From: Minisyncoccia bacterium
GTDB taxonomy: Bacteria > Patescibacteriota > Minisyncoccia > Phycocordibacterales > JAKFXT01
Length of the DNA stretch: 64,000 nt
Assembly (NCBI GenBank): GCA_041485465.1
Contig: JBGPJO010000001.1
Span: 29,017-93,016 of the forward strand
Direction of reading: 5' to 3'
Each line of letters starts with the position of its first letter. Within the stretch, counting starts at the first letter, position 1. Below are positions 1-64,000 of this stretch, piece after piece. Both the position numbers and the translations under genes were made by a program. The notes below the pieces were generated by a model that worked only from the letters and a program-made list of their open reading frames with translations, ran no database searches and was not told the origin of the DNA.

Positions 1-197
1 ACAATGCCCTTGTAGCGAATACCACGGTATTTACCGCAGTAACACTCATAATCCTTTTCCGGGCCGAAAATCTTTTCATCGAAAAGCCCCGCGCGCTCCG
101 GCCGCTGGGTGCGATAGTTGATGGTCTCGGGCTTCGTTACCTCACCGAAAGACCACTCTTTAATGCGCTCGGGTGAGGCAAGCTTTATGGTGACCAT
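1..197 (-). CDS. rpoC: DNA-directed RNA polymerase subunit beta' (N-terminal fragment; continues beyond window start)
   Basis: Reverse-strand translation from the ATG at 197 gives [65 protein letters not shown]. This matches the conserved beta' N-terminus ([16 protein letters not shown] ... zinc CxC motif). It lies immediately downstream of rpoB. Confidence 0.85.
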
Positions 198-213
198 ATC
201 AAAGTCGGTCGTA

Positions 214-3200
214 TTATCTCTCTTTTGTGCTTGAAGCATATTGTTTCATTATTAGTCCCGATCTTTTTTCTTCGACCCCTGTTTTTTTAAGCTCAACGTC
301 GAGGGAAAGTCCTCTTAAATTATTCAGGAGCACCTTAAATGAAGCTGGAATATTTGGCTGGTGAATGCGCTCCCCCTTGACGATTGCATCGAATGCCGCC
401 GAACGTCCCACGATGTCGTCCGATTTGATAGTAAGAATCTCCCGAAGGGTGTAGGCAACGCCGTAGCCAAGAAGCGCCCAGACTTCCATTTCTCCGAAAC
501 GCTGTCCCCCGCCTTGAGCTTTACCGCCGAGTGGCTGCTGGGTAATGAGGGAGTACGGCCCGATTGAACGCATGTGAATCTTGTCTTCAACCATGTGGTG
601 AAGCTTCATAATGTACATGTACCCGACGGCAATATCCCGCTCGAATTTTTCTCCGGTTCGCCCATCGTAGAGCGAAATTTTTCCCGATTCGGGGAAACCG
701 GCCTTTTTGAGCTCCTCTTTGATTTCCAGAACTGTAGCGCCGGCAAAAGGCGGAACGATTGCTTGATAGCCGAGCGTGTGTGCCGCAAGACCGAGATGCA
801 TTTCAAGAATCTGTCCGAGGTTCATGCGCGACGGAACGCCAAGCGGCGTCAAAACGACATCAACCGGCGTGCCATCTTCCATGTAGGGCATGTCTTCAGC
901 CGGAAGGATTTTTGAGATAACTCCTTTGTTACCGTGGCGTCCCGCAAGTTTGTCCCCAACAGAGACGTTTCGGAGCTCCGCCACTTCTATATAAATCTTT
1001 TTCATTATTCCGCTTTCAAGCTGGTCCCCACGCTCGCGGGAAAACACTTTAACGCCAATGACGCGGCCATACTTGCCATTCTCCATCCGCAAGCTCGTGT
1101 CTTTAACGTCACGCGCCTTATCTCCGAAAATTGAGCGCAAAAGCCGCTCTTCGGGGGTAAGCTGCGTCTCCCCTTTCGGAGTAATTTTTCCGACAAGAAT
1201 GTCTCCGGGGCGAACCTCCGCGCCGATTCTGATGATCCCATCCTCGTCGAGATTTTTGAGCTTGACCTCAGAAACATTCGGAATGTCGTGCGTTGTCACT
1301 TCAGGTCCTAATTTCGTATCGCGAACGGAAACCTCAAATTCCTCTATGTGGATGCTTGAAAGTTTATTGTCGCGAACAAGGCGCTCCGAGAGCACGATCG
1401 CATCTTCGTAATTAGAACCAAACCATGGTAAAAATGCGACGAGAAGGTTTTGGCCAAGCGCCATCTGGCCACCAGCGGATGAGGAGGTATCCGCCAAGAC
1501 AGCACCGCGCTTTATTTTGTCTCCGACCGAAACTGCCGGACGCTGATGAAAAGCGGTAAAACCGTTCGTCCGTGAAAAATTGATAAGCGTATATTCAGTC
1601 GTTGATTTTCCTTTGACGATAATCTTTCTGGCGTCAGCGTTGGTGACTTCACCCTCTTCTTTTGCGATGACGAGGCGTCCGGTATCACGCGCGGCATCTC
1701 CCTCAATGCCGGTTGCAACAAGCGGCGCCTCGGGAAGAAGGCAGGGAGTCGCTTGTTTCTGCATGTTTGATCCCATGAGAGAGCGGTTGGCGTCATCATG
1801 CTCGAGAAAAGGGATCATCGAGGTCGCGATTGAAAACGCCTGATTAGTATCAATATCTATGTAGTGAACTTCCTCTTTCTTTACCAACGCCGGATCCCCT
1901 TTATAGCGAACCTCAACTTCAGAAACAGTTATGGAGCCGCTCTCATCGGTCGGTGTTGCGGCATGAGCGATGTGGTATTGCTCTTCTTCAAGTGCGTTCA
2001 GATAGACAATCTCTTTGGTGACCTTGCCGTTTTTTACTTTGGCGTATGGTGTCTCAATTATGCCGAATTCATTGAGCTTGGCGTGCATCGACAAACGGAG
2101 GATCAGTCCGATATTCGGACCTTCAGGTGTATGGATGGGACAAAGCCTTCCGTAATGGGAAGGGTGAACATCGCGCACTTCAAAACCGGCACGCTCGCGG
2201 GTAAGTCCGCCTGGCCCCAGGGCGGAGAGTGTCCGCAGGCTCTCGATTTCTTCGAGAATGTTTGTCTGGGGCATGAACTGGGACAGCTGGTTCGTGGTAA
2301 AAAATTCTTTTATCCCCGCTTGAAAGGGACGCGGATTCATAAACTGAATGGGGAGTGTCGCGTCGGTATCAATCGTCGACATGCGATCCTGGATATTACG
2401 CTTCATGCGGGCCATACCGACACGCATTTTCTGCTGAAGCATTTCGCCGACATAGCGAACACGGCGGCTGCCGAGGTGGTCTATGTCATCCGGCAGTGAT
2501 CCGGGAGTCGTGTTCAAGTAAACAATATTCTCAAGAATTGAGGCGAGGTCAGATAATGAAAGAGTCCTCACGGCAAGAGCTTTTTCGTCAAGCGGAAAAC
2601 CGAAGCGTTTATTAAAACGAAACCGTCCCACTCGGGAAAGATCGTAGCGATCGGGTTCAAAAATCGAATTGACAAAATTACGAGCGTTTTCAACGGTTGC
2701 AAGGTCCCCGTCACGCATCCGCTTGTAGATTTCGATATATGAATCATCCTTTGTCTTTGCCGTATCCTTTGCAAGAGAAAGCTCGAGTGCTTTTTTAAAA
2801 GCGTCATTCCCCTTCGCTATTTTTAAAATTTCGGTATCGGTTTCCGCTCCTCTCACTCGAAGAAGAGAAACTATGGGAAACTTCCTTTTCCGGTCAACCC
2901 GAACGTAGAGCGCTCCGTCCGGTTCGGAATCAATCTCAATCCAAGCACCCCTTTGGGGGATTATTCGCGCCCCGAAATATTCTTTACCCTTAGTTTCCTC
3001 GGTTGTAAAAAAGACCCCGAAGGAGCGCGCAAGCTGGGGTACAATAACGCGCTCGACACCGTTTATGATGAAGGTGCCGTGATCGGTCATAAGCGGAAAA
3101 TCAGTCATGAAAATTTCTTGCTCTTTGACCGAGTTCTGGGCCTTGTTTTTAAGCTTAACCATTGCGCGAAGCGGCGCCTCGTACGAGAGTTTATTTTCCT

Positions 3201-3435
3201 TAGCGTAGTGCTCGTCGTATTTCGGTACACCGAGCTCGAAAGAAACAAACTCAAGATCAAATTTCTTTTCGGAATAATCACGAATCGGGGAAAATTCCTT
3301 GAAGATCTCTTTGAGGCCATCTTTCATGAGTGCGGTGAAAGAGACCATCTGTGATTCGACGAGGTTTGGAAGCTCGGCAAGCGGCTTCTTGAATCGGCTG
3401 AAATATTTTTTAGGAAGCGTTTTAGTATGGGGCAT
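214..3435 (-). CDS. rpoB: DNA-directed RNA polymerase subunit beta
   Basis: 1073-aa ORF with typical RpoB blocks throughout. Canonical rpoB-rpoC order. Confidence 0.95.
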
Positions 3436-3640
3436 GAGGATGGTGCCTTAGCTAAGCTTATAAACGCAAAAAGACAAAAAGATAACAGTCCCTACTTCAG
3501 TTCGGGTGTTTCTCGGGTCTTTGAAAAACTAATCTGCTTGAGTAAGCAAATAGGTACCTACGTACACTTAATACTAAAAACCTCTACAGCAGTAACACAA
3601 TCAAAAGGTTATCCCCATGATAGCAGACCTGTTTTTTATG

Positions 3641-4291
3641 TCAAGATTTTTTTATCTCCTTCTTCCACTGCTCTATCTTTTTATGGTCACCAGAGAGAAG
3701 GACTTTCGGGACTGTATACGATTTCCCTTTGTACATGAGATTTTCCGGGCGTGTATACACTTCAGGGCTTGCGGTACGCTCTTCTTCCCGTGAATTAAAG
3801 TTCCCCAGGACCCCCTTACGCTGGCGGGATACAGCATCAATGACAATCGCGGCGGGAATTTCTCCGCCGGTTAAAATGTAGGGGCCAATCGAAACCTCCT
3901 CGGCTTTAATAATTTTTTTGACTCTTCCGTCTATTCCTTCGTAGCGTCCGGCAATGAGAATGATGTCGGCGTAACGCTTCGAGAGAGCTTTTGCGTATTC
4001 ATTCGTAAACTGCTTCCCTGTCGGCGAAAAAAGGATGACTTTCGCGTCGCGTCTTCCTTTGAGAGCTTTTTCCGCCGCTTTGACTATCGGAAGTGCTTGA
4101 AGCACCATGCCGGGACCGCCACCGTAGGGTTTGCCATCAATATAAGCGACTTTCTTTTTTGCGAATTTCCTCGGGTCGTAATACGAAACTTTAATTTTCT
4201 TTTGACCGCGGGCACGGCCGATAATGGACGTATTTATGTATGATTCGATCGCGTCTTTAAAAAGAGTAACAACGTGAAAATGCATAGACAT
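3641..4291 (-). CDS. trmD: tRNA (guanine37-N1)-methyltransferase
   Basis: TrmD core motifs present. Start trimmed to MSMHFHVV (ATG at 4291); the upstream in-frame extension in the ORF track is not TrmD-like. Confidence 0.85.
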   Translation of the reverse strand: MSMHFHVVTLFKDAIESYINTSIIGRARGQKKIKVSYYDPRKFAKKKVAYIDGKPYGGGPGMVLQALPIVKAAEKALKGRRDAKVILFSPTGKQFTNEYAKALSKRYADIILIAGRYEGIDGRVKKIIKAEEVSIGPYILTGGEIPAAIVIDAVSRQRKGVLGNFNSREEERTASPEVYTRPENLMYKGKSYTVPKVLLSGDHKKIEQWKKEIKKS

Positions 4292-4409
4292 GGTGTATCT
4301 ATAAAAATCAAAAATTGCTTTTGAGGAACCTCGGAAAGCCGGGTGGCGCAAGTGGAGAAATTTGCCGAGAGGCAAATATTCTTGTCCTTCAAAAGCAATT
4401 TCGAATCTA

Positions 4410-4724
4410 CTAGATCTTGAGATCCTCCATCGCTTCCTCAACCGATTTCATGGCGGGACTCGAGGTGGTTACCTCTTTGCCTTCCGGTTCACTGATCTTC
4501 AGATTGACCCTGGCGTTATTCTTCATGCCGACGACGCGAAGTAGGGTGCGGATTGCTTTTGCGGTATTACCGGCGCGCCCAATCACTTTGCCCATATCCG
4601 CCGGACTGACATCAAGAGTAAGGAGTACTCCCATCTCATCGACGGTTCTTTTAATTTTGACATCGTTCGGATTGTCGACCAATGCTTTTATGACATACTC
4701 AAGAAATACGGTATCGCCTTCCAT
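4410..4724 (-). CDS. KH-domain RNA-binding protein (KhpA/YlqC-like)
   Basis: GKVIGRAGNTAKAIR-type KH GXXG loop. Occupies the typical position between rpsP and trmD. Confidence 0.7.
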   Translation of the reverse strand: MEGDTVFLEYVIKALVDNPNDVKIKRTVDEMGVLLTLDVSPADMGKVIGRAGNTAKAIRTLLRVVGMKNNARVNLKISEPEGKEVTTSSPAMKSVEEAMEDLKI

Positions 4725-4829
4725 ACGTTTCAGGATAAATTATAAGACGGAAAAAGTGACTGACTTTTTCCAAAAAACATTATACAAAAAAGAAAAGAGG
4801 GGGTCAATGGTGGCGTTTCAAGCCTTACA

Positions 4830-5246
4830 TTACTTCTTCAGTTCTTCCGTTGCTTCCGCTTCCACTTCTTTTGTTATACCATCCTCAACTACCTCTTCCT
4901 CAGCTTTTATTTCTTCGGAAGTGCTTTGTATCACTCCGGTCTCCCCCGCTTTCTCTCCTTCTTCTTTCTTCGGAGGAGATTTTCTCGGTAACACGTTGAT
5001 TTTCTTGCCGGAAATTATTTTTTGACTAATAAGAAGATTGTGGACGGTGTCAGAAACTTTTGCCCCTTTCCCCATCCATGTTTTGATCTTATCGGCATTG
5101 AATTCTGATTTATTGCTTCTCGGATCGTACGAGCCAAGGATATCCAAAAATCGCCCACTCTTTGTCGAGTTAGTCGATTCGGTAAGCACGAGCCGGAATG
5201 TCGGTTCATGCGTTCTTCCAACGCGCTGTAGTCTGATCATAAGCAT
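4830..5246 (-). CDS. rpsP: 30S ribosomal protein S16 with K/E-rich C-terminal extension
   Basis: MLMIRLQRVGRTHEPTFRLVLTE...GSYDPRS matches the S16 N-terminus. Start trimmed from the longer ORF to MLMIRLQ. Confidence 0.8.
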   Translation of the reverse strand: MLMIRLQRVGRTHEPTFRLVLTESTNSTKSGRFLDILGSYDPRSNKSEFNADKIKTWMGKGAKVSDTVHNLLISQKIISGKKINVLPRKSPPKKEEGEKAGETGVIQSTSEEIKAEEEVVEDGITKEVEAEATEELKK

Positions 5247-5341
5247 GCGCAAGAGCGTAACAGAAGAGCCGTCTCCCGTCAATATTATTTTCATAAAGCT
5301 TTTTAGTTGGAAAGGTTTTCCATGCGTGGTAACGTAGGACG

Positions 5342-7303
5342 ATGCAAAAAAGAAGAGAGCGAAACGAAAGAAAAGAAGACGCCGTATACCATTCGGATTT
5401 AAAGACATATGAAGGCACCATCAGCATCACCTCGCGTGGTGTTGGGTACGTCTCAACGGAGAGCTTGAAGGAGGATATTGAGGTCCCTACAGGGCAAACG
5501 GGTTTTGCCCTCAATCGCGATACCGTCCTAATCTCCGTCTTCCCTGGAAGACGCGTGGGGCGACTTCAGGGCAAGATTCTTAAGGTAATCAAACGGGATC
5601 GGACCCGTTTTGTCGGTACTGCCTCTCTTGAAAACGGAAAAACATTCATTGTTCCGGACAATAAGAGAATACACGTTGATTTTTTGCCTCAAGAGAATGT
5701 TACTCCTGGGGAAAAGGTGCTTTTTGAAATCGCTTCATGGGAAAAACCAAAAGATGCGCCCCTAGCAAAGATTATTAAGGTGATCGGCAAAAAGGGAGTG
5801 AACGACGTTGAAATGGAAGCGATTGTGCTTGAGCGCGGTTTCAACGCAACCTTCGAGCCTGAACTAGTGAGTGAGGCGGAAGCAATTCGGGAAAAGGCGA
5901 AAAAAGAATTCGAGGAAGAAATACGGAAACGAAGGGACCTGCGGGACCTGAAGACCTGCACCATTGATCCTGAAGATGCCAAAGACTTCGACGACGCGTT
6001 GTCATTTCAGAAGCTTCCAAACGGAAATTTTGAAATAGGCATCCACATTGCCGATGTCTCCCACTACATCCGCCCGAAGACCATGCTTGATACGGAAGCC
6101 CAAAAACGTGGTGTTTCAATCTACCTTGTCGATCGAACTATCCCGATGCTTCCGGAGGCGCTTTCAAACGACTTATGTAGTTTAAATCCGAATGAAGACA
6201 AATTCGCTTTTTCCGCAATCTTTGAAATGGATACGAAAGGAGTGGTCTTGAAGAGATGGCTCGGTAAATCGGTCATACGCTCCGATAAACGTTTTTCTTA
6301 CGAGGAAGCTCAGAGCGTGCTTGAAAGCGGGGAAGGCGTGTTTAGAGAAGAGTTAGCAACACTTAACATGCTTGCAAAACAATTAATGGCAGAACGCTCC
6401 AGAGAAGGGGCGATATCCTTCGAACAGGACGAGGTCAAGTTTGAGCTTGATCACGAGGGCTTTCCGGTGCGGGTTTTCCGTAAAGTACGAAAGGATGCCC
6501 ACAAGCTCATTGAGGAATTTATGCTTCTCGCCAATCGAGAAGTGGCAACGTTCGTCACCAATCTCCATAAACAGAAAAAAATCAATCCTCTTTTTGTTTA
6601 TCGGATCCACGACTATCCTGACCCCGAAAAAATTACCGAGCTCGGCATATTCCTCAAAGCAGTCGGTTATGAACTTGAAACTAAGAAAGGTCAGGTGCGG
6701 GCGAAAGATTTAAATGCCTTATTTAAGCATATCGAAGGCGAGGCCGAAGAAGGAATCATCAAAACTGCCGCCATCCGCTCGATGGCAAAAGCCATTTATT
6801 CGACAAAAAATATCGGCCACTTTGGTTTGGGTTTCGAATACTATACCCATTTCACTTCACCGATCAGACGCTATGCGGACGTTTTGGTTCACCGCCTGCT
6901 TTACTCTTATCTCAACAAAGAAAGCGTTTCCGAAAAAGAATTCGCTTTTTACGAGAGGATGAGTAGAGAAGTGACCGAATGCGAAATAAGAGCGGCGGGA
7001 GCTGAGCGTGATTCGATCAAATTGAAACAAGTTGAATACATGGCAAAGAGGGTTGGAGAAGTATTCGACGGTATCATTTCGGGAGTGACCGACTGGGGGA
7101 TGTATGTTGAAGAAAAAGAAACGAAATGCGAAGGGATGATAAAAGTCCGTGATCTTAGCAGCGATTATTTCACCCTTGACCAAAAGAATTATTGCCTTGT
7201 TGGTGAGAAAACGAAGAAAAAATATTCTCTGGGAGATTCAATACGATTTAAGGTGATTGCGGCTGACCCCGAACGGAAGACGCTTGATTATGCCCTTGTT
7301 TAA
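5342..7303 (+). CDS. rnr: Ribonuclease R (RNB-family 3'-5' exoribonuclease)
   Basis: Cold-shock/S1-like N-terminus and RNB catalytic region, including the TIDPEDAKDFDDAL motif. Confidence 0.85.
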   Translation: MQKRRERNERKEDAVYHSDLKTYEGTISITSRGVGYVSTESLKEDIEVPTGQTGFALNRDTVLISVFPGRRVGRLQGKILKVIKRDRTRFVGTASLENGKTFIVPDNKRIHVDFLPQENVTPGEKVLFEIASWEKPKDAPLAKIIKVIGKKGVNDVEMEAIVLERGFNATFEPELVSEAEAIREKAKKEFEEEIRKRRDLRDLKTCTIDPEDAKDFDDALSFQKLPNGNFEIGIHIADVSHYIRPKTMLDTEAQKRGVSIYLVDRTIPMLPEALSNDLCSLNPNEDKFAFSAIFEMDTKGVVLKRWLGKSVIRSDKRFSYEEAQSVLESGEGVFREELATLNMLAKQLMAERSREGAISFEQDEVKFELDHEGFPVRVFRKVRKDAHKLIEEFMLLANREVATFVTNLHKQKKINPLFVYRIHDYPDPEKITELGIFLKAVGYELETKKGQVRAKDLNALFKHIEGEAEEGIIKTAAIRSMAKAIYSTKNIGHFGLGFEYYTHFTSPIRRYADVLVHRLLYSYLNKESVSEKEFAFYERMSREVTECEIRAAGAERDSIKLKQVEYMAKRVGEVFDGIISGVTDWGMYVEEKETKCEGMIKVRDLSSDYFTLDQKNYCLVGEKTKKKYSLGDSIRFKVIAADPERKTLDYALV

Positions 7304-7314
7304 AATACTCAAAT

Positions 7315-9570
7315 TTATTTCGCAACGGCAAGGGCTTCTTCAAATTTGACTGAGAGTAATTTAGAAATCCCGTTTGCCCCCATCGTCACGCCATAGAGAA
7401 TCCCCGCCCGACTCATTGTTTCGCGATTATGGGTAATCAAAATAAGCTGGGAGTATTTAGAAAGGTTCTCGATCATATCCCCATACTTCTTTGAATTAGC
7501 TTCGTCAAGCGCCGCATCAGTCTCGTCGAGAATGATAAATGGCGGCGGATTGACCTGAGAAATCGCAAAAAGAAGGGCGATAGAGGTAAGAGCGCGTTCT
7601 CCGCCGGAGAGCATCTGAAGCCCCTTGATTCGCTTATTCGGCAAGGAGACGGAAATATCTATTCCCTCTTCAATTTCCACCTCCTCCTCATCCTCCATCT
7701 CCTCGATCCCTTGAAGCTCCGTAAGTCGCCGTTTTCTCACTTCCCGCTCGGCAAGGGAAAGGGACGCTTGACCGCCGCCAAACATAAGCGTAAAGAATTT
7801 TTCAAATTCTGCATTGATCTTCTTGAGCCCTGTATTGAATTCGATATCAAGTTTTTCGGAGAGATTTTTTATAAGACCTTGAAGACTCTCGGCTGAAGTT
7901 TTGAGGTCCTCTATTTCTTTCGATAAAAAGAGATCACGTTTAACAACATCATCAAATTCCTTAAGAACCTCCTCTCCGCCCGCGCCACCCGCCTCCTCAA
8001 GCCGAATCTTAATTTTTTCGAGTTTTTTTCTGCGCCCCTCTTGTTCACTCCGCGGCTCTTCAAGAAAATCTTTTGGTAACGCGAGGTCGTTATAATGAAG
8101 AACCGGTTGACCAAGAAGAGTGACTGCTTCCTCGAGCTCCTCCTTAAACGCCCCCTCCTCACGATTTATCTGGTCGGCTCGAGAAGAGAGGTTGTTTAAG
8201 ATTCCAACAAGCTCCGTTCTTCGATTCATAAGCGTAAACATTTCGCGCTCCGCCTCTCTTCCTCTTTGCCTTCCTTCTTCAATTGAAAATTTTACCGATT
8301 CATAGCGTTTCTTGGTGACAGATTCATTTTCCTCGAACGCCCCTTCCTTTTTTTGAAGTGTTTCTTTTTGCTCTTGTAACTTTGCGATTTCAGCACTAAT
8401 TTCTTTTACGGCCTTAAGAGCCTCCTCGTTTGTTTTTTTTGACGTTACAAAATCTTTAAGAAGAGCGAGCAATTCTCCAATAAGACCGCGAAGAGTGGAA
8501 ACCTCCTCTTCTTTAAGCGCTTTCGCTAAAATTTTTTCTCCCTCTTCACGTAAATTCTCAATTTCAGAGAGATCGACAGCAACCGCTTTCGCTGTTTTTG
8601 CCTCATTCTCCGCTCTCAAAAGTGCTCTCTCCTCTCCAGAGATCATTCCGTCAAGACGACTTATTTCACGACGCGCCTCTTCGAGAGCTTCCCCAGCTTT
8701 CCGAAGCTCTCCCTCGACCTCAATCAGTTCTTTGCTTTTTTTATCAGCGCTCTCCGATTCGGCAAGAATTTTTTTGACTTCATCGAGGCGCCTTTCTATT
8801 TTTTCTTTTTCAGATGTCGGCGTCTTCCCCTCTTCGTCAAATTTTTTCTTTAGATCGGCAAGGTACAATTCTTCGCGCTTCAGATAATTGTGGTAGAGCT
8901 CACTGAGTTCTTCCCGCAAGCTCTCGGCTTTTTTGACTTTTTCGACTTGTTTTTCAAGAAATTTTATGTGCGGCGCGATTTCTTTCCGAAGACCGTTAAC
9001 CTCCCTGATATTTTCCATCGTCTTTTCAAGTTTGCGCTCGCTCTCCTCGCGTTTATAGTGATAGATTTTAAGTCCGAGCGCGTCCTCGATCATTTCTTTG
9101 CGTTCTTTAATTGAGGCGTTCAGTATCCGATCAGCTTCACCCTGGGAGATGATGTGGTGACCAGAAGCGCCAATGTTCGCAGCAGCTAGAAGTTCAAGTA
9201 CGTCTTTAAGCCTGACCTTGCTTCCATTTAAGAGATATTCATTGGCGCCATCACGATAGACCACACGCTCGATCGTAACTTCCGGAAAATCAATAGTAAA
9301 AATTTTTCTGCTGTTATCGAACGTAAGACGCACCCCCGCCCGGCTCAAATTACCGGAAGTCTTTGAGCCGCTAAAAATAAGATCCTCGCCACGTTTTCCC
9401 CGCATGCTCTTAATCGATTGTTCACCTAAAACAAAACTAAAGGCTTCGGCGACGTTTGATTTACCGGAGCCGTTCGGACCAACAATCGCAACAATGGGCG
9501 AGCTAAATTCAAGCTCGCTTTTTTCCGCAAAAGATTTGAAACCGTTTATCTCGAGAGATTTGAGATACAT
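7315..9570 (-). CDS. smc: SMC-family chromosome segregation ATPase, short form apparently without hinge domain
   Basis: N-terminal Walker A (MYLKSLEINGFKSF...GPNGSGKSN), C-terminal ABC signature/Walker B (LSGGERALTSIALLFA...ILDETDAALD) and long coiled coil. No glycine-rich hinge motif seen in the 751-aa protein. Confidence 0.7.
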   Translation of the reverse strand: MYLKSLEINGFKSFAEKSELEFSSPIVAIVGPNGSGKSNVAEAFSFVLGEQSIKSMRGKRGEDLIFSGSKTSGNLSRAGVRLTFDNSRKIFTIDFPEVTIERVVYRDGANEYLLNGSKVRLKDVLELLAAANIGASGHHIISQGEADRILNASIKERKEMIEDALGLKIYHYKREESERKLEKTMENIREVNGLRKEIAPHIKFLEKQVEKVKKAESLREELSELYHNYLKREELYLADLKKKFDEEGKTPTSEKEKIERRLDEVKKILAESESADKKSKELIEVEGELRKAGEALEEARREISRLDGMISGEERALLRAENEAKTAKAVAVDLSEIENLREEGEKILAKALKEEEVSTLRGLIGELLALLKDFVTSKKTNEEALKAVKEISAEIAKLQEQKETLQKKEGAFEENESVTKKRYESVKFSIEEGRQRGREAEREMFTLMNRRTELVGILNNLSSRADQINREEGAFKEELEEAVTLLGQPVLHYNDLALPKDFLEEPRSEQEGRRKKLEKIKIRLEEAGGAGGEEVLKEFDDVVKRDLFLSKEIEDLKTSAESLQGLIKNLSEKLDIEFNTGLKKINAEFEKFFTLMFGGGQASLSLAEREVRKRRLTELQGIEEMEDEEEVEIEEGIDISVSLPNKRIKGLQMLSGGERALTSIALLFAISQVNPPPFIILDETDAALDEANSKKYGDMIENLSKYSQLILITHNRETMSRAGILYGVTMGANGISKLLSVKFEEALAVAK

Positions 9571-9676
9571 GAAAGAATATAAAAAATTTTACCACGAGCG
9601 GTAAGAAATTGCTTTCGGAGTAAAATCATCACTGAGTGATTTTTGAGTATGTTTCCGAAATGCCAAGCTAAGCGCC

Positions 9677-10372
9677 CTACATCCACCCCTTTTTTTCAAG
9701 GGCGTTTCGTGCCGCAGATTGCTCCGCTTCCTGCTTTGAGCGGCCTTCGCCCTCCGCAACCAACTCGTCATTCAAGAAAACCGCGACAGTAAAGTATTTG
9801 TCATGATCCGGCCCGACTCCCGACATGGTGCGGTAAGAAGGAGTAACCCCAAGCTCATCCTGAACCCGTTCCTGAAAATGACTTTTAGCGTCAAGCCAAA
9901 GCTTTTCATTAACGATCGTATCGGTGAGCGGAAAAAGCGTCTCGGTTATGAAGTGACGCGCCACAGTATATCCTTGGTCAAGAAAAATCGCCCCAACGAG
10001 CGCTTCGAAGGTATTGGCGAGAATATATTGCCTCGCGCGACCCGTGTCCTTTGATTCGCCCTTTGAGAGAAGCAGAAATTTTTCCATACCGAGCTTACTT
10101 GAAATTTCAGCAAGCGTGTTCGCGTTCACTAATGCAGAGCGGTATGAAGTTAAATCGCCTTCCGACCTATCCGGATACTTTTCATAGAGATATTCGGTCG
10201 TAATCAATTCTAAAACAGCATCTCCTAAAAATTCGAGGCGCTCGTTATGCTCAAGCTTCATCCGCTTGTGTTCATTGATGTAGGAGCGGTGGGTAAAAGC
10301 CTGAACAAGCAATTTTTTGTTTCTAAAATGAAGGCCTATGATTCTTTCGAATTGGCCGAAATCTACTGGCAT
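9677..10372 (-). CDS. rnc: Ribonuclease III
   Basis: RNase III signature ERLEFLGDAVL plus a C-terminal dsRBD. Confidence 0.9.
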   Translation of the reverse strand: MPVDFGQFERIIGLHFRNKKLLVQAFTHRSYINEHKRMKLEHNERLEFLGDAVLELITTEYLYEKYPDRSEGDLTSYRSALVNANTLAEISSKLGMEKFLLLSKGESKDTGRARQYILANTFEALVGAIFLDQGYTVARHFITETLFPLTDTIVNEKLWLDAKSHFQERVQDELGVTPSYRTMSGVGPDHDKYFTVAVFLNDELVAEGEGRSKQEAEQSAARNALEKKGWM

Positions 10373-10490
10373 ATGGTCTATGCCTAGAAAACAAAGCCCA
10401 ACTCACCATGCGCGCTCTAAGCTTTGTATTCTAGTCGTATCAATTAGCTTATACTCCCGCTTTTTAGCATAGAAAAGAAGATAGGGCAAT

Positions 10491-11447
10491 CTACTTTCCC
10501 TTTTTCTTTTTTGCCGTTTTTGCTTTCTCTCTTATCTTTACCGGCTCGGGTTTCTTCTCGGAGAGAAGGGTGATGCCCTTTGTCACAATCGGCAGAATAT
10601 CCTCGTAAAAATTCAGGTTCAAAGTATCGGCAATTTTAAACCATTGCGCCGCATCGAGTCCGCCGGTTTTTTTGAGCTTTACTTCTTTAAACAGAGCACT
10701 TGCCAGAAAATAGTTAACCTGTTTTCTTATTTTCCCTTTTTCCGGATCAGAAGCGACATACTCGTTACTACCAAGCTTTTCTTCGGGAATGATAGCGATT
10801 CCTATCTCTTCGCGAATGACTCGCTTAACACCATCTTCAAGAGATTCTGTCTCGATTATATGTCCTTTTGAAAGAGTCCAATGGCCAAAAATATCATGGA
10901 CGAGTGCGAGGTAAATTTCCCCTTCGTGGTGGGCATAAATCACCGCGCCGGCGAGTTTTTCGACCGGCATTTTCTCGAAGGGAACATTCGCGATTTTCTT
11001 CCGCTTCGAAACCTCATCCTTCCCCGGCTCTCCGAGTTCTTTATAGACGGCGCCGAGAACGCCGTTCACGAATTTACCGCTATTTTCGCCGCCGTAGGCT
11101 TTGGCAAGTTCTATTGCCTCGTTAATGGCAACTTTTGCGGGAACCTCGGAACGATTGGCAAATAAAAGTTCGTACAAGCCGATCCTGAGAATATTCCGGT
11201 CAACGGTTGAAATTTTATCGATCGGCCAGTCCGGCGCCGCTTTTTCTATGACAAGGTCAAGATCTTTACGTTTGGCGAGAAGACCTCGGCTTAAAGAATC
11301 CATAAAAGGAAAATCGCTTGCACCAGAGCTGAATTCTTTGGCGTTTCGCTCAATAATCGCGGGTATCGCCGGTTCGGGTAGTTTCATAAAGTCCCACTCA
11401 AAAAGGGATTGGAGAACAATAGATCTTGAAATGTGCCGATTCGCCAT
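10491..11447 (-). CDS. nusB: NusB antitermination factor fused to a C-terminal Nudix hydrolase domain
   Basis: Residues ~1-140 have a NusB fold (RNILRIGLYELLF..., FVNGVLGAVYKEL). Residues ~150-300 carry a Nudix box: GHWTLSKGHIIETESLEDGVKRVIREEIGI. Confidence 0.75.
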   Translation of the reverse strand: MANRHISRSIVLQSLFEWDFMKLPEPAIPAIIERNAKEFSSGASDFPFMDSLSRGLLAKRKDLDLVIEKAAPDWPIDKISTVDRNILRIGLYELLFANRSEVPAKVAINEAIELAKAYGGENSGKFVNGVLGAVYKELGEPGKDEVSKRKKIANVPFEKMPVEKLAGAVIYAHHEGEIYLALVHDIFGHWTLSKGHIIETESLEDGVKRVIREEIGIAIIPEEKLGSNEYVASDPEKGKIRKQVNYFLASALFKEVKLKKTGGLDAAQWFKIADTLNLNFYEDILPIVTKGITLLSEKKPEPVKIREKAKTAKKKKGK

Positions 11448-11534
11448 ATTGCTTTGTAAGTGAACATGCCGTTTTCGGGAGGCACCCGGGCCGGAATTTC
11501 CGGCTAATCCGCATCAGATCTCCCCTTCAAGGAT

Positions 11535-11783
11535 TTAGGATTCCTTGGCGCGAGAGGTGGTTTCCGTAGCGGCTTTCTTTTTTATCTTAGCATTCTTTTT
11601 GGCAATTTTTGCCGCAACGTCCACAACCATTCTGCCGTTGTACTTGCCACAGGAAGGACAGGCATGATGCGGAAGCCGGAGTGCCCCGCAATCGGGACAC
11701 TTTGAAAAACGCCCTCCTGTGAGCGCGTGGTGACTTCGGCGATTCGCCGTGTGCGCCCGCGTATGTCGCATTCGTACAACCAT
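11535..11783 (-). CDS. rpmF: 50S ribosomal protein L32 with lysine-rich C-terminal tail
   Basis: RRSHHALT... and CPxC...CPxC zinc-ribbon pattern of L32. Confidence 0.8.
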   Translation of the reverse strand: MVVRMRHTRAHTANRRSHHALTGGRFSKCPDCGALRLPHHACPSCGKYNGRMVVDVAAKIAKKNAKIKKKAATETTSRAKES

Positions 11784-11859
11784 AGTGGCTAAACCTTAAC
11801 AGAAAGTCCTAATTCGGGCAAGAAAAAGCACTCCTACCTGGAGCGCTTTTGTTCCATGT

Positions 11860-12210
11860 TTATTCAGGCAAGGGATTATCGATCACGACGAGATTTTCAT
11901 AATCATCGAGAGAGATACAACAACAAACCTCTTTTCTCTTGACCATCCTGTCGAGAGTCTTTTCGGCTGCCGACTGAGGACCCGTAAAACCGATTTTTTC
12001 TATCCGGCGAGTCCTGCGGTTAGCAACCACAAAAGGCAAATTGAACGGGTAATCGAGTTTTTGTCGACCACCGCACCATTTTGTTTTTGCGATCAGTGAG
12101 TCAAGGTACGCTTGATCAAGATCGACGGTTCCTCCCAGAGAGAGGGCGTTTAAATTTAACTCGGCAGGTTTAGCGCCTGATGCTTCTGCCGTCGTCTCAT
12201 TTCCCTTCAT
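11860..12210 (-). CDS. Hypothetical protein upstream of rpmF (possibly a degenerate YceD/DUF177-like protein)
   Basis: Sits where DUF177/YceD usually precedes rpmF, and has a Cys cluster near the C-terminus. No firm motif match. Confidence 0.3.
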   Translation of the reverse strand: MKGNETTAEASGAKPAELNLNALSLGGTVDLDQAYLDSLIAKTKWCGGRQKLDYPFNLPFVVANRRTRRIEKIGFTGPQSAAEKTLDRMVKRKEVCCCISLDDYENLVVIDNPLPE

Positions 12211-12287
12211 TCTTACTTCCCCCTAACATCACTGTTTGAGTTCAAGAAAGATTTTTGTACAACCTTTCTTAACTTAGCACGAGATCT

Positions 12288-12902
12288 TTAAACATTCAAA
12301 TCCCCAAGAAAATTCCCAAGAAAACTTTTACGATGGATGTCGGAGAGACCGTGCTTTCTTATTTTCTGAATGTGTTTCTTTGTTCCGTATCCTTTATGTA
12401 TTTCGAAATCATAATTTGGAAATTCTTTGGCTTTACGCTTCATATGTCCGTCTCTTTTGACTTTGGCCACGATTGAAGCGAGGGCGATTATTTTTTCTTT
12501 TTCGTCCCCACGAATAATCGTTTTTTGGTTTTTAAACCTATCCGGCGCATACAAACTACCGTCAAGAAGAAGAAAGGAGCGTCTCGGCTCTATTTTTAAC
12601 TTTTGAAGAGAACGGGTGAGCGCGATTGTAATTGCTTTCACGATTCCTTTCTTGTCTATCGTTCGACTGCCGACAAGGGAGGCGGAATAAAGAATCGCTT
12701 CCGAAGGGTGATTTCTGATTTTTTTAATCCAGGCTTCGCGAACTTTCTCAGAAATCTTTTTTGAATCTTTGACATCTTTGAACTCACGAAGGATTGAACG
12801 ATAAAGGATTTTCGGAATGGCGATTGCCGCAACCGAAACGGGGCCCGCAAGCGGACCGCGGCCGGCCTCGTCAATTCCAATAATGAATTTTTGTCCTCTC
12901 AT
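12288..12902 (-). CDS. rnhB: Ribonuclease HII
   Basis: IGIDEAGRGPLAGPV active-site motif. Start trimmed to MRGQKFIIGIDEAG. Confidence 0.85.
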   Translation of the reverse strand: MRGQKFIIGIDEAGRGPLAGPVSVAAIAIPKILYRSILREFKDVKDSKKISEKVREAWIKKIRNHPSEAILYSASLVGSRTIDKKGIVKAITIALTRSLQKLKIEPRRSFLLLDGSLYAPDRFKNQKTIIRGDEKEKIIALASIVAKVKRDGHMKRKAKEFPNYDFEIHKGYGTKKHIQKIRKHGLSDIHRKSFLGNFLGDLNV

Positions 12903-12930
12903 TACAGCTCGTATTGTAACAGGATATACT

Positions 12931-15900
12931 ATGGGCATGAGACCGTTCATCCATCTCCACACCCACAGCCATTACAGCCTGCTTTCGGCTCTGCCGAAAA
13001 TTCCCGACCTGGTCAAAGCCGCGAAGGACGAGGGCATGGAAGCACTTGCTCTTACGGACGCAGGAAATCTCTACGGGGCAATTGAATTTTATAAAGAATG
13101 TAAGACACAAGGAATAAAACCCGTTATTGGCGTTGATTTTTATCTCGCCCTAAGGAGTAGACTTGATAAGCAGGCAAACGTAGATAACCGGCGTTACCGC
13201 CTCGTACTTCTTGCAAAAGATATTGTCGGCTATAAAAACCTCATTAAACTCGTTACCGCCTCGTATCTTGAAGGCTTCTATTACAAGCCGCGCATAGATA
13301 AAGAGCTCCTTGAAAAGCATTCTGAAGGACTTATCGCGATACTTCCCTCTTTTTCTGGTGATGTCGCTTTCGCTCTTCGCATGGGAGATGCCGAGAAAGC
13401 AAAGGGTTTTCTTGGTGAATATAAAAAACTTTTTAAAAATGATCTCTATATCGAGATTACACATCACCCTGAAATCGAAGGGCATGAAAATTTAATGCGC
13501 CAGCTTGAAAAACTCTCGAGTGAAAGCGGAGTGCCCTTGGTTGGGGGACACGATGTTTATTACCTTTCTCCCGAGGATAAGAAGGCGCGCGAAACGCTTC
13601 TCTCCATCCAAAACAATGCCGATTTTGAAAAGAGCGGTTTTGAGAGCGACCAAAGTGATTTTTCTTTTATCAGTGTTGAACAGGCGAATGCATATTTCAA
13701 AGAAAACAAAGAGGCGCTTGATAATACAAAAAAAATTGCCGACCGGTGTAATCTTGAGCTTACGTTAGGCGAGTGGGTATTTCCGGACCTTAAACTTGAG
13801 AAAAGCGCCGACCTCACCCTGCTTGATCTTGTGCGCGCCGGCCTGAAGTCCCGCAATGTAAAAGAAACCCCTGAAATCAAAGAACGTATAGACTATGAAC
13901 TCACCATCATAAAAAATAAGGGCTATGCACGATACTTTCTCGTCGTCTCCGATCTTCTCCTTCACGCCAGAGAAAAGGGCATTCTCACAACAACCCGCGG
14001 CTCGGCTGCCGGTTCTCTCGTTTCCTACTTGTGCTACATCACAACAGTTGATCCAATTGAATTCAAACTGCCCTTTGAGCGTTTCCTCAATCCGGAACGC
14101 CCTAAGGCACCGGACATCGACATGGACATCGCCGACAACCGTCGGGATGAAATGATCGAGTATACGAAGAAAAAGTACGGGGAGGATCGCGTCGCTCAAA
14201 TCGGAACGTTTGGCACGATGATGGCGCGCGGCGCCGTGCGCGATGTAGCGAGAGCCTTGGGTTTTCCCTACGATACCGGGGACAAAATCTCAAAACTGAT
14301 TCCTGTTGGCTCCCAGGGTTTCCCCATGTCGATTGATCGGGCGCTCCAGATTACTCCGGAACTCCAAGAGATGTATAAAAAAGAAAAGGACGTCAAGGAA
14401 ATCATTGATAGGGCGAAAAAGATCGAGGGGTGCGCACGCCACATCTCGGTCCATGCCGCAGGAGTGGTAATTGCCCCTTCCCCGCTATCAGATTGGACGC
14501 CGCTCCAACTTGATCCAAAGGGCGGCAAACTGATTACCCAGTACGACATGTATGCAATCACGGATGAATATGGCGGCGTCGGACTTCTCAAATTCGACTT
14601 TCTTGGCATACGGAATCTTGCAATTCTTGCCGACGCGGTTCGCCTTGTTAAGAAACTGCGTAACATTGCTATAGACATAGAAAACATTCCGCTTGATAAC
14701 AAAAAAACATTCGAGATGCTCGCCAAGGGCGAGACTGCGGGTCTTTTTCAACTGAATGGTTCCGGCATGACCCACCACCTCAAAGAGCTAAAGCCAACAA
14801 CGATCTACGATATAAATGCCATGGTGGCTCTCTACCGTCCCGGGCCGATGGAATCGATTCCGCACTATATCGAACGCAAGCATGATGCCTCAAAAATTGA
14901 ATTCATTGATCCGCGCCTTAAAGAGATCCTTGGTCAATCCTACGGCGTCGTTACTTACCAGGATGACGTCCTTCTTATCGCCGTTAAACTTGCGGGCTAC
15001 TCCTGGCTTGAGACGGACGCGCTACGGAAAGCGATGGGTAAAAAAATCCCCGTTGAAATGGAGGCTCAGAAAGAAAAACTAATTAAGGGTTTTATCAATT
15101 ACGGTAAGATTTCTCCGGCAAAGGCGGATGTTCTCTGGCGCCTGATCGAACCCTTTGCCTCATATGGTTTCAATAAGGCGCACGCCGCAAGTTACGGCAA
15201 AGTCGCCTACCAGACCGCGTACATGAAAGCGAATTTCCCCGGCGAATACATGACAGCGATTTTGACCGCGGAAGCCGGCGACCTCGACAAAGTCTCAGAA
15301 ATCATCGCTGAATGTAAACGGATGGGCATTGCTGTTTTGCCCCCTGATATTAATGAAAGCTTTAAAGATTTTACTCTGGTGCGGGAAAATCCTGATAATT
15401 ATGCCAGCGACACGATTCGTTTCGGCCTCGGTAGTATAAAAAATTTCGGCGAGGGCGTTGCGGAGTCAATTATCACGGAGCGTAAGGCAGCCGGAAAATT
15501 TTCTTCTCTTGGCAATTTTATTGAACGTATTAGAGACCGTAATCTTAATAAAAAATCTCTTGAAGCACTCATTTTTTCTGGTGCCCTTGATGCCTCGGGC
15601 GAGCGCGGAGAAATGGCGGCAAACATTGAGGACCTGCTTTCCTACAACAAAGAATCCCTCAAACTTTCCGACCAAACCTCGCTTTTTGGAGTGAGCTCAA
15701 AAACAAACGAACTTACTTTAAGACCCGCCGATCCAATGCCAAAAGAAGAGAGGTTGAAATGGGAAAAAGAGCTTCTCGGTCTTTATGTTTCCGGGCATCC
15801 GCTTGATAAATTCAAGAAAAAGCTCGAAGGTAAGACGATGACTATAAGCAAAATAAAAAACGAACTTCAGTCCGGTATGCTTGCCGTTGCTTCTGGATTG

Positions 15901-16119
15901 ATTGAAGAGATAAAACCGATTTTAACCAAAAAAGGCGACCGGATGCTCTTTGTCAGACTTGCGGATTTCACTGGCTCAATCGAGATTGTTGTTTTCCCGC
16001 GAGTATACGAGGGCGCGAAAAGTTTTCTTAATCAAGAGCAGTGCGTCGCGATCAAAGGTCAGATTACCAACCGCGATGGTACACTCGGAATGGTGGCGGA
16101 GGCGGTCAAAGCTTTGTAA
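12931..16119 (+). CDS. dnaE: DNA polymerase III alpha subunit
   Basis: PHP domain (HLHTHSHYSLL), the polymerase core and a C-terminal OB region. Start set at the ATG at 12931 (MGMRPFIHLHTH); the longer ORF-track start would overlap rnhB. Confidence 0.9.
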   Translation: MGMRPFIHLHTHSHYSLLSALPKIPDLVKAAKDEGMEALALTDAGNLYGAIEFYKECKTQGIKPVIGVDFYLALRSRLDKQANVDNRRYRLVLLAKDIVGYKNLIKLVTASYLEGFYYKPRIDKELLEKHSEGLIAILPSFSGDVAFALRMGDAEKAKGFLGEYKKLFKNDLYIEITHHPEIEGHENLMRQLEKLSSESGVPLVGGHDVYYLSPEDKKARETLLSIQNNADFEKSGFESDQSDFSFISVEQANAYFKENKEALDNTKKIADRCNLELTLGEWVFPDLKLEKSADLTLLDLVRAGLKSRNVKETPEIKERIDYELTIIKNKGYARYFLVVSDLLLHAREKGILTTTRGSAAGSLVSYLCYITTVDPIEFKLPFERFLNPERPKAPDIDMDIADNRRDEMIEYTKKKYGEDRVAQIGTFGTMMARGAVRDVARALGFPYDTGDKISKLIPVGSQGFPMSIDRALQITPELQEMYKKEKDVKEIIDRAKKIEGCARHISVHAAGVVIAPSPLSDWTPLQLDPKGGKLITQYDMYAITDEYGGVGLLKFDFLGIRNLAILADAVRLVKKLRNIAIDIENIPLDNKKTFEMLAKGETAGLFQLNGSGMTHHLKELKPTTIYDINAMVALYRPGPMESIPHYIERKHDASKIEFIDPRLKEILGQSYGVVTYQDDVLLIAVKLAGYSWLETDALRKAMGKKIPVEMEAQKEKLIKGFINYGKISPAKADVLWRLIEPFASYGFNKAHAASYGKVAYQTAYMKANFPGEYMTAILTAEAGDLDKVSEIIAECKRMGIAVLPPDINESFKDFTLVRENPDNYASDTIRFGLGSIKNFGEGVAESIITERKAAGKFSSLGNFIERIRDRNLNKKSLEALIFSGALDASGERGEMAANIEDLLSYNKESLKLSDQTSLFGVSSKTNELTLRPADPMPKEERLKWEKELLGLYVSGHPLDKFKKKLEGKTMTISKIKNELQSGMLAVASGLIEEIKPILTKKGDRMLFVRLADFTGSIEIVVFPRVYEGAKSFLNQEQCVAIKGQITNRDGTLGMVAEAVKAL

Positions 16120-16159
16120 ATTCTTTTTTTATAATTTTTTTTAAGTTATCATAAGCGTT

Positions 16160-17404
16160 ATGTCATCTGATGAGGCTTCAAAAGATAATGACCATAAAAA
16201 ACTAGGGCGGGAACTTGATTTGTTTGCCTTTTCGAGTGACGTCGGTAAAGGTCTCCCCCTATGGACTCCGAAAGGCTCTATTGTCAGGCGCGAGCTTGAG
16301 CGATTTATAGTCGACGAGGAATTAAAGCGTGGTTACAGTCATGTGTATACGCCCTCAATCGCCAAACTAGATCTCTACAAGAAATCCGGTCACTACCCTC
16401 ACTTTAAGGAGTCAATGTACGCGCCAATAGAAATTGACGGCGAAGAATTTATGCTTCGTCCCATGACCTGCCCACATCATTTTGAACTCTATCTTCGACA
16501 TCCGGTGAGCTATCGGGAGCTCCCGATGCGAATCGCCGAACTCGCCCAGCTTTATCGCTATGAGCAATCGGGAGAGCTCATGGGATTACAGCGCGTGCGG
16601 ACATTCTGCCTTGCGGATGCTCATATTATTTGCGCCGATGAAGAACAGGCTATGGATGAGATTAACTCCTGCCTTGACCTCATTGAATATATTACCGGCA
16701 TCTTTGGACTTACCTACGGAAAAGAATACCAGTACCGCCTCTCGCTTGGCGATCGAAAAAATGCCGAAAAATACTATAAAAATGACGAGGCATGGGAAAA
16801 AGGGGAGGCACTTCTTCGGGATCTCCTTAAAAAGCGGGGAAATAAATTTTATGAAGGTGAAGATGAAGCTGCTTTTTACGGCCCGAAAATCGATATACAA
16901 ATGAAAAACGTCAACGGCAAAGAAGATACCGCCTTCACCGTTCAGTATGATTTCTGTATGCCCGATCGCTTTGATTTAAGTTATATAGCAAAAGATGGCA
17001 GTAAAAAGAGAGCGTTCGTCGTCCATCGCTCCTCAATCGGTGCGATAGAGCGAAGTGTCGCTTTTTTGATTGAGCATTATGGCGGAGCTTTCCCCCTCTG
17101 GCTCTCACCCGTGCAAGTTAAAATTCTCGCGATCAGCGAAGCCCACCATAAATACGCCGGTGAAATTTATGAAAAATTAAAAGACAACGGCATTAGGGTA
17201 GGACTTGATATTGAAAACGAAAGTCTTGGTAAAAAGATTCGTTCGGCAAAACTCGAGAAGATCCCGTATCTTCTGGTGGTTGGAGACAAGGAAGTTGAAT
17301 CAAAAACAGCTTCGGTTGAGAGTCGGGATAAAGGTGCTCTTGGAGCAATGGCTCTTTCTGATTTTCTTGATCAGATAAAATCAGAAGTCAAAAATCACAG
17401 ATAA
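16160..17404 (+). CDS. thrS: Threonyl-tRNA synthetase, catalytic plus anticodon-binding domains only (no N-terminal TGS/editing domains)
   Basis: Class II motifs present. The sequence aligns from the start of the ThrRS catalytic core, and at 414 aa it is well short of the ~640 aa of canonical bacterial ThrRS. Confidence 0.8.
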   Translation: MSSDEASKDNDHKKLGRELDLFAFSSDVGKGLPLWTPKGSIVRRELERFIVDEELKRGYSHVYTPSIAKLDLYKKSGHYPHFKESMYAPIEIDGEEFMLRPMTCPHHFELYLRHPVSYRELPMRIAELAQLYRYEQSGELMGLQRVRTFCLADAHIICADEEQAMDEINSCLDLIEYITGIFGLTYGKEYQYRLSLGDRKNAEKYYKNDEAWEKGEALLRDLLKKRGNKFYEGEDEAAFYGPKIDIQMKNVNGKEDTAFTVQYDFCMPDRFDLSYIAKDGSKKRAFVVHRSSIGAIERSVAFLIEHYGGAFPLWLSPVQVKILAISEAHHKYAGEIYEKLKDNGIRVGLDIENESLGKKIRSAKLEKIPYLLVVGDKEVESKTASVESRDKGALGAMALSDFLDQIKSEVKNHR

Positions 17405-17429
17405 AAATTCCAGCAATAAGCCCGAATTT

Positions 17430-19904
17430 TTATACCATCTCGTTTATTTTCAAAGAATAAGAATCTCTCAGAGATTCTTTCTCTACAAGATCGAGTGTTT
17501 TTGAAAAAGCGAGTTTTGCCGCCATGTGACTTGAAGAATAGCTTTCATCAAATGCCCCAACTAAAATCCCTATCACCTTTTCAAGCATCTCGTTTCTCCA
17601 GCTAGAGACGGCAGTGACTGCGTAATCATCGGCTCCTGGTTCACGCTCGATGCGAAAGCGATAGACTCGGTCAAGCTCGAACGCAACCGCTTTCACAAAA
17701 TCAGAAACGGCATGTCCCTGATGATTGAGTATCCGGAGGAAATTGAATATTTTTTTATGATCATTGTCAGCAATCCAGCGGATAAAAAGCGGCACCAGAG
17801 AAACGTAGGTTGAGAAAAGAATGGCCCGCGCCTTTTTACCATCAAGCAGAAGATAATTCCCTTCCAAGGTTGGGTACCATTCTTTAGCAAGCGTAATTAT
17901 CTGATTAAGTATCTTGTTTACATTTTGAGGGTTCCCTTCGGAAGCGGCTAGAACGATTTCAATTGCATCTTCCACAATAAGAGCCCCCTCTGCCCGCGCC
18001 ATGTCCTCAAGATTTTCTTTCACCTCTTCAGTTGAAGCCGCGTCCTTTAAAATTGGTAATTTTACATCTTCTAAAATGGGTTCCGTGACTTCGTTTTCAG
18101 CCCTATCCGCAGCTTCAGAAAAAGAAACCTGCCCAAAAGAGGAGTGTGTTTCATTGGTTTTTATTTTAGGAATTCTTTTTGTTATGAGAGTAAAAGAAAA
18201 TAGACGCCGATAGATCTGAAGATACGCAAGTCCAACTGAAAAAACCATGAGCATCAAGAGAAAGAGAAGCGTCTTAAAAACATCCCCTACTCCTGTGTAT
18301 GGTACTTGACTCAAGTAAATGGCCGCAAAAGCCGCAAGGGGGCTCGTTGTCGCGCGTGTCAAAACAACGGTCGGAGCGAAAGGTCCCCCGCCGCCACCCC
18401 CGCCGCCGCCACAATTAATTACACAACCACCTCCGCCTCCGCCTCCGCCGCCACCCTCCGTAACACTAATGGCCAGGTTCTTTTGATCAAAGCCGCACTG
18501 ATTAGCCGCCTTAATGGTTATGGTAAAACTACCGGTCGTTGTCGGCGTGCCGGAGAGTAGATTCGTTGAAGTTGAAAATGTGAGCCACGAGGGCAGATTC
18601 GTCACATCAAGCGTGTCGAGAGTACCTGAGGTGGTAAGGGTATACGAGAACGGCTGATTAACCACAACAGAGGCGAAGAGGCCGCTTGTGATTTGAGGCA
18701 CCGGGGCTGCTGAACAGCCTCCGCCACCACCCCCTTCCGTAATCGTTATGACAAGAGTTTTTTGATCAAAGCCGCAACTGTTTGACGCATTGAGCGTGAT
18801 AGTGAATGTGCCGGTCGTTGTAGGTGTTCCGGAAATAATCAGAGTTGAAGTCGAAAATGTGAGCCACGGAGGAAGGTTGGTTGCCAAAAACGTACTGACC
18901 GTCCCCGTTGCCGTCATTGTGTAACTGAAAGGAACTCCAACGGTACCGGATGCTGAAAGAGGGCCTGTAATCGAAGGCGCGGGTATTTGACACTGTCCTG
19001 CGGTAATAATTATGACAAGAGGAGCTGCTCCCGAACCACATTGATTTTGGGCGCTAATCGTTACCGTCGATGTTCCTACCGAAGTTGGTATTCCGGAAAT
19101 CACTCCCGTTGAAGTGGCGAGATGTAAACCGGGTGGCAAATTAAGTACCCCAAAAGAAGCCGCTGTATTGCTTGAAGTAATGCTATAGCTAAACGGCTGA
19201 CCAACAACTCCTTCGGCAAGAGAAGCACTGGTGATAATCGGCGCTCCGGGAATACATATAGCTCCCTTTACCGCGATGACAATCGTCATGTGGCAATGGC
19301 CACAACCATTTTGAGAAGTTAAAGCAACAGTTGAAGTGCCCATTTCAATCGGAGTTCCGGAAATGACGAGACCTGATAGATTGAGTCCTTGAGGAAGGCC
19401 GCTTGCGTTAACCGTGACCGAGTTAGTGCTGGTCGCAAGTTCTATAGTATAGCTGAAGGGCACTCCGATCGTTGCTTCAAGAGAAACATTTGTAAATTTA
19501 AAAATCGGCAAAACGCATTGACTGCTACTTGAACTTGAGGAACTGCTGGAACTGCTACTTGAACTCGAACCTTCATTTGAGCTCAAAGAAGAGTCCGAAG
19601 AATTACTACCACTTAAAGAAGAGCTCGAGTCCGAAGTTGAACTTGAAGGACTTGATGTGCTGCTATCGCCGGGAGCTGAAGCCACAGCGGTATCTGAAAC
19701 GCTTTCCGCGGACCCACTAGTAGCTGTAGAGGAAGACGATGCTATAGAAGATGTGGAAGCATCAGCCGCTTCCGCAATGACATGATAGAGGTTTGCCTCA
19801 AGATAACTATTGCCGGTAAACAAAAAAATCCCAAACAAAAGAGCCGAAAGACCGATCGCCGGTTTTAAATATTTTTTAGATTTTTTATTTTTTTCTCTGT
19901 TCAT
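17430..19904 (-). CDS. Cell-surface type I membrane protein with four putative Ig-like repeats
   Basis: Signal peptide, then a Ser-rich low-complexity stretch (~19520-19757). Four repeats of LPxGLxLsxxtGxISGTP...C follow, with poly-Gly linkers (18385-18459). Then a single TM helix (~18200-18340) and a ~290-aa C-terminal domain of unknown function. Confidence 0.6.
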   Translation of the reverse strand: MNREKNKKSKKYLKPAIGLSALLFGIFLFTGNSYLEANLYHVIAEAADASTSSIASSSSTATSGSAESVSDTAVASAPGDSSTSSPSSSTSDSSSSLSGSNSSDSSLSSNEGSSSSSSSSSSSSSSSSQCVLPIFKFTNVSLEATIGVPFSYTIELATSTNSVTVNASGLPQGLNLSGLVISGTPIEMGTSTVALTSQNGCGHCHMTIVIAVKGAICIPGAPIITSASLAEGVVGQPFSYSITSSNTAASFGVLNLPPGLHLATSTGVISGIPTSVGTSTVTISAQNQCGSGAAPLVIIITAGQCQIPAPSITGPLSASGTVGVPFSYTMTATGTVSTFLATNLPPWLTFSTSTLIISGTPTTTGTFTITLNASNSCGFDQKTLVITITEGGGGGGCSAAPVPQITSGLFASVVVNQPFSYTLTTSGTLDTLDVTNLPSWLTFSTSTNLLSGTPTTTGSFTITIKAANQCGFDQKNLAISVTEGGGGGGGGGGCVINCGGGGGGGGGPFAPTVVLTRATTSPLAAFAAIYLSQVPYTGVGDVFKTLLFLLMLMVFSVGLAYLQIYRRLFSFTLITKRIPKIKTNETHSSFGQVSFSEAADRAENEVTEPILEDVKLPILKDAASTEEVKENLEDMARAEGALIVEDAIEIVLAASEGNPQNVNKILNQIITLAKEWYPTLEGNYLLLDGKKARAILFSTYVSLVPLFIRWIADNDHKKIFNFLRILNHQGHAVSDFVKAVAFELDRVYRFRIEREPGADDYAVTAVSSWRNEMLEKVIGILVGAFDESYSSSHMAAKLAFSKTLDLVEKESLRDSYSLKINEMV

Positions 19905-19935
19905 AGATCTTTCGCTTTCTGATTTTTAGAAATGA

Positions 19936-20625
19936 TCAATTAAGATCATAACTACCGGCAAAGTTTGCTTCAACCACATAGCGATCTTCTTTCGTTCCAA
20001 AGCTGTTGCAGGTCGAAAGAATAAGCTCGTGATCGTTTGAGAAAGTGACACGTACTTCATCCGCCCGAGCGAGTCTCACTGAAAGTACGGTATAGCGATA
20101 CCCTCTCGTCTTTGAGAGGAGGTCTATTTCGTCTCCAAGTCCGAGTTCTTTTAAACCGTTAAAGATTTTAAAGTTCTGGTTGTGAATGACGGGAAGCGCT
20201 GAACTATGCCCGAAAATGAGGACGTTCCGGTCGCTCTCGAGATTCCCCGAACCCGGATAACGAACTGCACCACCAAGGAGCGCGCTGTTTAGGGTTGAGA
20301 CATCTTCACTTAGCGGGTTAAGAACCGCCGCATCAAGTCCAACTTTCGGAATAACAATTCTCACAGGATCAGCCGATTCCGCTTTTAAAGTCTTACCGGA
20401 GGGAGCTTTATTGTCAATTAAAACGGAAACGTCGGGGGACGAAACCTTGGTAGACGTATCATGGATAAAAATTGAAAAAAAAGCGTTATTGAGCTCCTCA
20501 GCCCCGATAGGAGAAAATCCCAAGGAAACACTCGCAATAAAAAGAATCGCAAAAATAATAAGCGACCACTTCAGAAGTTTCCGCTGTTTTTCTTTCCTTT
20601 CTTCTTGATTTTCTATATATACCAT
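19936..20625 (-). CDS. Sortase family transpeptidase
   Basis: N-terminal TM anchor, conserved His (LIFGHSS), TLxTC-type active site (LILSTCNSFG) and a downstream Arg. Confidence 0.75.
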   Translation of the reverse strand: MVYIENQEERKEKQRKLLKWSLIIFAILFIASVSLGFSPIGAEELNNAFFSIFIHDTSTKVSSPDVSVLIDNKAPSGKTLKAESADPVRIVIPKVGLDAAVLNPLSEDVSTLNSALLGGAVRYPGSGNLESDRNVLIFGHSSALPVIHNQNFKIFNGLKELGLGDEIDLLSKTRGYRYTVLSVRLARADEVRVTFSNDHELILSTCNSFGTKEDRYVVEANFAGSYDLN

Positions 20626-20781
20626 GGCTTTTTTACAGATTCTTGGGCTTTAAAAAGCAAAAACTTGAAAACAGTTTGATGATATTAATCATAAAATTAT
20701 AGAAAAGTCAAGACTGGCAAAGGATTGTTTCGTATCTTAAAGTTTGTTTTTGGGGTGGTAGGTTGACAAAATTTTTAAAGT

Positions 20782-21876
20782 GTGATAAAAACCACTCGAC
20801 ACATGAATACTGATACCCCTACAAAAAAAACTTCCGACCGGAATTCGCAAAAACTTCAGAACTTCACAATAAAAGCCCTTGCTATCGTCGGTTTTTTGTC
20901 GATTCTTGCCATGGGAAGTTTTGCTACCATATCCGCCGCTTTATATACGGGGAGGGCTTTCTCTTATCTTGCCTCAGCCGCAGTTAGCCTTTCTTCCGTC
21001 TTCCTCCCCTCACATCAAAACACCAACACAATCCGTCTCACGGCCGATCTGACAGAGGTTCATACAGGCGACACTGTTACTCTCTCTTGGCAAAATCAAG
21101 GAACAAATAATTCAGGTTCCTATACTTTCAGCTATCCCTGTCTTCCCGGTTTTTATTTCAAGGTGACGACTGTCGCCCGGGGAACGGAAGTCGCGTATTG
21201 CAATACAGAATTTAATTTCATTAATACCGATAATACTCTTAAAATTATTCCCATCTCGACAAAAAGCCGTTACGTCGATATGCCGGCGACTATCACGTTT
21301 ACTGAAAGTGGCAGGACGAGCCCGAGCGGCTCCGGAAGCGTCATCCTTACCACTTCAAACTCCGCTCTCGACACATCAGAAAATACCGTTATCCCCTCCT
21401 CAAATGAGACCGGGGCAGTGCATATAGCGAAAACGGAAGGGCAGGAGCAGCGTCATAGCTATACTCCCCCGGGAAGTGGGGAGGGCGGAGTTGCTGATAA
21501 TCCAAACGGCACTGCTGATCTCAAAGTGAGCGTCATTGGAGTCGGTACTATCGATAAAGTAACTGGAGCCTTCAGCGCAACAAGCACCCTGAAGAGAAGC
21601 GACCGGATCGGAGTGCGTTTCGCGGTTGAAAATCTCGGCACCAAATCATCCGGGCAGTGGCGCTTTAACGCGATACTTCCTACCTATCCCCCCTTTACTT
21701 TCAACTCCGATGCCGAGCCATCGCTTTTGCCCGGAGATAGAATTGAGTTTACGATTGGTTTTGATCAATCAGTTGAAGGTAATCAACCGGTCAAGTTTGT
21801 TATTGATCCTCAAAATGAGGTCCGAGAAATGACGAAGGATAATAACACGACGGCGATTACCATTACCATCGGTTAA
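20782..21876 (+). CDS. Membrane-anchored secreted protein with C-terminal CARDB-like domain
   Basis: N-terminal TM. The C-terminus (DPQNEVREMTKDNNTTAITI) resembles the CARDB consensus (D.N.V.E.NE.NN). Confidence 0.5.
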   Translation: MIKTTRHMNTDTPTKKTSDRNSQKLQNFTIKALAIVGFLSILAMGSFATISAALYTGRAFSYLASAAVSLSSVFLPSHQNTNTIRLTADLTEVHTGDTVTLSWQNQGTNNSGSYTFSYPCLPGFYFKVTTVARGTEVAYCNTEFNFINTDNTLKIIPISTKSRYVDMPATITFTESGRTSPSGSGSVILTTSNSALDTSENTVIPSSNETGAVHIAKTEGQEQRHSYTPPGSGEGGVADNPNGTADLKVSVIGVGTIDKVTGAFSATSTLKRSDRIGVRFAVENLGTKSSGQWRFNAILPTYPPFTFNSDAEPSLLPGDRIEFTIGFDQSVEGNQPVKFVIDPQNEVREMTKDNNTTAITITIG

Positions 21877-21884
21877 GCTCTTGG

Positions 21885-21936
21885 AACTAAGTAACAGAGA
21901 ACGCCAGAACATACGTATGTTCCGGCGTTCTCTGTT
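21885..21936. terminator. Bidirectional rho-independent terminator between convergent genes
   Basis: ~17-bp stem CAGAGAACGCCAGAACA/TGTTCCGGCGTTCTCTG with one mismatch, flanked by A/T runs. Confidence 0.6.
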
Positions 21937-21944
21937 TTATAATT

Positions 21945-24011
21945 TTAAATATCGAGGTTAGCGTATTGCGCGTTTGATTGGATAAAGGCCTTTCTGCTCG
22001 GCACATCAGTACCCATCAAAATATCGAAAACCTTATCAGCCTCCTGAGCATCTTCAATCCTCACCTGTTTAAGAACCCTTTTTTCCGGATCCATCGTCGT
22101 CTCCCATAACTCCTCCGGGTTCATTTCTCCCAAACCTTTATAGCGTTGAATGGAGATTTTAACAGCTTTTTTCGGCTTTTCTTCCTCTTCTTGTTTTTCG
22201 GTGTTTTCTTCCCCTGCTTCCGCCTCCTCTATTTCAGAAGTGAAATCTTTATCTTTATCTTTCCCCAAAATTTGATTACGTTCTTTGTCGCTGTAAGCAT
22301 AGGTAATTTCTTTGCCGCGCTTTATTTTATAAAGCGGTGGTTGGGCAATATAGATAAATCCGCCTTCAATAAGCTGTCTAAAATGACGGTAAAAAAGGGT
22401 GAGTAAAAGCGTCCTGATGTGAGCGCCATCAACATCGGCATCGGTTGCAATAATGATTTTGTGGTAGCGTAAGCGTTCAATATCAAATGTGTCCCCAATT
22501 AAAGTACCAAGCGCCAAGACAAGTGCCTTAATTTCGGTCGAAGCAAGCATCTTATCAAGCCGTGCCCGTTCGACATTCAAGATTTTCCCCCGAAGCGGAA
22601 GGATAGCTTGAGTCCGCCTGTCGCGTCCTTGTTTTGATGAGCCGCCGGCAGAATCCCCTTCAACAATAAAAAGTTCGGACTCTGAAGCATCTTTACTCTG
22701 ACAATCGGCAAGTTTTCCGGGGAGGGTCAACCCTTCAAGCGCGCCCTTCCTCAAAACGCTATCCTTCGCCGCTTTCGCCGCTTTCCTGGCCCGAAGGGCC
22801 AGGAAAGCTTTACCGATAATTGCCCGAGCGTCATCCGGATTTTCTTCAAGAAACGTGTTGAATGCTTCGCCGAAGACAGATTCAACGGCGCTTCGCGCTT
22901 CAACGCTTCCCAGTTTCGCTTTTGTCTGTCCTTCAAACTGAATCTCACGGAGTTTTACCGAAATAACCGCCGTAAGACCTTCAAGCACGTCATCCCCGGT
23001 AAACGTGTCCTCGCTTTCCTTAACCAAATTGTTTTTCTTGGCGTATGAATTAAGGGTGCGAGTGAGTGCAGTTTTAAAACCGGTGACATGCGTTCCCCCC
23101 TCCGCTGTGTAGGTATTATTCGCATAGGGAACGACGCGAGCGGTTATATCGTCGACATACTGGAGCGCCACCTCGACGTTGACACCTTCGGCCTCTTTCT
23201 CGACATAGAAAACACTCTTGTGAACTGGTTTTTGAAATTCGTTATAAAAAAGAATGAGCGAGCGAAGTCCTCCCTCAAAATAAAACGTCATGGACGGCAC
23301 TTCGAGATGAAGCTCTCTCAGATAAAAGACCCCTTCGGGATCAAATCGTTCATCAGATTCGCGCAGATCAAGGAGGCTAATCCGTAATCCCTTCACCAAG
23401 TACGCCTGCCCGCGCAAATGGGAGATAATTTTATTCCAATCATATTTGATTTCTTCGAAAATTTCTTCGTCAGCTTCAAATGTGGCGATTGTGCCGTGAA
23501 GCTTTGACGAACCTGTTTTTTTAACACTAGCTTTCTTTTTGCCGCGACTGTATTCCTGTACGTAGATTCCACCGTCGCGGTGAACTTCAACTTTCATCCA
23601 TGAAGAAAGCGCATTAACAACGGATGCGCCGACGCCATGAAGACCGCCTGAAACTTTGTATCCCTGGCCGCCGAATTTGCCACCGGCGTGCAGTGTCGTC
23701 ATGATCGTCTCAAGTGCTGAAACTTTCGTCTGTTTATGAACATCAACCGGAATACCGCGGCCGTTGTCGGCGATCCGAATGCGAGTACCGGGAAGAAGCG
23801 CCACTTCGATATCATCAGCAAAGCCACCCATCGCTTCATCGCGCGAGTTATCGAAGACCTCCCAAATAAGATGGTGCAGTCCATCAAGACCAGTCGTTCC
23901 GATGTACATACCCGGGCGTTTTCTGACCGGTTCGAGGCCTTCAAGTACCGTGATGTCTGCGGCGCTATAGGAGTTCTTTTTTTCTTCTTTTTTGTCCTTA
24001 TTTGAAGCCAT
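21945..24011 (-). CDS. gyrB: DNA gyrase subunit B
   Basis: GHKL ATPase, TOPRIM and the C-terminal tail (...QSNAQYANLDI). Confidence 0.9.
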   Translation of the reverse strand: MASNKDKKEEKKNSYSAADITVLEGLEPVRKRPGMYIGTTGLDGLHHLIWEVFDNSRDEAMGGFADDIEVALLPGTRIRIADNGRGIPVDVHKQTKVSALETIMTTLHAGGKFGGQGYKVSGGLHGVGASVVNALSSWMKVEVHRDGGIYVQEYSRGKKKASVKKTGSSKLHGTIATFEADEEIFEEIKYDWNKIISHLRGQAYLVKGLRISLLDLRESDERFDPEGVFYLRELHLEVPSMTFYFEGGLRSLILFYNEFQKPVHKSVFYVEKEAEGVNVEVALQYVDDITARVVPYANNTYTAEGGTHVTGFKTALTRTLNSYAKKNNLVKESEDTFTGDDVLEGLTAVISVKLREIQFEGQTKAKLGSVEARSAVESVFGEAFNTFLEENPDDARAIIGKAFLALRARKAAKAAKDSVLRKGALEGLTLPGKLADCQSKDASESELFIVEGDSAGGSSKQGRDRRTQAILPLRGKILNVERARLDKMLASTEIKALVLALGTLIGDTFDIERLRYHKIIIATDADVDGAHIRTLLLTLFYRHFRQLIEGGFIYIAQPPLYKIKRGKEITYAYSDKERNQILGKDKDKDFTSEIEEAEAGEENTEKQEEEEKPKKAVKISIQRYKGLGEMNPEELWETTMDPEKRVLKQVRIEDAQEADKVFDILMGTDVPSRKAFIQSNAQYANLDI

Positions 24012-24104
24012 TTTTTAACACAAAAATAATAAGGATGGAAATCCTTATAACAACTTTATTTTACCAAAAAACGGCCTAAAATAAAAGCCCTTTGCTATAC
24101 ACAA

Positions 24105-26489
24105 CTAGCGTACTTGCCAGCCATTTTTATGGTTCAAATTTTCCGTAATGAGAGCCATAATTTCATTCACTTCAGCGTCAGAAAGTGTTTTATCGTGAGA
24201 TTGAAAAACGAGGCGAAATGCATAAGAAATTTTTCTTTCTTTTTTGAACTGATCGAAAAGCATGGTGTGAACAAGAAGTTTCCCTGCCTGTTTTTCAATC
24301 GCCGTAAGAACATCCCCCGAGGAAATAGTTTCCGGAACAAATACCGCTATGTCGCGTAATAGATATGGATATGGTGAAAGCGAAGTATATTTTTTTTGTA
24401 TAGAAGGTTTTAAAGAATCATATGCACTAACTTCCGGTAAATTCTTGATTATCTCTTCAAGGTCGCACTCGGCAACAGAGACATCAATATCTCCTGGTTT
24501 AATTTCTTTTTTGCTGCCGAGATAATCCAGTAGTTTTTGGAATTCTTCCGCGAGTCTCTCTTTTGTCTCGAGAGTGGCTTTTTCTTTTGATTTCACTCTA
24601 TTGATTCCAAAAGCAATTGAGATTAGGGGCTCTTCCGTATCCAAACTCTTAAAAATTTCTCCTATTTCAAAAATTTTAACCTCACCGGTATCATAGAGAT
24701 CAAGTAATGGTGCATACCATGTATTTTTCTGAAGACTCTCTTTGAGGCCGTCCGTGAGATTTTTTCTTAAATATTTTTTATCAGAAGCAAGCGGATTCTC
24801 AATCTCGAGAGTTCCACTGTTTCGCATTGCATACGTATAGACTTCGGAAAATCCTCTCTCCTGAAAAAAGTGCTTGATTTTATTTATATAAAAGAAGTTT
24901 TTATCAATCTTGAGTAAGGTCTCCTTTTTTTGAGAAGCTGAAGTAATTTTTTCGAGGCCGTATATTCTCCCAATTTCTTCTATAAGATCGGCGCTTCCTT
25001 CAAGATCAAGCCTCTCAAAAGGAGCCGTAACCACAAATCGCCGTTCATCATCCTGAAGAATCCGGCGATAGCTGACAACCTCCTTAAAATCAGGGCTCTC
25101 CGAAAGTGCCTCTTCTAAGACTTTTCCACGGCTTTCTTTCCCTGAGGCATGAATGACATTCCCTTGCCCCAGATAGATGCCGACGTGGCTCACCCCGGGC
25201 TCAAAATTTTTACCCTTCATAAAATAAAGTGTTTTGGTGTGCACCGTACCATTGCCGCGCGAGAACACCAGATCTCCTGCCTTAAGGTCAGCTTCCTGTA
25301 TTTCCTCTCCATAAAAAAGCTGGTCGATTGAAATCCGCGGAATTGAGATTCCGGCTTGGGCAAATAGGTACGCAGTAAAGCTTGAGCAATCGAAAGCTCT
25401 TGGCGCGTCGTAGGAAATGCTTGCGCCATAAGAATATGCGCTGCCCACTAATGATTTCCCGAGAGAAAGTACTTTTTCATAGGGCGCTATTACCTCGTAA
25501 GGCAGATGAAGCCTTTTTAAAATCTTCTCGACATCCTTCTTTGTAAGGCTCTCGCCAAGGAGCGAGTTGATTTCCTTAAGAGAAACCCCCGTTTTGTAAG
25601 GATTTCGTGGGCGCGGGTAATAATCAGTGTAGCCTTCAAGATTCCCTCCGGCAATTTCGAGTATAAGTTTTACAACGGCGGGAAGCACAAAACGGGGAAG
25701 CTCGGGAGCAATACCGTTTTCAAAACGAACCGACGCATCAGTACGCAATCGAAGAAATTTTGAGGTAAGACGAATACTTTTGGCGTCAAAATTGGCTGCC
25801 TCAAGAATAATGTTTTTGGTATTCTCGGTTATTTCCGCTTCTTTACCTCCTTTAATTCCACCCATACCAAGAATTTTTTGAACATCTTTATCCTCGGTAA
25901 CAAGAATGGTTTCTTTCGGTAAATCATAGATTTTGTCATCAAGTGTTTCAAGAGTTTCCCCCGCGCCACTTTCCCGAACAGAAATTTTTACTGTGCCCTC
26001 CTTAGTACTTAATTTATCAAAATCAAAAACATGAAGCGGTTGCCCCAAATCGAACATCGCGTAGTTCGTTATGTCCACAATGTTATTGATCGATTTTTGG
26101 CCAAGTGCTTCAAGGCGTGCTTGTAGCCATTGAGGAGATGGACCGATTTTGACGTTTTTTATAAGAGCAGTACTAAACCGCGTAACTTTTTTCGTCTTTA
26201 CGGAAACCAAAACGGATGTGGTTTTTGGCTTAAGCCCGTTTTCTTTTTCAAAGGGATCTTTAGAAAGCGGAATATCAAGAATCGCTGAAATTTCTTTTGC
26301 AATACCATAGTGTGACAGACAATCATGGGCTCTATTAGGAAGTACTTTAACATCGAGCACTTCGTCCTTTCCGGTTTTCTCAATCCCCTCAATTTCAAAG
26401 GCATGCATCGTGAGCGCTTCGGCAATTTTTTCGCCTGACGGCAGGGAGTCTTTAAAATATGTTTGGAGCCATTCCCGTGAAATTTTCAT
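24105..26489 (-). CDS. pheT: Phenylalanyl-tRNA synthetase beta subunit with an NlpC/P60 domain inserted in B5 and no B2 tRNA-binding domain
   Basis: B1 goes straight to B3/4 (SPQWLQARLEALGQKSINNIVDITNYAMFDLGQPLHVFD). The B5 domain is split by residues ~335-482, which read GSAYSYGAS...FDCSSFTAYLFAQAGISIPRISIDQ...GDLVFS...SHVGIYLGQGNVIHA (NlpC/P60 Cys/His signature). B6/7 and the FDX-ACB C-terminus are present. Confidence 0.85.
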   Translation of the reverse strand: MKISREWLQTYFKDSLPSGEKIAEALTMHAFEIEGIEKTGKDEVLDVKVLPNRAHDCLSHYGIAKEISAILDIPLSKDPFEKENGLKPKTTSVLVSVKTKKVTRFSTALIKNVKIGPSPQWLQARLEALGQKSINNIVDITNYAMFDLGQPLHVFDFDKLSTKEGTVKISVRESGAGETLETLDDKIYDLPKETILVTEDKDVQKILGMGGIKGGKEAEITENTKNIILEAANFDAKSIRLTSKFLRLRTDASVRFENGIAPELPRFVLPAVVKLILEIAGGNLEGYTDYYPRPRNPYKTGVSLKEINSLLGESLTKKDVEKILKRLHLPYEVIAPYEKVLSLGKSLVGSAYSYGASISYDAPRAFDCSSFTAYLFAQAGISIPRISIDQLFYGEEIQEADLKAGDLVFSRGNGTVHTKTLYFMKGKNFEPGVSHVGIYLGQGNVIHASGKESRGKVLEEALSESPDFKEVVSYRRILQDDERRFVVTAPFERLDLEGSADLIEEIGRIYGLEKITSASQKKETLLKIDKNFFYINKIKHFFQERGFSEVYTYAMRNSGTLEIENPLASDKKYLRKNLTDGLKESLQKNTWYAPLLDLYDTGEVKIFEIGEIFKSLDTEEPLISIAFGINRVKSKEKATLETKERLAEEFQKLLDYLGSKKEIKPGDIDVSVAECDLEEIIKNLPEVSAYDSLKPSIQKKYTSLSPYPYLLRDIAVFVPETISSGDVLTAIEKQAGKLLVHTMLFDQFKKERKISYAFRLVFQSHDKTLSDAEVNEIMALITENLNHKNGWQVR

Positions 26490-26490
26490 A

Positions 26491-27255
26491 TTAGAATTGG
26501 TTCACCAGGCGAAGATCCCCCGTATAAAGAAGGCGGACATCGTCAATTCCGTATTTCATCATGGCAAGACGATCAATCCCCGCCCCAAAAGCAAATCCCT
26601 GCCATTCCCTCGGGTGAATACCAACAGCTTCAAGCACTTTGTGATGCACCATGCCTGCCCCCATAAATTCAATAAAACCCGTTCCTTTGCAGGTAGCACA
26701 ACCCACACCATTGCAGCGAATGCAGGTCATATCAACCTCAACCGATGGTTCGGTAAAAGGAAAGTATGAGGGACGAAGCCGGGCTTTTAATTCTCTTCCA
26801 AAAAATTCCGAAAAGAATTTTTCAAGTATTCCCTTCATTGTGGCAAGTGAGATATCTTTGCCTATCATCAACCCTTCAAGCTGATAAAATTGCGCTTCAT
26901 GAGTAGCATCTGTCGCTTCGTGTCGATAGACTTTTCCGGGCGCGATGATCGCAAAGGGCGGTGTATGCTTTTCCATATAACGGATCTGGACCGGCGAAGT
27001 ATGGGTTCGGAGTAATTTCCTAGCATTTTGTGGTTTAAGCCAAAAGGTGTCCCACATATCGCGGGACGGATGCCACTGAGGGATGTTGAGCGCGTCGAAA
27101 TTATAGTATTCGGTTTCAATTTCCGGCCCCTCGACAAAAGAAAAACCCATCTTTGAAAAGATAAGGTTTATTTCTTCAATCATCTGGCTGATCGGATGCA
27201 GATGTCCTTTTAATTTCGGCGCCGATTCCTTCATGCCTTTCATGGTGCTCATCAA
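26491..27255 (-). CDS. pheS: Phenylalanyl-tRNA synthetase alpha subunit (catalytic core only; short N-terminus)
   Basis: Class II catalytic motifs (FPFTEPS, GAGMVHHKVLEAVGI). Adjacent to pheT. Confidence 0.9.
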   Translation of the reverse strand: MMSTMKGMKESAPKLKGHLHPISQMIEEINLIFSKMGFSFVEGPEIETEYYNFDALNIPQWHPSRDMWDTFWLKPQNARKLLRTHTSPVQIRYMEKHTPPFAIIAPGKVYRHEATDATHEAQFYQLEGLMIGKDISLATMKGILEKFFSEFFGRELKARLRPSYFPFTEPSVEVDMTCIRCNGVGCATCKGTGFIEFMGAGMVHHKVLEAVGIHPREWQGFAFGAGIDRLAMMKYGIDDVRLLYTGDLRLVNQF

Positions 27256-27306
27256 CTATAACAGCATATGTAGATGATGTAAAAATCACGGAGTTTTTTG
27301 CCTTGA

Positions 27307-28608
27307 TTGAAAAAAAGCCAAGGAATGCATATACTGTCTCTGTTTCGTTTACGATTTAATTCACAATCCGTAATGATTGAAGTGGGAACAATAGTCGCCC
27401 ATATACTTCTTTTTATCTCGCTGTACTTCGAGATTTTTTTGCTTCTGACTTTTCTTGAAGGAAAACATGAAATGAAAAAATCTCCGAGAGAATCTTCCTA
27501 TGCTCCAAGCGTGACAGTCATTGTCCCTTGTTTTAATGAAACAAAAACGCTCACAAAGACCGTCAACTCTCTTCTTTCATTAGACTATCCTAAAGATAAG
27601 CTTTCTATTTTTATAGTGGATGACGGATCAACTGACGACACCTGGTCGGTAATGCAGAAGTTCAAAGAAAACCAGTCAATCTCACTCTTCCAAAAAGAGA
27701 ACGGCGGTAAATTTACCGCCCTTAATCTTGGCATCTCTCAGGCAAAATCAGAGATAGTGGGATGTCTTGACGCTGACTCGTTTGTCGACCGAAAAGCTTT
27801 GCGACGAATAATCGAGAGATTTGAGAATCCTGAAATCTCCGCGGTCACTCCGGCTATTAAAGTAAGTTCTCCGAAAAATATCATTGAACGCATCCAATCC
27901 GCCGAATATGCTTTTAGTGCTTTTATTCGAAAAACCTTTTCGTATCTCGGCGCCATATACATTGCTCCCGGACCGTTTTCTTTTTTTAGAAGAGAGATTT
28001 TTGAAAAAATCGGACCGTACCGGCACGCCCACAATACTGAAGATCTTGAGATGGCACTTCGTCTCCAAACAAAACGTTTGAAAATAGATAACGCCCACGA
28101 TGCGTATGTCTATACGATCGCTCCGAAAACGCCCCGAGCTCTTTATAAACAGCGTGTCCGTTGGATCCACGGTTTTCTTGAAAATGCCCGCGATTACCGT
28201 TTCCTTTTTTTTCGACCGGGGTATGGCAATTTGAGTATGTTTGTCCTTCCCACGGCGACTCTTTCAATATTCACCGCTCTGTACTTTACCGCCTACAGTA
28301 TATGGAATGCGGCTGTATTTATAGGCAATAAAATTATTGAGTTTTCGGCTGTCGGTCTGAACCTTGCCATACAGCCCATCCAATTCGATTGGTTTTTCTT
28401 CAAGACCGAATCCATTTTCATTTTAAGTTCAATTCTAATTGTCCTGACAATAATTCTCATCGTAACGGGTAAATATATTCTCGACCGACGTGTTGGTTTT
28501 TCCCGGGACATACTCTATTTTGTTCTTTTTTACAGTTTTCTTGCGCCCTTTTGGCTTGCCCGATCAGTCTATAATACCGCTCTTTCGAAAAAAACTTCGT
28601 GGCGATAA
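27307..28608 (+). CDS. Processive family-2 glycosyltransferase (polysaccharide synthase-like) with C-terminal TM region
   Basis: GT2 motifs VIVPCFNE, DDGSTDD, LDADS and a QRVRW (QxxRW) processive motif, followed by multiple TM helices. True start uncertain: 27307, or ~27373 (MIEVG). Confidence 0.7.
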   Translation: MKKSQGMHILSLFRLRFNSQSVMIEVGTIVAHILLFISLYFEIFLLLTFLEGKHEMKKSPRESSYAPSVTVIVPCFNETKTLTKTVNSLLSLDYPKDKLSIFIVDDGSTDDTWSVMQKFKENQSISLFQKENGGKFTALNLGISQAKSEIVGCLDADSFVDRKALRRIIERFENPEISAVTPAIKVSSPKNIIERIQSAEYAFSAFIRKTFSYLGAIYIAPGPFSFFRREIFEKIGPYRHAHNTEDLEMALRLQTKRLKIDNAHDAYVYTIAPKTPRALYKQRVRWIHGFLENARDYRFLFFRPGYGNLSMFVLPTATLSIFTALYFTAYSIWNAAVFIGNKIIEFSAVGLNLAIQPIQFDWFFFKTESIFILSSILIVLTIILIVTGKYILDRRVGFSRDILYFVLFYSFLAPFWLARSVYNTALSKKTSWR

Positions 28609-28617
28609 TCAAGGCCT

Positions 28618-29313
28618 ATGGGGAAATTTGACTGGAAAAAATACCTTATTGTTTTTTTAATCACCGCCCTTATATTCAGTACCGCAATTTACCTGAGTAA
28701 CCTTGCAAGCGAAAAACGGCTTGATGAAATAAAATCGATTGAGGATAAAATTGCCATTGACATCCTCTCTTCGGAAACCCAGTTTAATCTTCTTGCGGAG
28801 AGTTCATGTGAAGATCTTAATAATCCGGGCTTATCCGCTGATCTCAATTCTCTCGCGGAAAAACTTTCCTTTGAAGAGGACAAGCTTGGAAGCGATAATC
28901 AGGAAGTGATCGGACTCAAGCGCTATTATTCGGTGCTTGAAATCAAAGACTATCTGTTGGTGAAAAAAATTAGCGAAAAATGCCACGTCAAACCGCTAAC
29001 GGTCCTCTATTTCTATTCAAACGCAGGGGACTGCAGTGAATGCGAACGGATGGGTTATATTCTCACCTACTTAAGAGATGAGTATCCTGAGCTTCGGGTC
29101 TATTCCTTTGATTACAATCTCGACCTCTCAACACTCAAAACCCTGCTTTCCGTTTTCAAACTTGAGCGCAAGCTTCCCGCTGTTGTCGTAAACAGCACCC
29201 CATACTATGGCTTCAAAAGCATTGAGGAATTCGAAAAAATTATGCCTGAATTAAAAACACTTAAGAATCAAGCGGCCAGTTCTTCAACGACCACATCAAC
29301 AAAAAGTAAATAG
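28618..29313 (+). CDS. Membrane-anchored protein with a possible thioredoxin-like CxxC (DCSEC) domain
   Basis: N-terminal TM; YFYSNAGDCSEC motif. Immediately downstream of the GT2 gene. Confidence 0.35.
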   Translation: MGKFDWKKYLIVFLITALIFSTAIYLSNLASEKRLDEIKSIEDKIAIDILSSETQFNLLAESSCEDLNNPGLSADLNSLAEKLSFEEDKLGSDNQEVIGLKRYYSVLEIKDYLLVKKISEKCHVKPLTVLYFYSNAGDCSECERMGYILTYLRDEYPELRVYSFDYNLDLSTLKTLLSVFKLERKLPAVVVNSTPYYGFKSIEEFEKIMPELKTLKNQAASSSTTTSTKSK

Positions 29314-29341
29314 AAATGGGGGCGATTCAGACACTTTTTGG

Positions 29342-29414
29342 AGCCAGCAGAGGGGATCGAACCCACGACCTACGGTTTACAAAACCGTTGCTCTACCAAC
29401 TGAGCTATGCTGGC
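29342..29414 (-). tRNA. tRNA-Thr (anticodon UGU)
   Basis: Reverse complement GCCAGCATAGCTCAGTTGGTAGAGCAACGGTTTTGTAAACCGTAGGTCGTGGGTTCGATCCCCTCTGCTGGCT folds as a cloverleaf with the T-loop GGTTCGATCC and anticodon loop TTTGTAA. The 3'-terminal CCA appears to be encoded: the adjacent plus-strand bases 29339-29341 (tgg) read CCA on the minus strand. Confidence 0.85.
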
Positions 29415-29452
29415 AATTTCCCTAAACTCCTAGAGTCTAGCAGAAGACCGAG

Positions 29453-29839
29453 TTAGTTTGAAGAATCTTTATTTTCTTCTTTAAAGGACGGGATACTTTT
29501 TAAAAATTCGGAATTGGTACCACCGCCATTACCGTTTCCGTCTGGAGTATCTTTTCCTTTAACCATTGAGCCGATTTTCGTCTGCCCTATCACTCGAGCG
29601 ATAAAAGAAAAACCCGCTTTAAGCTCCAAAAGAAAAAACTGCCCGAGAAGTCGGAGTGTCGGCCAGGTGACATAGCGGCGATACGACAGAAAAAGTTCTA
29701 TTTTTTTCTGAAATGCTGTATCTATCTTATACCGGGAAGCAGAAAATGCTTTTATGCCGTGGTTTAATTCGAATATCTTGAAACCAAGAAGAAGGACGAT
29801 CCCCCCAAGCGATGTGAAAAAAATAATTAGAACAGCCAT
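29453..29839 (-). CDS. Hypothetical membrane protein
   Basis: Two predicted TM helices and a Gly/Asn-rich tail. Start trimmed to MAVLIIFF to avoid overlap with tsf. Confidence 0.4.
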   Translation of the reverse strand: MAVLIIFFTSLGGIVLLLGFKIFELNHGIKAFSASRYKIDTAFQKKIELFLSYRRYVTWPTLRLLGQFFLLELKAGFSFIARVIGQTKIGSMVKGKDTPDGNGNGGGTNSEFLKSIPSFKEENKDSSN

Positions 29840-29843
29840 AGAA

Positions 29844-30425
29844 TCAAACTGAAAAACGAACGTATCGAGAAACTTCAATTCTCTCTCCAAACTTTTGAAT
29901 CGCCTCCGCAATAAGCTCCCCGACAGTAATTTCCGGATTTTTGATATAGGGCTGTTCGAGAAGAACCCTTTCTTTAAAATATGCCATAAGCTTAGCGTCG
30001 AGAATCTTCTCCTTAAGATCTTTCGGTTTTCCTTTAACCTCTGCTTTGAATACTTCTTTTGCCGTCTCTTTTGATTTTAGGTCGATGTCGCTCATGCTTA
30101 AATACTCCGGGTTAGTCGCCGCAACATGCATCGCAATCGCATAGGCAAGTTTCTTGAATTCCTCATTCTTCGAAACAAAATCAGTCTCTGAAGAAAGAAC
30201 AACAAGAGACCCGATAGTGCCGGTCGCATGAATGTACGCGGCTACCGCTCCCCCTTTGAGCGCTCTGTCACTTTTCTTTTCCGCCGTCTCCGAACTTTTC
30301 TTTCGCAAGATGAAAAGTGCTTTTTCCATATCACCACTTGCCTCCTCGAGTGCTTTTTTACACTGCATGACGGAGACGCCGGTCTCGTCGCGAAGCTTCT
30401 TCACTTGTTCTGTAGTAATCATCAA
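29844..30425 (-). CDS. tsf: Elongation factor Ts (short form)
   Basis: UBA-like N-terminus (ITTEQVKKLRDETGVSVMQCKKALEEASGDMEKAL) and an EF-Ts core. Confidence 0.85.
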   Translation of the reverse strand: MMITTEQVKKLRDETGVSVMQCKKALEEASGDMEKALFILRKKSSETAEKKSDRALKGGAVAAYIHATGTIGSLVVLSSETDFVSKNEEFKKLAYAIAMHVAATNPEYLSMSDIDLKSKETAKEVFKAEVKGKPKDLKEKILDAKLMAYFKERVLLEQPYIKNPEITVGELIAEAIQKFGERIEVSRYVRFSV

Positions 30426-30455
30426 AAAAGAACATCAAAAAACAGGGTGGATAAA

Positions 30456-31187
30456 TTATTCGGAAGCTTTTATATCCGGCTCTTTTTTATATGCAGAGAC
30501 AATTTTATGGACAAAAAATTCAATGCTCGCTCGCGATGAGTCATTCCCCGGAATAGCATAGTCGATTTCCGCGAGGTCACAGTCTGAGTTCACAAGAGCA
30601 ATAACGGGAATGCCCAATACTTTAGCTTCGGCAACAACAATGTGTTCCCGCTTTGAATCAATGACGAAAATTGCCGCGGGAAGAGCTTTCATCGAGACGA
30701 TACCGCCAAAATTCCGCTCAAGAGTCTCGATTTCTCGGTCGATGAGCAAACGCTCTTTTTTGGTATATTTGGAAAGTTCGCCGCGTTCACGCTCGCCGCT
30801 CAGTTTTTCAAGTTTTTCAATACGCTTCTTGATCTGTGGGAAATTAGTAAGCGTCCCGCCGATAAAACGGCCTGCAACATAGGGCATGTGAATAGCTTCC
30901 GCGCCTTTTTCAACCGCTTCTTTGGCTTCATTTTTTCCAGAAACAAAAAGAATCTGTTTCCCTTCCTGCGCCAATTTTTGGATAAAGGTTTCCGCCCGCT
31001 CGAGTGCTTGCCCCGTCTTCTCGAGATCAAAAATTTCTACCCGAGCTTTTGAACCAAAGATGAAAGGAGAGGCCGAGGGATGCCTGCGGGATTTACTATA
31101 AGCAAAATGAGCGCCGACCCTGAAAAGGCCTTCTATTGTGGAGTTTGGGGCTGTTTTTTCTTGGTGCATGAGGCTAGAGTCTAGCAA
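30456..31187 (-). CDS. rpsB: 30S ribosomal protein S2
   Basis: VGAHFAYSKSRRHPSASPFIFG and IFVIDSKREHIVVAEAKVLGIPVIALVNSDCD blocks. rpsB-tsf gene order. Confidence 0.9.
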   Translation of the reverse strand: MLDSSLMHQEKTAPNSTIEGLFRVGAHFAYSKSRRHPSASPFIFGSKARVEIFDLEKTGQALERAETFIQKLAQEGKQILFVSGKNEAKEAVEKGAEAIHMPYVAGRFIGGTLTNFPQIKKRIEKLEKLSGERERGELSKYTKKERLLIDREIETLERNFGGIVSMKALPAAIFVIDSKREHIVVAEAKVLGIPVIALVNSDCDLAEIDYAIPGNDSSRASIEFFVHKIVSAYKKEPDIKASE

Positions 31188-31222
31188 AAAAATAATACCC
31201 GCGCAAATTATGTATGTATGAC

Positions 31223-32200
31223 TTACCTTTCCCCCCGTTTATCCTTTTTCCCCCCTTCCGTTTCAACAAATGCATCAACAATTGGATCAAGACCGCCCGC
31301 CATGATTTTCTCTATATTATGCCACGATATCTTGAGTCGATGGTCGGTAATGCGATCCTGTGGAAAATTATAGGTGCGGATTTTTTCAGATCGATCCGCC
31401 GTGCCAATTTGCTCCTTACGGTCAAAAGCCGATTTCTTCGCCTCCTCCTCATCTTTCAGGGCCTGAAGTTTTGCTGAGAGAATAATGAAGGCTTTTTCGC
31501 GATTTTTTTGCTGACTGCGCTCTGAAGTCGAGCGAACATCAATTCCCGTCGGCTTATGGACAAGTCGAACCGCCGTTTCAACCTTATTGACGTTTTGTCC
31601 TCCGGCGCCGCCTGAGCGCGAAAATTCGATTTCTATGTCAACCGGATTTATTTCAATCTTCGCTTTTTTGGGAATGGGCAACATCGCGACCGATGCGGTT
31701 GAGGTGTGGATTCGTCCGGATTTTTCGGTTAAAGGAATTCGTTGGACCCGGTGCACTCCCGTCTCATATTTTAAAAGCTTATGGGCGTCTTTGCCCTTAA
31801 TTTCAATTGAAACTTCCTTATAGCCACGGACGGCACTTTTCGATTCCTCAAGAATTCGGGCACTCCAGCCCTTTTTTGCGGCATACTTCTGATACATCTC
31901 GGAAAGTTCAAGAGCAAAGAGCGATGCCTCATCCCCCCCTGCGCCCGAGCGGACCTCAAGAATAATTTCAGACGCGAATTCTTCTTCCTCTTCGCCACCC
32001 CTTACAATCTCTTCCATTTGCCGCTCGAGCGCGCCTTTCTCTCCTTTGATTCTTGAAAGTTCTTCGCCACCTAAGTCTTTCAGTCCCGGATCACGCTCAA
32101 GCATGTTTAAAACCTGCTTCTCCTCTTCAAGAAGTTTCTCATAGTTCTGAAAGAGGTACTGTGTGCGATGGTCTTTTTTGTATATCTCAAGATCCGTCAT
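31223..32200 (-). CDS. prfA: Peptide chain release factor (GGQ class I; RF1-like)
   Basis: GGQ motif ([18 protein letters not shown]). The codon-recognition loop reads [14 protein letters not shown], closer to PxT than SPF. Confidence 0.7.
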
Positions 32201-32252
32201 TTTTTCAAAAAGAAAAACCCTGCCCTCAAAGAGAAGCTGGTTTTCCGTGTAG

Positions 32253-32519
32253 TTAATTTTTGGCCGATTTCTTCGGAGATTTTGCCGTTTTCTTCGTCAC
32301 GGTAGTTTTTTTCGTCAAAGCACTCGTCCGGCGAGCATTAAAACGCTCGACACGACCGGCAGTATCAATAATTTTTTCCGTTCCCGTATAAAACGGGTGG
32401 CACTGGCTGCAGATTTCAACATGGAGTTTCTGAGCGGTCGATCCGACGACAAAAGACGCCCCGCAGGCGCAGGTCGCTTTAGCATCTGCAAAATATGCCG
32501 GATGGATATCGGTTTTCAC
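32253..32519 (-). CDS. rpmE: 50S ribosomal protein L31 (probable GTG start)
   Basis: [46 protein letters not shown] is the L31 zinc-ribbon signature. The L31-like region begins at a GTG at 32519, directly after the upstream gene's stop at 32516-32518. Confidence 0.75.
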
Positions 32520-33904
32520 AGATTGATTATAGCACGAATATTTGATTGTGCAACCGAGAGGGGCTCGACCGCGAGACCCTTTAAAATATCGATCTGCTGC
32601 TGGTATTTGTCCGCCAAATCCATAACTTCGTTGCCGTAAAAAGCGTAGGAAGATTTTGTGGCATTTTTCCAACCGGCAAGGTAACGCAAGGCGGCGAGGC
32701 GCTCGGCTGCCGCTGTTCCCCGAGCGCCGCCGTTATCCTTAAGAAGAACCGCTGCCGCAAAAAAGGCATCCCGCGGATTCCACGGATTCGGCGGATTACT
32801 TCCGGTAACCTCCGCTATCTTGTCTTTGTAAATAATCCAGGTCGAAGGAATAAACTGGGCCGGCCCCATCGCGCCGCCATACCCATACCATGCCTTTTTT
32901 GAAACGGGCATCTGATCGGGATCAAGACCGAGTTCTGAGGTAATTTGTCGAAATATTCCCCTATCCCGATCGGTCTTTGAAGGAGGCACCTGGCAACACA
33001 TGTCGATTTTCCAGTTTCCGGTTCCGACATTCTCTCCCAGGTTTGATTCTTCGGCAATTATTCCGAGTATAAATGCGGGACGAAGACCCGTTTTCATTCC
33101 CGCTTCATTTGCATATTGATATGCTTTTTCAAAGGGGATCGCTCCCGTACCGGTCAGGGAAAACAGCGCTGTCCGAATAGTCGTTGCATCTTTTTGTTTT
33201 TGGGAGAGAATCTGCTGATAAATTTTCTCCTCCCCTTTGGTAATTTTGAGAAGATTGTTTCTCTCCGCCTGTTGCTTTTCTATGGTCTTTTTCTGAAGAT
33301 CCTGAATACCCCTCAAATTAAGCTGCTCTTGACGTCTGTCCTCAAGATCCTGCTTTTGCTGCTCCGTCTCCATTCTCGTGTCGCCAATGTCGGAAAAAGA
33401 CTGATAGAGTTCTTTTTTAACCTGATCAAAAGAATCAAGATCACCGAAAAAAGTCGAGAGGTCGGAACTGCCGAGAACGAATTCTGCGAGTGAATATGAA
33501 TCGATTTCTTGAGTTTTACGGATAAGTTGAGCGAGGGATTCTTTTTCTTTTTCCAGTTTATCGTTTAATTGACCGATGGTGTCCTGTTTACCGCTGATAT
33601 CGCTCGAGAGCTGCTCTATCGTTATGTCGCGGGCCTTGATCGCAAGTTTTGCTTCATTGATCTTTCCATTCAAGACGTCGATATCGCGTTGTAAAGACGC
33701 GGACTCTTGCTCTTTCTGGTCAACCATTTTCTGCTGGGCATCTATCTGGGACTGCAGGTCATTCAACTGCTGTTCAAGCTCGACCCGGCGAGCGGGAGAA
33801 ATGAGTTCGGAGGAACTTTGCGAAAAGCTCTTCGGGATAGCAATTAAAAAGACGAGCACCCCGACACCTAAAATTACAAAAGGTTTTCTATAAAGATCAC
33901 TCAT
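32516..33904 (-). CDS. Secreted coiled-coil protein with C-terminal MltB/Slt35-like lytic transglycosylase domain
   Basis: Signal/TM, a ~250-aa coiled coil, then [10 protein letters not shown] (catalytic Glu-Ser) and [17 protein letters not shown] (the MltB AGAMGxxQFMPST motif). Confidence 0.6.
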
Positions 33905-33937
33905 AACAAAAGACGGAAGGTTTCCCTTCCGTCACGG

Positions 33938-34657
33938 TTACTTCTTTTCGGAAGATTTCTTTTCGGGAGTTGAAAATTTCTTCTCGGGAACTGCCGCGAC
34001 AGTTTCTGTTCCTTCTCCCCCCTCCCCTTCTTTCTTTCCTTTCTTTTCAACCTCGATTGAAGTGAGATCGATCGGTGCAACTTCCTCTTCTTTTTCTTCT
34101 CTTGGTTCAGCGATTGCGGCAACCACTTCTTCTTTCCCTTCAAGTGACGTTACTCCGCTCGGAAAAACAACATCTTTAATATGAATCTGGCTTTCGAAAT
34201 TTTCAAGGCTTTCAAGATTAACGGTGATTGAGTGCGGTAGATCCTTCGGCATTGCTTCAATTTCTATTTCGTAAAGAACTTTGACGAGAACGCCGCCGAG
34301 ATTTTTGATCGCGGGCGCGATACCCTCAAAATGAATCGGCACTTTAATCTTCACTTTCTTTCCTTTTTCAAGCACATAGAAATCGGCGTGCCGCGGTTCA
34401 CCCTTAATCGGATCGAAGTCTATGTCATGGATAAGTGTTTCAAGCTCCTTACCGTCCCCCTTGAGAACAACGGTCGCCGCTTCTCCCGCGTCGCGAAGGA
34501 TCTTTTTAAAGGCCGCCTTTGAAACACTAATCGCGGTCGAGGTCTCTTTATGCCCATAATAAACGGCCGGCATGACATCACTCGGAAGGATTTTGCTCGC
34601 CTTCCCGATGACTTTTCTTTTTTCTATATTGAGCGCTAACATCCCTTCAGTATACAA
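33938..34657 (-). CDS. rplY: 50S ribosomal protein L25/general stress protein Ctc with acidic/lysine-rich tail
   Basis: L25 beta-barrel region (LETLIHDIDFDPIKGEPRHADFYVL). Confidence 0.8.
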   Translation of the reverse strand: MYTEGMLALNIEKRKVIGKASKILPSDVMPAVYYGHKETSTAISVSKAAFKKILRDAGEAATVVLKGDGKELETLIHDIDFDPIKGEPRHADFYVLEKGKKVKIKVPIHFEGIAPAIKNLGGVLVKVLYEIEIEAMPKDLPHSITVNLESLENFESQIHIKDVVFPSGVTSLEGKEEVVAAIAEPREEKEEEVAPIDLTSIEVEKKGKKEGEGGEGTETVAAVPEKKFSTPEKKSSEKK

Positions 34658-34730
34658 ATTTAAGCCTGAAAATCAAATTTATAGCTTGATAAATAAGAAA
34701 AGTCTGGGGTTGTTATGCATCCCCAGACTT

Positions 34731-34973
34731 TCACAATAAATGCTCCCTGCGATACCGTTGATCGGCAAGTTCCTTTGCAAGTTCAGGATCTTCCGGTTCA
34801 AACCCAAAAGCACCATTAAACCCATAAGCAAGCCAACATTCGGAAATGCTCATTTCAAATCCGGGAACTTTTTTATCCTGGGGCTCGGTTGGTTCCAGTG
34901 GGATACGGTGTTCAGTTTCCTGGTGACCGCAGTGTTTGCATCTAATGCCGTCCGCCATGCAAGCCTCCATCAA
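34731..34973 (-). CDS. Small Cys/His-containing hypothetical protein
   Basis: 80-aa ORF with a CKHCGHQETEH motif. No recognisable family. Confidence 0.3.
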   Translation of the reverse strand: MMEACMADGIRCKHCGHQETEHRIPLEPTEPQDKKVPGFEMSISECWLAYGFNGAFGFEPEDPELAKELADQRYRREHLL

Positions 34974-35040
34974 TCAAGAAAACAATCAACAAAAATCTTT
35001 CTTTTGTAAGATTAATGAAGAAAGAAAGAATCGCAACTCT

Positions 35041-36024
35041 TTAATTTTCTTTCACCGCGTTCGGGGCTTTTCTTCCTTCAAGCACTTCAATAATATTCGC
35101 TGCCGCCAATTCCGCCATCTTGTCCCTCGTCTTTACGGTTGCGGAAGCAATGTGCGGCGTAATAATTACATTTTCAAGCTCAGCAAGACCAGGCGCTAAA
35201 TTCGGCTCATTCTCAAAAACGTCAATCGCCGCTCCAGCGATGACATTATTTTTAAGAGCATCGACAAGCGCCGCTTCGTCGATAACCGGGCCGCGTGAGG
35301 TATTAATGAGATACGCTGTTTTTTTCATCATCCTGAGACGATCAGCGTTCATAAGGTGGTGCGTCGACGGTAAGAGCGGCACGTGGATCGAAATGAAATC
35401 GGCGTCTTTCAAAACTTCCTCGGCCGTCGCCTTGAATGTTGCGCCGAGTTTTTTCTCCATAGTCTCATTCTGCCTGACATCGTAATAAATAATTTTCATG
35501 CCGAAACCAAAAGCCGCTTTGCTGGCAACGCTCTCCCCGATCCGGCCGGCGCCTAAAATACCGAGTGTCTTCCCTTGAAGATCCGTACCAAGAAACAGTA
35601 AGGGATCCCAGCCGATATATTTCCCCGCGCGAAGAAATCTATCTCCCTCGACTATTCGGCAGGCAAGCGAAATAAGAAGCGCAAATGTGTGTTCGGCAAC
35701 GGTATTGGTGAGCACGCCAGGAGTGCTTGAAACGATAACTCCGCGCGCTTTCGCTTCTTTGAGATCGACATTGTTCACCCCAACGGCAAGGTTGGCAAAA
35801 ATTTTTGCCGAGGATGCCGCGTCAAACGCATCTTTATCTATAGAATCGGTCAAAAGGGAGAGTACTGCGTCATACGGTTTTTCTTTAAGCGCCGTTACTA
35901 GTTCGCCTTTGGTAAGTGGCGCTCCTTTAGTGCTCACGTTAACTTCGTAACCTTTTTCTTTGAGCATAAGTATCCCGGCCTCTGGAATCTTCCTCGTAAC
36001 GTAAATTTTGTACACAGTGGTCAA
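35041..36024 (-). CDS. D-isomer-specific 2-hydroxyacid dehydrogenase (glyoxylate/hydroxypyruvate reductase-like)
   Basis: NAD-binding GILGAGRIGESVA and catalytic R/E/H arrangement (INTSRGPVIDEAAL...). Confidence 0.8.
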   Translation of the reverse strand: MTTVYKIYVTRKIPEAGILMLKEKGYEVNVSTKGAPLTKGELVTALKEKPYDAVLSLLTDSIDKDAFDAASSAKIFANLAVGVNNVDLKEAKARGVIVSSTPGVLTNTVAEHTFALLISLACRIVEGDRFLRAGKYIGWDPLLFLGTDLQGKTLGILGAGRIGESVASKAAFGFGMKIIYYDVRQNETMEKKLGATFKATAEEVLKDADFISIHVPLLPSTHHLMNADRLRMMKKTAYLINTSRGPVIDEAALVDALKNNVIAGAAIDVFENEPNLAPGLAELENVIITPHIASATVKTRDKMAELAAANIIEVLEGRKAPNAVKEN

Positions 36025-36885
36025 TTAATAGTTATTAAAAATCCTAAGTTTTTCGACGACGACTTTTTGAATAGCTTCAATTGCAGGCCGCATCAGTTTA
36101 TAGGGAGCGACCTCGTCCGGATGTTCCGAAAGTGACGCTTTAACGGCATCGCGAAAGGCGACCCTGATTTCGGTATTGATGTGAACGATTGACACTCCTG
36201 CCGCTATTGCCGCTTTGAAATCTTGAGGTGTTGTACCGGAGCCGCCATGAAGGACAAGAGGAACTCCTGAGGAGATGCGAATCGCTTTAATGAGCTCAAT
36301 ATCAAGCCTCGGCTCTGGAGCGTTTTTAAGCATACCGTGAATGTTTCCGACTGCAGGCGCAAAAAGGTCAACGCCAGTTTCGGCAACATAACGTTTTGCT
36401 TCTTCCGGTTTCGTCATGTTTTCCGGTCCGACACCTTCCGGCAGTTTATCGAGAAGCTTTGAGGAAGTGCCGATGTAACCAAGTTCCCCTTCAACAACGA
36501 TTTCAGGATCAACACTCCGTGCATACAAAACACATTTTTTTGTCTGTTCAATATTCTGCTCGATCGGAAGCTTCGCGCCATCGTAAATCGCCGCATTAAA
36601 GCGGGCGTCAATTGCTTCTTTAAATCGTTCAAATGAATAGCTGTGGTCGGCATTAAGGAAAATCGGGTAACCGAATTCATCCTGAAGACTCTGAACGACA
36701 GCCTTTGCCTGCCGAATGCCGAAAAAAGCTCTTTCCCCTTCGGACAATCCGATAATTACTGGAACATCAAGAAGTCGCGCTGCCCCCCAAATACCCCAAA
36801 GTGCCTCCATGTTTGAGATATTAAAATGACCGATCGCCACTTTTTTTTCTTCAGCTTCCTGAACACACTCGCGCAAGGTCTTCAT
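36025..36885 (-). CDS. fba: Class II fructose/tagatose-bisphosphate aldolase
   Basis: Class II FBA core. Start set at the ATG at 36885 (MKTLRECVQ). Confidence 0.8.
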   Translation of the reverse strand: MKTLRECVQEAEEKKVAIGHFNISNMEALWGIWGAARLLDVPVIIGLSEGERAFFGIRQAKAVVQSLQDEFGYPIFLNADHSYSFERFKEAIDARFNAAIYDGAKLPIEQNIEQTKKCVLYARSVDPEIVVEGELGYIGTSSKLLDKLPEGVGPENMTKPEEAKRYVAETGVDLFAPAVGNIHGMLKNAPEPRLDIELIKAIRISSGVPLVLHGGSGTTPQDFKAAIAAGVSIVHINTEIRVAFRDAVKASLSEHPDEVAPYKLMRPAIEAIQKVVVEKLRIFNNY

Positions 36886-36931
36886 GAAAAAAGTATACCA
36901 CGGGGGAAATTGATCATGGTATAATTTTTTC

Positions 36932-37924
36932 ATGACCGAGTTTGATTTCGTTGGGGTCGGCGACATTGTGACGGACGCCTTCATCCGCATTAAAGACGCA
37001 CACCTGACGTGTACCATTGATCGTGAAAAATGCGAACTCTGCCTGCGGTTTGGCGATAAGGTCCCCTACGAATCAGTTGAGGTTATCTCCGCTGTCGGCA
37101 ATTCTCCGAATGCTTCGGTTTCTGCAGTAAGACTCGGACTCAAAACTGCGCTCGTTAGCGACCTCGGAGACGATATTATCGCCCAGGATTCGGTTCGAAC
37201 ACTGAAAACAAACAATGTAGACACGACGTTCGTCAAAATCCACAAGGGCAAGCGAAGCAACTACCACTACGTACTGTGGTACGAAGTCGACCGCACCATT
37301 TTAGTCAAACACCAAGAATATCCTTACCAATTTCCGGATATCGGAACTCCTCAGTGGCTGTATCTAAGTTCTTTGTCCGAACACTCCGTTGATTACCATG
37401 AAGAAATCGCCCGCTACATCACGAAAAATCCGGGGGTTAAGCTCGCGTTTCAACCGGGTACGTTTCAAATAAAGCTCGGGGCACAAAAACTGAGAGACAT
37501 CTATCAAAGAACCGAAATATTTTTCTCTAACATTGAAGAGTCGCAGAAAATTTTAAACACGGACAAAAAAAATATCGGAGAGCTTTTGAAGGGTATTCAT
37601 TCCCTCGGTCCGAAAATTGTTTCTATTACCGACGGTCCCAAGGGAGCATACGCTTTTGATGGGCAAAATATGTGGTTCATGCCGCCTTTTGACCCACTGA
37701 AAGAGGCGTATGAGCGAACGGGTGCGGGGGATGCATTTGCTTCGGCGGTGACGGTCGCGCTTGCGCTTGGTAAATCTCTTGAAGAGGCGCTTCTGTGGGG
37801 ACCGATCAACTCAGGCTCTGTCGTCCAGTATGTTGGGGCGCAAAAAGGACTGCTCTCGCGCGAAAAACTTGAAGAATATTTGAAAAACGCCCCCAAAGAC
37901 TACCGGCCAAAGAAACTCTTTTAA
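36932..37924 (+). CDS. PfkB-family carbohydrate kinase
   Basis: Ribokinase-fold protein with the C-terminal ERTGAGDAF motif. Confidence 0.8.
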   Translation: MTEFDFVGVGDIVTDAFIRIKDAHLTCTIDREKCELCLRFGDKVPYESVEVISAVGNSPNASVSAVRLGLKTALVSDLGDDIIAQDSVRTLKTNNVDTTFVKIHKGKRSNYHYVLWYEVDRTILVKHQEYPYQFPDIGTPQWLYLSSLSEHSVDYHEEIARYITKNPGVKLAFQPGTFQIKLGAQKLRDIYQRTEIFFSNIEESQKILNTDKKNIGELLKGIHSLGPKIVSITDGPKGAYAFDGQNMWFMPPFDPLKEAYERTGAGDAFASAVTVALALGKSLEEALLWGPINSGSVVQYVGAQKGLLSREKLEEYLKNAPKDYRPKKLF

Positions 37925-38913
37925 TTTTTTCTCGCAATAACCTTTTTGACGGCCTCTATAATGTGCGAGATGCCCATGCCGTAGTGTTCAATCAACTCTT
38001 CCGGTTTTCCCGACTGTCCGAAGAGATCAGAAACTCCGACAAATTCAATCGGCACGGGAAAATTCTTTGAGAGACACTCGGCGATTGCCGAACCGAAACC
38101 CCCCGCCTGCTGATGTTCTTCGACAGTAACCGCGGCTTTACATTCACGTGCCGCGGCAGTGACCGCCTCGGAATCAAGCGGTTTAATGGTTGCGACATTT
38201 AAAATTTTGACCGAGACACCTTCTTCTTTGAGTTTCTTCGCCGCCTGAAGCGCATTATAGAGAAGTGCGCCGGTTGCAAAAATTGCCACCTGCGGATTCT
38301 CGCCCAGCCAAAAAATCTGAGCTTTTCCGATTTTAAAGGGCGTTGCCTCCGTCGTCATAATCGGCGTTTTGTCTCTGGCAAGACGGATATACACCGGCCC
38401 TTTTATTTTCGCCGCGGCAAGGGTCGCCTTCCTCGCTTCAATAGAGTCGCACGGAGAAAGAACGCTCATGCGTGGGAGAACTCTCATTAAAGCGATATCC
38501 TCAATCGCCTGATGCGTCCCGCCGTCGGGACCAACCGAAACGCCCGCGTGCGAGCCGGCGATAACTACCTTTCGATCGTTGTAGCAAATAGTTGTTCTGA
38601 TCTGTTCCCAATTTCTCCCCGGGGAAAACATTGCGTATGAGGTAACAAAAGGAATTTTGCCCATCGCCGCCATACCGGAGGCAACGGTTACTAAGTTTTG
38701 TTCGGCAACACCTATTTCAACGAATCGGTTCGGAAATTTATTTTTAAAAAGGTGCATTTGGGTTGATTCAGTCAAATCAGCGCAGAGCCCCACAACTCTC
38801 TCGTCCCCTTCTCCTGCGGCAAGTAATCCTTCACCGAATCCTTTTCGTATCGGAAGCTGTTCAACATCTTTCGAAAAAAGTTTTGGATTGAGTTGTAGCT
38901 TTTCGTTTATCAT
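37921..38913 (-). CDS. Transketolase, C-terminal (pyrimidine-binding) subunit
   Basis: Pyr and C-terminal domains of a split transketolase. Confidence 0.85.
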   Translation of the reverse strand: MINEKLQLNPKLFSKDVEQLPIRKGFGEGLLAAGEGDERVVGLCADLTESTQMHLFKNKFPNRFVEIGVAEQNLVTVASGMAAMGKIPFVTSYAMFSPGRNWEQIRTTICYNDRKVVIAGSHAGVSVGPDGGTHQAIEDIALMRVLPRMSVLSPCDSIEARKATLAAAKIKGPVYIRLARDKTPIMTTEATPFKIGKAQIFWLGENPQVAIFATGALLYNALQAAKKLKEEGVSVKILNVATIKPLDSEAVTAAARECKAAVTVEEHQQAGGFGSAIAECLSKNFPVPIEFVGVSDLFGQSGKPEELIEHYGMGISHIIEAVKKVIARKN

Positions 38914-38921
38914 ACAAATCG

Positions 38922-39281
38922 TTAGTGAAAAGTAGGGAGAAAAGCAAAACCGCTCACTATGTTAAACAGAACGTATAAGGAAAAAAGGTAAACAAATATT
39001 TTAAAAATCTGAAATGTACGGCTAGTTCTTGCGGCGGAAAAATTCTTAACTATGCGCATAATATAGATTGGTGAAAGTAGTGATGGCACAGTCGTTGGCC
39101 AGAGGAGAAGTCCCGTGAGCGCTATCCAGCCGAGGGCCACACCCTCATCAGATGAATTGCCTGGAAATAGATGCCCTAGAAGAATTCTAAGCAGAAGCGC
39201 CGCTACAATAATGACTGACGCGAGATTTAAGTAGAACACCAACTTCTCTACCTTACTTGAAAAATTCTTTGATTTATTCAT
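38922..39281 (-). CDS. Hypothetical membrane protein inserted between the two transketolase subunit genes
   Basis: 119 aa with three predicted TM helices. Confidence 0.4.
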   Translation of the reverse strand: MNKSKNFSSKVEKLVFYLNLASVIIVAALLLRILLGHLFPGNSSDEGVALGWIALTGLLLWPTTVPSLLSPIYIMRIVKNFSAARTSRTFQIFKIFVYLFSLYVLFNIVSGFAFLPTFH

Positions 39282-40146
39282 GCTCGCTTTTTATTTGTCC
39301 GCCAAGAGTGCGCAGTTCCGCAAGTGCCATCTCCCCTTCTTCTTTATTCGGCGGTTTTCCATGCCATTCGAACTTGCGTTCGAATTCTTTTACCCCCTTC
39401 CCTGGAATAGTATGCGCGATAATTATCGACGGCTTGTTAAAAATTGCCTTCGCCTCATCAAGTGCGTTCACTATTTCTTCGAAATCGTGTCCATTTATCT
39501 CCTGAACATGCCATCCCCACGCCTCCCATTTTTCTTTCAGTGGCTCAAGCGGCATGATGTCTTCGGTAAAACCGTCTATCTGAATATTGTTGCGGTCAAT
39601 AACAGCAACTAGGTTGTGAAGCTTTTCTTTGCCCGCAAGCATTCCTCCTTCCCAAGTATTGCCGGCGTCCATCTCGCCATCGGACAAAAGACAATAGAAA
39701 AATCTTCCGCTTGATTGCCCGCGGTCAATTCTGTCGGCAAGCGCCATGCCGACCGCCTGAGAAAGTCCGGAACCAAGAGGCCCTGAACTTGTCTCCATTC
39801 CCGGAAGCCATTCTCGATGCGGGTGTCCTTGAAGACGCGAGCCGAATTTCCGAAGTGTCCGAAGTTCTGAAATCGTAAAATACCCAGCGTGAGCCATCGA
39901 AGCATAAAGCACCGGACAAATATGGCCGTTTGAAAGCACCAGCCGATCACGCTCCTCCCACAAGGGGTCTTTGGGGTTGTGCTTTAAAACATGAAAATAA
40001 AGCGCGGTAAAAATATCAGCCATGCCTAGAGGTCCCGCCGTGTGACCGGAACCAGCAGTAATGAGCATGTCAATTATCGACGTGCGAATTTTATTCGCCG
40101 TCATTTCAAGATCCCAAATTTTTGTGTCATCAAGCTTCTCCATCAA
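39274..40146 (-). CDS. Transketolase, N-terminal (TPP-binding) subunit
   Basis: GSGHTAGPLGMAD and TPP-binding GDGEMDAGNTWE-type motif. Confidence 0.85.
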   Translation of the reverse strand: MMEKLDDTKIWDLEMTANKIRTSIIDMLITAGSGHTAGPLGMADIFTALYFHVLKHNPKDPLWEERDRLVLSNGHICPVLYASMAHAGYFTISELRTLRKFGSRLQGHPHREWLPGMETSSGPLGSGLSQAVGMALADRIDRGQSSGRFFYCLLSDGEMDAGNTWEGGMLAGKEKLHNLVAVIDRNNIQIDGFTEDIMPLEPLKEKWEAWGWHVQEINGHDFEEIVNALDEAKAIFNKPSIIIAHTIPGKGVKEFERKFEWHGKPPNKEEGEMALAELRTLGGQIKSEHE

Positions 40147-40862
40147 GAAAGATTCCTCAGTCCTTCAATTGCTGCTTTCATATTACCATTTTCAAAAATA
40201 TACGAACCGGAAACGAGACGATTTGCTCCCGCCCTGACAAGCTGTACCGCCCTCTCTTCATTCACCCCGCCGTCAACGCTTATCATAAGCTTCGGATAGT
40301 TGCGCCTCAATTCTCGTATCCTTCCGAGGGAGCGCTCGTCGAACGGCTCCCCCTGAAAACCGATCTTAGCAATACCCATCACCTGGACGAAATCAACAAG
40401 CGGGATGTGCTTCTCCCAGATTTCAAGAGGAGTGTCATTGTTTGCGGCAAGACCGATTTCCGGAGCGAGAGGGTCTTTATTCGGACGTCCATATTCCGCC
40501 CTTATTTCTTCTATAAGTTTCGGAAGCTCATTCGTGCTCTCGACGTGAAGAATTATTCTCTTTACTCCAATCTTAATCCAATCGAAGAGATCGGCATCCG
40601 AGGAGGAGGTCATGAGGTCGGCTTCGTAATCAATTTTTTCCCATTCGGGAAGTCCTTTATTTTCCGAAAGTAAGGCGGCAAAATCGGGATCATTATATGA
40701 AAAAAACGGCCAGGTCTTCTGTGGAACAAACTTGCCGTCCATAAGATCTATTTGAACGGAAGAAACGTAGGACGAAACGCCCGCCACTTTTTCTTCAAGA
40801 TCGCGGAAGTTTCGAGGCATAATCGCGGGAATTATCTCTATCATTGATAAAGTATACCCCAC
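40143..40862 (-). CDS. rpe: Ribulose-phosphate 3-epimerase family protein
   Basis: TIM-barrel epimerase motifs (VQIDLMDGKFVP, ISVDGGVN). Confidence 0.7.
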   Translation of the reverse strand: MGYTLSMIEIIPAIMPRNFRDLEEKVAGVSSYVSSVQIDLMDGKFVPQKTWPFFSYNDPDFAALLSENKGLPEWEKIDYEADLMTSSSDADLFDWIKIGVKRIILHVESTNELPKLIEEIRAEYGRPNKDPLAPEIGLAANNDTPLEIWEKHIPLVDFVQVMGIAKIGFQGEPFDERSLGRIRELRRNYPKLMISVDGGVNEERAVQLVRAGANRLVSGSYIFENGNMKAAIEGLRNLS

Positions 40863-41171
40863 GGGGGGAAGACGTGAGACTTACTGAGGCAAAATGCCCT
40901 GACTTCCACCTACAAGCAATTGATTTGATGCCGGTTCTTCACAAGGAGCTCCCGAAGAAGCTGCCCCCGAAAAAATATAAGACAGCGAGAGTGACAATAA
41001 CAATGGCGACAGAAGTTGCTACAGGGAGTGTTACGTAGCCTCGATAAAAATGGTGCTTCATGTTGTTCCCTAAAAGCATACCACCCCATCCCTAAGACTC
41101 AAATAGAAATGTGGATAAAACCTTTACAATTTTAAGGAAAAATCACGTATAATTCAAAGGTAAAGAGACTC

Positions 41172-43271
41172 ATGGCAATATTTCGAAAGAACTTTTTTCC
41201 TTTTGCCGCCCTTCTTCTTATAATTGGGTTTTTGGTGTATCTTGGAGCGTATTCCGATTTAAATCCTCATAAGTATGTCGAGGCTGGATTTTCGAATAAC
41301 CTCTCCGGCTATGCTTGGAGCGACAATATTGGCTGGATTAGTTTTAATTGCACTGATACAAACTCTTGTGGGACAGCGGATTATGGAGTAAATGTAGACC
41401 AGGCCACCGGTCTTCTTTCCGGTTACGCCTGGAGCGATAACGTCGGCTGGGTTACTTTCAATCAAAGTGATCTTGCGGGCTGTCCCGCCTCTCCCTGCAA
41501 AGCCCAACTTTCAAATGGAAATCTCTCTGGCTGGGCAAAAGTGATTGCCGCGGATGCAACGTCATCAATTCCTGTCCAAGCAACGACAACGGTTTTTTCT
41601 GTAGCCGGAACACAAACGTATGTCGTGCCCGTAGGTGTTTCTACTATCACGGTTAAATCGTGGGGTGCGGGAGGCGGTGGAGGAAAAAATTCCGGAGGCA
41701 GTAACGGGGGAAACGGTGGTGGAGGCGGATATACACAGGCTGACATTTCTGTCTCAGCCGGAGAATCTCTTACTGTTATTGTCGGAGGGGGTGGAGGAAT
41801 ACCGGGAAGTACGGCGGGTGGCGGGGGTGGTGGTTCGTCGGCGGTAAAGCGTGTTTCTAATTTTCTTATTCAAACGGGTGGCGGGGGTGGAGGAGGAGGG
41901 ACTTGCGGCTGTGAAAATGGAGGTGCGGGTGGAGCGGGCGGGGGAACAACCGGAGCGGGAGGAGTGAGTGCTTCAGGAAATGCCGGAGCGGGAGGAACAC
42001 AGTTTGCGGGAGGTGTGGGAGGTACTGGTCATTCCGGCCAAACAGACGGGGCGGCTGGGTTACTGAACGCAGGTGGGGGCGGTGGTAATGGATCAGGAAG
42101 CGGCACAGGAGGTGGAGGCGTGGCAGGAACACTAAACGGAGGGGCCGGAGGGAATGGAAGTTTTGATGCTGGCGGAGGTGGTGGAGGGGGAGGTTATTAC
42201 GGTGGAGGCGGAGGGGAAGACGGATTCTTGGGCGCAGGTGGAGGCGGAGGCGGATCAGGATTTGTCACAGGAGTGAACACTTCCCTTATCGTAGGTAGTG
42301 GAAAGACCCCAGCAAACAATGCCGATCCTGATTATGGCGGAACCGCCGGAGTAGGCGGCAACGGAGGTGGACCCGTGACAGCGGGAAACACGGGAAGAGT
42401 AGTAATAATCGTGAATGCTTCATCTCCGGGAAGCGGAGGCGCAGCCGGCGGATGGAATGGCTGGATAAGTTTGAAAGGTTCAAATGAAAGTTCAAGTTAT
42501 GGAGTTAGTCTTGCCGGCAACGCACTTCAGGGTTATGCCTGGGATGCATCCGATGTTACAGGGCAAGCCATCGGTATCGGCTGGATTAATTTCAACCCTA
42601 TTTCGTCCGGTGGCGGAGGCCTCCCACCCGCGGGAACCCCTGTTGGCGGTGTCTTCCTCTCTTCTTCAACTTCACCCTCTGTCACTTTAAGCGCCCAAGA
42701 CTCATTCGTTCCCCAAGGAGGATCAACGTTACTTTCTTGGACATCTCAAAACGTTACCTCCTGCTTGGCAAGTTTGGGAACAAGCGGATGGCCCGGAAGC
42801 AAAGCACTTTCAGGTTCTCAAGGCGTCGGCCCCATAAACGTCCAGACCCAGTACCAACTTGATTGTTCGGGGGTTTTCGGCTCAACAACAGCAAGCGTTA
42901 CTGTTGGTATAATTCCACCGGATTTTTCTCTTAATAAATCGAATGATCTTACGATTTCATTTACCGGTGGTAATCTGACTTCAAACCAGACAACAATCAC
43001 TGTCATTCCTCAAAATAGTTTTGCGGGAACAGTCGCCCTCTCGGCAGGCCCTGCAACCATAGGTGGAGTCCCGGTAAGCTATAATTTCTCAAATGGCTCC
43101 CTTACTTCTTCTCAATATGGAACCGGCGCAACCTTTCAAATCATCGCGAGCCAGGCGATTCCGAAAGGAACGTATGTCGTCACTGTCACCGGCACGAGTG
43201 GCGCTATATCCCACCAAATCAATATCAACTTAAATTCTTCAGGCGCAAATCCCATATTCCAGGAATTTTAA
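41172..43271 (+). CDS. Secreted glycine-rich protein with three GYAWSDNIGWISFN repeats
   Basis: N-terminal TM/signal, three copies of sGYAWSdNiGWisFN, then ~300 aa that are more than 50% Gly, and a C-terminal non-Gly domain. Confidence 0.6.
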   Translation: MAIFRKNFFPFAALLLIIGFLVYLGAYSDLNPHKYVEAGFSNNLSGYAWSDNIGWISFNCTDTNSCGTADYGVNVDQATGLLSGYAWSDNVGWVTFNQSDLAGCPASPCKAQLSNGNLSGWAKVIAADATSSIPVQATTTVFSVAGTQTYVVPVGVSTITVKSWGAGGGGGKNSGGSNGGNGGGGGYTQADISVSAGESLTVIVGGGGGIPGSTAGGGGGGSSAVKRVSNFLIQTGGGGGGGGTCGCENGGAGGAGGGTTGAGGVSASGNAGAGGTQFAGGVGGTGHSGQTDGAAGLLNAGGGGGNGSGSGTGGGGVAGTLNGGAGGNGSFDAGGGGGGGGYYGGGGGEDGFLGAGGGGGGSGFVTGVNTSLIVGSGKTPANNADPDYGGTAGVGGNGGGPVTAGNTGRVVIIVNASSPGSGGAAGGWNGWISLKGSNESSSYGVSLAGNALQGYAWDASDVTGQAIGIGWINFNPISSGGGGLPPAGTPVGGVFLSSSTSPSVTLSAQDSFVPQGGSTLLSWTSQNVTSCLASLGTSGWPGSKALSGSQGVGPINVQTQYQLDCSGVFGSTTASVTVGIIPPDFSLNKSNDLTISFTGGNLTSNQTTITVIPQNSFAGTVALSAGPATIGGVPVSYNFSNGSLTSSQYGTGATFQIIASQAIPKGTYVVTVTGTSGAISHQININLNSSGANPIFQEF

Positions 43272-43279
43272 TTACTTTC

Positions 43280-44164
43280 ATGACTTCTTCATCTTTATCG
43301 AGCGCATTTAAAAAAATAAAACCGATTCTTGTCGGCCTTGTTATCGTCATCGGCATTTCTTACGCTCAAGCCGCATGGGTGGGGCCTACGGCAACACCTC
43401 CCGGAGGAAATACTGCCGCGCCGATCAATGTCGGCAGCCTCTTTCAGCAGAAAACCGGTGACTTGTGGGCTAAGAGCATGGGAACAGATAACGGTTACTG
43501 CATCGGAACAAGTTGTATTACGGCGTGGCCTTCAGGAGGAGGGCTAGGGCTTAAGAGCGTTCAAATTTTTACCTCTAATGGGACATGGACCAAGCCTGCC
43601 GGGATTACTAAAATTCAAATGATTGTTGTGGGCGGTGGAGGTGGTGGTGGCACTGTCGGCGCCGCCTCTACCGCTGAAGGCGGTGGAGGCGGGGGTGGGG
43701 GTGGCACATGCATGAAATTGATAAATGTATCAGGAATTACCAGTGTGCCCGTCACAGTTGGCGGTGGAGGCGCTGCTGCTCCTGTTCCCGGAACTCAAGG
43801 AAATGGCACGGCTGGTGGAACAAGCAGTTTCGGAACATATTGTTCCGCAACGGGCGGTGGGGGTGGTATCGGTGGGGGTGGTAATTCTCCTGGCGGTCTT
43901 GGTGGCATCGCCTCCGGCGGCGATCTGAATATTGGCGGGAATGATAGCGACTATGGTATTTATGAAGGTGTTGCTGGACACGGCTACGGTGGTCATGGTG
44001 GCGCTTCGGTCTATGGTGGCGGTGGCTATGGCGGTATAGGTAACGGCACAAGTGTTGCTCAACCGGGTCGCCCTTATGGAGGTGGAGGAGGCGGAGGCAA
44101 TGGTTCCGCCGGTGGGGCAAGAGGTGCAGCTGGCGTTGTCTTTGTCTGGGAGTATGGTAACTAG
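43280..44164 (+). CDS. Secreted glycine-rich protein, paralog 1 (conserved N-terminal module)
   Basis: Signal peptide ending ...SYAQA. Conserved module AWVGPTATPPGGNTAAPINVGSLFQQKTGDLWAKSMGTDNGYCIGTSCITAWP, then TWTKPAGITKIQMIVVGGGGGGG and a Gly-rich body. Confidence 0.6.
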   Translation: MTSSSLSSAFKKIKPILVGLVIVIGISYAQAAWVGPTATPPGGNTAAPINVGSLFQQKTGDLWAKSMGTDNGYCIGTSCITAWPSGGGLGLKSVQIFTSNGTWTKPAGITKIQMIVVGGGGGGGTVGAASTAEGGGGGGGGGTCMKLINVSGITSVPVTVGGGGAAAPVPGTQGNGTAGGTSSFGTYCSATGGGGGIGGGGNSPGGLGGIASGGDLNIGGNDSDYGIYEGVAGHGYGGHGGASVYGGGGYGGIGNGTSVAQPGRPYGGGGGGGNGSAGGARGAAGVVFVWEYGN

Positions 44165-44214
44165 CTAACTTAAATAAAATTCGTTAGCTTAAAAAATTAT
44201 TTAACTTAATTATT

Positions 44215-44877
44215 ATGATGCAAAAACCTCTCAACACTATAAAAGTCCTCTTTCTCGGGCTTCTCCTCGCCCTTGGCATCTCATATGTTCAAGCCACATG
44301 GGTTGGTCCTACAGCAACGCCGCCGGGAAACAACACAACCGCACCAGTGAATATCGGCAGTCTCTTCCAGCAAAAGACGGGAGATTTCTGGGCAAAGAGT
44401 GTGGGCTCTGATAATGGATTTTGTATCGGTATTTCATGCATCACCGGCTGGCCGCAGAGCTGTCCTGCCGGGCAAGCAATTAGTGCGATTAGTACAACGG
44501 GAGCGGTCACCTGTGTGAGTGCGGGTGGAGGAGGTGGAGGAGGCCTTGCGACGAGCAGTCTTCCTATGGCAAAGGCGTGGGGGTATGTGAAAATAACCTC
44601 AGGGGTCCCGACACTCCAAAGTCCGTCATTTAATGTGGCAAGCATAGCGGATACTGCCGTCGGGAAGCTTACGGTAAATCTAATAACTCCCTTTTCTTCA
44701 GCAAATTATGTGGTAGTTGCTAATGCCTGGAGGGTAAACGGCGTATATATGAACCCCACGATCTTGAGTGCATCCTCATTTACGATTTATAGTTTTATAA
44801 CCGGGAGCAATAATGCAAGCGTAGGCAATACACTTGTTGATCCTGATTTTTATTTTTTCGTAGTTTTTGGGCAATAA
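44215..44877 (+). CDS. Secreted protein, paralog 2 of the same N-terminal module
   Basis: Same signal peptide and WVGPTATPPGNNTTAPVNIGSLFQQKTGDFWAKS...CIGISCITGWPQSCPAGQAI module. Different C-terminus. Confidence 0.6.
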   Translation: MMQKPLNTIKVLFLGLLLALGISYVQATWVGPTATPPGNNTTAPVNIGSLFQQKTGDFWAKSVGSDNGFCIGISCITGWPQSCPAGQAISAISTTGAVTCVSAGGGGGGGLATSSLPMAKAWGYVKITSGVPTLQSPSFNVASIADTAVGKLTVNLITPFSSANYVVVANAWRVNGVYMNPTILSASSFTIYSFITGSNNASVGNTLVDPDFYFFVVFGQ

Positions 44878-44883
44878 TCAAAG

Positions 44884-45666
44884 ATGAAGAATTATCTCAA
44901 TACACTAAAAATTCTCACTCTTGGACTTCTCCTCGCCCTTGGCATCTCATATGTTCAAGCCGCATGGGTTGGTCCTACAGCAACGCCGCCGGGAAACAAC
45001 ACAACCGCACCAGTGAATATCGGCAGTCTCTTCCAGCAGAAGAGTGGTGACTTGTGGGCACGGTCAATGGGAACCGACAACGGATTTTGTATTGGAAAAA
45101 GTTGTGTGACCGGCTGGCCCCAGAGCTGTCCTTCCGGGCAAGCGATTAACGAAATTAGCACCAATGGAGCGGTTACATGTGTTGCAGCAAGCGGAGGGAC
45201 GGGGGGATCGCTTGCCGGAAAATCCTGCCCTTCAGGTCAATACGTGAGTGGAGTGGACGCAGTCGGTAATCTTATCTGCGGAACTCCATTGGGCGGAGGA
45301 AGTACTAACGTTACATTGGTTAATGGCGCGCACACAGGAGTGGATTGTGTGGCAATCGGCGGCAGTGTCTCAACTATCGGCACTAATACATCTGTCTGTC
45401 GCGCTAGTGGGGCGTTATGTCCTTCAGGTTGGACAAAGTACCAAAACTGGTCCACCGGATCTTCGAACACGTGTAACGGGAATATTTGCACGACGAGCCC
45501 GGGCCCGCAGGGCACCTCTTGCACGGTATCTGGTTGGGCATGGGCAAACCAGACACCTTTAAGTTGTACCTATCATAGATATGCTGATAGCGGCTTAGGA
45601 GGTTGTGTCATTCTCAGTCAAAATCAAACATGCGTCGGACCTACCATAGAAGTCGGCTGTTACTAA
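44884..45666 (+). CDS. Secreted Cys-rich protein, paralog 3 of the same N-terminal module
   Basis: The DNA of its 5' ~290 nt is nearly identical to 44215-44500. The C-terminus is Cys/Thr/Ser/Gly-rich. Confidence 0.6.
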   Translation: MKNYLNTLKILTLGLLLALGISYVQAAWVGPTATPPGNNTTAPVNIGSLFQQKSGDLWARSMGTDNGFCIGKSCVTGWPQSCPSGQAINEISTNGAVTCVAASGGTGGSLAGKSCPSGQYVSGVDAVGNLICGTPLGGGSTNVTLVNGAHTGVDCVAIGGSVSTIGTNTSVCRASGALCPSGWTKYQNWSTGSSNTCNGNICTTSPGPQGTSCTVSGWAWANQTPLSCTYHRYADSGLGGCVILSQNQTCVGPTIEVGCY

Positions 45667-45687
45667 AATTGTTCTTGGAAATTCAAA

Positions 45688-45716
45688 AAACGCGCCCGAG
45701 GGGGCGCGTTTTTGTT
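45688..45716 (+). terminator. Rho-independent terminator closing the glycine-rich cluster
   Basis: AAAAAACGCGCCCGAGGGGGCGCGTTTTTGTT: a GC-rich hairpin with A-tract before and T-tract after (bidirectional). Confidence 0.75.
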
Positions 45717-45734
45717 ATAATCCCCTTCAATACT

Positions 45735-46439
45735 ATGAATCCTATTCCCTATCCCCTAAGGATAAATCGCTACTTAGCGCTCAAGGGCGTCGTCACCCGT
45801 CGCGATGCTGATATTCTTATCGCCCAAGGAAAAATAAAAATTAACGGTCATACTGCAAAGCTCGGCGATATAATTAAAGAGAATGACAGAGTCACGGTTG
45901 AACAAAAACCGAATAAAAAGTATTCCTACGTCGCTTATTACAAGCCCCGGAACGTAATCACCCATTCCCCACAACCAGGCGAGAGAGATATTCAGGGAAT
46001 GCTCAAGACGAAATCGCTTTTCCCTATTGGTAGGCTCGACAAAGATTCCGAAGGTCTCGTCATCTTGACTAACGACGGCAGAGTAACTGACAGGCTTCTC
46101 AACCCGAAATATGAACACGAGAAGGAATACGAGGTAGAAACAGACAGGCCACTTAAACCTAATTTTAAAGAACGCATGGAGGGCGGTGTCGTAATTGAAG
46201 GATACAAAACCAAACCGGCAATTGTGGGAACTCTTGGTCCAAAGAGGTTCAGAATCGTTCTTACCGAAGGTAAAAAACACCAGATCAGGAGAATGTCTGC
46301 GGCACTTGGCTATCAGGTGAAAAATCTAAAGAGACTGCGGATTATGAATATCAAGCTTCAAGAATTAAAACAAAACGAGTCACGGATTATTCAAAAAGAA
46401 GAACTTGAAGAGTTTCTTAGAAACCTCGGACTTTCTTAA
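45735..46439 (+). CDS. rRNA pseudouridine synthase (RsuA/RluB family, S4 domain)
   Basis: S4 domain (RINRYLALKGVVTRRDAD) and catalytic GRLDKDSEGLVILTNDG. Start set at ATG 45735. Confidence 0.8.
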   Translation: MNPIPYPLRINRYLALKGVVTRRDADILIAQGKIKINGHTAKLGDIIKENDRVTVEQKPNKKYSYVAYYKPRNVITHSPQPGERDIQGMLKTKSLFPIGRLDKDSEGLVILTNDGRVTDRLLNPKYEHEKEYEVETDRPLKPNFKERMEGGVVIEGYKTKPAIVGTLGPKRFRIVLTEGKKHQIRRMSAALGYQVKNLKRLRIMNIKLQELKQNESRIIQKEELEEFLRNLGLS

Positions 46440-47209
46440 TTTCTGAGTCCGGCCCCCCTCCTGAAAAGATACAGTAAGAGTAAGAGAAAGATGACAATAA
46501 GGCTAAGAAGAATAAAGAAACTCATTAAAACACTGACGTCGGAAATGCCCAAAAAACCGAAACGGAAACCGTTTACCATATACAGTATCGGATTGAATTT
46601 CGAAACATTCTGCCAAAGCGGCGGCAAAAGCAAGATTGAATAGAAAACCCCGCCAAGATAGGTAAGCGGGGTCAGCACAAATGTCGGGACAATTGCGATT
46701 TGATCGAAATTCTTCGCATACAAAGCGTTTAAAAGCCCCACCATGGAAAAAAGTACTGCTGTCAGAATTCCAAAGGCAAGGATAATCGGAATGCTGTGAA
46801 TTGAAAGGTGGGCAAAAAGAAGCGAAACAAAAAGAACCGCGGTACCGACAACAAGCCCCCGGATAAGGCCCGCCGTTACGTATCCGGCGATGACGACATA
46901 GTTCGGGGTCGGTGAAACAAGAATTTCCTCGATACTTTTGGTGAATTTCGCGAAATAAAAACCGGAAACAACCTGCTGAAAAGCGTTGGTAAGAACCGCC
47001 ATCATCACGAGTCCCGGAACGATAAATTGCATATATGAAAATCCGCCAATACCCCTCACTTGAGAACCGACGAAGGTTCCAAAAATAAGGAAGTAGAGAC
47101 TTGTTGTTATGGCCGAAGGTAAAATTGTCTGCGACCAAAGCCTGAAAAGCCGCGAGGTCTCTTTGCGAATGATGGTCATATATGAAATGAAAGCGCGTTT
47201 TGGTTCCAT
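46436..47209 (-). CDS. ABC-2 type transporter permease
   Basis: Six-TM ABC-2 permease. Overlaps the ATPase gene by a few nucleotides. Confidence 0.75.
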   Translation of the reverse strand: MEPKRAFISYMTIIRKETSRLFRLWSQTILPSAITTSLYFLIFGTFVGSQVRGIGGFSYMQFIVPGLVMMAVLTNAFQQVVSGFYFAKFTKSIEEILVSPTPNYVVIAGYVTAGLIRGLVVGTAVLFVSLLFAHLSIHSIPIILAFGILTAVLFSMVGLLNALYAKNFDQIAIVPTFVLTPLTYLGGVFYSILLLPPLWQNVSKFNPILYMVNGFRFGFLGISDVSVLMSFFILLSLIVIFLLLLLYLFRRGAGLRN

Positions 47210-47210
47210 G

Positions 47211-48131
47211 TTATTTTTTTGTTATGCCAAGGAATAACTCCTCAAGACGATTTGATTTATTCCGCATGCTTTTTACCTCAATCCCTCTCTGATTTAAAGC
47301 GATAATCGCCTGGCTGAGGTTCTGCTCCTTGCTTAGGCTGACCTCAAGCGTATTTTGCTCGGTTTTGACGGGGTTAAAGCTCTTGAGCGCGACAAGATCT
47401 CCTTCCGACAGATTACGCTCAAGATCAAGAACAAATGTCTCCATATGAAGCTTTAAGAGGAGCTCTTTGAGCGTGCCCTTTTCCGCAATTACTCCATTAT
47501 TGATAATCGCTATATTACGCGCGAGTTGTTCGGCTTCTTCAAGATAGTGGGTGGTAAGGACAATTGTTCGCCCCTCACTCGTAAGACCCCTCAAAAAATC
47601 CCACATGCCGCGGCGCAGTTCAATATCAACCCCCGCCGTCGGCTCATCAAGTATCAAAATCTTCGGTTCATGCACAAGTGCCCGGGCAATCATCAGACGG
47701 CGTTTCATGCCGCCGGAGAGTGTCCGTGATTGATCTTTTCTTTTATCATATAGACCGAGCGTTCGAAGATACTTTTCAACCGAAGAGGCAACCACCGTGC
47801 GCGAAAGTCCATAATAGCCCGCTTGATCAAAAACAATATCCTCAACCTTCTCAAAAATTCCAAAATTGAATTCCTGGGGAACAACACCTATATAGGATTT
47901 TGCTTTCTCGGGGTCACGATCTATATTTTTACCGAAAACCTCGACTTTTCCGTCCGTCTTATTTGTGAGCCCCGAGACAATACTTATAAGCGTCGTCTTT
48001 CCAGCGCCATTAGGCCCAAGAAGGGCAAAAAAATCTCCCCGAGGGATTTCAAGATCAACCCCCGAAAGAGCAACGGTGCCGTTACTGTAAACCTTTTTTA
48101 GATCCGTTATGGAGATTGCTCGTTCATTCAT
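47211..48131 (-). CDS. ABC transporter ATP-binding protein
   Basis: Walker A GPNGAGKTT, signature LSGGMKRR, Walker B ILILDEPT. Start trimmed to MNERAISITDL. Confidence 0.85.
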   Translation of the reverse strand: MNERAISITDLKKVYSNGTVALSGVDLEIPRGDFFALLGPNGAGKTTLISIVSGLTNKTDGKVEVFGKNIDRDPEKAKSYIGVVPQEFNFGIFEKVEDIVFDQAGYYGLSRTVVASSVEKYLRTLGLYDKRKDQSRTLSGGMKRRLMIARALVHEPKILILDEPTAGVDIELRRGMWDFLRGLTSEGRTIVLTTHYLEEAEQLARNIAIINNGVIAEKGTLKELLLKLHMETFVLDLERNLSEGDLVALKSFNPVKTEQNTLEVSLSKEQNLSQAIIALNQRGIEVKSMRNKSNRLEELFLGITKK

Positions 48132-48657
48132 TGCTACTTTTTTCGTCTTTAAGAGAAAGCTCCCCGAGATAATCCCCTTTTTCAAGGGCAATACCATTAT
48201 GCCTAAGAATTGCATAGGCGGTTGTCACGTGGAAAAAGAAATTTGGCAACGCCACTTCGGAAATATACTCAAGGCCAATGAGGTATTTCCCGGGTGCAAA
48301 ATAAATTGGGATCTCTTTATCCTCGGTCCCTTCGATCTGTTCCGGCTTTATAGTTTTGAGGAATTCGATCGTCTTTTGAATCCGATCTCTCAGTTCCCCC
48401 GCGGTTTTTTCAATATCCTCCATCTTCGGAACTTCAACTCCCGCAAGTCTGCCCACCGTACCTTTCGCATTATCGCAAGCAACCTGCACCTGCTTTGTGA
48501 AATTAAACTGATTGGGATAGAGCCGATCATTTAAGAGATGTTCGATATCGAACTTCTTCTCCATCGCTTCTTTTTCGGCTTTTTCAAGAATATTCTTAAT
48601 ACTTGAAAGAGACCTGCTAAAGATCGGGATGGTCATGTTATACATTGATATTTTCAT
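48124..48657 (-). CDS. DUF1993 family protein
   Basis: MYNMTIPIFSRSL...RLYPNQFNFTKQVQVACD matches the DUF1993 N-terminal pattern. Confidence 0.55.
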   Translation of the reverse strand: MKISMYNMTIPIFSRSLSSIKNILEKAEKEAMEKKFDIEHLLNDRLYPNQFNFTKQVQVACDNAKGTVGRLAGVEVPKMEDIEKTAGELRDRIQKTIEFLKTIKPEQIEGTEDKEIPIYFAPGKYLIGLEYISEVALPNFFFHVTTAYAILRHNGIALEKGDYLGELSLKDEKSSNE

Positions 48658-48950
48658 ACTAAAGCACTATACGGATTTTTTGAAAAAATCCAAGAGTTCA
48701 CCAAAGACATACTGTGATGGTGGGGACTTTAAGACTAGGGATTTCTATTCGGAAGAATCGGAGGTTTTTGGTTTTGGTTCACGTCGCGGAGGTCTTGTCT
48801 TGGGACGACTTCGGGGAATCTTTTTTACCGGTTTTATACCTAAATTACGCACCTTCCCCTCAAGACGAGTTCCCTGAAAAAGATAATTTCCTTTCAGCAA
48901 TTTATCTTTCGAAATGGGGATCCTTCTCTTTTTCATATTTTTAATTTATT

Positions 48951-49544
48951 TTATAAAAACCAGAAACGTTTGAGAAAAACCCCAAAAAGGACGCTGAGAA
49001 ACACGGCACCGAAGGTGCAAAGAAACGCGAGTCCAACCATAAAAGTCAAATTACCTTCACGGATTTCAACTTCTCGAAGTGATCGTCCAACAAGCACGAA
49101 CCCTTCCTTATTTTGATTTTTATAGTGAGTCACCACCGTCGCAATTCGCACTGACGCTTCAGGCTGCCATGTTAGTTGATTCTCTCCATACTCTCGCGTG
49201 ACTTCAAAAACGCCCGACGGAGGGATGGGGTATGATCCATGAAGTTTTCCGCTTCCCTGAATAGGCCCGCCTGCTCCATCATAGAAAACAACGAACGGCG
49301 CGAGACTCTCGCTGACATCGACAGTTTTTCCTAAAGTAAATGATTCGAGACTCTCTCCTGAAGAGAGAGCAATGGCATAATTTTCGGCGAGCTCAATCTG
49401 TGGATCGTTTGCTCCCGTTCTGAAATTCTGTTGAACCGTCACATATATAGTGAGGAAGACAGCGGTAATGACTATAGCAAACGGTAAAAAATCGATGAAA
49501 AGGACAGCGGCGAATTTTAATTTCATATGCCCTTTAAACATCAC
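48951..49544 (-). CDS. Hypothetical membrane protein
   Basis: N- and C-terminal TM helices with a predicted extracytoplasmic middle domain. Confidence 0.4.
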   Translation of the reverse strand: MMFKGHMKLKFAAVLFIDFLPFAIVITAVFLTIYVTVQQNFRTGANDPQIELAENYAIALSSGESLESFTLGKTVDVSESLAPFVVFYDGAGGPIQGSGKLHGSYPIPPSGVFEVTREYGENQLTWQPEASVRIATVVTHYKNQNKEGFVLVGRSLREVEIREGNLTFMVGLAFLCTFGAVFLSVLFGVFLKRFWFL

Positions 49545-49571
49545 CCTGCCGCGGTAAGGTTACCGACTAAC

Positions 49572-49838
49572 TTATTGTTGGTGTACCTTGTTCCAGATCG
49601 TGGCAACTACAAATCCGACGACATATCCTATTGCGCCCGTAATGACGATCAGCATGAGAGCCGTTACTGTGTCAAAAGACCCGACCGTGTATGCGGGCAT
49701 GATGAAATGAAGCGAGAATGCGAAATTAATAAGCGGTTGCGCCCATCCGAAGGCGACAAAAATCGACCATAGAAGGTGCCATGCACCTAAAAAAACTCCG
49801 AGGACCATCCCGACCTTATTAGGATTTACCTGTGCCAT
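49572..49838 (-). CDS. Small hypothetical membrane protein
   Basis: 88 aa with three hydrophobic segments. Confidence 0.35.
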   Translation of the reverse strand: MAQVNPNKVGMVLGVFLGAWHLLWSIFVAFGWAQPLINFAFSLHFIMPAYTVGSFDTVTALMLIVITGAIGYVVGFVVATIWNKVHQQ

Positions 49839-49926
49839 ATAAAAATGACTAAATTAGTAATGACTACAGTATACCGCAAAGGGATGATGAAGCGCGAATC
49901 GTTTATTTTTTACTGGCACGTTAATA

Positions 49927-50322
49927 CTATCTGCTTTCCCCGAAGGCTTCATCAGGAGTGTCGGCATCGGCATCGGTTTTTGTCTTATGAATCGTCCCCT
50001 CAATATGATTCGGCGGAGCGTATACGGTATAAATCTTAAGGGGAACAGCTCCGGTATTTATAAAATTATGTTTGGTGCCGGGAGTGACAACAACGACATC
50101 TCCCTCGGACACTCTGCTCTCTTCGCCGTTCAAAACCGCTTTCCCCGTCCCCCGAAGAAAAAATAGTGTTTGCTCAACATGCTCGTGGGTTTCCTCCCCG
50201 ACTTCTCCTCCTTTTTCAATTTCCATCACTACAAGCTGGCTCTTTTCCCCCGTGAAAAGCACCCTTCTAAAATAGCTGTTATTTTCTGTCTCTCTGACAA
50301 TGTTAGTTTTGTATGACATCAC
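49927..50322 (-). CDS. Cupin domain protein
   Basis: Cupin motifs G(X)5HxH...E and G...H (EETHEHVEQTLFFLRGTG...VVVTPGTKHNF). Confidence 0.65.
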   Translation of the reverse strand: MMSYKTNIVRETENNSYFRRVLFTGEKSQLVVMEIEKGGEVGEETHEHVEQTLFFLRGTGKAVLNGEESRVSEGDVVVVTPGTKHNFINTGAVPLKIYTVYAPPNHIEGTIHKTKTDADADTPDEAFGESR

Positions 50323-50323
50323 C

Positions 50324-50797
50324 TTATGCTATCAGGTTTTTAAGGTCGGCAATAACTTCTTCCGCATGAATTTCGGGTTTTACTTTTTCATAGATCTTCA
50401 CGATAGTACCCCTAGGATCAATCAAAAATGAAGTGCGGAGAGTCCCCATGTATTCGCGCCCCATGAATTTTTTCATTCCGAAAACCCCGTACTGCGTAAC
50501 TACTTTCTTCTCCGGATCGGCAAGTAGCGTGAACGGCAGATTATATTTCTCGGCAAATTTCTTATGGCTTTTTTCCGAATCAATGCTCACCCCGAGAACT
50601 TCCGCCTTCATTTTTCCGAAAGCGGGAAGATTGTCACGAATCATGCATGCTTCTTTGGTACATCCGGTCGTATCGTCTTTCGGATAAAAGTAAAGCAATA
50701 CCCATTTATTTTTATAATTGGAAAGAGAATGCTGTTTTCCCTCTTGATCAGAGAGAGTAAAATCGGGCGCTTTTGATCCGACGGTTAGCGTTTTCAT
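50324..50797 (-). CDS. bcp: Peroxiredoxin (Bcp-type thiol peroxidase)
   Basis: FYPKDDTTGCTKEAC peroxidatic-Cys motif of the AhpC/TSA family. Confidence 0.85.
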   Translation of the reverse strand: MKTLTVGSKAPDFTLSDQEGKQHSLSNYKNKWVLLYFYPKDDTTGCTKEACMIRDNLPAFGKMKAEVLGVSIDSEKSHKKFAEKYNLPFTLLADPEKKVVTQYGVFGMKKFMGREYMGTLRTSFLIDPRGTIVKIYEKVKPEIHAEEVIADLKNLIA

Positions 50798-50828
50798 AGC
50801 AAGTATTATAGCGATATCAGTGTCAACT

Positions 50829-51269
50829 TCAATGAAATGAAAGAGGTTTGACGGGTGTCATGACCGACTCCGGATCATCTCTCCAACGATCCGAAACATC
50901 CGCGTAGAGCTCAAGCTCGTTTTTATCGGGATCGAGAATATAGATGCTGTGAGTGACGCCATGATCCCCTGTTCCGACAATCGGAACGCCTTTTTCCTTG
51001 AGTTCCCGAAAAACCTCCCTGGCATCTTCTTTAGAATCGCCAATTTTGAAACCGATATGATAAAGACAGGGCTTTGGAAAACTTTTCTCGTCGGGAATGC
51101 CGCCAACCTCAATCAAGAGAAGCTCGTGATGAGTCCGCCCCGAAGAAAAAGCGGCAAGTCCTTCCCGCCGCACGATCTCACGAAATCCGAGAGTATCGCG
51201 ATAAAAATCCGCAGAACGCTTCAGGTCAGATACATAGAGCACCACATGACCAAGTTCCTTAATTTGCAT
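50829..51269 (-). CDS. VOC (glyoxalase/bleomycin-resistance) family protein
   Basis: LGHVVLYVSDLKRSADFYRDTLGF and paired beta-alpha-beta-beta-beta modules. Confidence 0.7.
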   Translation of the reverse strand: MQIKELGHVVLYVSDLKRSADFYRDTLGFREIVRREGLAAFSSGRTHHELLLIEVGGIPDEKSFPKPCLYHIGFKIGDSKEDAREVFRELKEKGVPIVGTGDHGVTHSIYILDPDKNELELYADVSDRWRDDPESVMTPVKPLSFH

Positions 51270-51344
51270 AGCAGAAGTTTATCGGGCAAAAGTAATTCGG
51301 GCAACTTCCTGCCCACAATCCGAATCTAAATTTTAATAATAAAA

Positions 51345-51372
51345 AACCGCATAGAACTGTGGTTTTTTATTA
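51345..51372. terminator. Probable bidirectional terminator
   Basis: AAAAAACCGCATAGAACTGTGGTTTTTT: a short hairpin with a G-U wobble, flanked by A- and T-tracts. Confidence 0.45.
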
Positions 51373-51388
51373 CCCCGTATGATCGTCT

Positions 51389-52216
51389 TTATTGAGTGAC
51401 CGTCGTTGATGAGGTTGAAGTCTCAAGATGAAAAGCTTTTAATCCCATGATGATCGTCTTTGCATCCTGTCGTGCCACCCTTAAATCCTGAGCGCCAGCC
51501 TTAAGCTTCATTCGGGCATTTTGGAGGGCTTGGTTATTTGCGGCAAGTTTCGCCGGATCGCCATTGTCCGGAGTAAGCGATGCGCTGTCGGAGACTGCGC
51601 CTTCCGCCTGTACCTTTGCGTCAGCGATTTTTGCGTTAAAGTCGGTAAGCGCTGCCTGAAGAGAACTGACGTCTTTCCCGGCATTTTGGGCCGCCGTAAT
51701 GCGAGTTTGGAGTTTCGTGCCAAGAGCTGTCATAGAATCGGAAAGCGTGAGTATTCCATCTGCCATCGCGGCAATCCTTCCTTGTGGAAGAATGAGAAGG
51801 AAAATTCGGTATGAACCGGCTATCGATTTTATGTCAGTCTTAAGAGTATCAATGTCGGTGTCTGCATCAATTTTCGCTTTAAGCGACGTCAGGGTGCTTA
51901 TCTGGGCATCAAGGGTCAAAGAGAGGCTTGTCTTTTGATCGGCAGAAAGTCTCTTTGCTGAATTGATTCTTGCCTTCAAATTTGTCAAGGATTCAATCCG
52001 GCGATTAATTTCCTGATCCGCCCGGCTTTTCCCCTTTTCTATTCTCGTTGCAATAGTTGCTTGAGCTTTAGCGCCAATCCCCGTGCCCCCGAGGGTAGTG
52101 CTTCCTGAGCCTTCAATGCCAAGATATTCGGCAGAAACGGGCGTTATTCCCAAAATAAAAACAATAGAGCTTACAATAACGGAGGCTATGGTTCTATGTA
52201 GTGTAGATTTTTTCAT
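51389..52216 (-). CDS. Secreted alpha-helical/coiled-coil hypothetical protein
   Basis: Signal peptide. Ala/Lys/Asp/Thr-rich helical repeats. Confidence 0.45.
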   Translation of the reverse strand: MKKSTLHRTIASVIVSSIVFILGITPVSAEYLGIEGSGSTTLGGTGIGAKAQATIATRIEKGKSRADQEINRRIESLTNLKARINSAKRLSADQKTSLSLTLDAQISTLTSLKAKIDADTDIDTLKTDIKSIAGSYRIFLLILPQGRIAAMADGILTLSDSMTALGTKLQTRITAAQNAGKDVSSLQAALTDFNAKIADAKVQAEGAVSDSASLTPDNGDPAKLAANNQALQNARMKLKAGAQDLRVARQDAKTIIMGLKAFHLETSTSSTTVTQ

Positions 52217-52225
52217 ATTTGAGAA

Positions 52226-52522
52226 TTACTCGGTTTGGGGAACCGGTGTATCCTTAAAACTTTGATCGACCTGTGAAGAACTATTGTCGACAGCTTGGAG
52301 CTGTGCATCAACTGATGTCATATCTTTATCAAGAGATGCGTTTGAATTGTCCCGAGAGGAAATCGCGCTTGATTCCTGGTTTGATCCGGGGTTTTGAGTG
52401 TTAGTCACGGTTGTTGAGGGAGAGGGTGAAGTATTTTTGATTTCATGCCCTTTAAAAAACCACAGGCTAAAGAGCCCCGCAACGATCACCACGGGTATGC
52501 CAAATTTTGCAAGTAGAGACAT
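52226..52522 (-). CDS. Small membrane-anchored Ser/Thr/Asn-rich protein
   Basis: N-terminal TM and a low-complexity tail. Confidence 0.35.
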   Translation of the reverse strand: MSLLAKFGIPVVIVAGLFSLWFFKGHEIKNTSPSPSTTVTNTQNPGSNQESSAISSRDNSNASLDKDMTSVDAQLQAVDNSSSQVDQSFKDTPVPQTE

Positions 52523-52772
52523 TGTGATGGATTACTATATTAATGAATAACAAGACGACCTTGATTATGTCGAGGATTATAGCATGAGAGTGCTATATGT
52601 CTATCCTCATTCATAAATAATGACGTAGGAACCTTAAAAAAATTACATGCAATAAGACAGTCTTATTTTGCTGCATTGTATACTCATAATAAGATCCCGC
52701 TGGTAACGACCTCCAGTTCCTTATACTATGTAGCATTACGCTTTTTCGACCAGAAAAGGCTTCGTAATCGAT

Positions 52773-53246
52773 ATGGAATCTAAACTTCAAGAAAAAGAAA
52801 TAGTGCGTTTTTTTAAAGTGGCTCTTGTTCTCAAAGCTATCCACGGTGTCATTGAACTTATCGGCGGAATACTTATTTCCCTTATAAGCGGAGAAGCCGT
52901 GACGCTCCTCGTAACACGGCTTACCGAAGGAGAGCTTGCGGAAGACCCGAATGATTTTTTCACCACCTTTTTTGTCCGGAGCATCGAACACCTCGCGACA
53001 AGTGGGAAAGTATTTGCTGTCGCCTATCTCATTATTCACGGCCTGATAAATCTTACCCTCGCCCTAGGACTTTTGCGTGGAAAAAGGTGGGCATATCCTT
53101 CTGCCTTTGGATTGCTTATTCCCTTCGTCGTCTATCAAATATACCGGATTTCCCTCACCTATTCTCTCTGGCTTTTAGTCCTTACACTTTTTGATCTTGT
53201 GGTAATCGCCCTGATTTATCACGAATATAAAAAGTCAATTTCCTGA
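52773..53246 (+). CDS. DUF2127-like membrane protein
   Basis: Four-TM topology and HGVIELIGG motif. Confidence 0.45.
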   Translation: MESKLQEKEIVRFFKVALVLKAIHGVIELIGGILISLISGEAVTLLVTRLTEGELAEDPNDFFTTFFVRSIEHLATSGKVFAVAYLIIHGLINLTLALGLLRGKRWAYPSAFGLLIPFVVYQIYRISLTYSLWLLVLTLFDLVVIALIYHEYKKSIS

Positions 53247-53258
53247 AAAGGCAGCGTT

Positions 53259-54422
53259 CTATCTAGCAAATAATCGCTCAGTCATAAAAATACCGAGACC
53301 GACAAAAACAATTACCATTGCGACAATAAGAGTGAGGGTATCGCCATAGTGCTGCCACATATATCCGCCTCCGGCGCCCGCAATGAGCGCGCCAAAACCG
53401 GAAGCGGCATTCAAATAGCCATAGCCGAGACCTTTATACTTTTCTCTAATTAATTCCGAGAGATGAAAACGCTGTACCCCGTCGGTGAAAGCGGAAAAAA
53501 CACCCGCGCATAAGAACGCGACAATAAGAATGAGCGGCGTAGAAGATATATTTAAAACAAGGTAGGACAAGATAAGGAACGCGTAGCCAACCACGATGAC
53601 ACTACCGCTCCCCACACTATCAGCCACTCTTCCGGCGGGCCAGGAAAAAAGCGCGTACGAGACATTATAGATCATGTAAAAGAGGGGTATTGAAGCGATG
53701 GCGATACCGATATCTTGGGTTTTAAAAAGCAGGAGAGAAACGGGAAGTGTTCCGATTGAAAGAACAAAAATTGCCGCAATGTATGCCTTGAATCGAAGCG
53801 GTAACACTTCCGTCCCCGCGCCATTCCTTTTAGCGTCGATAATTCCCCGAATGTCTTTAACAAGAGAGAGGCTCAGTATCGCCGCGAGTCCCACGATAAA
53901 CGCCACAACAAAAATAATATTGAATCCCTGCTGAAATCGGCTGAGGAGGAGATACGCGACAAGAGGACCGAGGATCGCTCCGATTGTATCCATCGCCCGA
54001 TGATATCCGAACGACCTCCCCATCTCTTCTTTTGGAGCTGAGAGCGATATAAGAGCGTCCCGCGGAGAATCTCTTAGCCCCTTCCCCACCCGATCTAAAA
54101 CTCTAAGGCCTATTACTCCACCGACACTTTGAACGAGAATGTAGAATGGGCGGGAAAAAACCGAGATAGTATAGCCTAAAATCGCAAAAATTTTGCGCCG
54201 TTGTATCTTGTCAGACCACCAGCCTGAATATATTTTAATGAGGTTCGAAATCGCTTCCGCGATACCTTCTACAATACCGAGTGACCCGGCTCCGGATTTT
54301 AAAACCGAAATAAAGAAGGCCGGAAACACTGACAAAACCATCTCCGAGGAAAAATCATTAAAAAGGCTTGTCAGCCCGAGGAAAAATACGTTTTTTTGTA
54401 GGCCGAATATTCTGTCTTTCAT
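53259..54422 (-). CDS. MFS transporter
   Basis: Twelve-TM MFS architecture with the conserved loop GLRVLDRVGKGLRDSPRDALIS. Confidence 0.8.
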   Translation of the reverse strand: MKDRIFGLQKNVFFLGLTSLFNDFSSEMVLSVFPAFFISVLKSGAGSLGIVEGIAEAISNLIKIYSGWWSDKIQRRKIFAILGYTISVFSRPFYILVQSVGGVIGLRVLDRVGKGLRDSPRDALISLSAPKEEMGRSFGYHRAMDTIGAILGPLVAYLLLSRFQQGFNIIFVVAFIVGLAAILSLSLVKDIRGIIDAKRNGAGTEVLPLRFKAYIAAIFVLSIGTLPVSLLLFKTQDIGIAIASIPLFYMIYNVSYALFSWPAGRVADSVGSGSVIVVGYAFLILSYLVLNISSTPLILIVAFLCAGVFSAFTDGVQRFHLSELIREKYKGLGYGYLNAASGFGALIAGAGGGYMWQHYGDTLTLIVAMVIVFVGLGIFMTERLFAR

Positions 54423-54477
54423 ACCATGGGTATTATATAAGTGCTCCTAGTGTCGAGTTAAACTTAAACATTAACAG

Positions 54478-54977
54478 CTACAAAAATAATTCCTGCGTTA
54501 TATCGATCAGGTAATCGGGGTTGAGAGCACTCAGCGCCTTTTTTGAATTCGCCCCCTGGTCAAGCGATATTATTTTGATTCCCCCTTTTCTCGCCGCCTT
54601 AATATCCCTTACCTCATCACATAGTATGGTCTTGATACCCATAGTAATTTCGCGAACCCTTAAGTCTCCTAAGCTATACATCGCGGAAAATACTATTTGG
54701 AGCGCGAAAAATATGCCGAGTGGTGTTATGAAGGATTAGCGTTTAACGGAAGCCAGTCCATGAGTTTTTTTCGATGTTGATCAAGTGACCACAGGTCACC
54801 GTTCTTAAAAAGCGTCGTGTGCGAATCCTGGAATTTTTTTAAGAGCGAGACGGAAGCGCGCGGAAAATTTATGGGCATATTTCGATTATAGGATTCCAAA
54901 AAATCAGAAAGGGATATCTGCATTTGGCTTATCTTTAACTCTTCTCCGTGTTTTTTCATTGAAATTAAGAATACCAC
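54478..54977 (-). pseudogene. Possible frameshifted HAD-superfamily hydrolase remnant
   Basis: ORF 54478-54681 encodes a HAD C-terminal motif-III-like segment (ILCDEVRDIKAARKGGIKIISLDQG...DYLIDITQEL) but has no N-terminal DxD motif. The adjacent out-of-frame ORF 54726-54977 could be the upstream portion. Confidence 0.3.
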
Positions 54978-55050
54978 AAATCAACAAAAAATCAATGTTT
55001 TTAAAAAATTTAAAAACTCAAGAATAATTTATTGGTCAGGGGACATCTTT

Positions 55051-56259
55051 TTATTTCTTTTTCGGCAATATTCCCCACATCGCCCCGTCCTCTCCGCCAT
55101 CAAGTTTGAAGATTGCAATGCCGCGGATTCCGAGTTTTTTGGCAAGAGTGATCTTGTCGGCAATCGCTCCTGCGTCGCTCCAGGTCATCATCCGGAACAC
55201 TTGCGAAACGTTTGTCGTACTTGCGAACATAAGTGCCGCCCCTGCGACATCCTGGTTATTAGGAATAAATTGAGCGGCAGTGGTAATAGGCGTTGTTGTC
55301 GGCACATAAGAGAAAAACAATTCCCCCGCCCCATTGCGCATTGGCGTAATACCGAATGAGTTGGCAGTCGAGGTTGCATAGCCGGGATTGAAAGTCCACA
55401 GAGAGTCATAGCTAAAGCCATCGGCATAGGCGGTAACGTTATATTCGTAGCCATACGTTGGCACGCCGATTATTATCTTCTTCTTACTTATGTCTTTGGC
55501 GGCAAGCGTCACCACTTTCGTGACCCATGCTGGATCGGCCACCGGTGCGTAAAGCTTACTTGTCGATGATGCGTATGATATGAGCTTCAGGTCTATACCC
55601 TGCTGGTCGTAGGCCATAATGCGGACCCGATCGCAGTATTTATTGATCGCCTTGAAATCATTTGCGTAAAGTGACGCATCCGAGGGTGGCGTCGTGCCGA
55701 AGTAGCGATCTGCAGTAGGTGTGCGCGCTTCTATTGAACATATTACCCACTTATTCCCCATTCTCTGATATAGGCCTTTGAGGAAAGTGGAGAAATAATT
55801 TCTGTCGTCCGCACTTTTGCCTTCAAAATCGATATCAATGCCGTCAAAATCATTTTGTTTTACGAGCGCAGTGATGTTGTCTTCAAGAGCGATGCGCGAT
55901 TTAGTATTGCTTAATAAAGAGTGTAGGAGATTAGTGTTACTCGTCATGATGGTCGGGATAACACGAACCTTTTGTTGCTTCGCTGCAGCAATGAAGCTCC
56001 GCCACGGCTCTTCGTTAAGCCCGCCATTATCGAGAAATGTGCCATTGCTCTTCAGCGTATAGACGAATGGGTTTACTTCTGTGAGAGTGTTCAAATGCGG
56101 CAAGACATCAGCAGTGCCAGTTGCCGTCCTCCAGTATGGAATCCAGCCGGAGACTTCAAAAGATGCCGAGATAGAAGCGGCGGAAGCAAGCTGCGGAGCA
56201 AGCATAAATATGCTGAAAACAAAAATTGAGAAGCCAAGTTTTCTCGTAAATCTTTCCAT
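55051..56259 (-). CDS. Secreted glycoside hydrolase family 18 (chitinase-like) protein
   Basis: Signal peptide and the GH18 catalytic motif DFDGIDIDFEG (DxxDxDxE). Confidence 0.8.
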   Translation of the reverse strand: MERFTRKLGFSIFVFSIFMLAPQLASAASISASFEVSGWIPYWRTATGTADVLPHLNTLTEVNPFVYTLKSNGTFLDNGGLNEEPWRSFIAAAKQQKVRVIPTIMTSNTNLLHSLLSNTKSRIALEDNITALVKQNDFDGIDIDFEGKSADDRNYFSTFLKGLYQRMGNKWVICSIEARTPTADRYFGTTPPSDASLYANDFKAINKYCDRVRIMAYDQQGIDLKLISYASSTSKLYAPVADPAWVTKVVTLAAKDISKKKIIIGVPTYGYEYNVTAYADGFSYDSLWTFNPGYATSTANSFGITPMRNGAGELFFSYVPTTTPITTAAQFIPNNQDVAGAALMFASTTNVSQVFRMMTWSDAGAIADKITLAKKLGIRGIAIFKLDGGEDGAMWGILPKKK

Positions 56260-56333
56260 ATCTATTTAGTGTACTAGACGAACAGCAAATGTAAGAATTA
56301 CGAACAAAGTGAATGCCGGAACTATTTTAATGG

Positions 56334-58322
56334 CTAAAGTCTGGCACCCCTTAGGAATGAAGCGTTGATCGCCACAATTACTGTTGAAAGAGACATAAAA
56401 ACCGCCGCGACAGCAGGTTGCAGTATTATGCCGTACACGGCAAGCGCCCCGGCCGCGATGGGAAGAGCGATCACATTGTAGCCAGTTGCCCAAAACAAGT
56501 TTTGAATCATTTTCGTGTACGTGAGTCTCGAAAGTTTGATTATTTTCGGAATATCGCGCGGATCGTTCTTTACGAGAATAATTCCCGCCGATTCGATAGC
56601 GACGTTCGTCCCCGCACCGATCGCAATACCGAGATCGGCTTGAGTTAAGGCAGGCGCATCATTCACCCCATCGCCAACCATAGCTACCCGCTCCCCCCGA
56701 CTCTGAAGTTTCTTGACCGCATCCGCCTTTTGATCGGGAAGGACATGCGCAAAATACTCATCAATAGAAAGTTCTTTCGATACCCAGGCGGCCACATCTT
56801 CGGCATCGCCCGTTATCATGGCGATTTTAATATCCATTTGCTTGAGGGTGTGCACCGCTTCGCGTGATTCCTCACGTATGACATCCGCAAGAGCGATACT
56901 GCCAATTAACTCTTTCCCTCGTATAACATGCACCACTGTTTTTCCTTCGCGTTCATGTAATTGAATCACCCTTTCGTGGCTTTGTGGAATCTTCACCCCC
57001 TGCTCGCTAAACAGCGTCGAGGAACCTACATAGACGCGCTCCCCTTGAATTTCGACTCGCACGCCTTTTCCGCGCAAGTTTGAGAAAGACGAAGCGGTCG
57101 GGACGTTTATTTGTTTCTCTCTCGCGTACGAAACGATTGCGCGCCCTAAAGGATGCTCCGAGTCCGCATTTGCGGCGGCGGCAAGAGAGAGTGTTTCTAC
57201 TTCTGGCCCAATAACAGCCATGACTCCAAAAGAGCCCTTGGTGAGCGTGCCTGTCTTATCAAACAAAACAGTTGTGATGTTCCGGGCGGCTTCAAGCGCA
57301 AGCCGACGCTTCACAAAGAAGCCATTTCGAGAAGCCAGCGTAGTTGAAATTGATGCGACAAGCGGAATCGCAAGGCCAAGCGCATGCGGGCAGGCGATCA
57401 CCAAAACTGCCACAAGCCGCTCGACTGAAAATCCGAAACTCTCCCCAACGGAGAGCCAGGCAGCGAAGGTAATTCCGCCTGCCGCTACCGCGAGAATTGT
57501 GAGATAAAGGGCGGCGCGATCAGAGAGAAGCTGTAAGCGAGATTTTGAACTTTCCGCTTCCGCTACCAAACGCATAATTCCAGCGAGGAATGTCTGCTCA
57601 CCGAGCTTCTCGAGGAGAACTTTGAGGCTACCATCCCCGTTTATCGATCCGGCAATTACCTCTTTGCCTTTTTCTTTAAAAATAGGCCTTGATTCGCCGG
57701 TAATCAGAGATTCGTCAACCTCAGATTCCCCTTCTACCACAAGCCCGTCGGCCGGTACCTTGCCGCCTGGGCGAATTAGCACAACATCGCCCTGCCGCAG
57801 ATCTGAAATAGAAACTTTAATTGTTTCGCCGTACCGAATGACTTCTGCACTGTCGGGGATAAGCTTGGCAAGTTCGCGAAGTGCCCCTTTTGCTCCCTTC
57901 ACCGCCTTCATTTCGATCCAGTGACCAATAAGCATGACGGCGATTAATGTCGAAAGTTCCCAAAACAAAGTTTTACCATTTCCGAAGAGGACCGAACCGG
58001 CACTGTAGAGATACGCGGCAGAAATTGCGAGAGCAATGAGCGTCATCATTCCCGGAAGACGGTCTTTTAATTCGCCCCAGGCACCTTTCAGAAACACGAA
58101 TCCTCCATAGAAAAAGACGATACTCCCGAGCACAAAGGTAAGATATTCAGAACCAGGAAAAGTAGGCGCAGTTAAACCAAAAAATACTTTCGGCAAATCA
58201 GAATAGAAAATTATTGGAATCGTGAGAACAAGTGTCACCCAAAACTTTTTTAAAAAGTCCTCTGTGTGGTGCCCCGCGTGCCTGTCATGCTCTCCCCTCT
58301 CTTGTCCGTGAGAATGTTCCAT
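56334..58322 (-). CDS. copB: Heavy-metal P1B-type ATPase, CopB-like (CPH motif, His-rich N-terminus)
   Basis: His-rich N-terminus (MEHSHGQERGEHDRHAGHH). TM CPH motif (VIACPHALGLAIP), DKTGTLT and GDGVNDAP motifs. No HMA/CxxC domain. Confidence 0.8.
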   Translation of the reverse strand: MEHSHGQERGEHDRHAGHHTEDFLKKFWVTLVLTIPIIFYSDLPKVFFGLTAPTFPGSEYLTFVLGSIVFFYGGFVFLKGAWGELKDRLPGMMTLIALAISAAYLYSAGSVLFGNGKTLFWELSTLIAVMLIGHWIEMKAVKGAKGALRELAKLIPDSAEVIRYGETIKVSISDLRQGDVVLIRPGGKVPADGLVVEGESEVDESLITGESRPIFKEKGKEVIAGSINGDGSLKVLLEKLGEQTFLAGIMRLVAEAESSKSRLQLLSDRAALYLTILAVAAGGITFAAWLSVGESFGFSVERLVAVLVIACPHALGLAIPLVASISTTLASRNGFFVKRRLALEAARNITTVLFDKTGTLTKGSFGVMAVIGPEVETLSLAAAANADSEHPLGRAIVSYAREKQINVPTASSFSNLRGKGVRVEIQGERVYVGSSTLFSEQGVKIPQSHERVIQLHEREGKTVVHVIRGKELIGSIALADVIREESREAVHTLKQMDIKIAMITGDAEDVAAWVSKELSIDEYFAHVLPDQKADAVKKLQSRGERVAMVGDGVNDAPALTQADLGIAIGAGTNVAIESAGIILVKNDPRDIPKIIKLSRLTYTKMIQNLFWATGYNVIALPIAAGALAVYGIILQPAVAAVFMSLSTVIVAINASFLRGARL

Positions 58323-58365
58323 AACTCAAGTGTAGCAAATTCACATGTCAGAGATTTATAAAAAA

Positions 58366-58424
58366 GCGGATGCTGGGAATATTGTAGCAAAAGAAAAAGC
58401 CGTCCTTATGGAGGGGACGGCTTG
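58366..58424 (-). repeat. Repeat copy 9 (degenerate core + AAAAG + hairpin)
   Basis: GCTGGGAATATTGTAGCAAAAGAAAAAGCCGTCCTTATGGAGGGGACGGCTT. On the minus strand this reads hairpin + TTTTTCTTTTGCTACAAT. ~55 nt upstream of the copB start. Confidence 0.7.
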
Positions 58425-58867
58425 AACCCAAGGCGCTTTATCGTCTCGGACATTACCTGCTTAGTCTTTTCCAAACGGTCAAGGAATTCAGACATCACGA
58501 AGTTCGGCTGCAAATCACTTGATTCCCTATACAATCTTACCCAAGGAGAAGCGCGGTCTGCAGCCACAATAAATGGCACTGCGCCGGCTATGGGGTACAC
58601 ATCGATTATGCTAGACCTGCTTAATGGGATAAGCCAGCTGTGCTGATGGCTGGTAGCGAAGTATCCATCATAGACAGAGACTTCAAAATAAGCTGCCAGT
58701 GCGTGACAAATGAGGTGGCACGAGACCTGATTTTTACAGGCGCCCCATCCGTGTTCGTTAGAATCGAACACGATATTCGGCATCTCGCGTATCACGGCAA
58801 CAACTCGAGTGAATGTTTCCATGTCAACAGGCAGGATTTTGCCTTTTGACGGTGCATAGAATTCCAT
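58406..58867 (-). CDS. Hypothetical protein (cassette-like gene 1)
   Basis: 153-aa ORF with no recognised motif. Its stop codon lies in the loop of the repeat hairpin at 58401-58424. Confidence 0.4.
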   Translation of the reverse strand: MEFYAPSKGKILPVDMETFTRVVAVIREMPNIVFDSNEHGWGACKNQVSCHLICHALAAYFEVSVYDGYFATSHQHSWLIPLSRSSIIDVYPIAGAVPFIVAADRASPWVRLYRESSDLQPNFVMSEFLDRLEKTKQVMSETIKRLGFKPSPP

Positions 58868-58980
58868 GACTGCTCCCGTTTTTCTGTGAAATTTGACTAG
58901 TCTGACAGAAACTTACGATATAAAAATTACCTAGTCAATTACTGGCCGCCGCGTGGTTCGACCCGTATTGAATTAATGCC

Positions 58981-59319
58981 CTACATCCCCGGCATCTCCA
59001 TTATCTCCATCACCTCAATCGAGCCGTTAAACCTCGTGAGGTGCGGGCTATCCGCGAAGATTTTGGTGGCCGCGTCGTGTGACTCCGCTTGTACGATAGA
59101 GTATCCGCCGATGTCATTCTTAATATCGGTGACACCGTCCTTCCTGACCTGCTTGGTCTTCCCTACTGGCGCTCCTCCATCGACGAGATCTGCCTTGTGA
59201 TCAGTCATCCACTTCATCCACTCTGCCATACTCTCTTTCCGCTCCTCTGGTGTCCAGCTTGTCATCGCCTTCTGAAATTCCTCAATCGGTGCCTTATACA
59301 ACACAAAAAACTTTTTCAT
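58981..59319 (-). CDS. Hypothetical protein, possibly YciI-like alpha+beta barrel
   Basis: 112 aa. MKKFFVLYKAP...DIGGYSIVQAESHDAATKIFADSP resembles the YciI-family layout. Weak. Confidence 0.35.
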   Translation of the reverse strand: MKKFFVLYKAPIEEFQKAMTSWTPEERKESMAEWMKWMTDHKADLVDGGAPVGKTKQVRKDGVTDIKNDIGGYSIVQAESHDAATKIFADSPHLTRFNGSIEVMEIMEMPGM

Positions 59320-59382
59320 ACGTTTTTTTTAATTAATTACTAAATAGTCCGAAGAGTATACACCAAAATCATAAAGAAAACC

Positions 59383-59453
59383 CCGCCATTGGTGGGGATG
59401 TTGGAACCTTTTTAGGTAGAAACAAGCCCCTCTCGCATAACGATAAGGGGCTT
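59383..59453 (-). repeat. Repeat copy 11
   Basis: GGGGATGTTGGAACCTTTTTAGG followed by the hairpin AAGCCCCTCTCGCATAACGATAAGGGGCTT. Confidence 0.6.
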
Positions 59454-59485
59454 ACTCTTCTTTGATGATCATTTTCATCTCCTTT

Positions 59486-59719
59486 TTATTGTGGCCAGTT
59501 TACTTTCACGCCATGAGCAGCAAGATGCTTCAAAATCTCAGTCCACTTTTGCTTTGAGTGTTTCTTACACTCACTGCAGTTAATATTCCCGTATCTAACC
59601 GCCCCACATACGGGACAGACAGGATGGCTATGAGGCAGGGTTTCAAAACACGTGAGAAAGGGACAAGGCCCGTCAAAGTCCATTTTTTTAGCTTTACCCA
59701 TAATCACCTCCAACAACAA
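59486..59719 (-). CDS. Small Cys-rich zinc-finger-like protein
   Basis: CPFLTC...HSHPVCPVCG...CSEC motifs in 77 aa. Confidence 0.4.
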   Translation of the reverse strand: MLLEVIMGKAKKMDFDGPCPFLTCFETLPHSHPVCPVCGAVRYGNINCSECKKHSKQKWTEILKHLAAHGVKVNWPQ

Positions 59720-59757
59720 TATATATTAAATAATGCAATCTGTCAACTTCTGCTGAC

Positions 59758-59820
59758 CGCGTGAGACGACGCTGGAACCATTGTAGCAAAAGAAAAAGCC
59801 GCCCAGTAATCGGGGCGGCA
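59758..59820 (-). repeat. Repeat copy 10
   Basis: GACGACGCTGGAACCATTGTAGCAAAAGAAAAAGCCGCCCAGTAATCGGGGCGGC. Confidence 0.75.
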
Positions 59821-59826
59821 TTCCCG

Positions 59827-60171
59827 CTAGGCGGGACAAAATTTGACAGGAAGTAACAGTGTCTGCACGAACACTGCTTTTGCTGTCTCTGAAAGAGAAG
59901 AGGCTGTCACTATCGCCTTCTCTGGAGTACCCACTTCGCCGTGTACTTGAACAGAAGCAAGCACGTCTCCTTTTGTCTCAAACAGTTCTGCACACTTGGA
60001 CTCAGGATTGAATCTGGTGTGCACGATCGCCCCATCAACGGAAAGGGCGGCGGCAATGTCATCGAGATGCCGCCTGAACTCAGCGACATAGAAGCCGTTG
60101 CAACCATGCCAGGGGTCAATCACGGCAATTACTCGTTCCCTAAAGAAGTGAGCCACCAATCTTCTGAACAT
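59827..60171 (-). CDS. Hypothetical protein
   Basis: 114-aa ORF, GGGAG RBS upstream, no recognised family. Confidence 0.4.
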   Translation of the reverse strand: MFRRLVAHFFRERVIAVIDPWHGCNGFYVAEFRRHLDDIAAALSVDGAIVHTRFNPESKCAELFETKGDVLASVQVHGEVGTPEKAIVTASSLSETAKAVFVQTLLLPVKFCPA

Positions 60172-60221
60172 CTCTTTACTCCCTGGTTTTTTATTCCAAA
60201 ACTACAATATCCTATTTTCTT

Positions 60222-60262
60222 AAAATGTCGAACTAGTGCTCTGGGACAATGTTAGAAGCCCA
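60222..60262 (-). repeat. Repeat copy 1 (variant core GTTAGAAG)
   Basis: AAATGTCGAACTAGTGCTCTGGGACAATGTTAGAAGCC. Confidence 0.55.
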
Positions 60263-60277
60263 CGACACTTACTAGAA

Positions 60278-60433
60278 TTAACTTTTTGTTGAATCAGCCC
60301 AGAGAAAAACAAGGCCTATCGCTATCCAGAATAGGACCTTCAACCAGTTTTGAGTTTGTACCGCTTCTATAACAGCAACGCCAAAGAAAAGTACGAATAT
60401 AGCGAAATTAGTACCTAACTTTAAATTTTTCAT
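60278..60433 (-). CDS. Possible 51-aa two-TM small membrane protein
   Basis: Manual translation gives MKNLKLGTNFAIFVLFFGVAVIEAVQTQNWLKVLFWIAIGLVFLWADSTKS. It is preceded by a repeat copy. Below the ORF-track size cut-off. No clear RBS. Confidence 0.3.
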   Translation of the reverse strand: MKNLKLGTNFAIFVLFFGVAVIEAVQTQNWLKVLFWIAIGLVFLWADSTKS

Positions 60434-60457
60434 GCTTTATATTTTATCAAACTTATG

Positions 60458-60492
60458 AGCTGGCTGTCTGGGATAAAGTTGGAACCTATTTT
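60458..60492 (-). repeat. Repeat copy 2
   Basis: GCTGGCTGTCTGGGATAAAGTTGGAACCTATTTT. Confidence 0.7.
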
Positions 60493-60749
60493 TTCTTATA
60501 AGTAAGGAATTGGGTAACGACGAGCCAAGACATTATCATTCCTAAAGACATAGGAACGATAAGGACAACATCAGTCTGTAAAAATCCATAAATACTCCAA
60601 AAAGAGTATGAGACTGCGAGAATAAAAAAATAAAAGAAAGATAATCCGTCGACACTCTTTCTTATATAATTCTTTCGCACTTGCGCGGTAAGTCCGATAC
60701 AAGTCACCAGGGGCGACAAGACTACCGTAATGATTTTAATAGCTAACAT
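60486..60749 (-). CDS. SemiSWEET-like (PQ-loop) small sugar-transporter-family membrane protein
   Basis: 87 aa, three TM. TAQVRKNYIRKSVDGLSFFYFFILAVSYSFWSIYGFL resembles the PQ-loop/MtN3 motif. Confidence 0.45.
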   Translation of the reverse strand: MLAIKIITVVLSPLVTCIGLTAQVRKNYIRKSVDGLSFFYFFILAVSYSFWSIYGFLQTDVVLIVPMSLGMIMSWLVVTQFLTYKKK

Positions 60750-60785
60750 TTACCAATAATAACAATGTTCATCTTAAAAAGTCGC

Positions 60786-60812
60786 TCGTTTGATATATGT
60801 TGGAACTCTTTT
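60786..60812 (-). repeat. Repeat copy 3 (truncated)
   Basis: TGATATATGTTGGAACTCTTTTG. Confidence 0.45.
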
Positions 60813-60960
60813 GACCGCATGATAATGTTTTCGCACTTGGTAGGAGGCTCCGCAGCTACGGACTGCCTATAGGCAGAAACGGCGCGGGTAAGCATGCATC
60901 TATCCGTTGACCCTATGTAACAGCGCAAGCGAGGGTGGCAGTTCGGAAAGACGACACATT

Positions 60961-61041
60961 TGAGCCCGCTTCCCTTCTTCCATAAGGACGGGCTCTTTTT
61001 AATGTCGAACTGGGGGCCTGGGACGACGTTGGAACTTTATT
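60961..61041 (-). repeat. Repeat copy 4 with preceding hairpin
   Basis: Hairpin GAGCCCGCTTCCCTTCTTCCATAAGGACGGGCTC, then TTTTTAATGTCGAACTGGGGGCCTGGGACGACGTTGGAACTTTATTG. Confidence 0.75.
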
Positions 61042-61555
61042 GCACCACCGTAAGGTTGTTTCCCTCAATTTTGAGATATTTTGATACGCCTACGGAGGGC
61101 TGTGCGGTCATGGGCTCTCCTGCCTTGCGGTCAGCATAATTAACTATCGACTGTCCGTTCCTGATTTCGGTCGTCTGCGGAGCAATCCTGTCCCCGAGCA
61201 GTATCGCATTCGTGCCTTGGTATCCGTTCGCCGTTTTGAGCGCAACAACCGCATAGTAGAACGTTCCGCTGCCACCGCCGTTTTGGGTGAGGATAAATGC
61301 AACGTCAGGCATGCCATCGCCGTTGAGATCCCCGGTCGCATCATTGCCGAAATATGTTGTCGTAATTTTTGATGTCGAACCGGGTACCGTCGCAACCTCC
61401 GAAACGCCGTTCACGAGAGTGACGAGTTTGCCGTCGATTATATACGTGGCATTTTTGTAATCTGTGTTTTGCGGTACCGCATTAGTGTTGCTCATCAAAA
61501 ACCACACCCCAGCGGCGGCAACGACGATCACAGCGAGCGATAGACAGGTTTTCAT
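61037..61555 (-). CDS. Secreted hypothetical protein with FG-GAP-like DLNGDGMPDVAF motif
   Basis: Signal peptide, 172 aa. Confidence 0.45.
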   Translation of the reverse strand: MKTCLSLAVIVVAAAGVWFLMSNTNAVPQNTDYKNATYIIDGKLVTLVNGVSEVATVPGSTSKITTTYFGNDATGDLNGDGMPDVAFILTQNGGGSGTFYYAVVALKTANGYQGTNAILLGDRIAPQTTEIRNGQSIVNYADRKAGEPMTAQPSVGVSKYLKIEGNNLTVVQ

Positions 61556-61573
61556 TGCATATAGTATATCGCG

Positions 61574-61608
61574 TGCTGGGGGTCTGGTACGATGTTGGAA
61601 CTATTTTA
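61574..61608 (-). repeat. Repeat copy 5
   Basis: GCTGGGGGTCTGGTACGATGTTGGAACTATTTTAC. Abuts the stop of the upstream gene (61610); 18 nt from the next start (61555). Confidence 0.75.
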
Positions 61609-61609
61609 C

Positions 61610-62185
61610 TTAATGATTTACATCAAAGTGAGTATAAAACTTGCTCTGAGTATAGTCTTTAAACGCAGCGGCTTTCTTGGCTCGTATTTCTAAATGATGG
61701 GGAGCTTTTTCTAGTCCATCGGGACTGTTTGTTAAATCTTGTATTTCTTCAAAACCAGCATCTGCAAGAATGTCTCTCAAAAGCTCAAAGTAATATCCAA
61801 ATTTATGCACGTCGTATTCATCTTGTTGCCATCCAAACAAACTCCCAAATCCCCAGTAGCGATCATTCAGTCCTCTTTCTTTTACATAAAAACTTTCGTG
61901 TGTTCCCTGAAGGATTTGTTCAAGATGCCAAAGTAGGTTGGGACAAATAATATAAATTGCTCCCCCGACTTTTAAAACGCGATTCCATTCCGAAAGAGTT
62001 TCAATAAATTCCTTAAGCGTGAAATGCTCAATTACATGTCGGCTATAAATTTCATCAACGGTTTCATTTTCGAAAGGCAATTCGTCCGCTCTACAGATGT
62101 GATCAACCCCAGGTATATTACGGATATCACAAGTCTCATAGCCTTCGCGTTTCTTTTTTCCACTCCCAATCTCTATTTTTTTCAT
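61610..62185 (-). CDS. Class I SAM-dependent methyltransferase (type 11-like)
   Basis: Motif I IEIGSGKK. Post-I acidic residue. RHVIEHF...VLKVGGAIYIICPN. Confidence 0.6.
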   Translation of the reverse strand: MKKIEIGSGKKKREGYETCDIRNIPGVDHICRADELPFENETVDEIYSRHVIEHFTLKEFIETLSEWNRVLKVGGAIYIICPNLLWHLEQILQGTHESFYVKERGLNDRYWGFGSLFGWQQDEYDVHKFGYYFELLRDILADAGFEEIQDLTNSPDGLEKAPHHLEIRAKKAAAFKDYTQSKFYTHFDVNH

Positions 62186-62347
62186 AATTTGCTGGCCTCA
62201 CCGGAATCGGATAATTCTCCACCAAACCTCGCAAGAGTTTTCAGGAAAATCTTACTATATCAAAATGACGTGCCTTGGACGCTCAAAAATTGGCGACTCT
62301 ATCACTAAAAAGACATGCGAACACTGCAACTGATCCCATTATGCGAG

Positions 62348-62743
62348 CTAGCGTAGCCAGTCCCGCCAACTTCGCGGCCAGCCGCGTATGAGAAGAAAAG
62401 CGAGGGAGGCAGTGATATTGATCCATCGCTCGACGAACTCCCATATATCCTGATTAATGAATGGGAGGACGCGCATGACTGCGGTCCACGTTGTCCAGAT
62501 AATCGCCCACAAAAGAACGATACGGATCGGCTTGAAGAGAAGAAAGAGCGAGACCATGATATCAAGGATACCGATCAAGAAAAGAAATTGCGTTGCGAGC
62601 GGCGCATCCCAGCCCCCGAAGGCCATGATCCACTTGACCCACTCGGGATTCCCCTCAAGCGCAGGAACGCCATGTCCAATAAATAAGCCGAAGAGGCCAA
62701 TCCTGAAGAGCCATTCAACCCACCTTAAATTCGCCATCGGCAT
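62348..62743 (-). CDS. Hypothetical four-TM membrane protein (DoxX-like?)
   Basis: Trp-rich TM protein. Weak resemblance to the DoxX family. Confidence 0.35.
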   Translation of the reverse strand: MPMANLRWVEWLFRIGLFGLFIGHGVPALEGNPEWVKWIMAFGGWDAPLATQFLFLIGILDIMVSLFLLFKPIRIVLLWAIIWTTWTAVMRVLPFINQDIWEFVERWINITASLAFLLIRGWPRSWRDWLR

Positions 62744-62904
62744 GTGTAATTAATCTGACCTACGTTTTAAGTATACAGCCGCTTGCGACATGCAGATACT
62801 TTTGTGTAAATAGTATGTGGATAACATAATCGGGGCGAATTACCCGTTGATGAGCTTATCACAAAGAATTTCAATACTCTTCGGAGTCCGAACCTGGCTT
62901 AAAA

Positions 62905-63030
62905 AAACCTTCGTCGAAAGTGTGCTCATTTCGACGCGATTTTTACGCTTAAAAATCGGCTGGGGGTCTGGGACGACGTTGGAACCATTGTAACAAAAGA
63001 AAAATGCCAGTACTTATTAGGTGACTGGCA
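62905..63030 (-). repeat. Repeat copy 6 (most complete: hairpin + core + AAAAG + hairpin)
   Basis: Hairpin CGTCGAAAGTGTGCTCATTTCGACG, then GCTGGGGGTCTGGGACGACGTTGGAACCATTGTAACAAAAGAAAAA, then hairpin TGCCAGTACTTATTAGGTGACTGGCA. Confidence 0.8.
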
Positions 63031-63060
63031 AACCCCATGGGTATCTTTACGACTCAGGCG

Positions 63061-63417
63061 TCACTTGTAGAGGTAGGACGTCCTGGCCCATCCCCACCCA
63101 CCTTCGACTGGACCTTCGAAAAAATAGAGGTCTTGACCAGGATCAAGTTTGTGTTCTTTCCCGTTGTACGGAATGATGGTCAAGTTTGACGCCTCATCCC
63201 CCTTGATTTCAATACACCGGACTATTTGAGTTTGGTCTTCCTCCGTCGGCTGTAGGTTGAACATTGATGGATGCTTCCAGGCATCCGTCTTGCGTTGTCG
63301 GATATCGCTATAGCCACTTTCAACCAAAATGGCTACGACTTCATCGGGGGTCTTGCCCCTCAGATCAAGCTTGAGCGGTTTTACCGCACTCCTGACTTCA
63401 GCGGTCGCTGTAATCAT
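63061..63417 (-). CDS. Hypothetical protein (weak HicA-like N-terminal resemblance)
   Basis: 118 aa; VVAILVESGYSDIRQRKTDAWKHP resembles the HicA core. GGAGG RBS upstream. Confidence 0.35.
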   Translation of the reverse strand: MITATAEVRSAVKPLKLDLRGKTPDEVVAILVESGYSDIRQRKTDAWKHPSMFNLQPTEEDQTQIVRCIEIKGDEASNLTIIPYNGKEHKLDPGQDLYFFEGPVEGGWGWARTSYLYK

Positions 63418-63478
63418 GCTGGTATACCTCCGTTACGTCTGCGCAGTAGCTTACAATAAATTTATTTAAAAGTCATTA

Positions 63479-63510
63479 GCTGTCGGTCTGGTTCAACGTT
63501 GGAACCTTTC
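63479..63510 (-). repeat. Repeat copy 7
   Basis: GCTGTCGGTCTGGTTCAACGTTGGAACCTTTC. Abuts the stop of the gene 63510-63818. Confidence 0.7.
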
Positions 63511-63818
63511 TAACGGTGGACTATGAGATACAGGCCAACCGAGACAAACACCGCAGTACTTACTGCAAAAATAATGAGCGTCTGGATGAATAAACTAACC
63601 GACTCTTTCTTTTGTCCTTCGAGAAAAAGCTTAAGCGGCTGATACAAAAAGATATAGCCCATACTCGCAGCGGAGAAAACAAAAAGCGATAGCATCACAA
63701 TGGGTATAAGAACGCTATTTTCTATATGGATATATGGTGGAACATAGAACAATAATGAAGCAACCAACGCTATATATAACAAACCTGCAAGTGCGTTTAC
63801 GATAGGGTTTTTGGTCAT
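63510..63818 (-). CDS. Small three-TM membrane protein
   Basis: 102 aa, hydrophobic. Confidence 0.4.
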   Translation of the reverse strand: MTKNPIVNALAGLLYIALVASLLFYVPPYIHIENSVLIPIVMLSLFVFSAASMGYIFLYQPLKLFLEGQKKESVSLFIQTLIIFAVSTAVFVSVGLYLIVHR

Positions 63819-63859
63819 GCTCTTGTAACTTTACTGGTTGGTTAAAAGTTCTGTTACGA

Positions 63860-63930
63860 GCTGGCAGTCTGGTTCGATGTTGGAACTATTTTAGAAAAGG
63901 AAAAGGCCGGACACCTGTGAAGGGCCGGCC
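63860..63930 (-). repeat. Repeat copy 8 (core + AAAAGG + hairpin)
   Basis: GCTGGCAGTCTGGTTCGATGTTGGAACTATTTTAGAAAAGGAAAAGGCCGGACACCTGTGAAGGGCCGGCC. Confidence 0.75.
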
Positions 63931-63937
63931 ATTGATG

Positions 63938-64000
63938 TTAGTGCCTGGACAGACTACGCAGCTGCTGGCGTCCATTCGATAGCCGCTGGGGTTGGATCGG
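63938..64000 (-). CDS. 3' end of an upstream cassette-like gene (partial; continues beyond window)
   Basis: Open frame ending ...LRSLSRH*, with its stop inside the hairpin loop of the repeat copy at 63860-63930. Confidence 0.3.
   Translation of the reverse strand, partial: PIQPQRLSNGRQQLRSLSRH

Follow-up and report, generated by a model that had tools for sequence, protein, structure and literature searches.

The window, the whole stretch of DNA analysed here (64 kb), carries at 58.37-63.89 kb a single motif in 11 co-oriented copies, of which eight are solid and three decayed, set among small minus-strand genes. We refer to the conserved repeat unit as the M-site. The unit, ~34 nt long, reads AwAAAR-GTTCCAAC-a-TCGTcCCAGAC-nnC-CAGC on the coding strand, with a core of ~27-34 nt. 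Copies (c1 to c11) and genes are given below from the side nearest the tRNA-Gln gene; bit scores are from nhmmer.

63860-63892, minus strand: M-site c11, first full copy from the tRNA-Gln side (36.5 bits, E 1.5e-9), with a terminator hairpin (63898-63930) and a TAAAAT box ahead of it.
63510-63818, minus strand: cassette gene, 102 aa, predicted membrane protein, no Pfam family; neighbours unchanged across five near-identical contigs.
63479-63511, minus strand: M-site c10 (23.1 bits); the TAG stop of the 102-aa gene lies 4 nt 5' of GGTTCC.
63061-63417, minus strand: cassette gene, 118 aa, no Pfam family, with its own SD and terminator.
62959-62991, minus strand: M-site c9 (38.2 bits), matching the CPR consensus exactly; upstream are a hairpin, a T-run and then TGTTACAAT (extended -10 box).
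62912-62958, minus strand: double-hairpin element right after c9, CGATTTTTA-AGCG-TAAAAATCG then CGTCGAAA..TTTCGACG; computed fold not significant; over 88 bp that take in the M-site it is ~91% identical to L107, whose sequences on either side are unrelated.
62348-62743, minus strand: cassette gene, 131 aa, membrane protein, no Pfam family.
61610-62185, minus strand: cassette gene, 191 aa, SAM-dependent methyltransferase (Pfam Methyltransf_11, 1.1e-8).
61575-61607, minus strand: M-site c8 (38.7 bits); methyltransferase stop TAA 9 nt upstream.
61037-61555, minus strand: cassette gene, 172 aa, signal-peptide protein, weak FG-GAP Pfam match only; TATACT, 7 nt and ATG give a leaderless-looking start.
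61009-61041, minus strand: M-site c7, with CAGT at its end (33.3 bits); stop TAA 1 nt upstream.
60807-61008, minus strand: interval between c7 and c6 with no credible ORF, fold z = -0.14 and no Rfam match; probably a decayed cassette.
60780-60812, minus strand: M-site c6, decayed, GTTCCAAC alone retained (9.6 bits, E 0.41).
60486-60749, minus strand: cassette gene, 87 aa, SemiSWEET-type (Pfam MtN3_slv 2.7e-9, PQ-loop 4.1e-8).
60459-60491, minus strand: M-site c5 (22.2 bits); stop TAG abuts GTTCCAAC.
60278-60433, minus strand: cassette gene, 51 aa, membrane peptide (ORF list); TGATAAAAT, 7 nt, then ATG.
60232-60264, minus strand: M-site c4, decayed (CTTCTAACATTGTCCCAGAG), from the repeat search; three mismatches to an 18-nt core.
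59827-60171, minus strand: cassette gene, 114 aa, no Pfam family.
59752-59784, minus strand: M-site c3, partly decayed (GTTCCAGCGTCGTCTCAC), from the repeat search; a terminator (59798-59819) and TGCTACAAT lie 5' of it.
59486-59719, minus strand: cassette gene, 77 aa, Cys-rich, no Pfam match.
59381-59413, minus strand: M-site c2, 5' half alone retained (14.3 bits).
58981-59319, minus strand: cassette gene, 112 aa, YCII-related (Pfam YCII 2.4e-8); the family recurs in or beside five other arrays.
58406-58867, minus strand: gene, 153 aa, last small gene before copB, no Pfam family; homologues P0003 and P0004 have ordinary chromosomal surroundings with no M-sites, and its cassette status is doubtful.
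58366-58392, minus strand: M-site remnant c1 (TGCTACAAT-ATTCCCAGC), upstream of copB, from the repeat search.
56334-58322, minus strand: P-type (CopB-like) ATPase, distal array end (Pfam E1-E2_ATPase/Hydrolase); in L125 an M-site stands 4.5 kb upstream of a homologue.

The family was recovered by a general repeat search of the window. A profile built from unrelated genomes found eight copies by nhmmer, all on the minus strand at 59.4-63.9 kb with the scores listed; c1, c3 and c4 are detectable solely by eye or repeat search. When both strands of the 64 kb were searched, GTTGGAAC occurred eight times, always on the plus strand and within 59400-63886, and a 22-nt core pattern matched the window three times versus none in 100 shuffles. 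Pattern search and nhmmer found no M-site in the other 58 kb. A sequence-only reading of this DNA had placed the repeat at 58.3-64.0 kb and nowhere else in the window, between minus-strand genes, and our pattern, repeat and nhmmer searches bear this out for every copy. That reading also put a stop codon against the repeat, which holds for c5, c7, c8 and c10 (0-9 nt ahead of GTTCCAAC). The length of 45-70 bp given for the repeat exceeds the conserved core, and 'invariant' overstated that core because the exact 28-mer is carried by c9 alone. The longer module it called complete (terminator hairpin, TTTTTCTTTTG and TAnAAT) is limited to c1, c3, c9 and c11. One gene per copy is correct except at 61610-62743, where the methyltransferase and 131-aa genes occupy a single inter-site interval, and at 60807-61008. 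Its SemiSWEET (MtN3/PQ-loop), methyltransferase and neighbouring ATPase stand, and Pfam also confirms a YCII domain among the cassette genes; the 'Zn-finger-like' label of the 77-aa protein finds no Pfam match. Folding of both strands, proposed as a check, revealed no M-site hairpin (MFE 0 to -3 kcal/mol, z -0.7 to +1.5), and the site is asymmetric, not palindromic and without terminal inverted repeats.

The suggestion that the repeat be sought in related CPR genomes proved fruitful: the M-site occurs in 174 Patescibacteria loci with 427 copies in all (148 in 54 genome loci and 279 in 120 metagenome loci), and in more than one array per genome. Its sequence is unusually well conserved between distant genomes, the consensus being partly set by the patterns used to collect the loci and free of them in the A-rich prefix and, for the genome set, the CAGC suffix. 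Mixed orientation was seen in only two of the 174 loci, and the median spacing is 540 bp (IQR 403-694). The longest ORF fills 77-78% of the inter-site interval, about one gene per interval, and runs with or against the site at about 2:1 (+64/-33 in the genome set, +101/-52 in the metagenome set). Since genes occur in both orientations and the sites are constant, site polarity is a property of the array and not of its genes. In 52% of co-oriented cases no more than 11 nt separate the stop codon from the site, and the start codon follows CAGC at 2 to ~300 nt. Many loci show an extended -10 box and a leaderless-looking ATG within a few bases after CAGC, and after many M-sites comes an inverted gene, its 3' end and terminator first. 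The 97 cassette proteins fell into 96 blastp clusters, with cargo that includes NUDIX, GNAT, methyltransferases, HAD, Ham1, NERD, DUF2726 and others; the array flanks are conserved (serS, ftsQ-like, dus, dnaX and tRNA-Gln). M-site quality is flat from head to tail (32 arrays, median rho 0.0), and strict head-only insertion is therefore not supported.

The arrays are polar. At their head stands a tRNA-Gln 3' end, either in the complete gene or as an orphan 23-nt fragment, here termed the T-site. Both this anchor and the wide distribution lie outside the window and were missed by the sequence-only reading. In this genome tRNA-Gln lies at 6733-6806 of L001, ~2.2 kb past the window end, giving an island of ~7.8 kb from tRNA-Gln to copB; the 2.2 kb adjoining the tRNA gene hold a frameshifted HTH gene and no good M-site. 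A tRNA-Gln gene is just upstream of the array and co-oriented in 19 of 53 genome loci. Among metagenome loci 27 of 33 tRNA genes are tRNA-Gln, all 27 upstream and co-oriented, and ~29 orphan fragments head arrays that have no full gene. A T-site precedes the first M-site in 60 of 114 informative loci, lies inside the array in one and on the opposite strand in one; 30 loci show none although their sequence reaches 2.5 kb or more ahead of the first M-site. The M-site, 5 nt longer than the tRNA end, matches it at 20 of 23 positions, with an alignment score of 23 against -6.4 +/- 4.6 for 5000 shuffles, of which the best reached 17; the 3' ends of tRNA-Pro and tRNA-Gly give 7 and 1. Judged by this alignment, the M-site is a diverged copy of the tRNA-Gln 3' end. 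Over the last 8 nt, tRNA-Gln and M-sites match better within a genome (5.73) than across genomes (5.32 +/- 0.15; 0 of 5000 permutations), the covariation expected from hybrid junctions. Tandem partial tRNA-Gln copies are present in L016.

Homology between genomes breaks exactly at the M-site. In two pairs of loci (L262 and L325, L010 and L310) the upstream sequences are unrelated and identity is 85-93% from GGTTCC/CAAC on. A 100% identical cassette shared by L318 and L351 is preceded in one contig by an M-site and in the other by an orphan T-site, with identity starting at GCCAGC. Homologues of the 118-aa cassette protein (P0009 in L254, P0012 in L255; 52-60% identity) belong to other arrays and differ in their neighbours on either side, with homology beginning right after CAGC. 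Near-identical contigs keep one cassette order, and no circular cassettes, empty sites or strain-level presence/absence polymorphism were seen. A search for a tyrosine recombinase beyond 64 kb had been suggested. Ours (regex, and jackhmmer seeded with one protein) found no recombinase gene in the window or in L001, and because of this design serine recombinases or novel enzymes may have escaped; the array head is tRNA-Gln, with no attI. Across the 174 loci it placed an Xer-like tyrosine recombinase near the array in only two, the related L061 and L363, which share the same protein. The M-site had no match in 2.9 million viral contigs and no plasmid, Rfam or literature match, and the 100 cassette ORFs included no integrase remnants or phage genes.

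Our best reading is an integron-like cassette integration platform at tRNA-Gln, served by an unlinked recombinase, and it is fairly probable that the repeat is the recombination site of a cassette array headed by the T-site. The anatomy and polarity of the arrays, their tRNA-Gln anchor, T/M homology and breakpoints at the site are observed; the crossover chemistry, circular intermediates and identity of the enzyme are inferred. A unit comprises a single gene (two in rare cases), in most instances apparently with a promoter of its own and in some with a terminator too, and one M-site after it; the gene can face either way, the orientation of the M-site being constant. We predict that a circular cassette with one M-site is inserted into the T-site or a resident M-site by conservative site-specific recombination. 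Crossover in or beside the common ...C-CAGC end would leave the tRNA intact and make each junction a hybrid site. The T-site would thus play the attI role and the M-site that of attC, and the recombinase, not being encoded beside the array, would act in trans. A cassette array was one of the three readings first offered, none of them preferred; its integron-like logic is supported because sites are co-oriented whatever the gene direction, cassettes are unrelated, the head site is unique and homology breaks at the site, but the array is not an integron.

It is rather unlikely that exchange proceeds with no dedicated enzyme, the 28-34-nt site serving as portable homology. On that view Patescibacteria, which take up DNA, would swap or insert cassettes by RecA-type recombination between such sites, in the manner of 'minimal mobile elements'. 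The virtual absence of linked recombinases (2/174 loci), the strong M-site conservation across distant genomes that a homology anchor requires and the lack of a head-to-tail age gradient agree with such exchange. However, a stretch of only ~9-13 contiguous identical bases is common to T- and M-sites. RecA would need more; even so, one cassette occurs behind either, with the junction in GCCAGC. Nor does RecA-type exchange require strict co-orientation and a unique head site, both of which conservative site-specific insertion predicts.

We also think it unlikely that the copies are scars of serial integration, that is, att copies and leftover cargo of ordinary tRNA-Gln-targeting prophages or integrative mobilisable elements that brought their own integrase and have since decayed. 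In tRNA-linked islands partial tRNA repeats are the classic scar of integration, as in tycheposon islands (10.1101/2020.12.28.424599), and the tandem copies in L016 and the frameshifted HTH gene, with no good M-site in the 2.2 kb beside this genome's tRNA, fit this account. Yet the intervals are very regular (one ORF each), stop codons crowd the site in half of co-oriented cases, and viral contigs and cassette ORFs yielded no trace of such elements. Scars should, moreover, copy the tRNA end of their own genome and then decay, whereas the M-site is a distinct cross-genome variant with 5 extra nt.

A common promoter/operator or conserved 5' leader that joins the small genes in one regulon, as the sequence-only reading had also offered, appears improbable. 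All window genes are co-oriented with the site, TGnTACAAT stands immediately 5' of GGTTCC in c1, c3 and c9 (three good extended -10 boxes), and -10 boxes with leaderless-looking starts are common elsewhere. As a general explanation it nevertheless fails, because roughly one flanking gene in three runs against a site that itself keeps the array orientation, and the site-to-start distance is so variable. Many sites are followed instead by the end of an inverted gene, the tRNA-Gln 3' end takes the equivalent position at the array head, and a sigma-70 promoter scan showed no enrichment (12 found, 9.1 expected). A generic dispersed repeat (REP/BIME- or MITE-like) unrelated to genes is very improbable and largely refuted, for although the M-site is short, intergenic and multicopy, it has no palindrome, fold or terminal inverted repeats, is absent from the remaining 58 kb, and is co-oriented and conserved across distant genomes, whereas REPs are species-specific; to call it an island-specific repeat is true yet uninformative.

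Among known systems, Xer-dependent modules include IMEX elements at dif and the pdif modules of Acinetobacter plasmids. They resemble M-site arrays in their small gene modules and ~28-bp bounding sites and, as proposed for the M-site, are moved by a recombinase that the host encodes at another locus. Sites of the dif type form imperfect palindromes (11-6-11), those of pdif modules lie in alternating orientation, and dif itself marks the terminus; in contrast, the M-site is asymmetric, always direct and beside tRNA-Gln. Genomes carry it in more than one array, and GC skew in the window does not switch at the array. SCC cassette chromosomes insert at the 3' end of rlmH and form tandem composite arrays bounded by direct repeats. 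They share site-specific tandem insertion at a conserved gene's 3' end and, with the proposed system, recombinase-less elements moved in trans. Units of 10-60 kb, known ccr serine recombinases and a protein-coding target are found on the SCC side only.

Tycheposons of Prochlorococcus encode their own tyrosine or large serine recombinase with replication/packaging modules and span several kb to >10 kb (10.1101/2020.12.28.424599). As in other tRNA-targeting elements, and like M-site arrays, one particular tRNA gene anchors the island, which carries accessory cargo, repeated partial-tRNA att copies divide successive insertions, and newcomers would push older units inward. M-site units, in contrast, are ~0.3-1.4 kb without hallmark genes, and their site, rather than copying the host tRNA, is a specialised variant common to distant genomes.

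A true integron was rejected on three counts: no attC-type hairpin, no IntI and no attI. Integron attC sites are imperfect palindromes of 57-141 nt recombined as folded single strands, and CALINs are integrase-less attC clusters. The M-site, by contrast, is 28-34 nt, unstructured and conserved in sequence; its arrays have no IntI beside the head, attI or Pc promoter, the head is a tRNA gene end, and most cassettes appear to have their own promoter. As in M-site arrays, the sites of sedentary chromosomal integrons and CALINs are co-oriented along a polar array, each unit holds one mostly small gene unrelated to the rest, and the unique head site differs from the site that cassettes carry. In both, cassettes are filled by ORFs that end at the site, the cargo is rich in orphans and in GNAT, NUDIX and VOC-type enzymes, and occasional inverted cassettes have their own promoters.

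Our analyses agreed with the sequence-only reading that a repeat family is confined to the end of the window, as pattern, shuffle, repeat and profile searches gave the same result. The sequence GTTGGAAC occurs eight times on the plus strand (59400-63886) and nowhere else in the 64 kb on either strand, and a 22-nt core pattern gave 3 matches in the window versus 0 in 100 shuffles. The family was recovered independently by a repeat search of the window, and a profile made solely from other genomes found eight copies, all on the minus strand at 59.4-63.9 kb. Three further copies (c1, c3 and c4) are decayed and were detectable by eye or repeat search alone; in the window, decay falls on the distal copies. 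Read on the coding (minus) strand, the repeated unit, termed here the M-site, is AwAAAR-GTTCCAAC-r-TCGwmCCAGAC-nnC-CAGC. All window copies sit between minus-strand ORFs, and in c5, c7, c8 and c10 the preceding stop codon lies 0-9 nt 5′ of GTTCCAAC. The longer 45-70-nt repeat proposed at first, with its hairpin, T-run and TAnAAT hexamer, was present in that form in four copies and lacking in the others. Among the products of the window cassettes (units between successive M-sites), Pfam recognized a YCII protein, a SemiSWEET-type MtN3/PQ-loop protein and a class I methyltransferase, and gave no family for the other seven tested. The 153-aa gene adjoining copB, the CopB-like ATPase gene at the distal end, was rejected as a mobile cassette because its homologues sit outside arrays.

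A second contig of the same organism (L001, NCBI GCA_041490425.1; L-numbers denote loci fetched from other contigs) overlaps the window by 3446 bp with 2 mismatches and runs past its end. The array goes on for ~2.2 kb past the window and ends at a tRNA-Gln(TTG) gene, 5′ of which lie dnaX, a ClpB-like gene and dus. An IntI-like or Xer-type gene had been suggested as something to look for past 64 kb, and no integrase or other recombinase of this kind was found in the L001 extension. The 2.2 kb between the tRNA-Gln and the first good M-site also hold a 189-aa membrane protein and a 136-aa ORF without assignment, and this stretch may be a remnant of a different element. Within the island, the 3′ end of the genome's own tRNA-Gln was not found as a direct copy.

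Features of the window array and its extension
Window 58.37-63.89 kb, minus strand: M-site copies c1-c11
Window 60807-61008, between c7 and c6: terminator-like hairpin (GAGCCCG...CGGGCTC), no credible ORF, no significant fold (z = -0.14); probably a decayed cassette
Window 62912-62958, minus strand: pair of perfect hairpins immediately 3′ of c9, within the 210-nt leader of a 131-aa membrane-protein gene; fold as a whole not significant (z = -1.2)
L001 6733-6806: tRNA-Gln(TTG)
L001 8082-8450 (~0.5-0.9 kb past the window end): frameshifted ORF, HTH-like by eye, with only a weak, below-cut-off Pfam match (YdaS_toxin, E 0.0034)
L001 ~8608-8640: single decayed site of the 2.2-kb stretch

The c9 hairpin segment is ~91% identical to a segment of L107, where neither flank is related and a different gene, in inverted orientation, lies downstream.

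The same site was found in related genomes, as the sequence-only reading had proposed to check. When a 20-nt degenerate pattern was run against one genome per species, it matched dozens of genomes of Patescibacteria (mostly Paceibacteria/Parcubacteria groups, judging from record titles), together with records labelled Saccharibacteria and Berkelbacteria and isolated chance matches elsewhere. An nhmmer profile yielded at least 148 copies at at least 54 genome loci, and a stricter pattern added at least 120 metagenome loci with at least 279 copies. The core consensus positions are fixed by the search patterns used to collect the loci; at pattern-free positions, an A at -6 is present in 92% of copies and the C-C-A-G-C end is conserved at 82-95% per position. 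The 20-nt pattern also lies within a conserved coding sequence (...GTCGAAGGTTCCAACGTCGTCCCAGACA...) of Rhodobacterales, other Proteobacteria and many IMG/VR contigs, which is presumably a phage- or GTA-type gene. Among the matches listed, it accounts for L007, L009, L012 and ~35 other genome loci and for 112 of 120 viral loci, and we treated this match as coincidental and unrelated to the Patescibacteria site.

Among the loci listed, M-site copies are co-oriented in all but 2. They are spaced at a median of 540 bp (IQR 403-694), and 77-78% of each interval is filled by its longest ORF. This ORF has the direction of the sites in roughly two thirds of the intervals and the opposite direction in roughly one third (+64/-33 in the genome set, +101/-52 in the metagenome set). 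The cassettes have little in common with one another, with 97 proteins forming 96 clusters by blastp, and Pfam analysis of 100 cassette ORFs returned scattered accessory enzymes. In a larger sample, the families recurring in or near arrays were GNAT, PhnB/VOC, MsrA, RibD_C, YCII and DUF2726. Some genomes carry multiple arrays (L025/L027; L054/L069/L104). One cassette is of another sort: at L010 5320-5407 (also L310 ~730-852), an ORF-less 169-bp unit between two M-sites contains an 88-nt sequence that matches the L10/L11-binding GTPase-associated centre of bacterial 23S rRNA (positions 1075-1162; Rfam LSU, 43 bits, E 5e-12). This sequence is ~85% conserved between the two genomes and could be an rRNA-mimic decoy or regulatory element; SRP RNA was considered for this cassette and rejected, as the sequence is 23S rRNA-like.

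Such an arrangement could in principle reflect a promoter or operator shared by a regulon, with the repeat forming the 5′ leader of each gene. A shared promoter would be expected to keep a fixed orientation and distance to its genes, whereas here ~34% of genes are inverted and the start codon lies 2 to ~300 nt away. With many M-sites also abutting the terminator of an inverted gene, we rejected a general promoter or operator function. ECF, sigma-54 and sigma-28 promoters were dismissed by inspection as unfit in spacing or strand, and a sigma-70 scan gave no enrichment. What survives of this reading is local: window c1, c3 and c9 have a good TGnTACAAT box that points into the site, from which read-out into the next cassette is possible.

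Two further features were seen beside the sites. A TGnTAnnnT box followed 6-7 nt later by ATG, without a Shine-Dalgarno sequence, is very common downstream of M-sites and of the tRNA-Gln 3′ ends that head arrays (for example L110, L121, L025, L035, L041 and window c1 (copB), c5 and c8); judged by sequence, these boxes are predicted extended -10 promoters that would yield leaderless mRNAs. When the upstream cassette is inverted, a ~32-nt conserved extension, GTCTrGACAGAACC-N19-GGTTCC..., often stands 5′ of the M-site (L016, L020, L025, L027, L052, L064, L102, L117). It contains an inverted partial M-site copy together with a promoter-like TGTTAGGTT box directed toward the inverted gene, and those inverted genes, unlike the forward ones, have Shine-Dalgarno sequences.

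The tRNA-Gln at the head of the window array recurs at the heads of other arrays. A co-oriented tRNA-Gln lies a few hundred bases before the first site in 19 of 53 genome loci, and in the metagenome loci (at least 120), tRNA-Gln makes up 27 of 33 tRNA genes, all 27 upstream and co-oriented. Arrays without a full tRNA-Gln are often headed by an orphan 23-nt fragment, GGTTCGAtCCCTAGTCTsCCAGC, which is the T-loop-to-discriminator end of tRNA-Gln (~29 cases, all co-oriented). We refer to either form as the T-site. A T-site precedes the first M-site in 60 of the 114 loci whose upstream sequence reaches at least 800 nt; one locus has a T-site within the array and one has it on the other strand. At 30 loci, no T-site is present in the 2.5 kb upstream. 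In L025 (4875-4897), the fragment heads an array 7 nt 3′ of tRNA-Pro in a tRNA-Arg/Gly/Pro cluster, so an array head need not be seeded at the tRNA-Gln gene itself. In L016 (~1408-1710, reverse-complement coordinates), at least 2 tandem partial copies (D-arm to 3′ end), with a masked N run between, follow a full tRNA-Gln; they are scars of integration, or else the repeat was misassembled.

The consensus M-site and the T-site are identical at 20 of 23 positions, the M-site having 5 extra bases. Their alignment scores 23, against -6.4 ± 4.6 (maximum 17) in 5000 shuffles, and the comparison ends of tRNA-Pro and tRNA-Gly score 7 and 1, respectively. By this match, the M-site is a diverged tRNA-Gln 3′ end. 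DNA just 3′ of the tRNA end also resembles DNA following M-sites, with an extended -10 box and ATG 6-7 nt later. Over the last 8 nt, tRNA-Gln and M-sites match better within genomes (5.73) than across them (5.32 ± 0.15; 0 of 5000 permutations), with CAAC at both in L078 and AAGC at both in L103. This is exactly the agreement expected if the segment 3′ of a crossover were exchanged.

Comparisons between loci place breakpoints at the site. L262 and L325 are unrelated upstream and ~93% identical from GGTTCC on, and L010 and L310 break in the same pattern. One cassette is 100% identical in L318 and L351, preceded by an M-site in the former and an orphan T-site in the latter, and the identity starts at GCCAGC. 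Homologues of the window's 118-aa cassette product (52-60% identity) occur in two other arrays, L254 and L255, both of which have other genes on either side and decayed sites; the homology begins directly after CAGC. Presence or absence of cassettes between strains had been expected if these are mobile; strain-level polymorphism was rejected, since all near-identical contigs keep an identical order. Direct evidence of excision was not found, and a head-to-tail decay gradient was absent in 32 arrays. Contigs from short reads often end at or a few bases from an M- or T-site, with 120-123-bp inter-contig overlaps (JBGPTD010000007.1, the L001 end at ~window 60555; L264/L324, L267/L355, L286/L288). 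Arrays thus fragment assemblies and may be under-represented in metagenome-assembled genomes.

The model that the data support best is conservative site-specific insertion of cassettes. Circular single-gene cassettes, each with one M-site, would be inserted at the tRNA-Gln 3′ end or a resident M-site. A crossover in or beside the shared C-CAGC end would leave the tRNA intact and create hybrid junctions; the logic would be an integron's, the T-site playing the part of attI and the M-site that of attC.

An intI tyrosine recombinase beside the head is a feature of integrons, and here no tyrosine recombinase was found in the window, L001 or 172 of 174 array loci. This search combined a box I/II regex with jackhmmer seeded with the Xer-like protein of L061, which serine or novel enzymes would escape. 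Among 100 cassette ORFs, no recombinase appeared in the 25 of 36 matched Pfam families listed or by jackhmmer. Ahead of the array head lie dnaX and dus, or else various housekeeping genes; orphan T-sites are preceded by unrelated housekeeping genes; and nothing was found to recur beyond such flanks. One lineage has an Xer-type tyrosine recombinase gene (L061 4195-5142 and L363 5434-6507), with Pfam Phage_integrase (1e-39) and an N-terminal SAM-like domain. It ends ~10-40 nt from the last M-site, convergent with the array, and is the sole recombinase seen near any array.

Patescibacteria have tiny genomes and few recognizable mobile elements, and their routes of gene exchange are poorly understood. 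We put at about an even chance the broader proposal that they carry a hitherto undescribed, integron-analogous gene-capture platform, with the tRNA-Gln 3′ end as primary site, a 28-nt unstructured double-strand site of tRNA origin per mobile single-gene cassette and an unlinked recombinase, either a co-opted housekeeping enzyme (Xer-type, for example) or a new family. If so, much of the radiation could exchange cassettes, as the site is nearly identical in distant lineages, and these tiny-genome episymbionts would share an accessory gene pool. Such a conserved tRNA-anchored platform would account for the location and turnover of much strain-specific gene content and would mean that integron-like gene capture arose with neither attC hairpins nor a linked integrase, and the hunt for the responsible recombinase would become a well-posed question. 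T- and M-sites would offer a simple sequence handle for cataloguing the accessory gene pool in metagenomes and explaining assembly breaks in Patescibacteria genomes, possibly also for gene insertion into the few cultivable, naturally transformable members.

Among known systems, integrons share with these arrays their polarity, unique primary site, co-oriented sites and one gene per unit, a resemblance that is functional only. The integron-like reading offered at the outset stands for array layout and falls for an attC fold and an intI at the head. The integron attC is a 57-141-nt imperfect palindrome (R″-L″...L′-R′) folding as a single strand, in contrast to the ~34-nt conserved unit here. GTTGGAA matches the GTTRRRY core at only 6 of 7 positions, six M-site copies folded as single-strand DNA on both strands gave an MFE of 0 to -3 kcal/mol (z -0.7 to +1.5), and the repeat search reported no inverted repeats at sites. 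The structured, attC-like repeat first envisaged, or any other hairpin site, was thus rejected. Xer/dif sites (IMEX, pdif) of 28-31 bp have two inverted 11-bp arms and a 6-8-bp spacer; the M-site halves show no inverted symmetry on inspection of the consensus, there is no GC-skew switch at the window array and several arrays occur per genome, so this identity was also rejected. REP/BIME elements and MITEs have a palindrome or terminal inverted repeats, which the M-site does not show, and are dispersed genome-wide in both orientations; over the 64 kb of this genome, the generic REP-like scatter that the sequence-only reading had allowed for was not seen. An Rfam family (no match at gathering or E-value thresholds) and a phage or plasmid origin (0 viral contig matches to the Patescibacteria-specific pattern, nothing by blastn against plasmid and phage collections) were rejected. 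Neither the motif nor cassette arrays anchored at tRNA-Gln were found described in the literature searched, whose coverage is incomplete.

Tycheposons and classical tRNA-integrating elements use a specific tRNA gene and leave partial tRNA att repeats, which the tRNA-Gln anchor, orphan fragments and M-site homology parallel here. The tRNA-linked islands built by tycheposons have a geography like that of M-site arrays (10.1101/2020.12.28.424599). Those elements bring their own integrase (tyrosine or large serine) and replication/packaging genes, none of which was found in a search that covered the listed Pfam families of 100 cassette ORFs and jackhmmer seeded with the Xer-like protein of L061. 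The arrays are unusual in their single-gene units, the tRNA-derived, specialized site kept across distant genomes and the lack of a linked recombinase, and among known kinds we place them with the site-specific formation of cassettes or islands at a tRNA gene.
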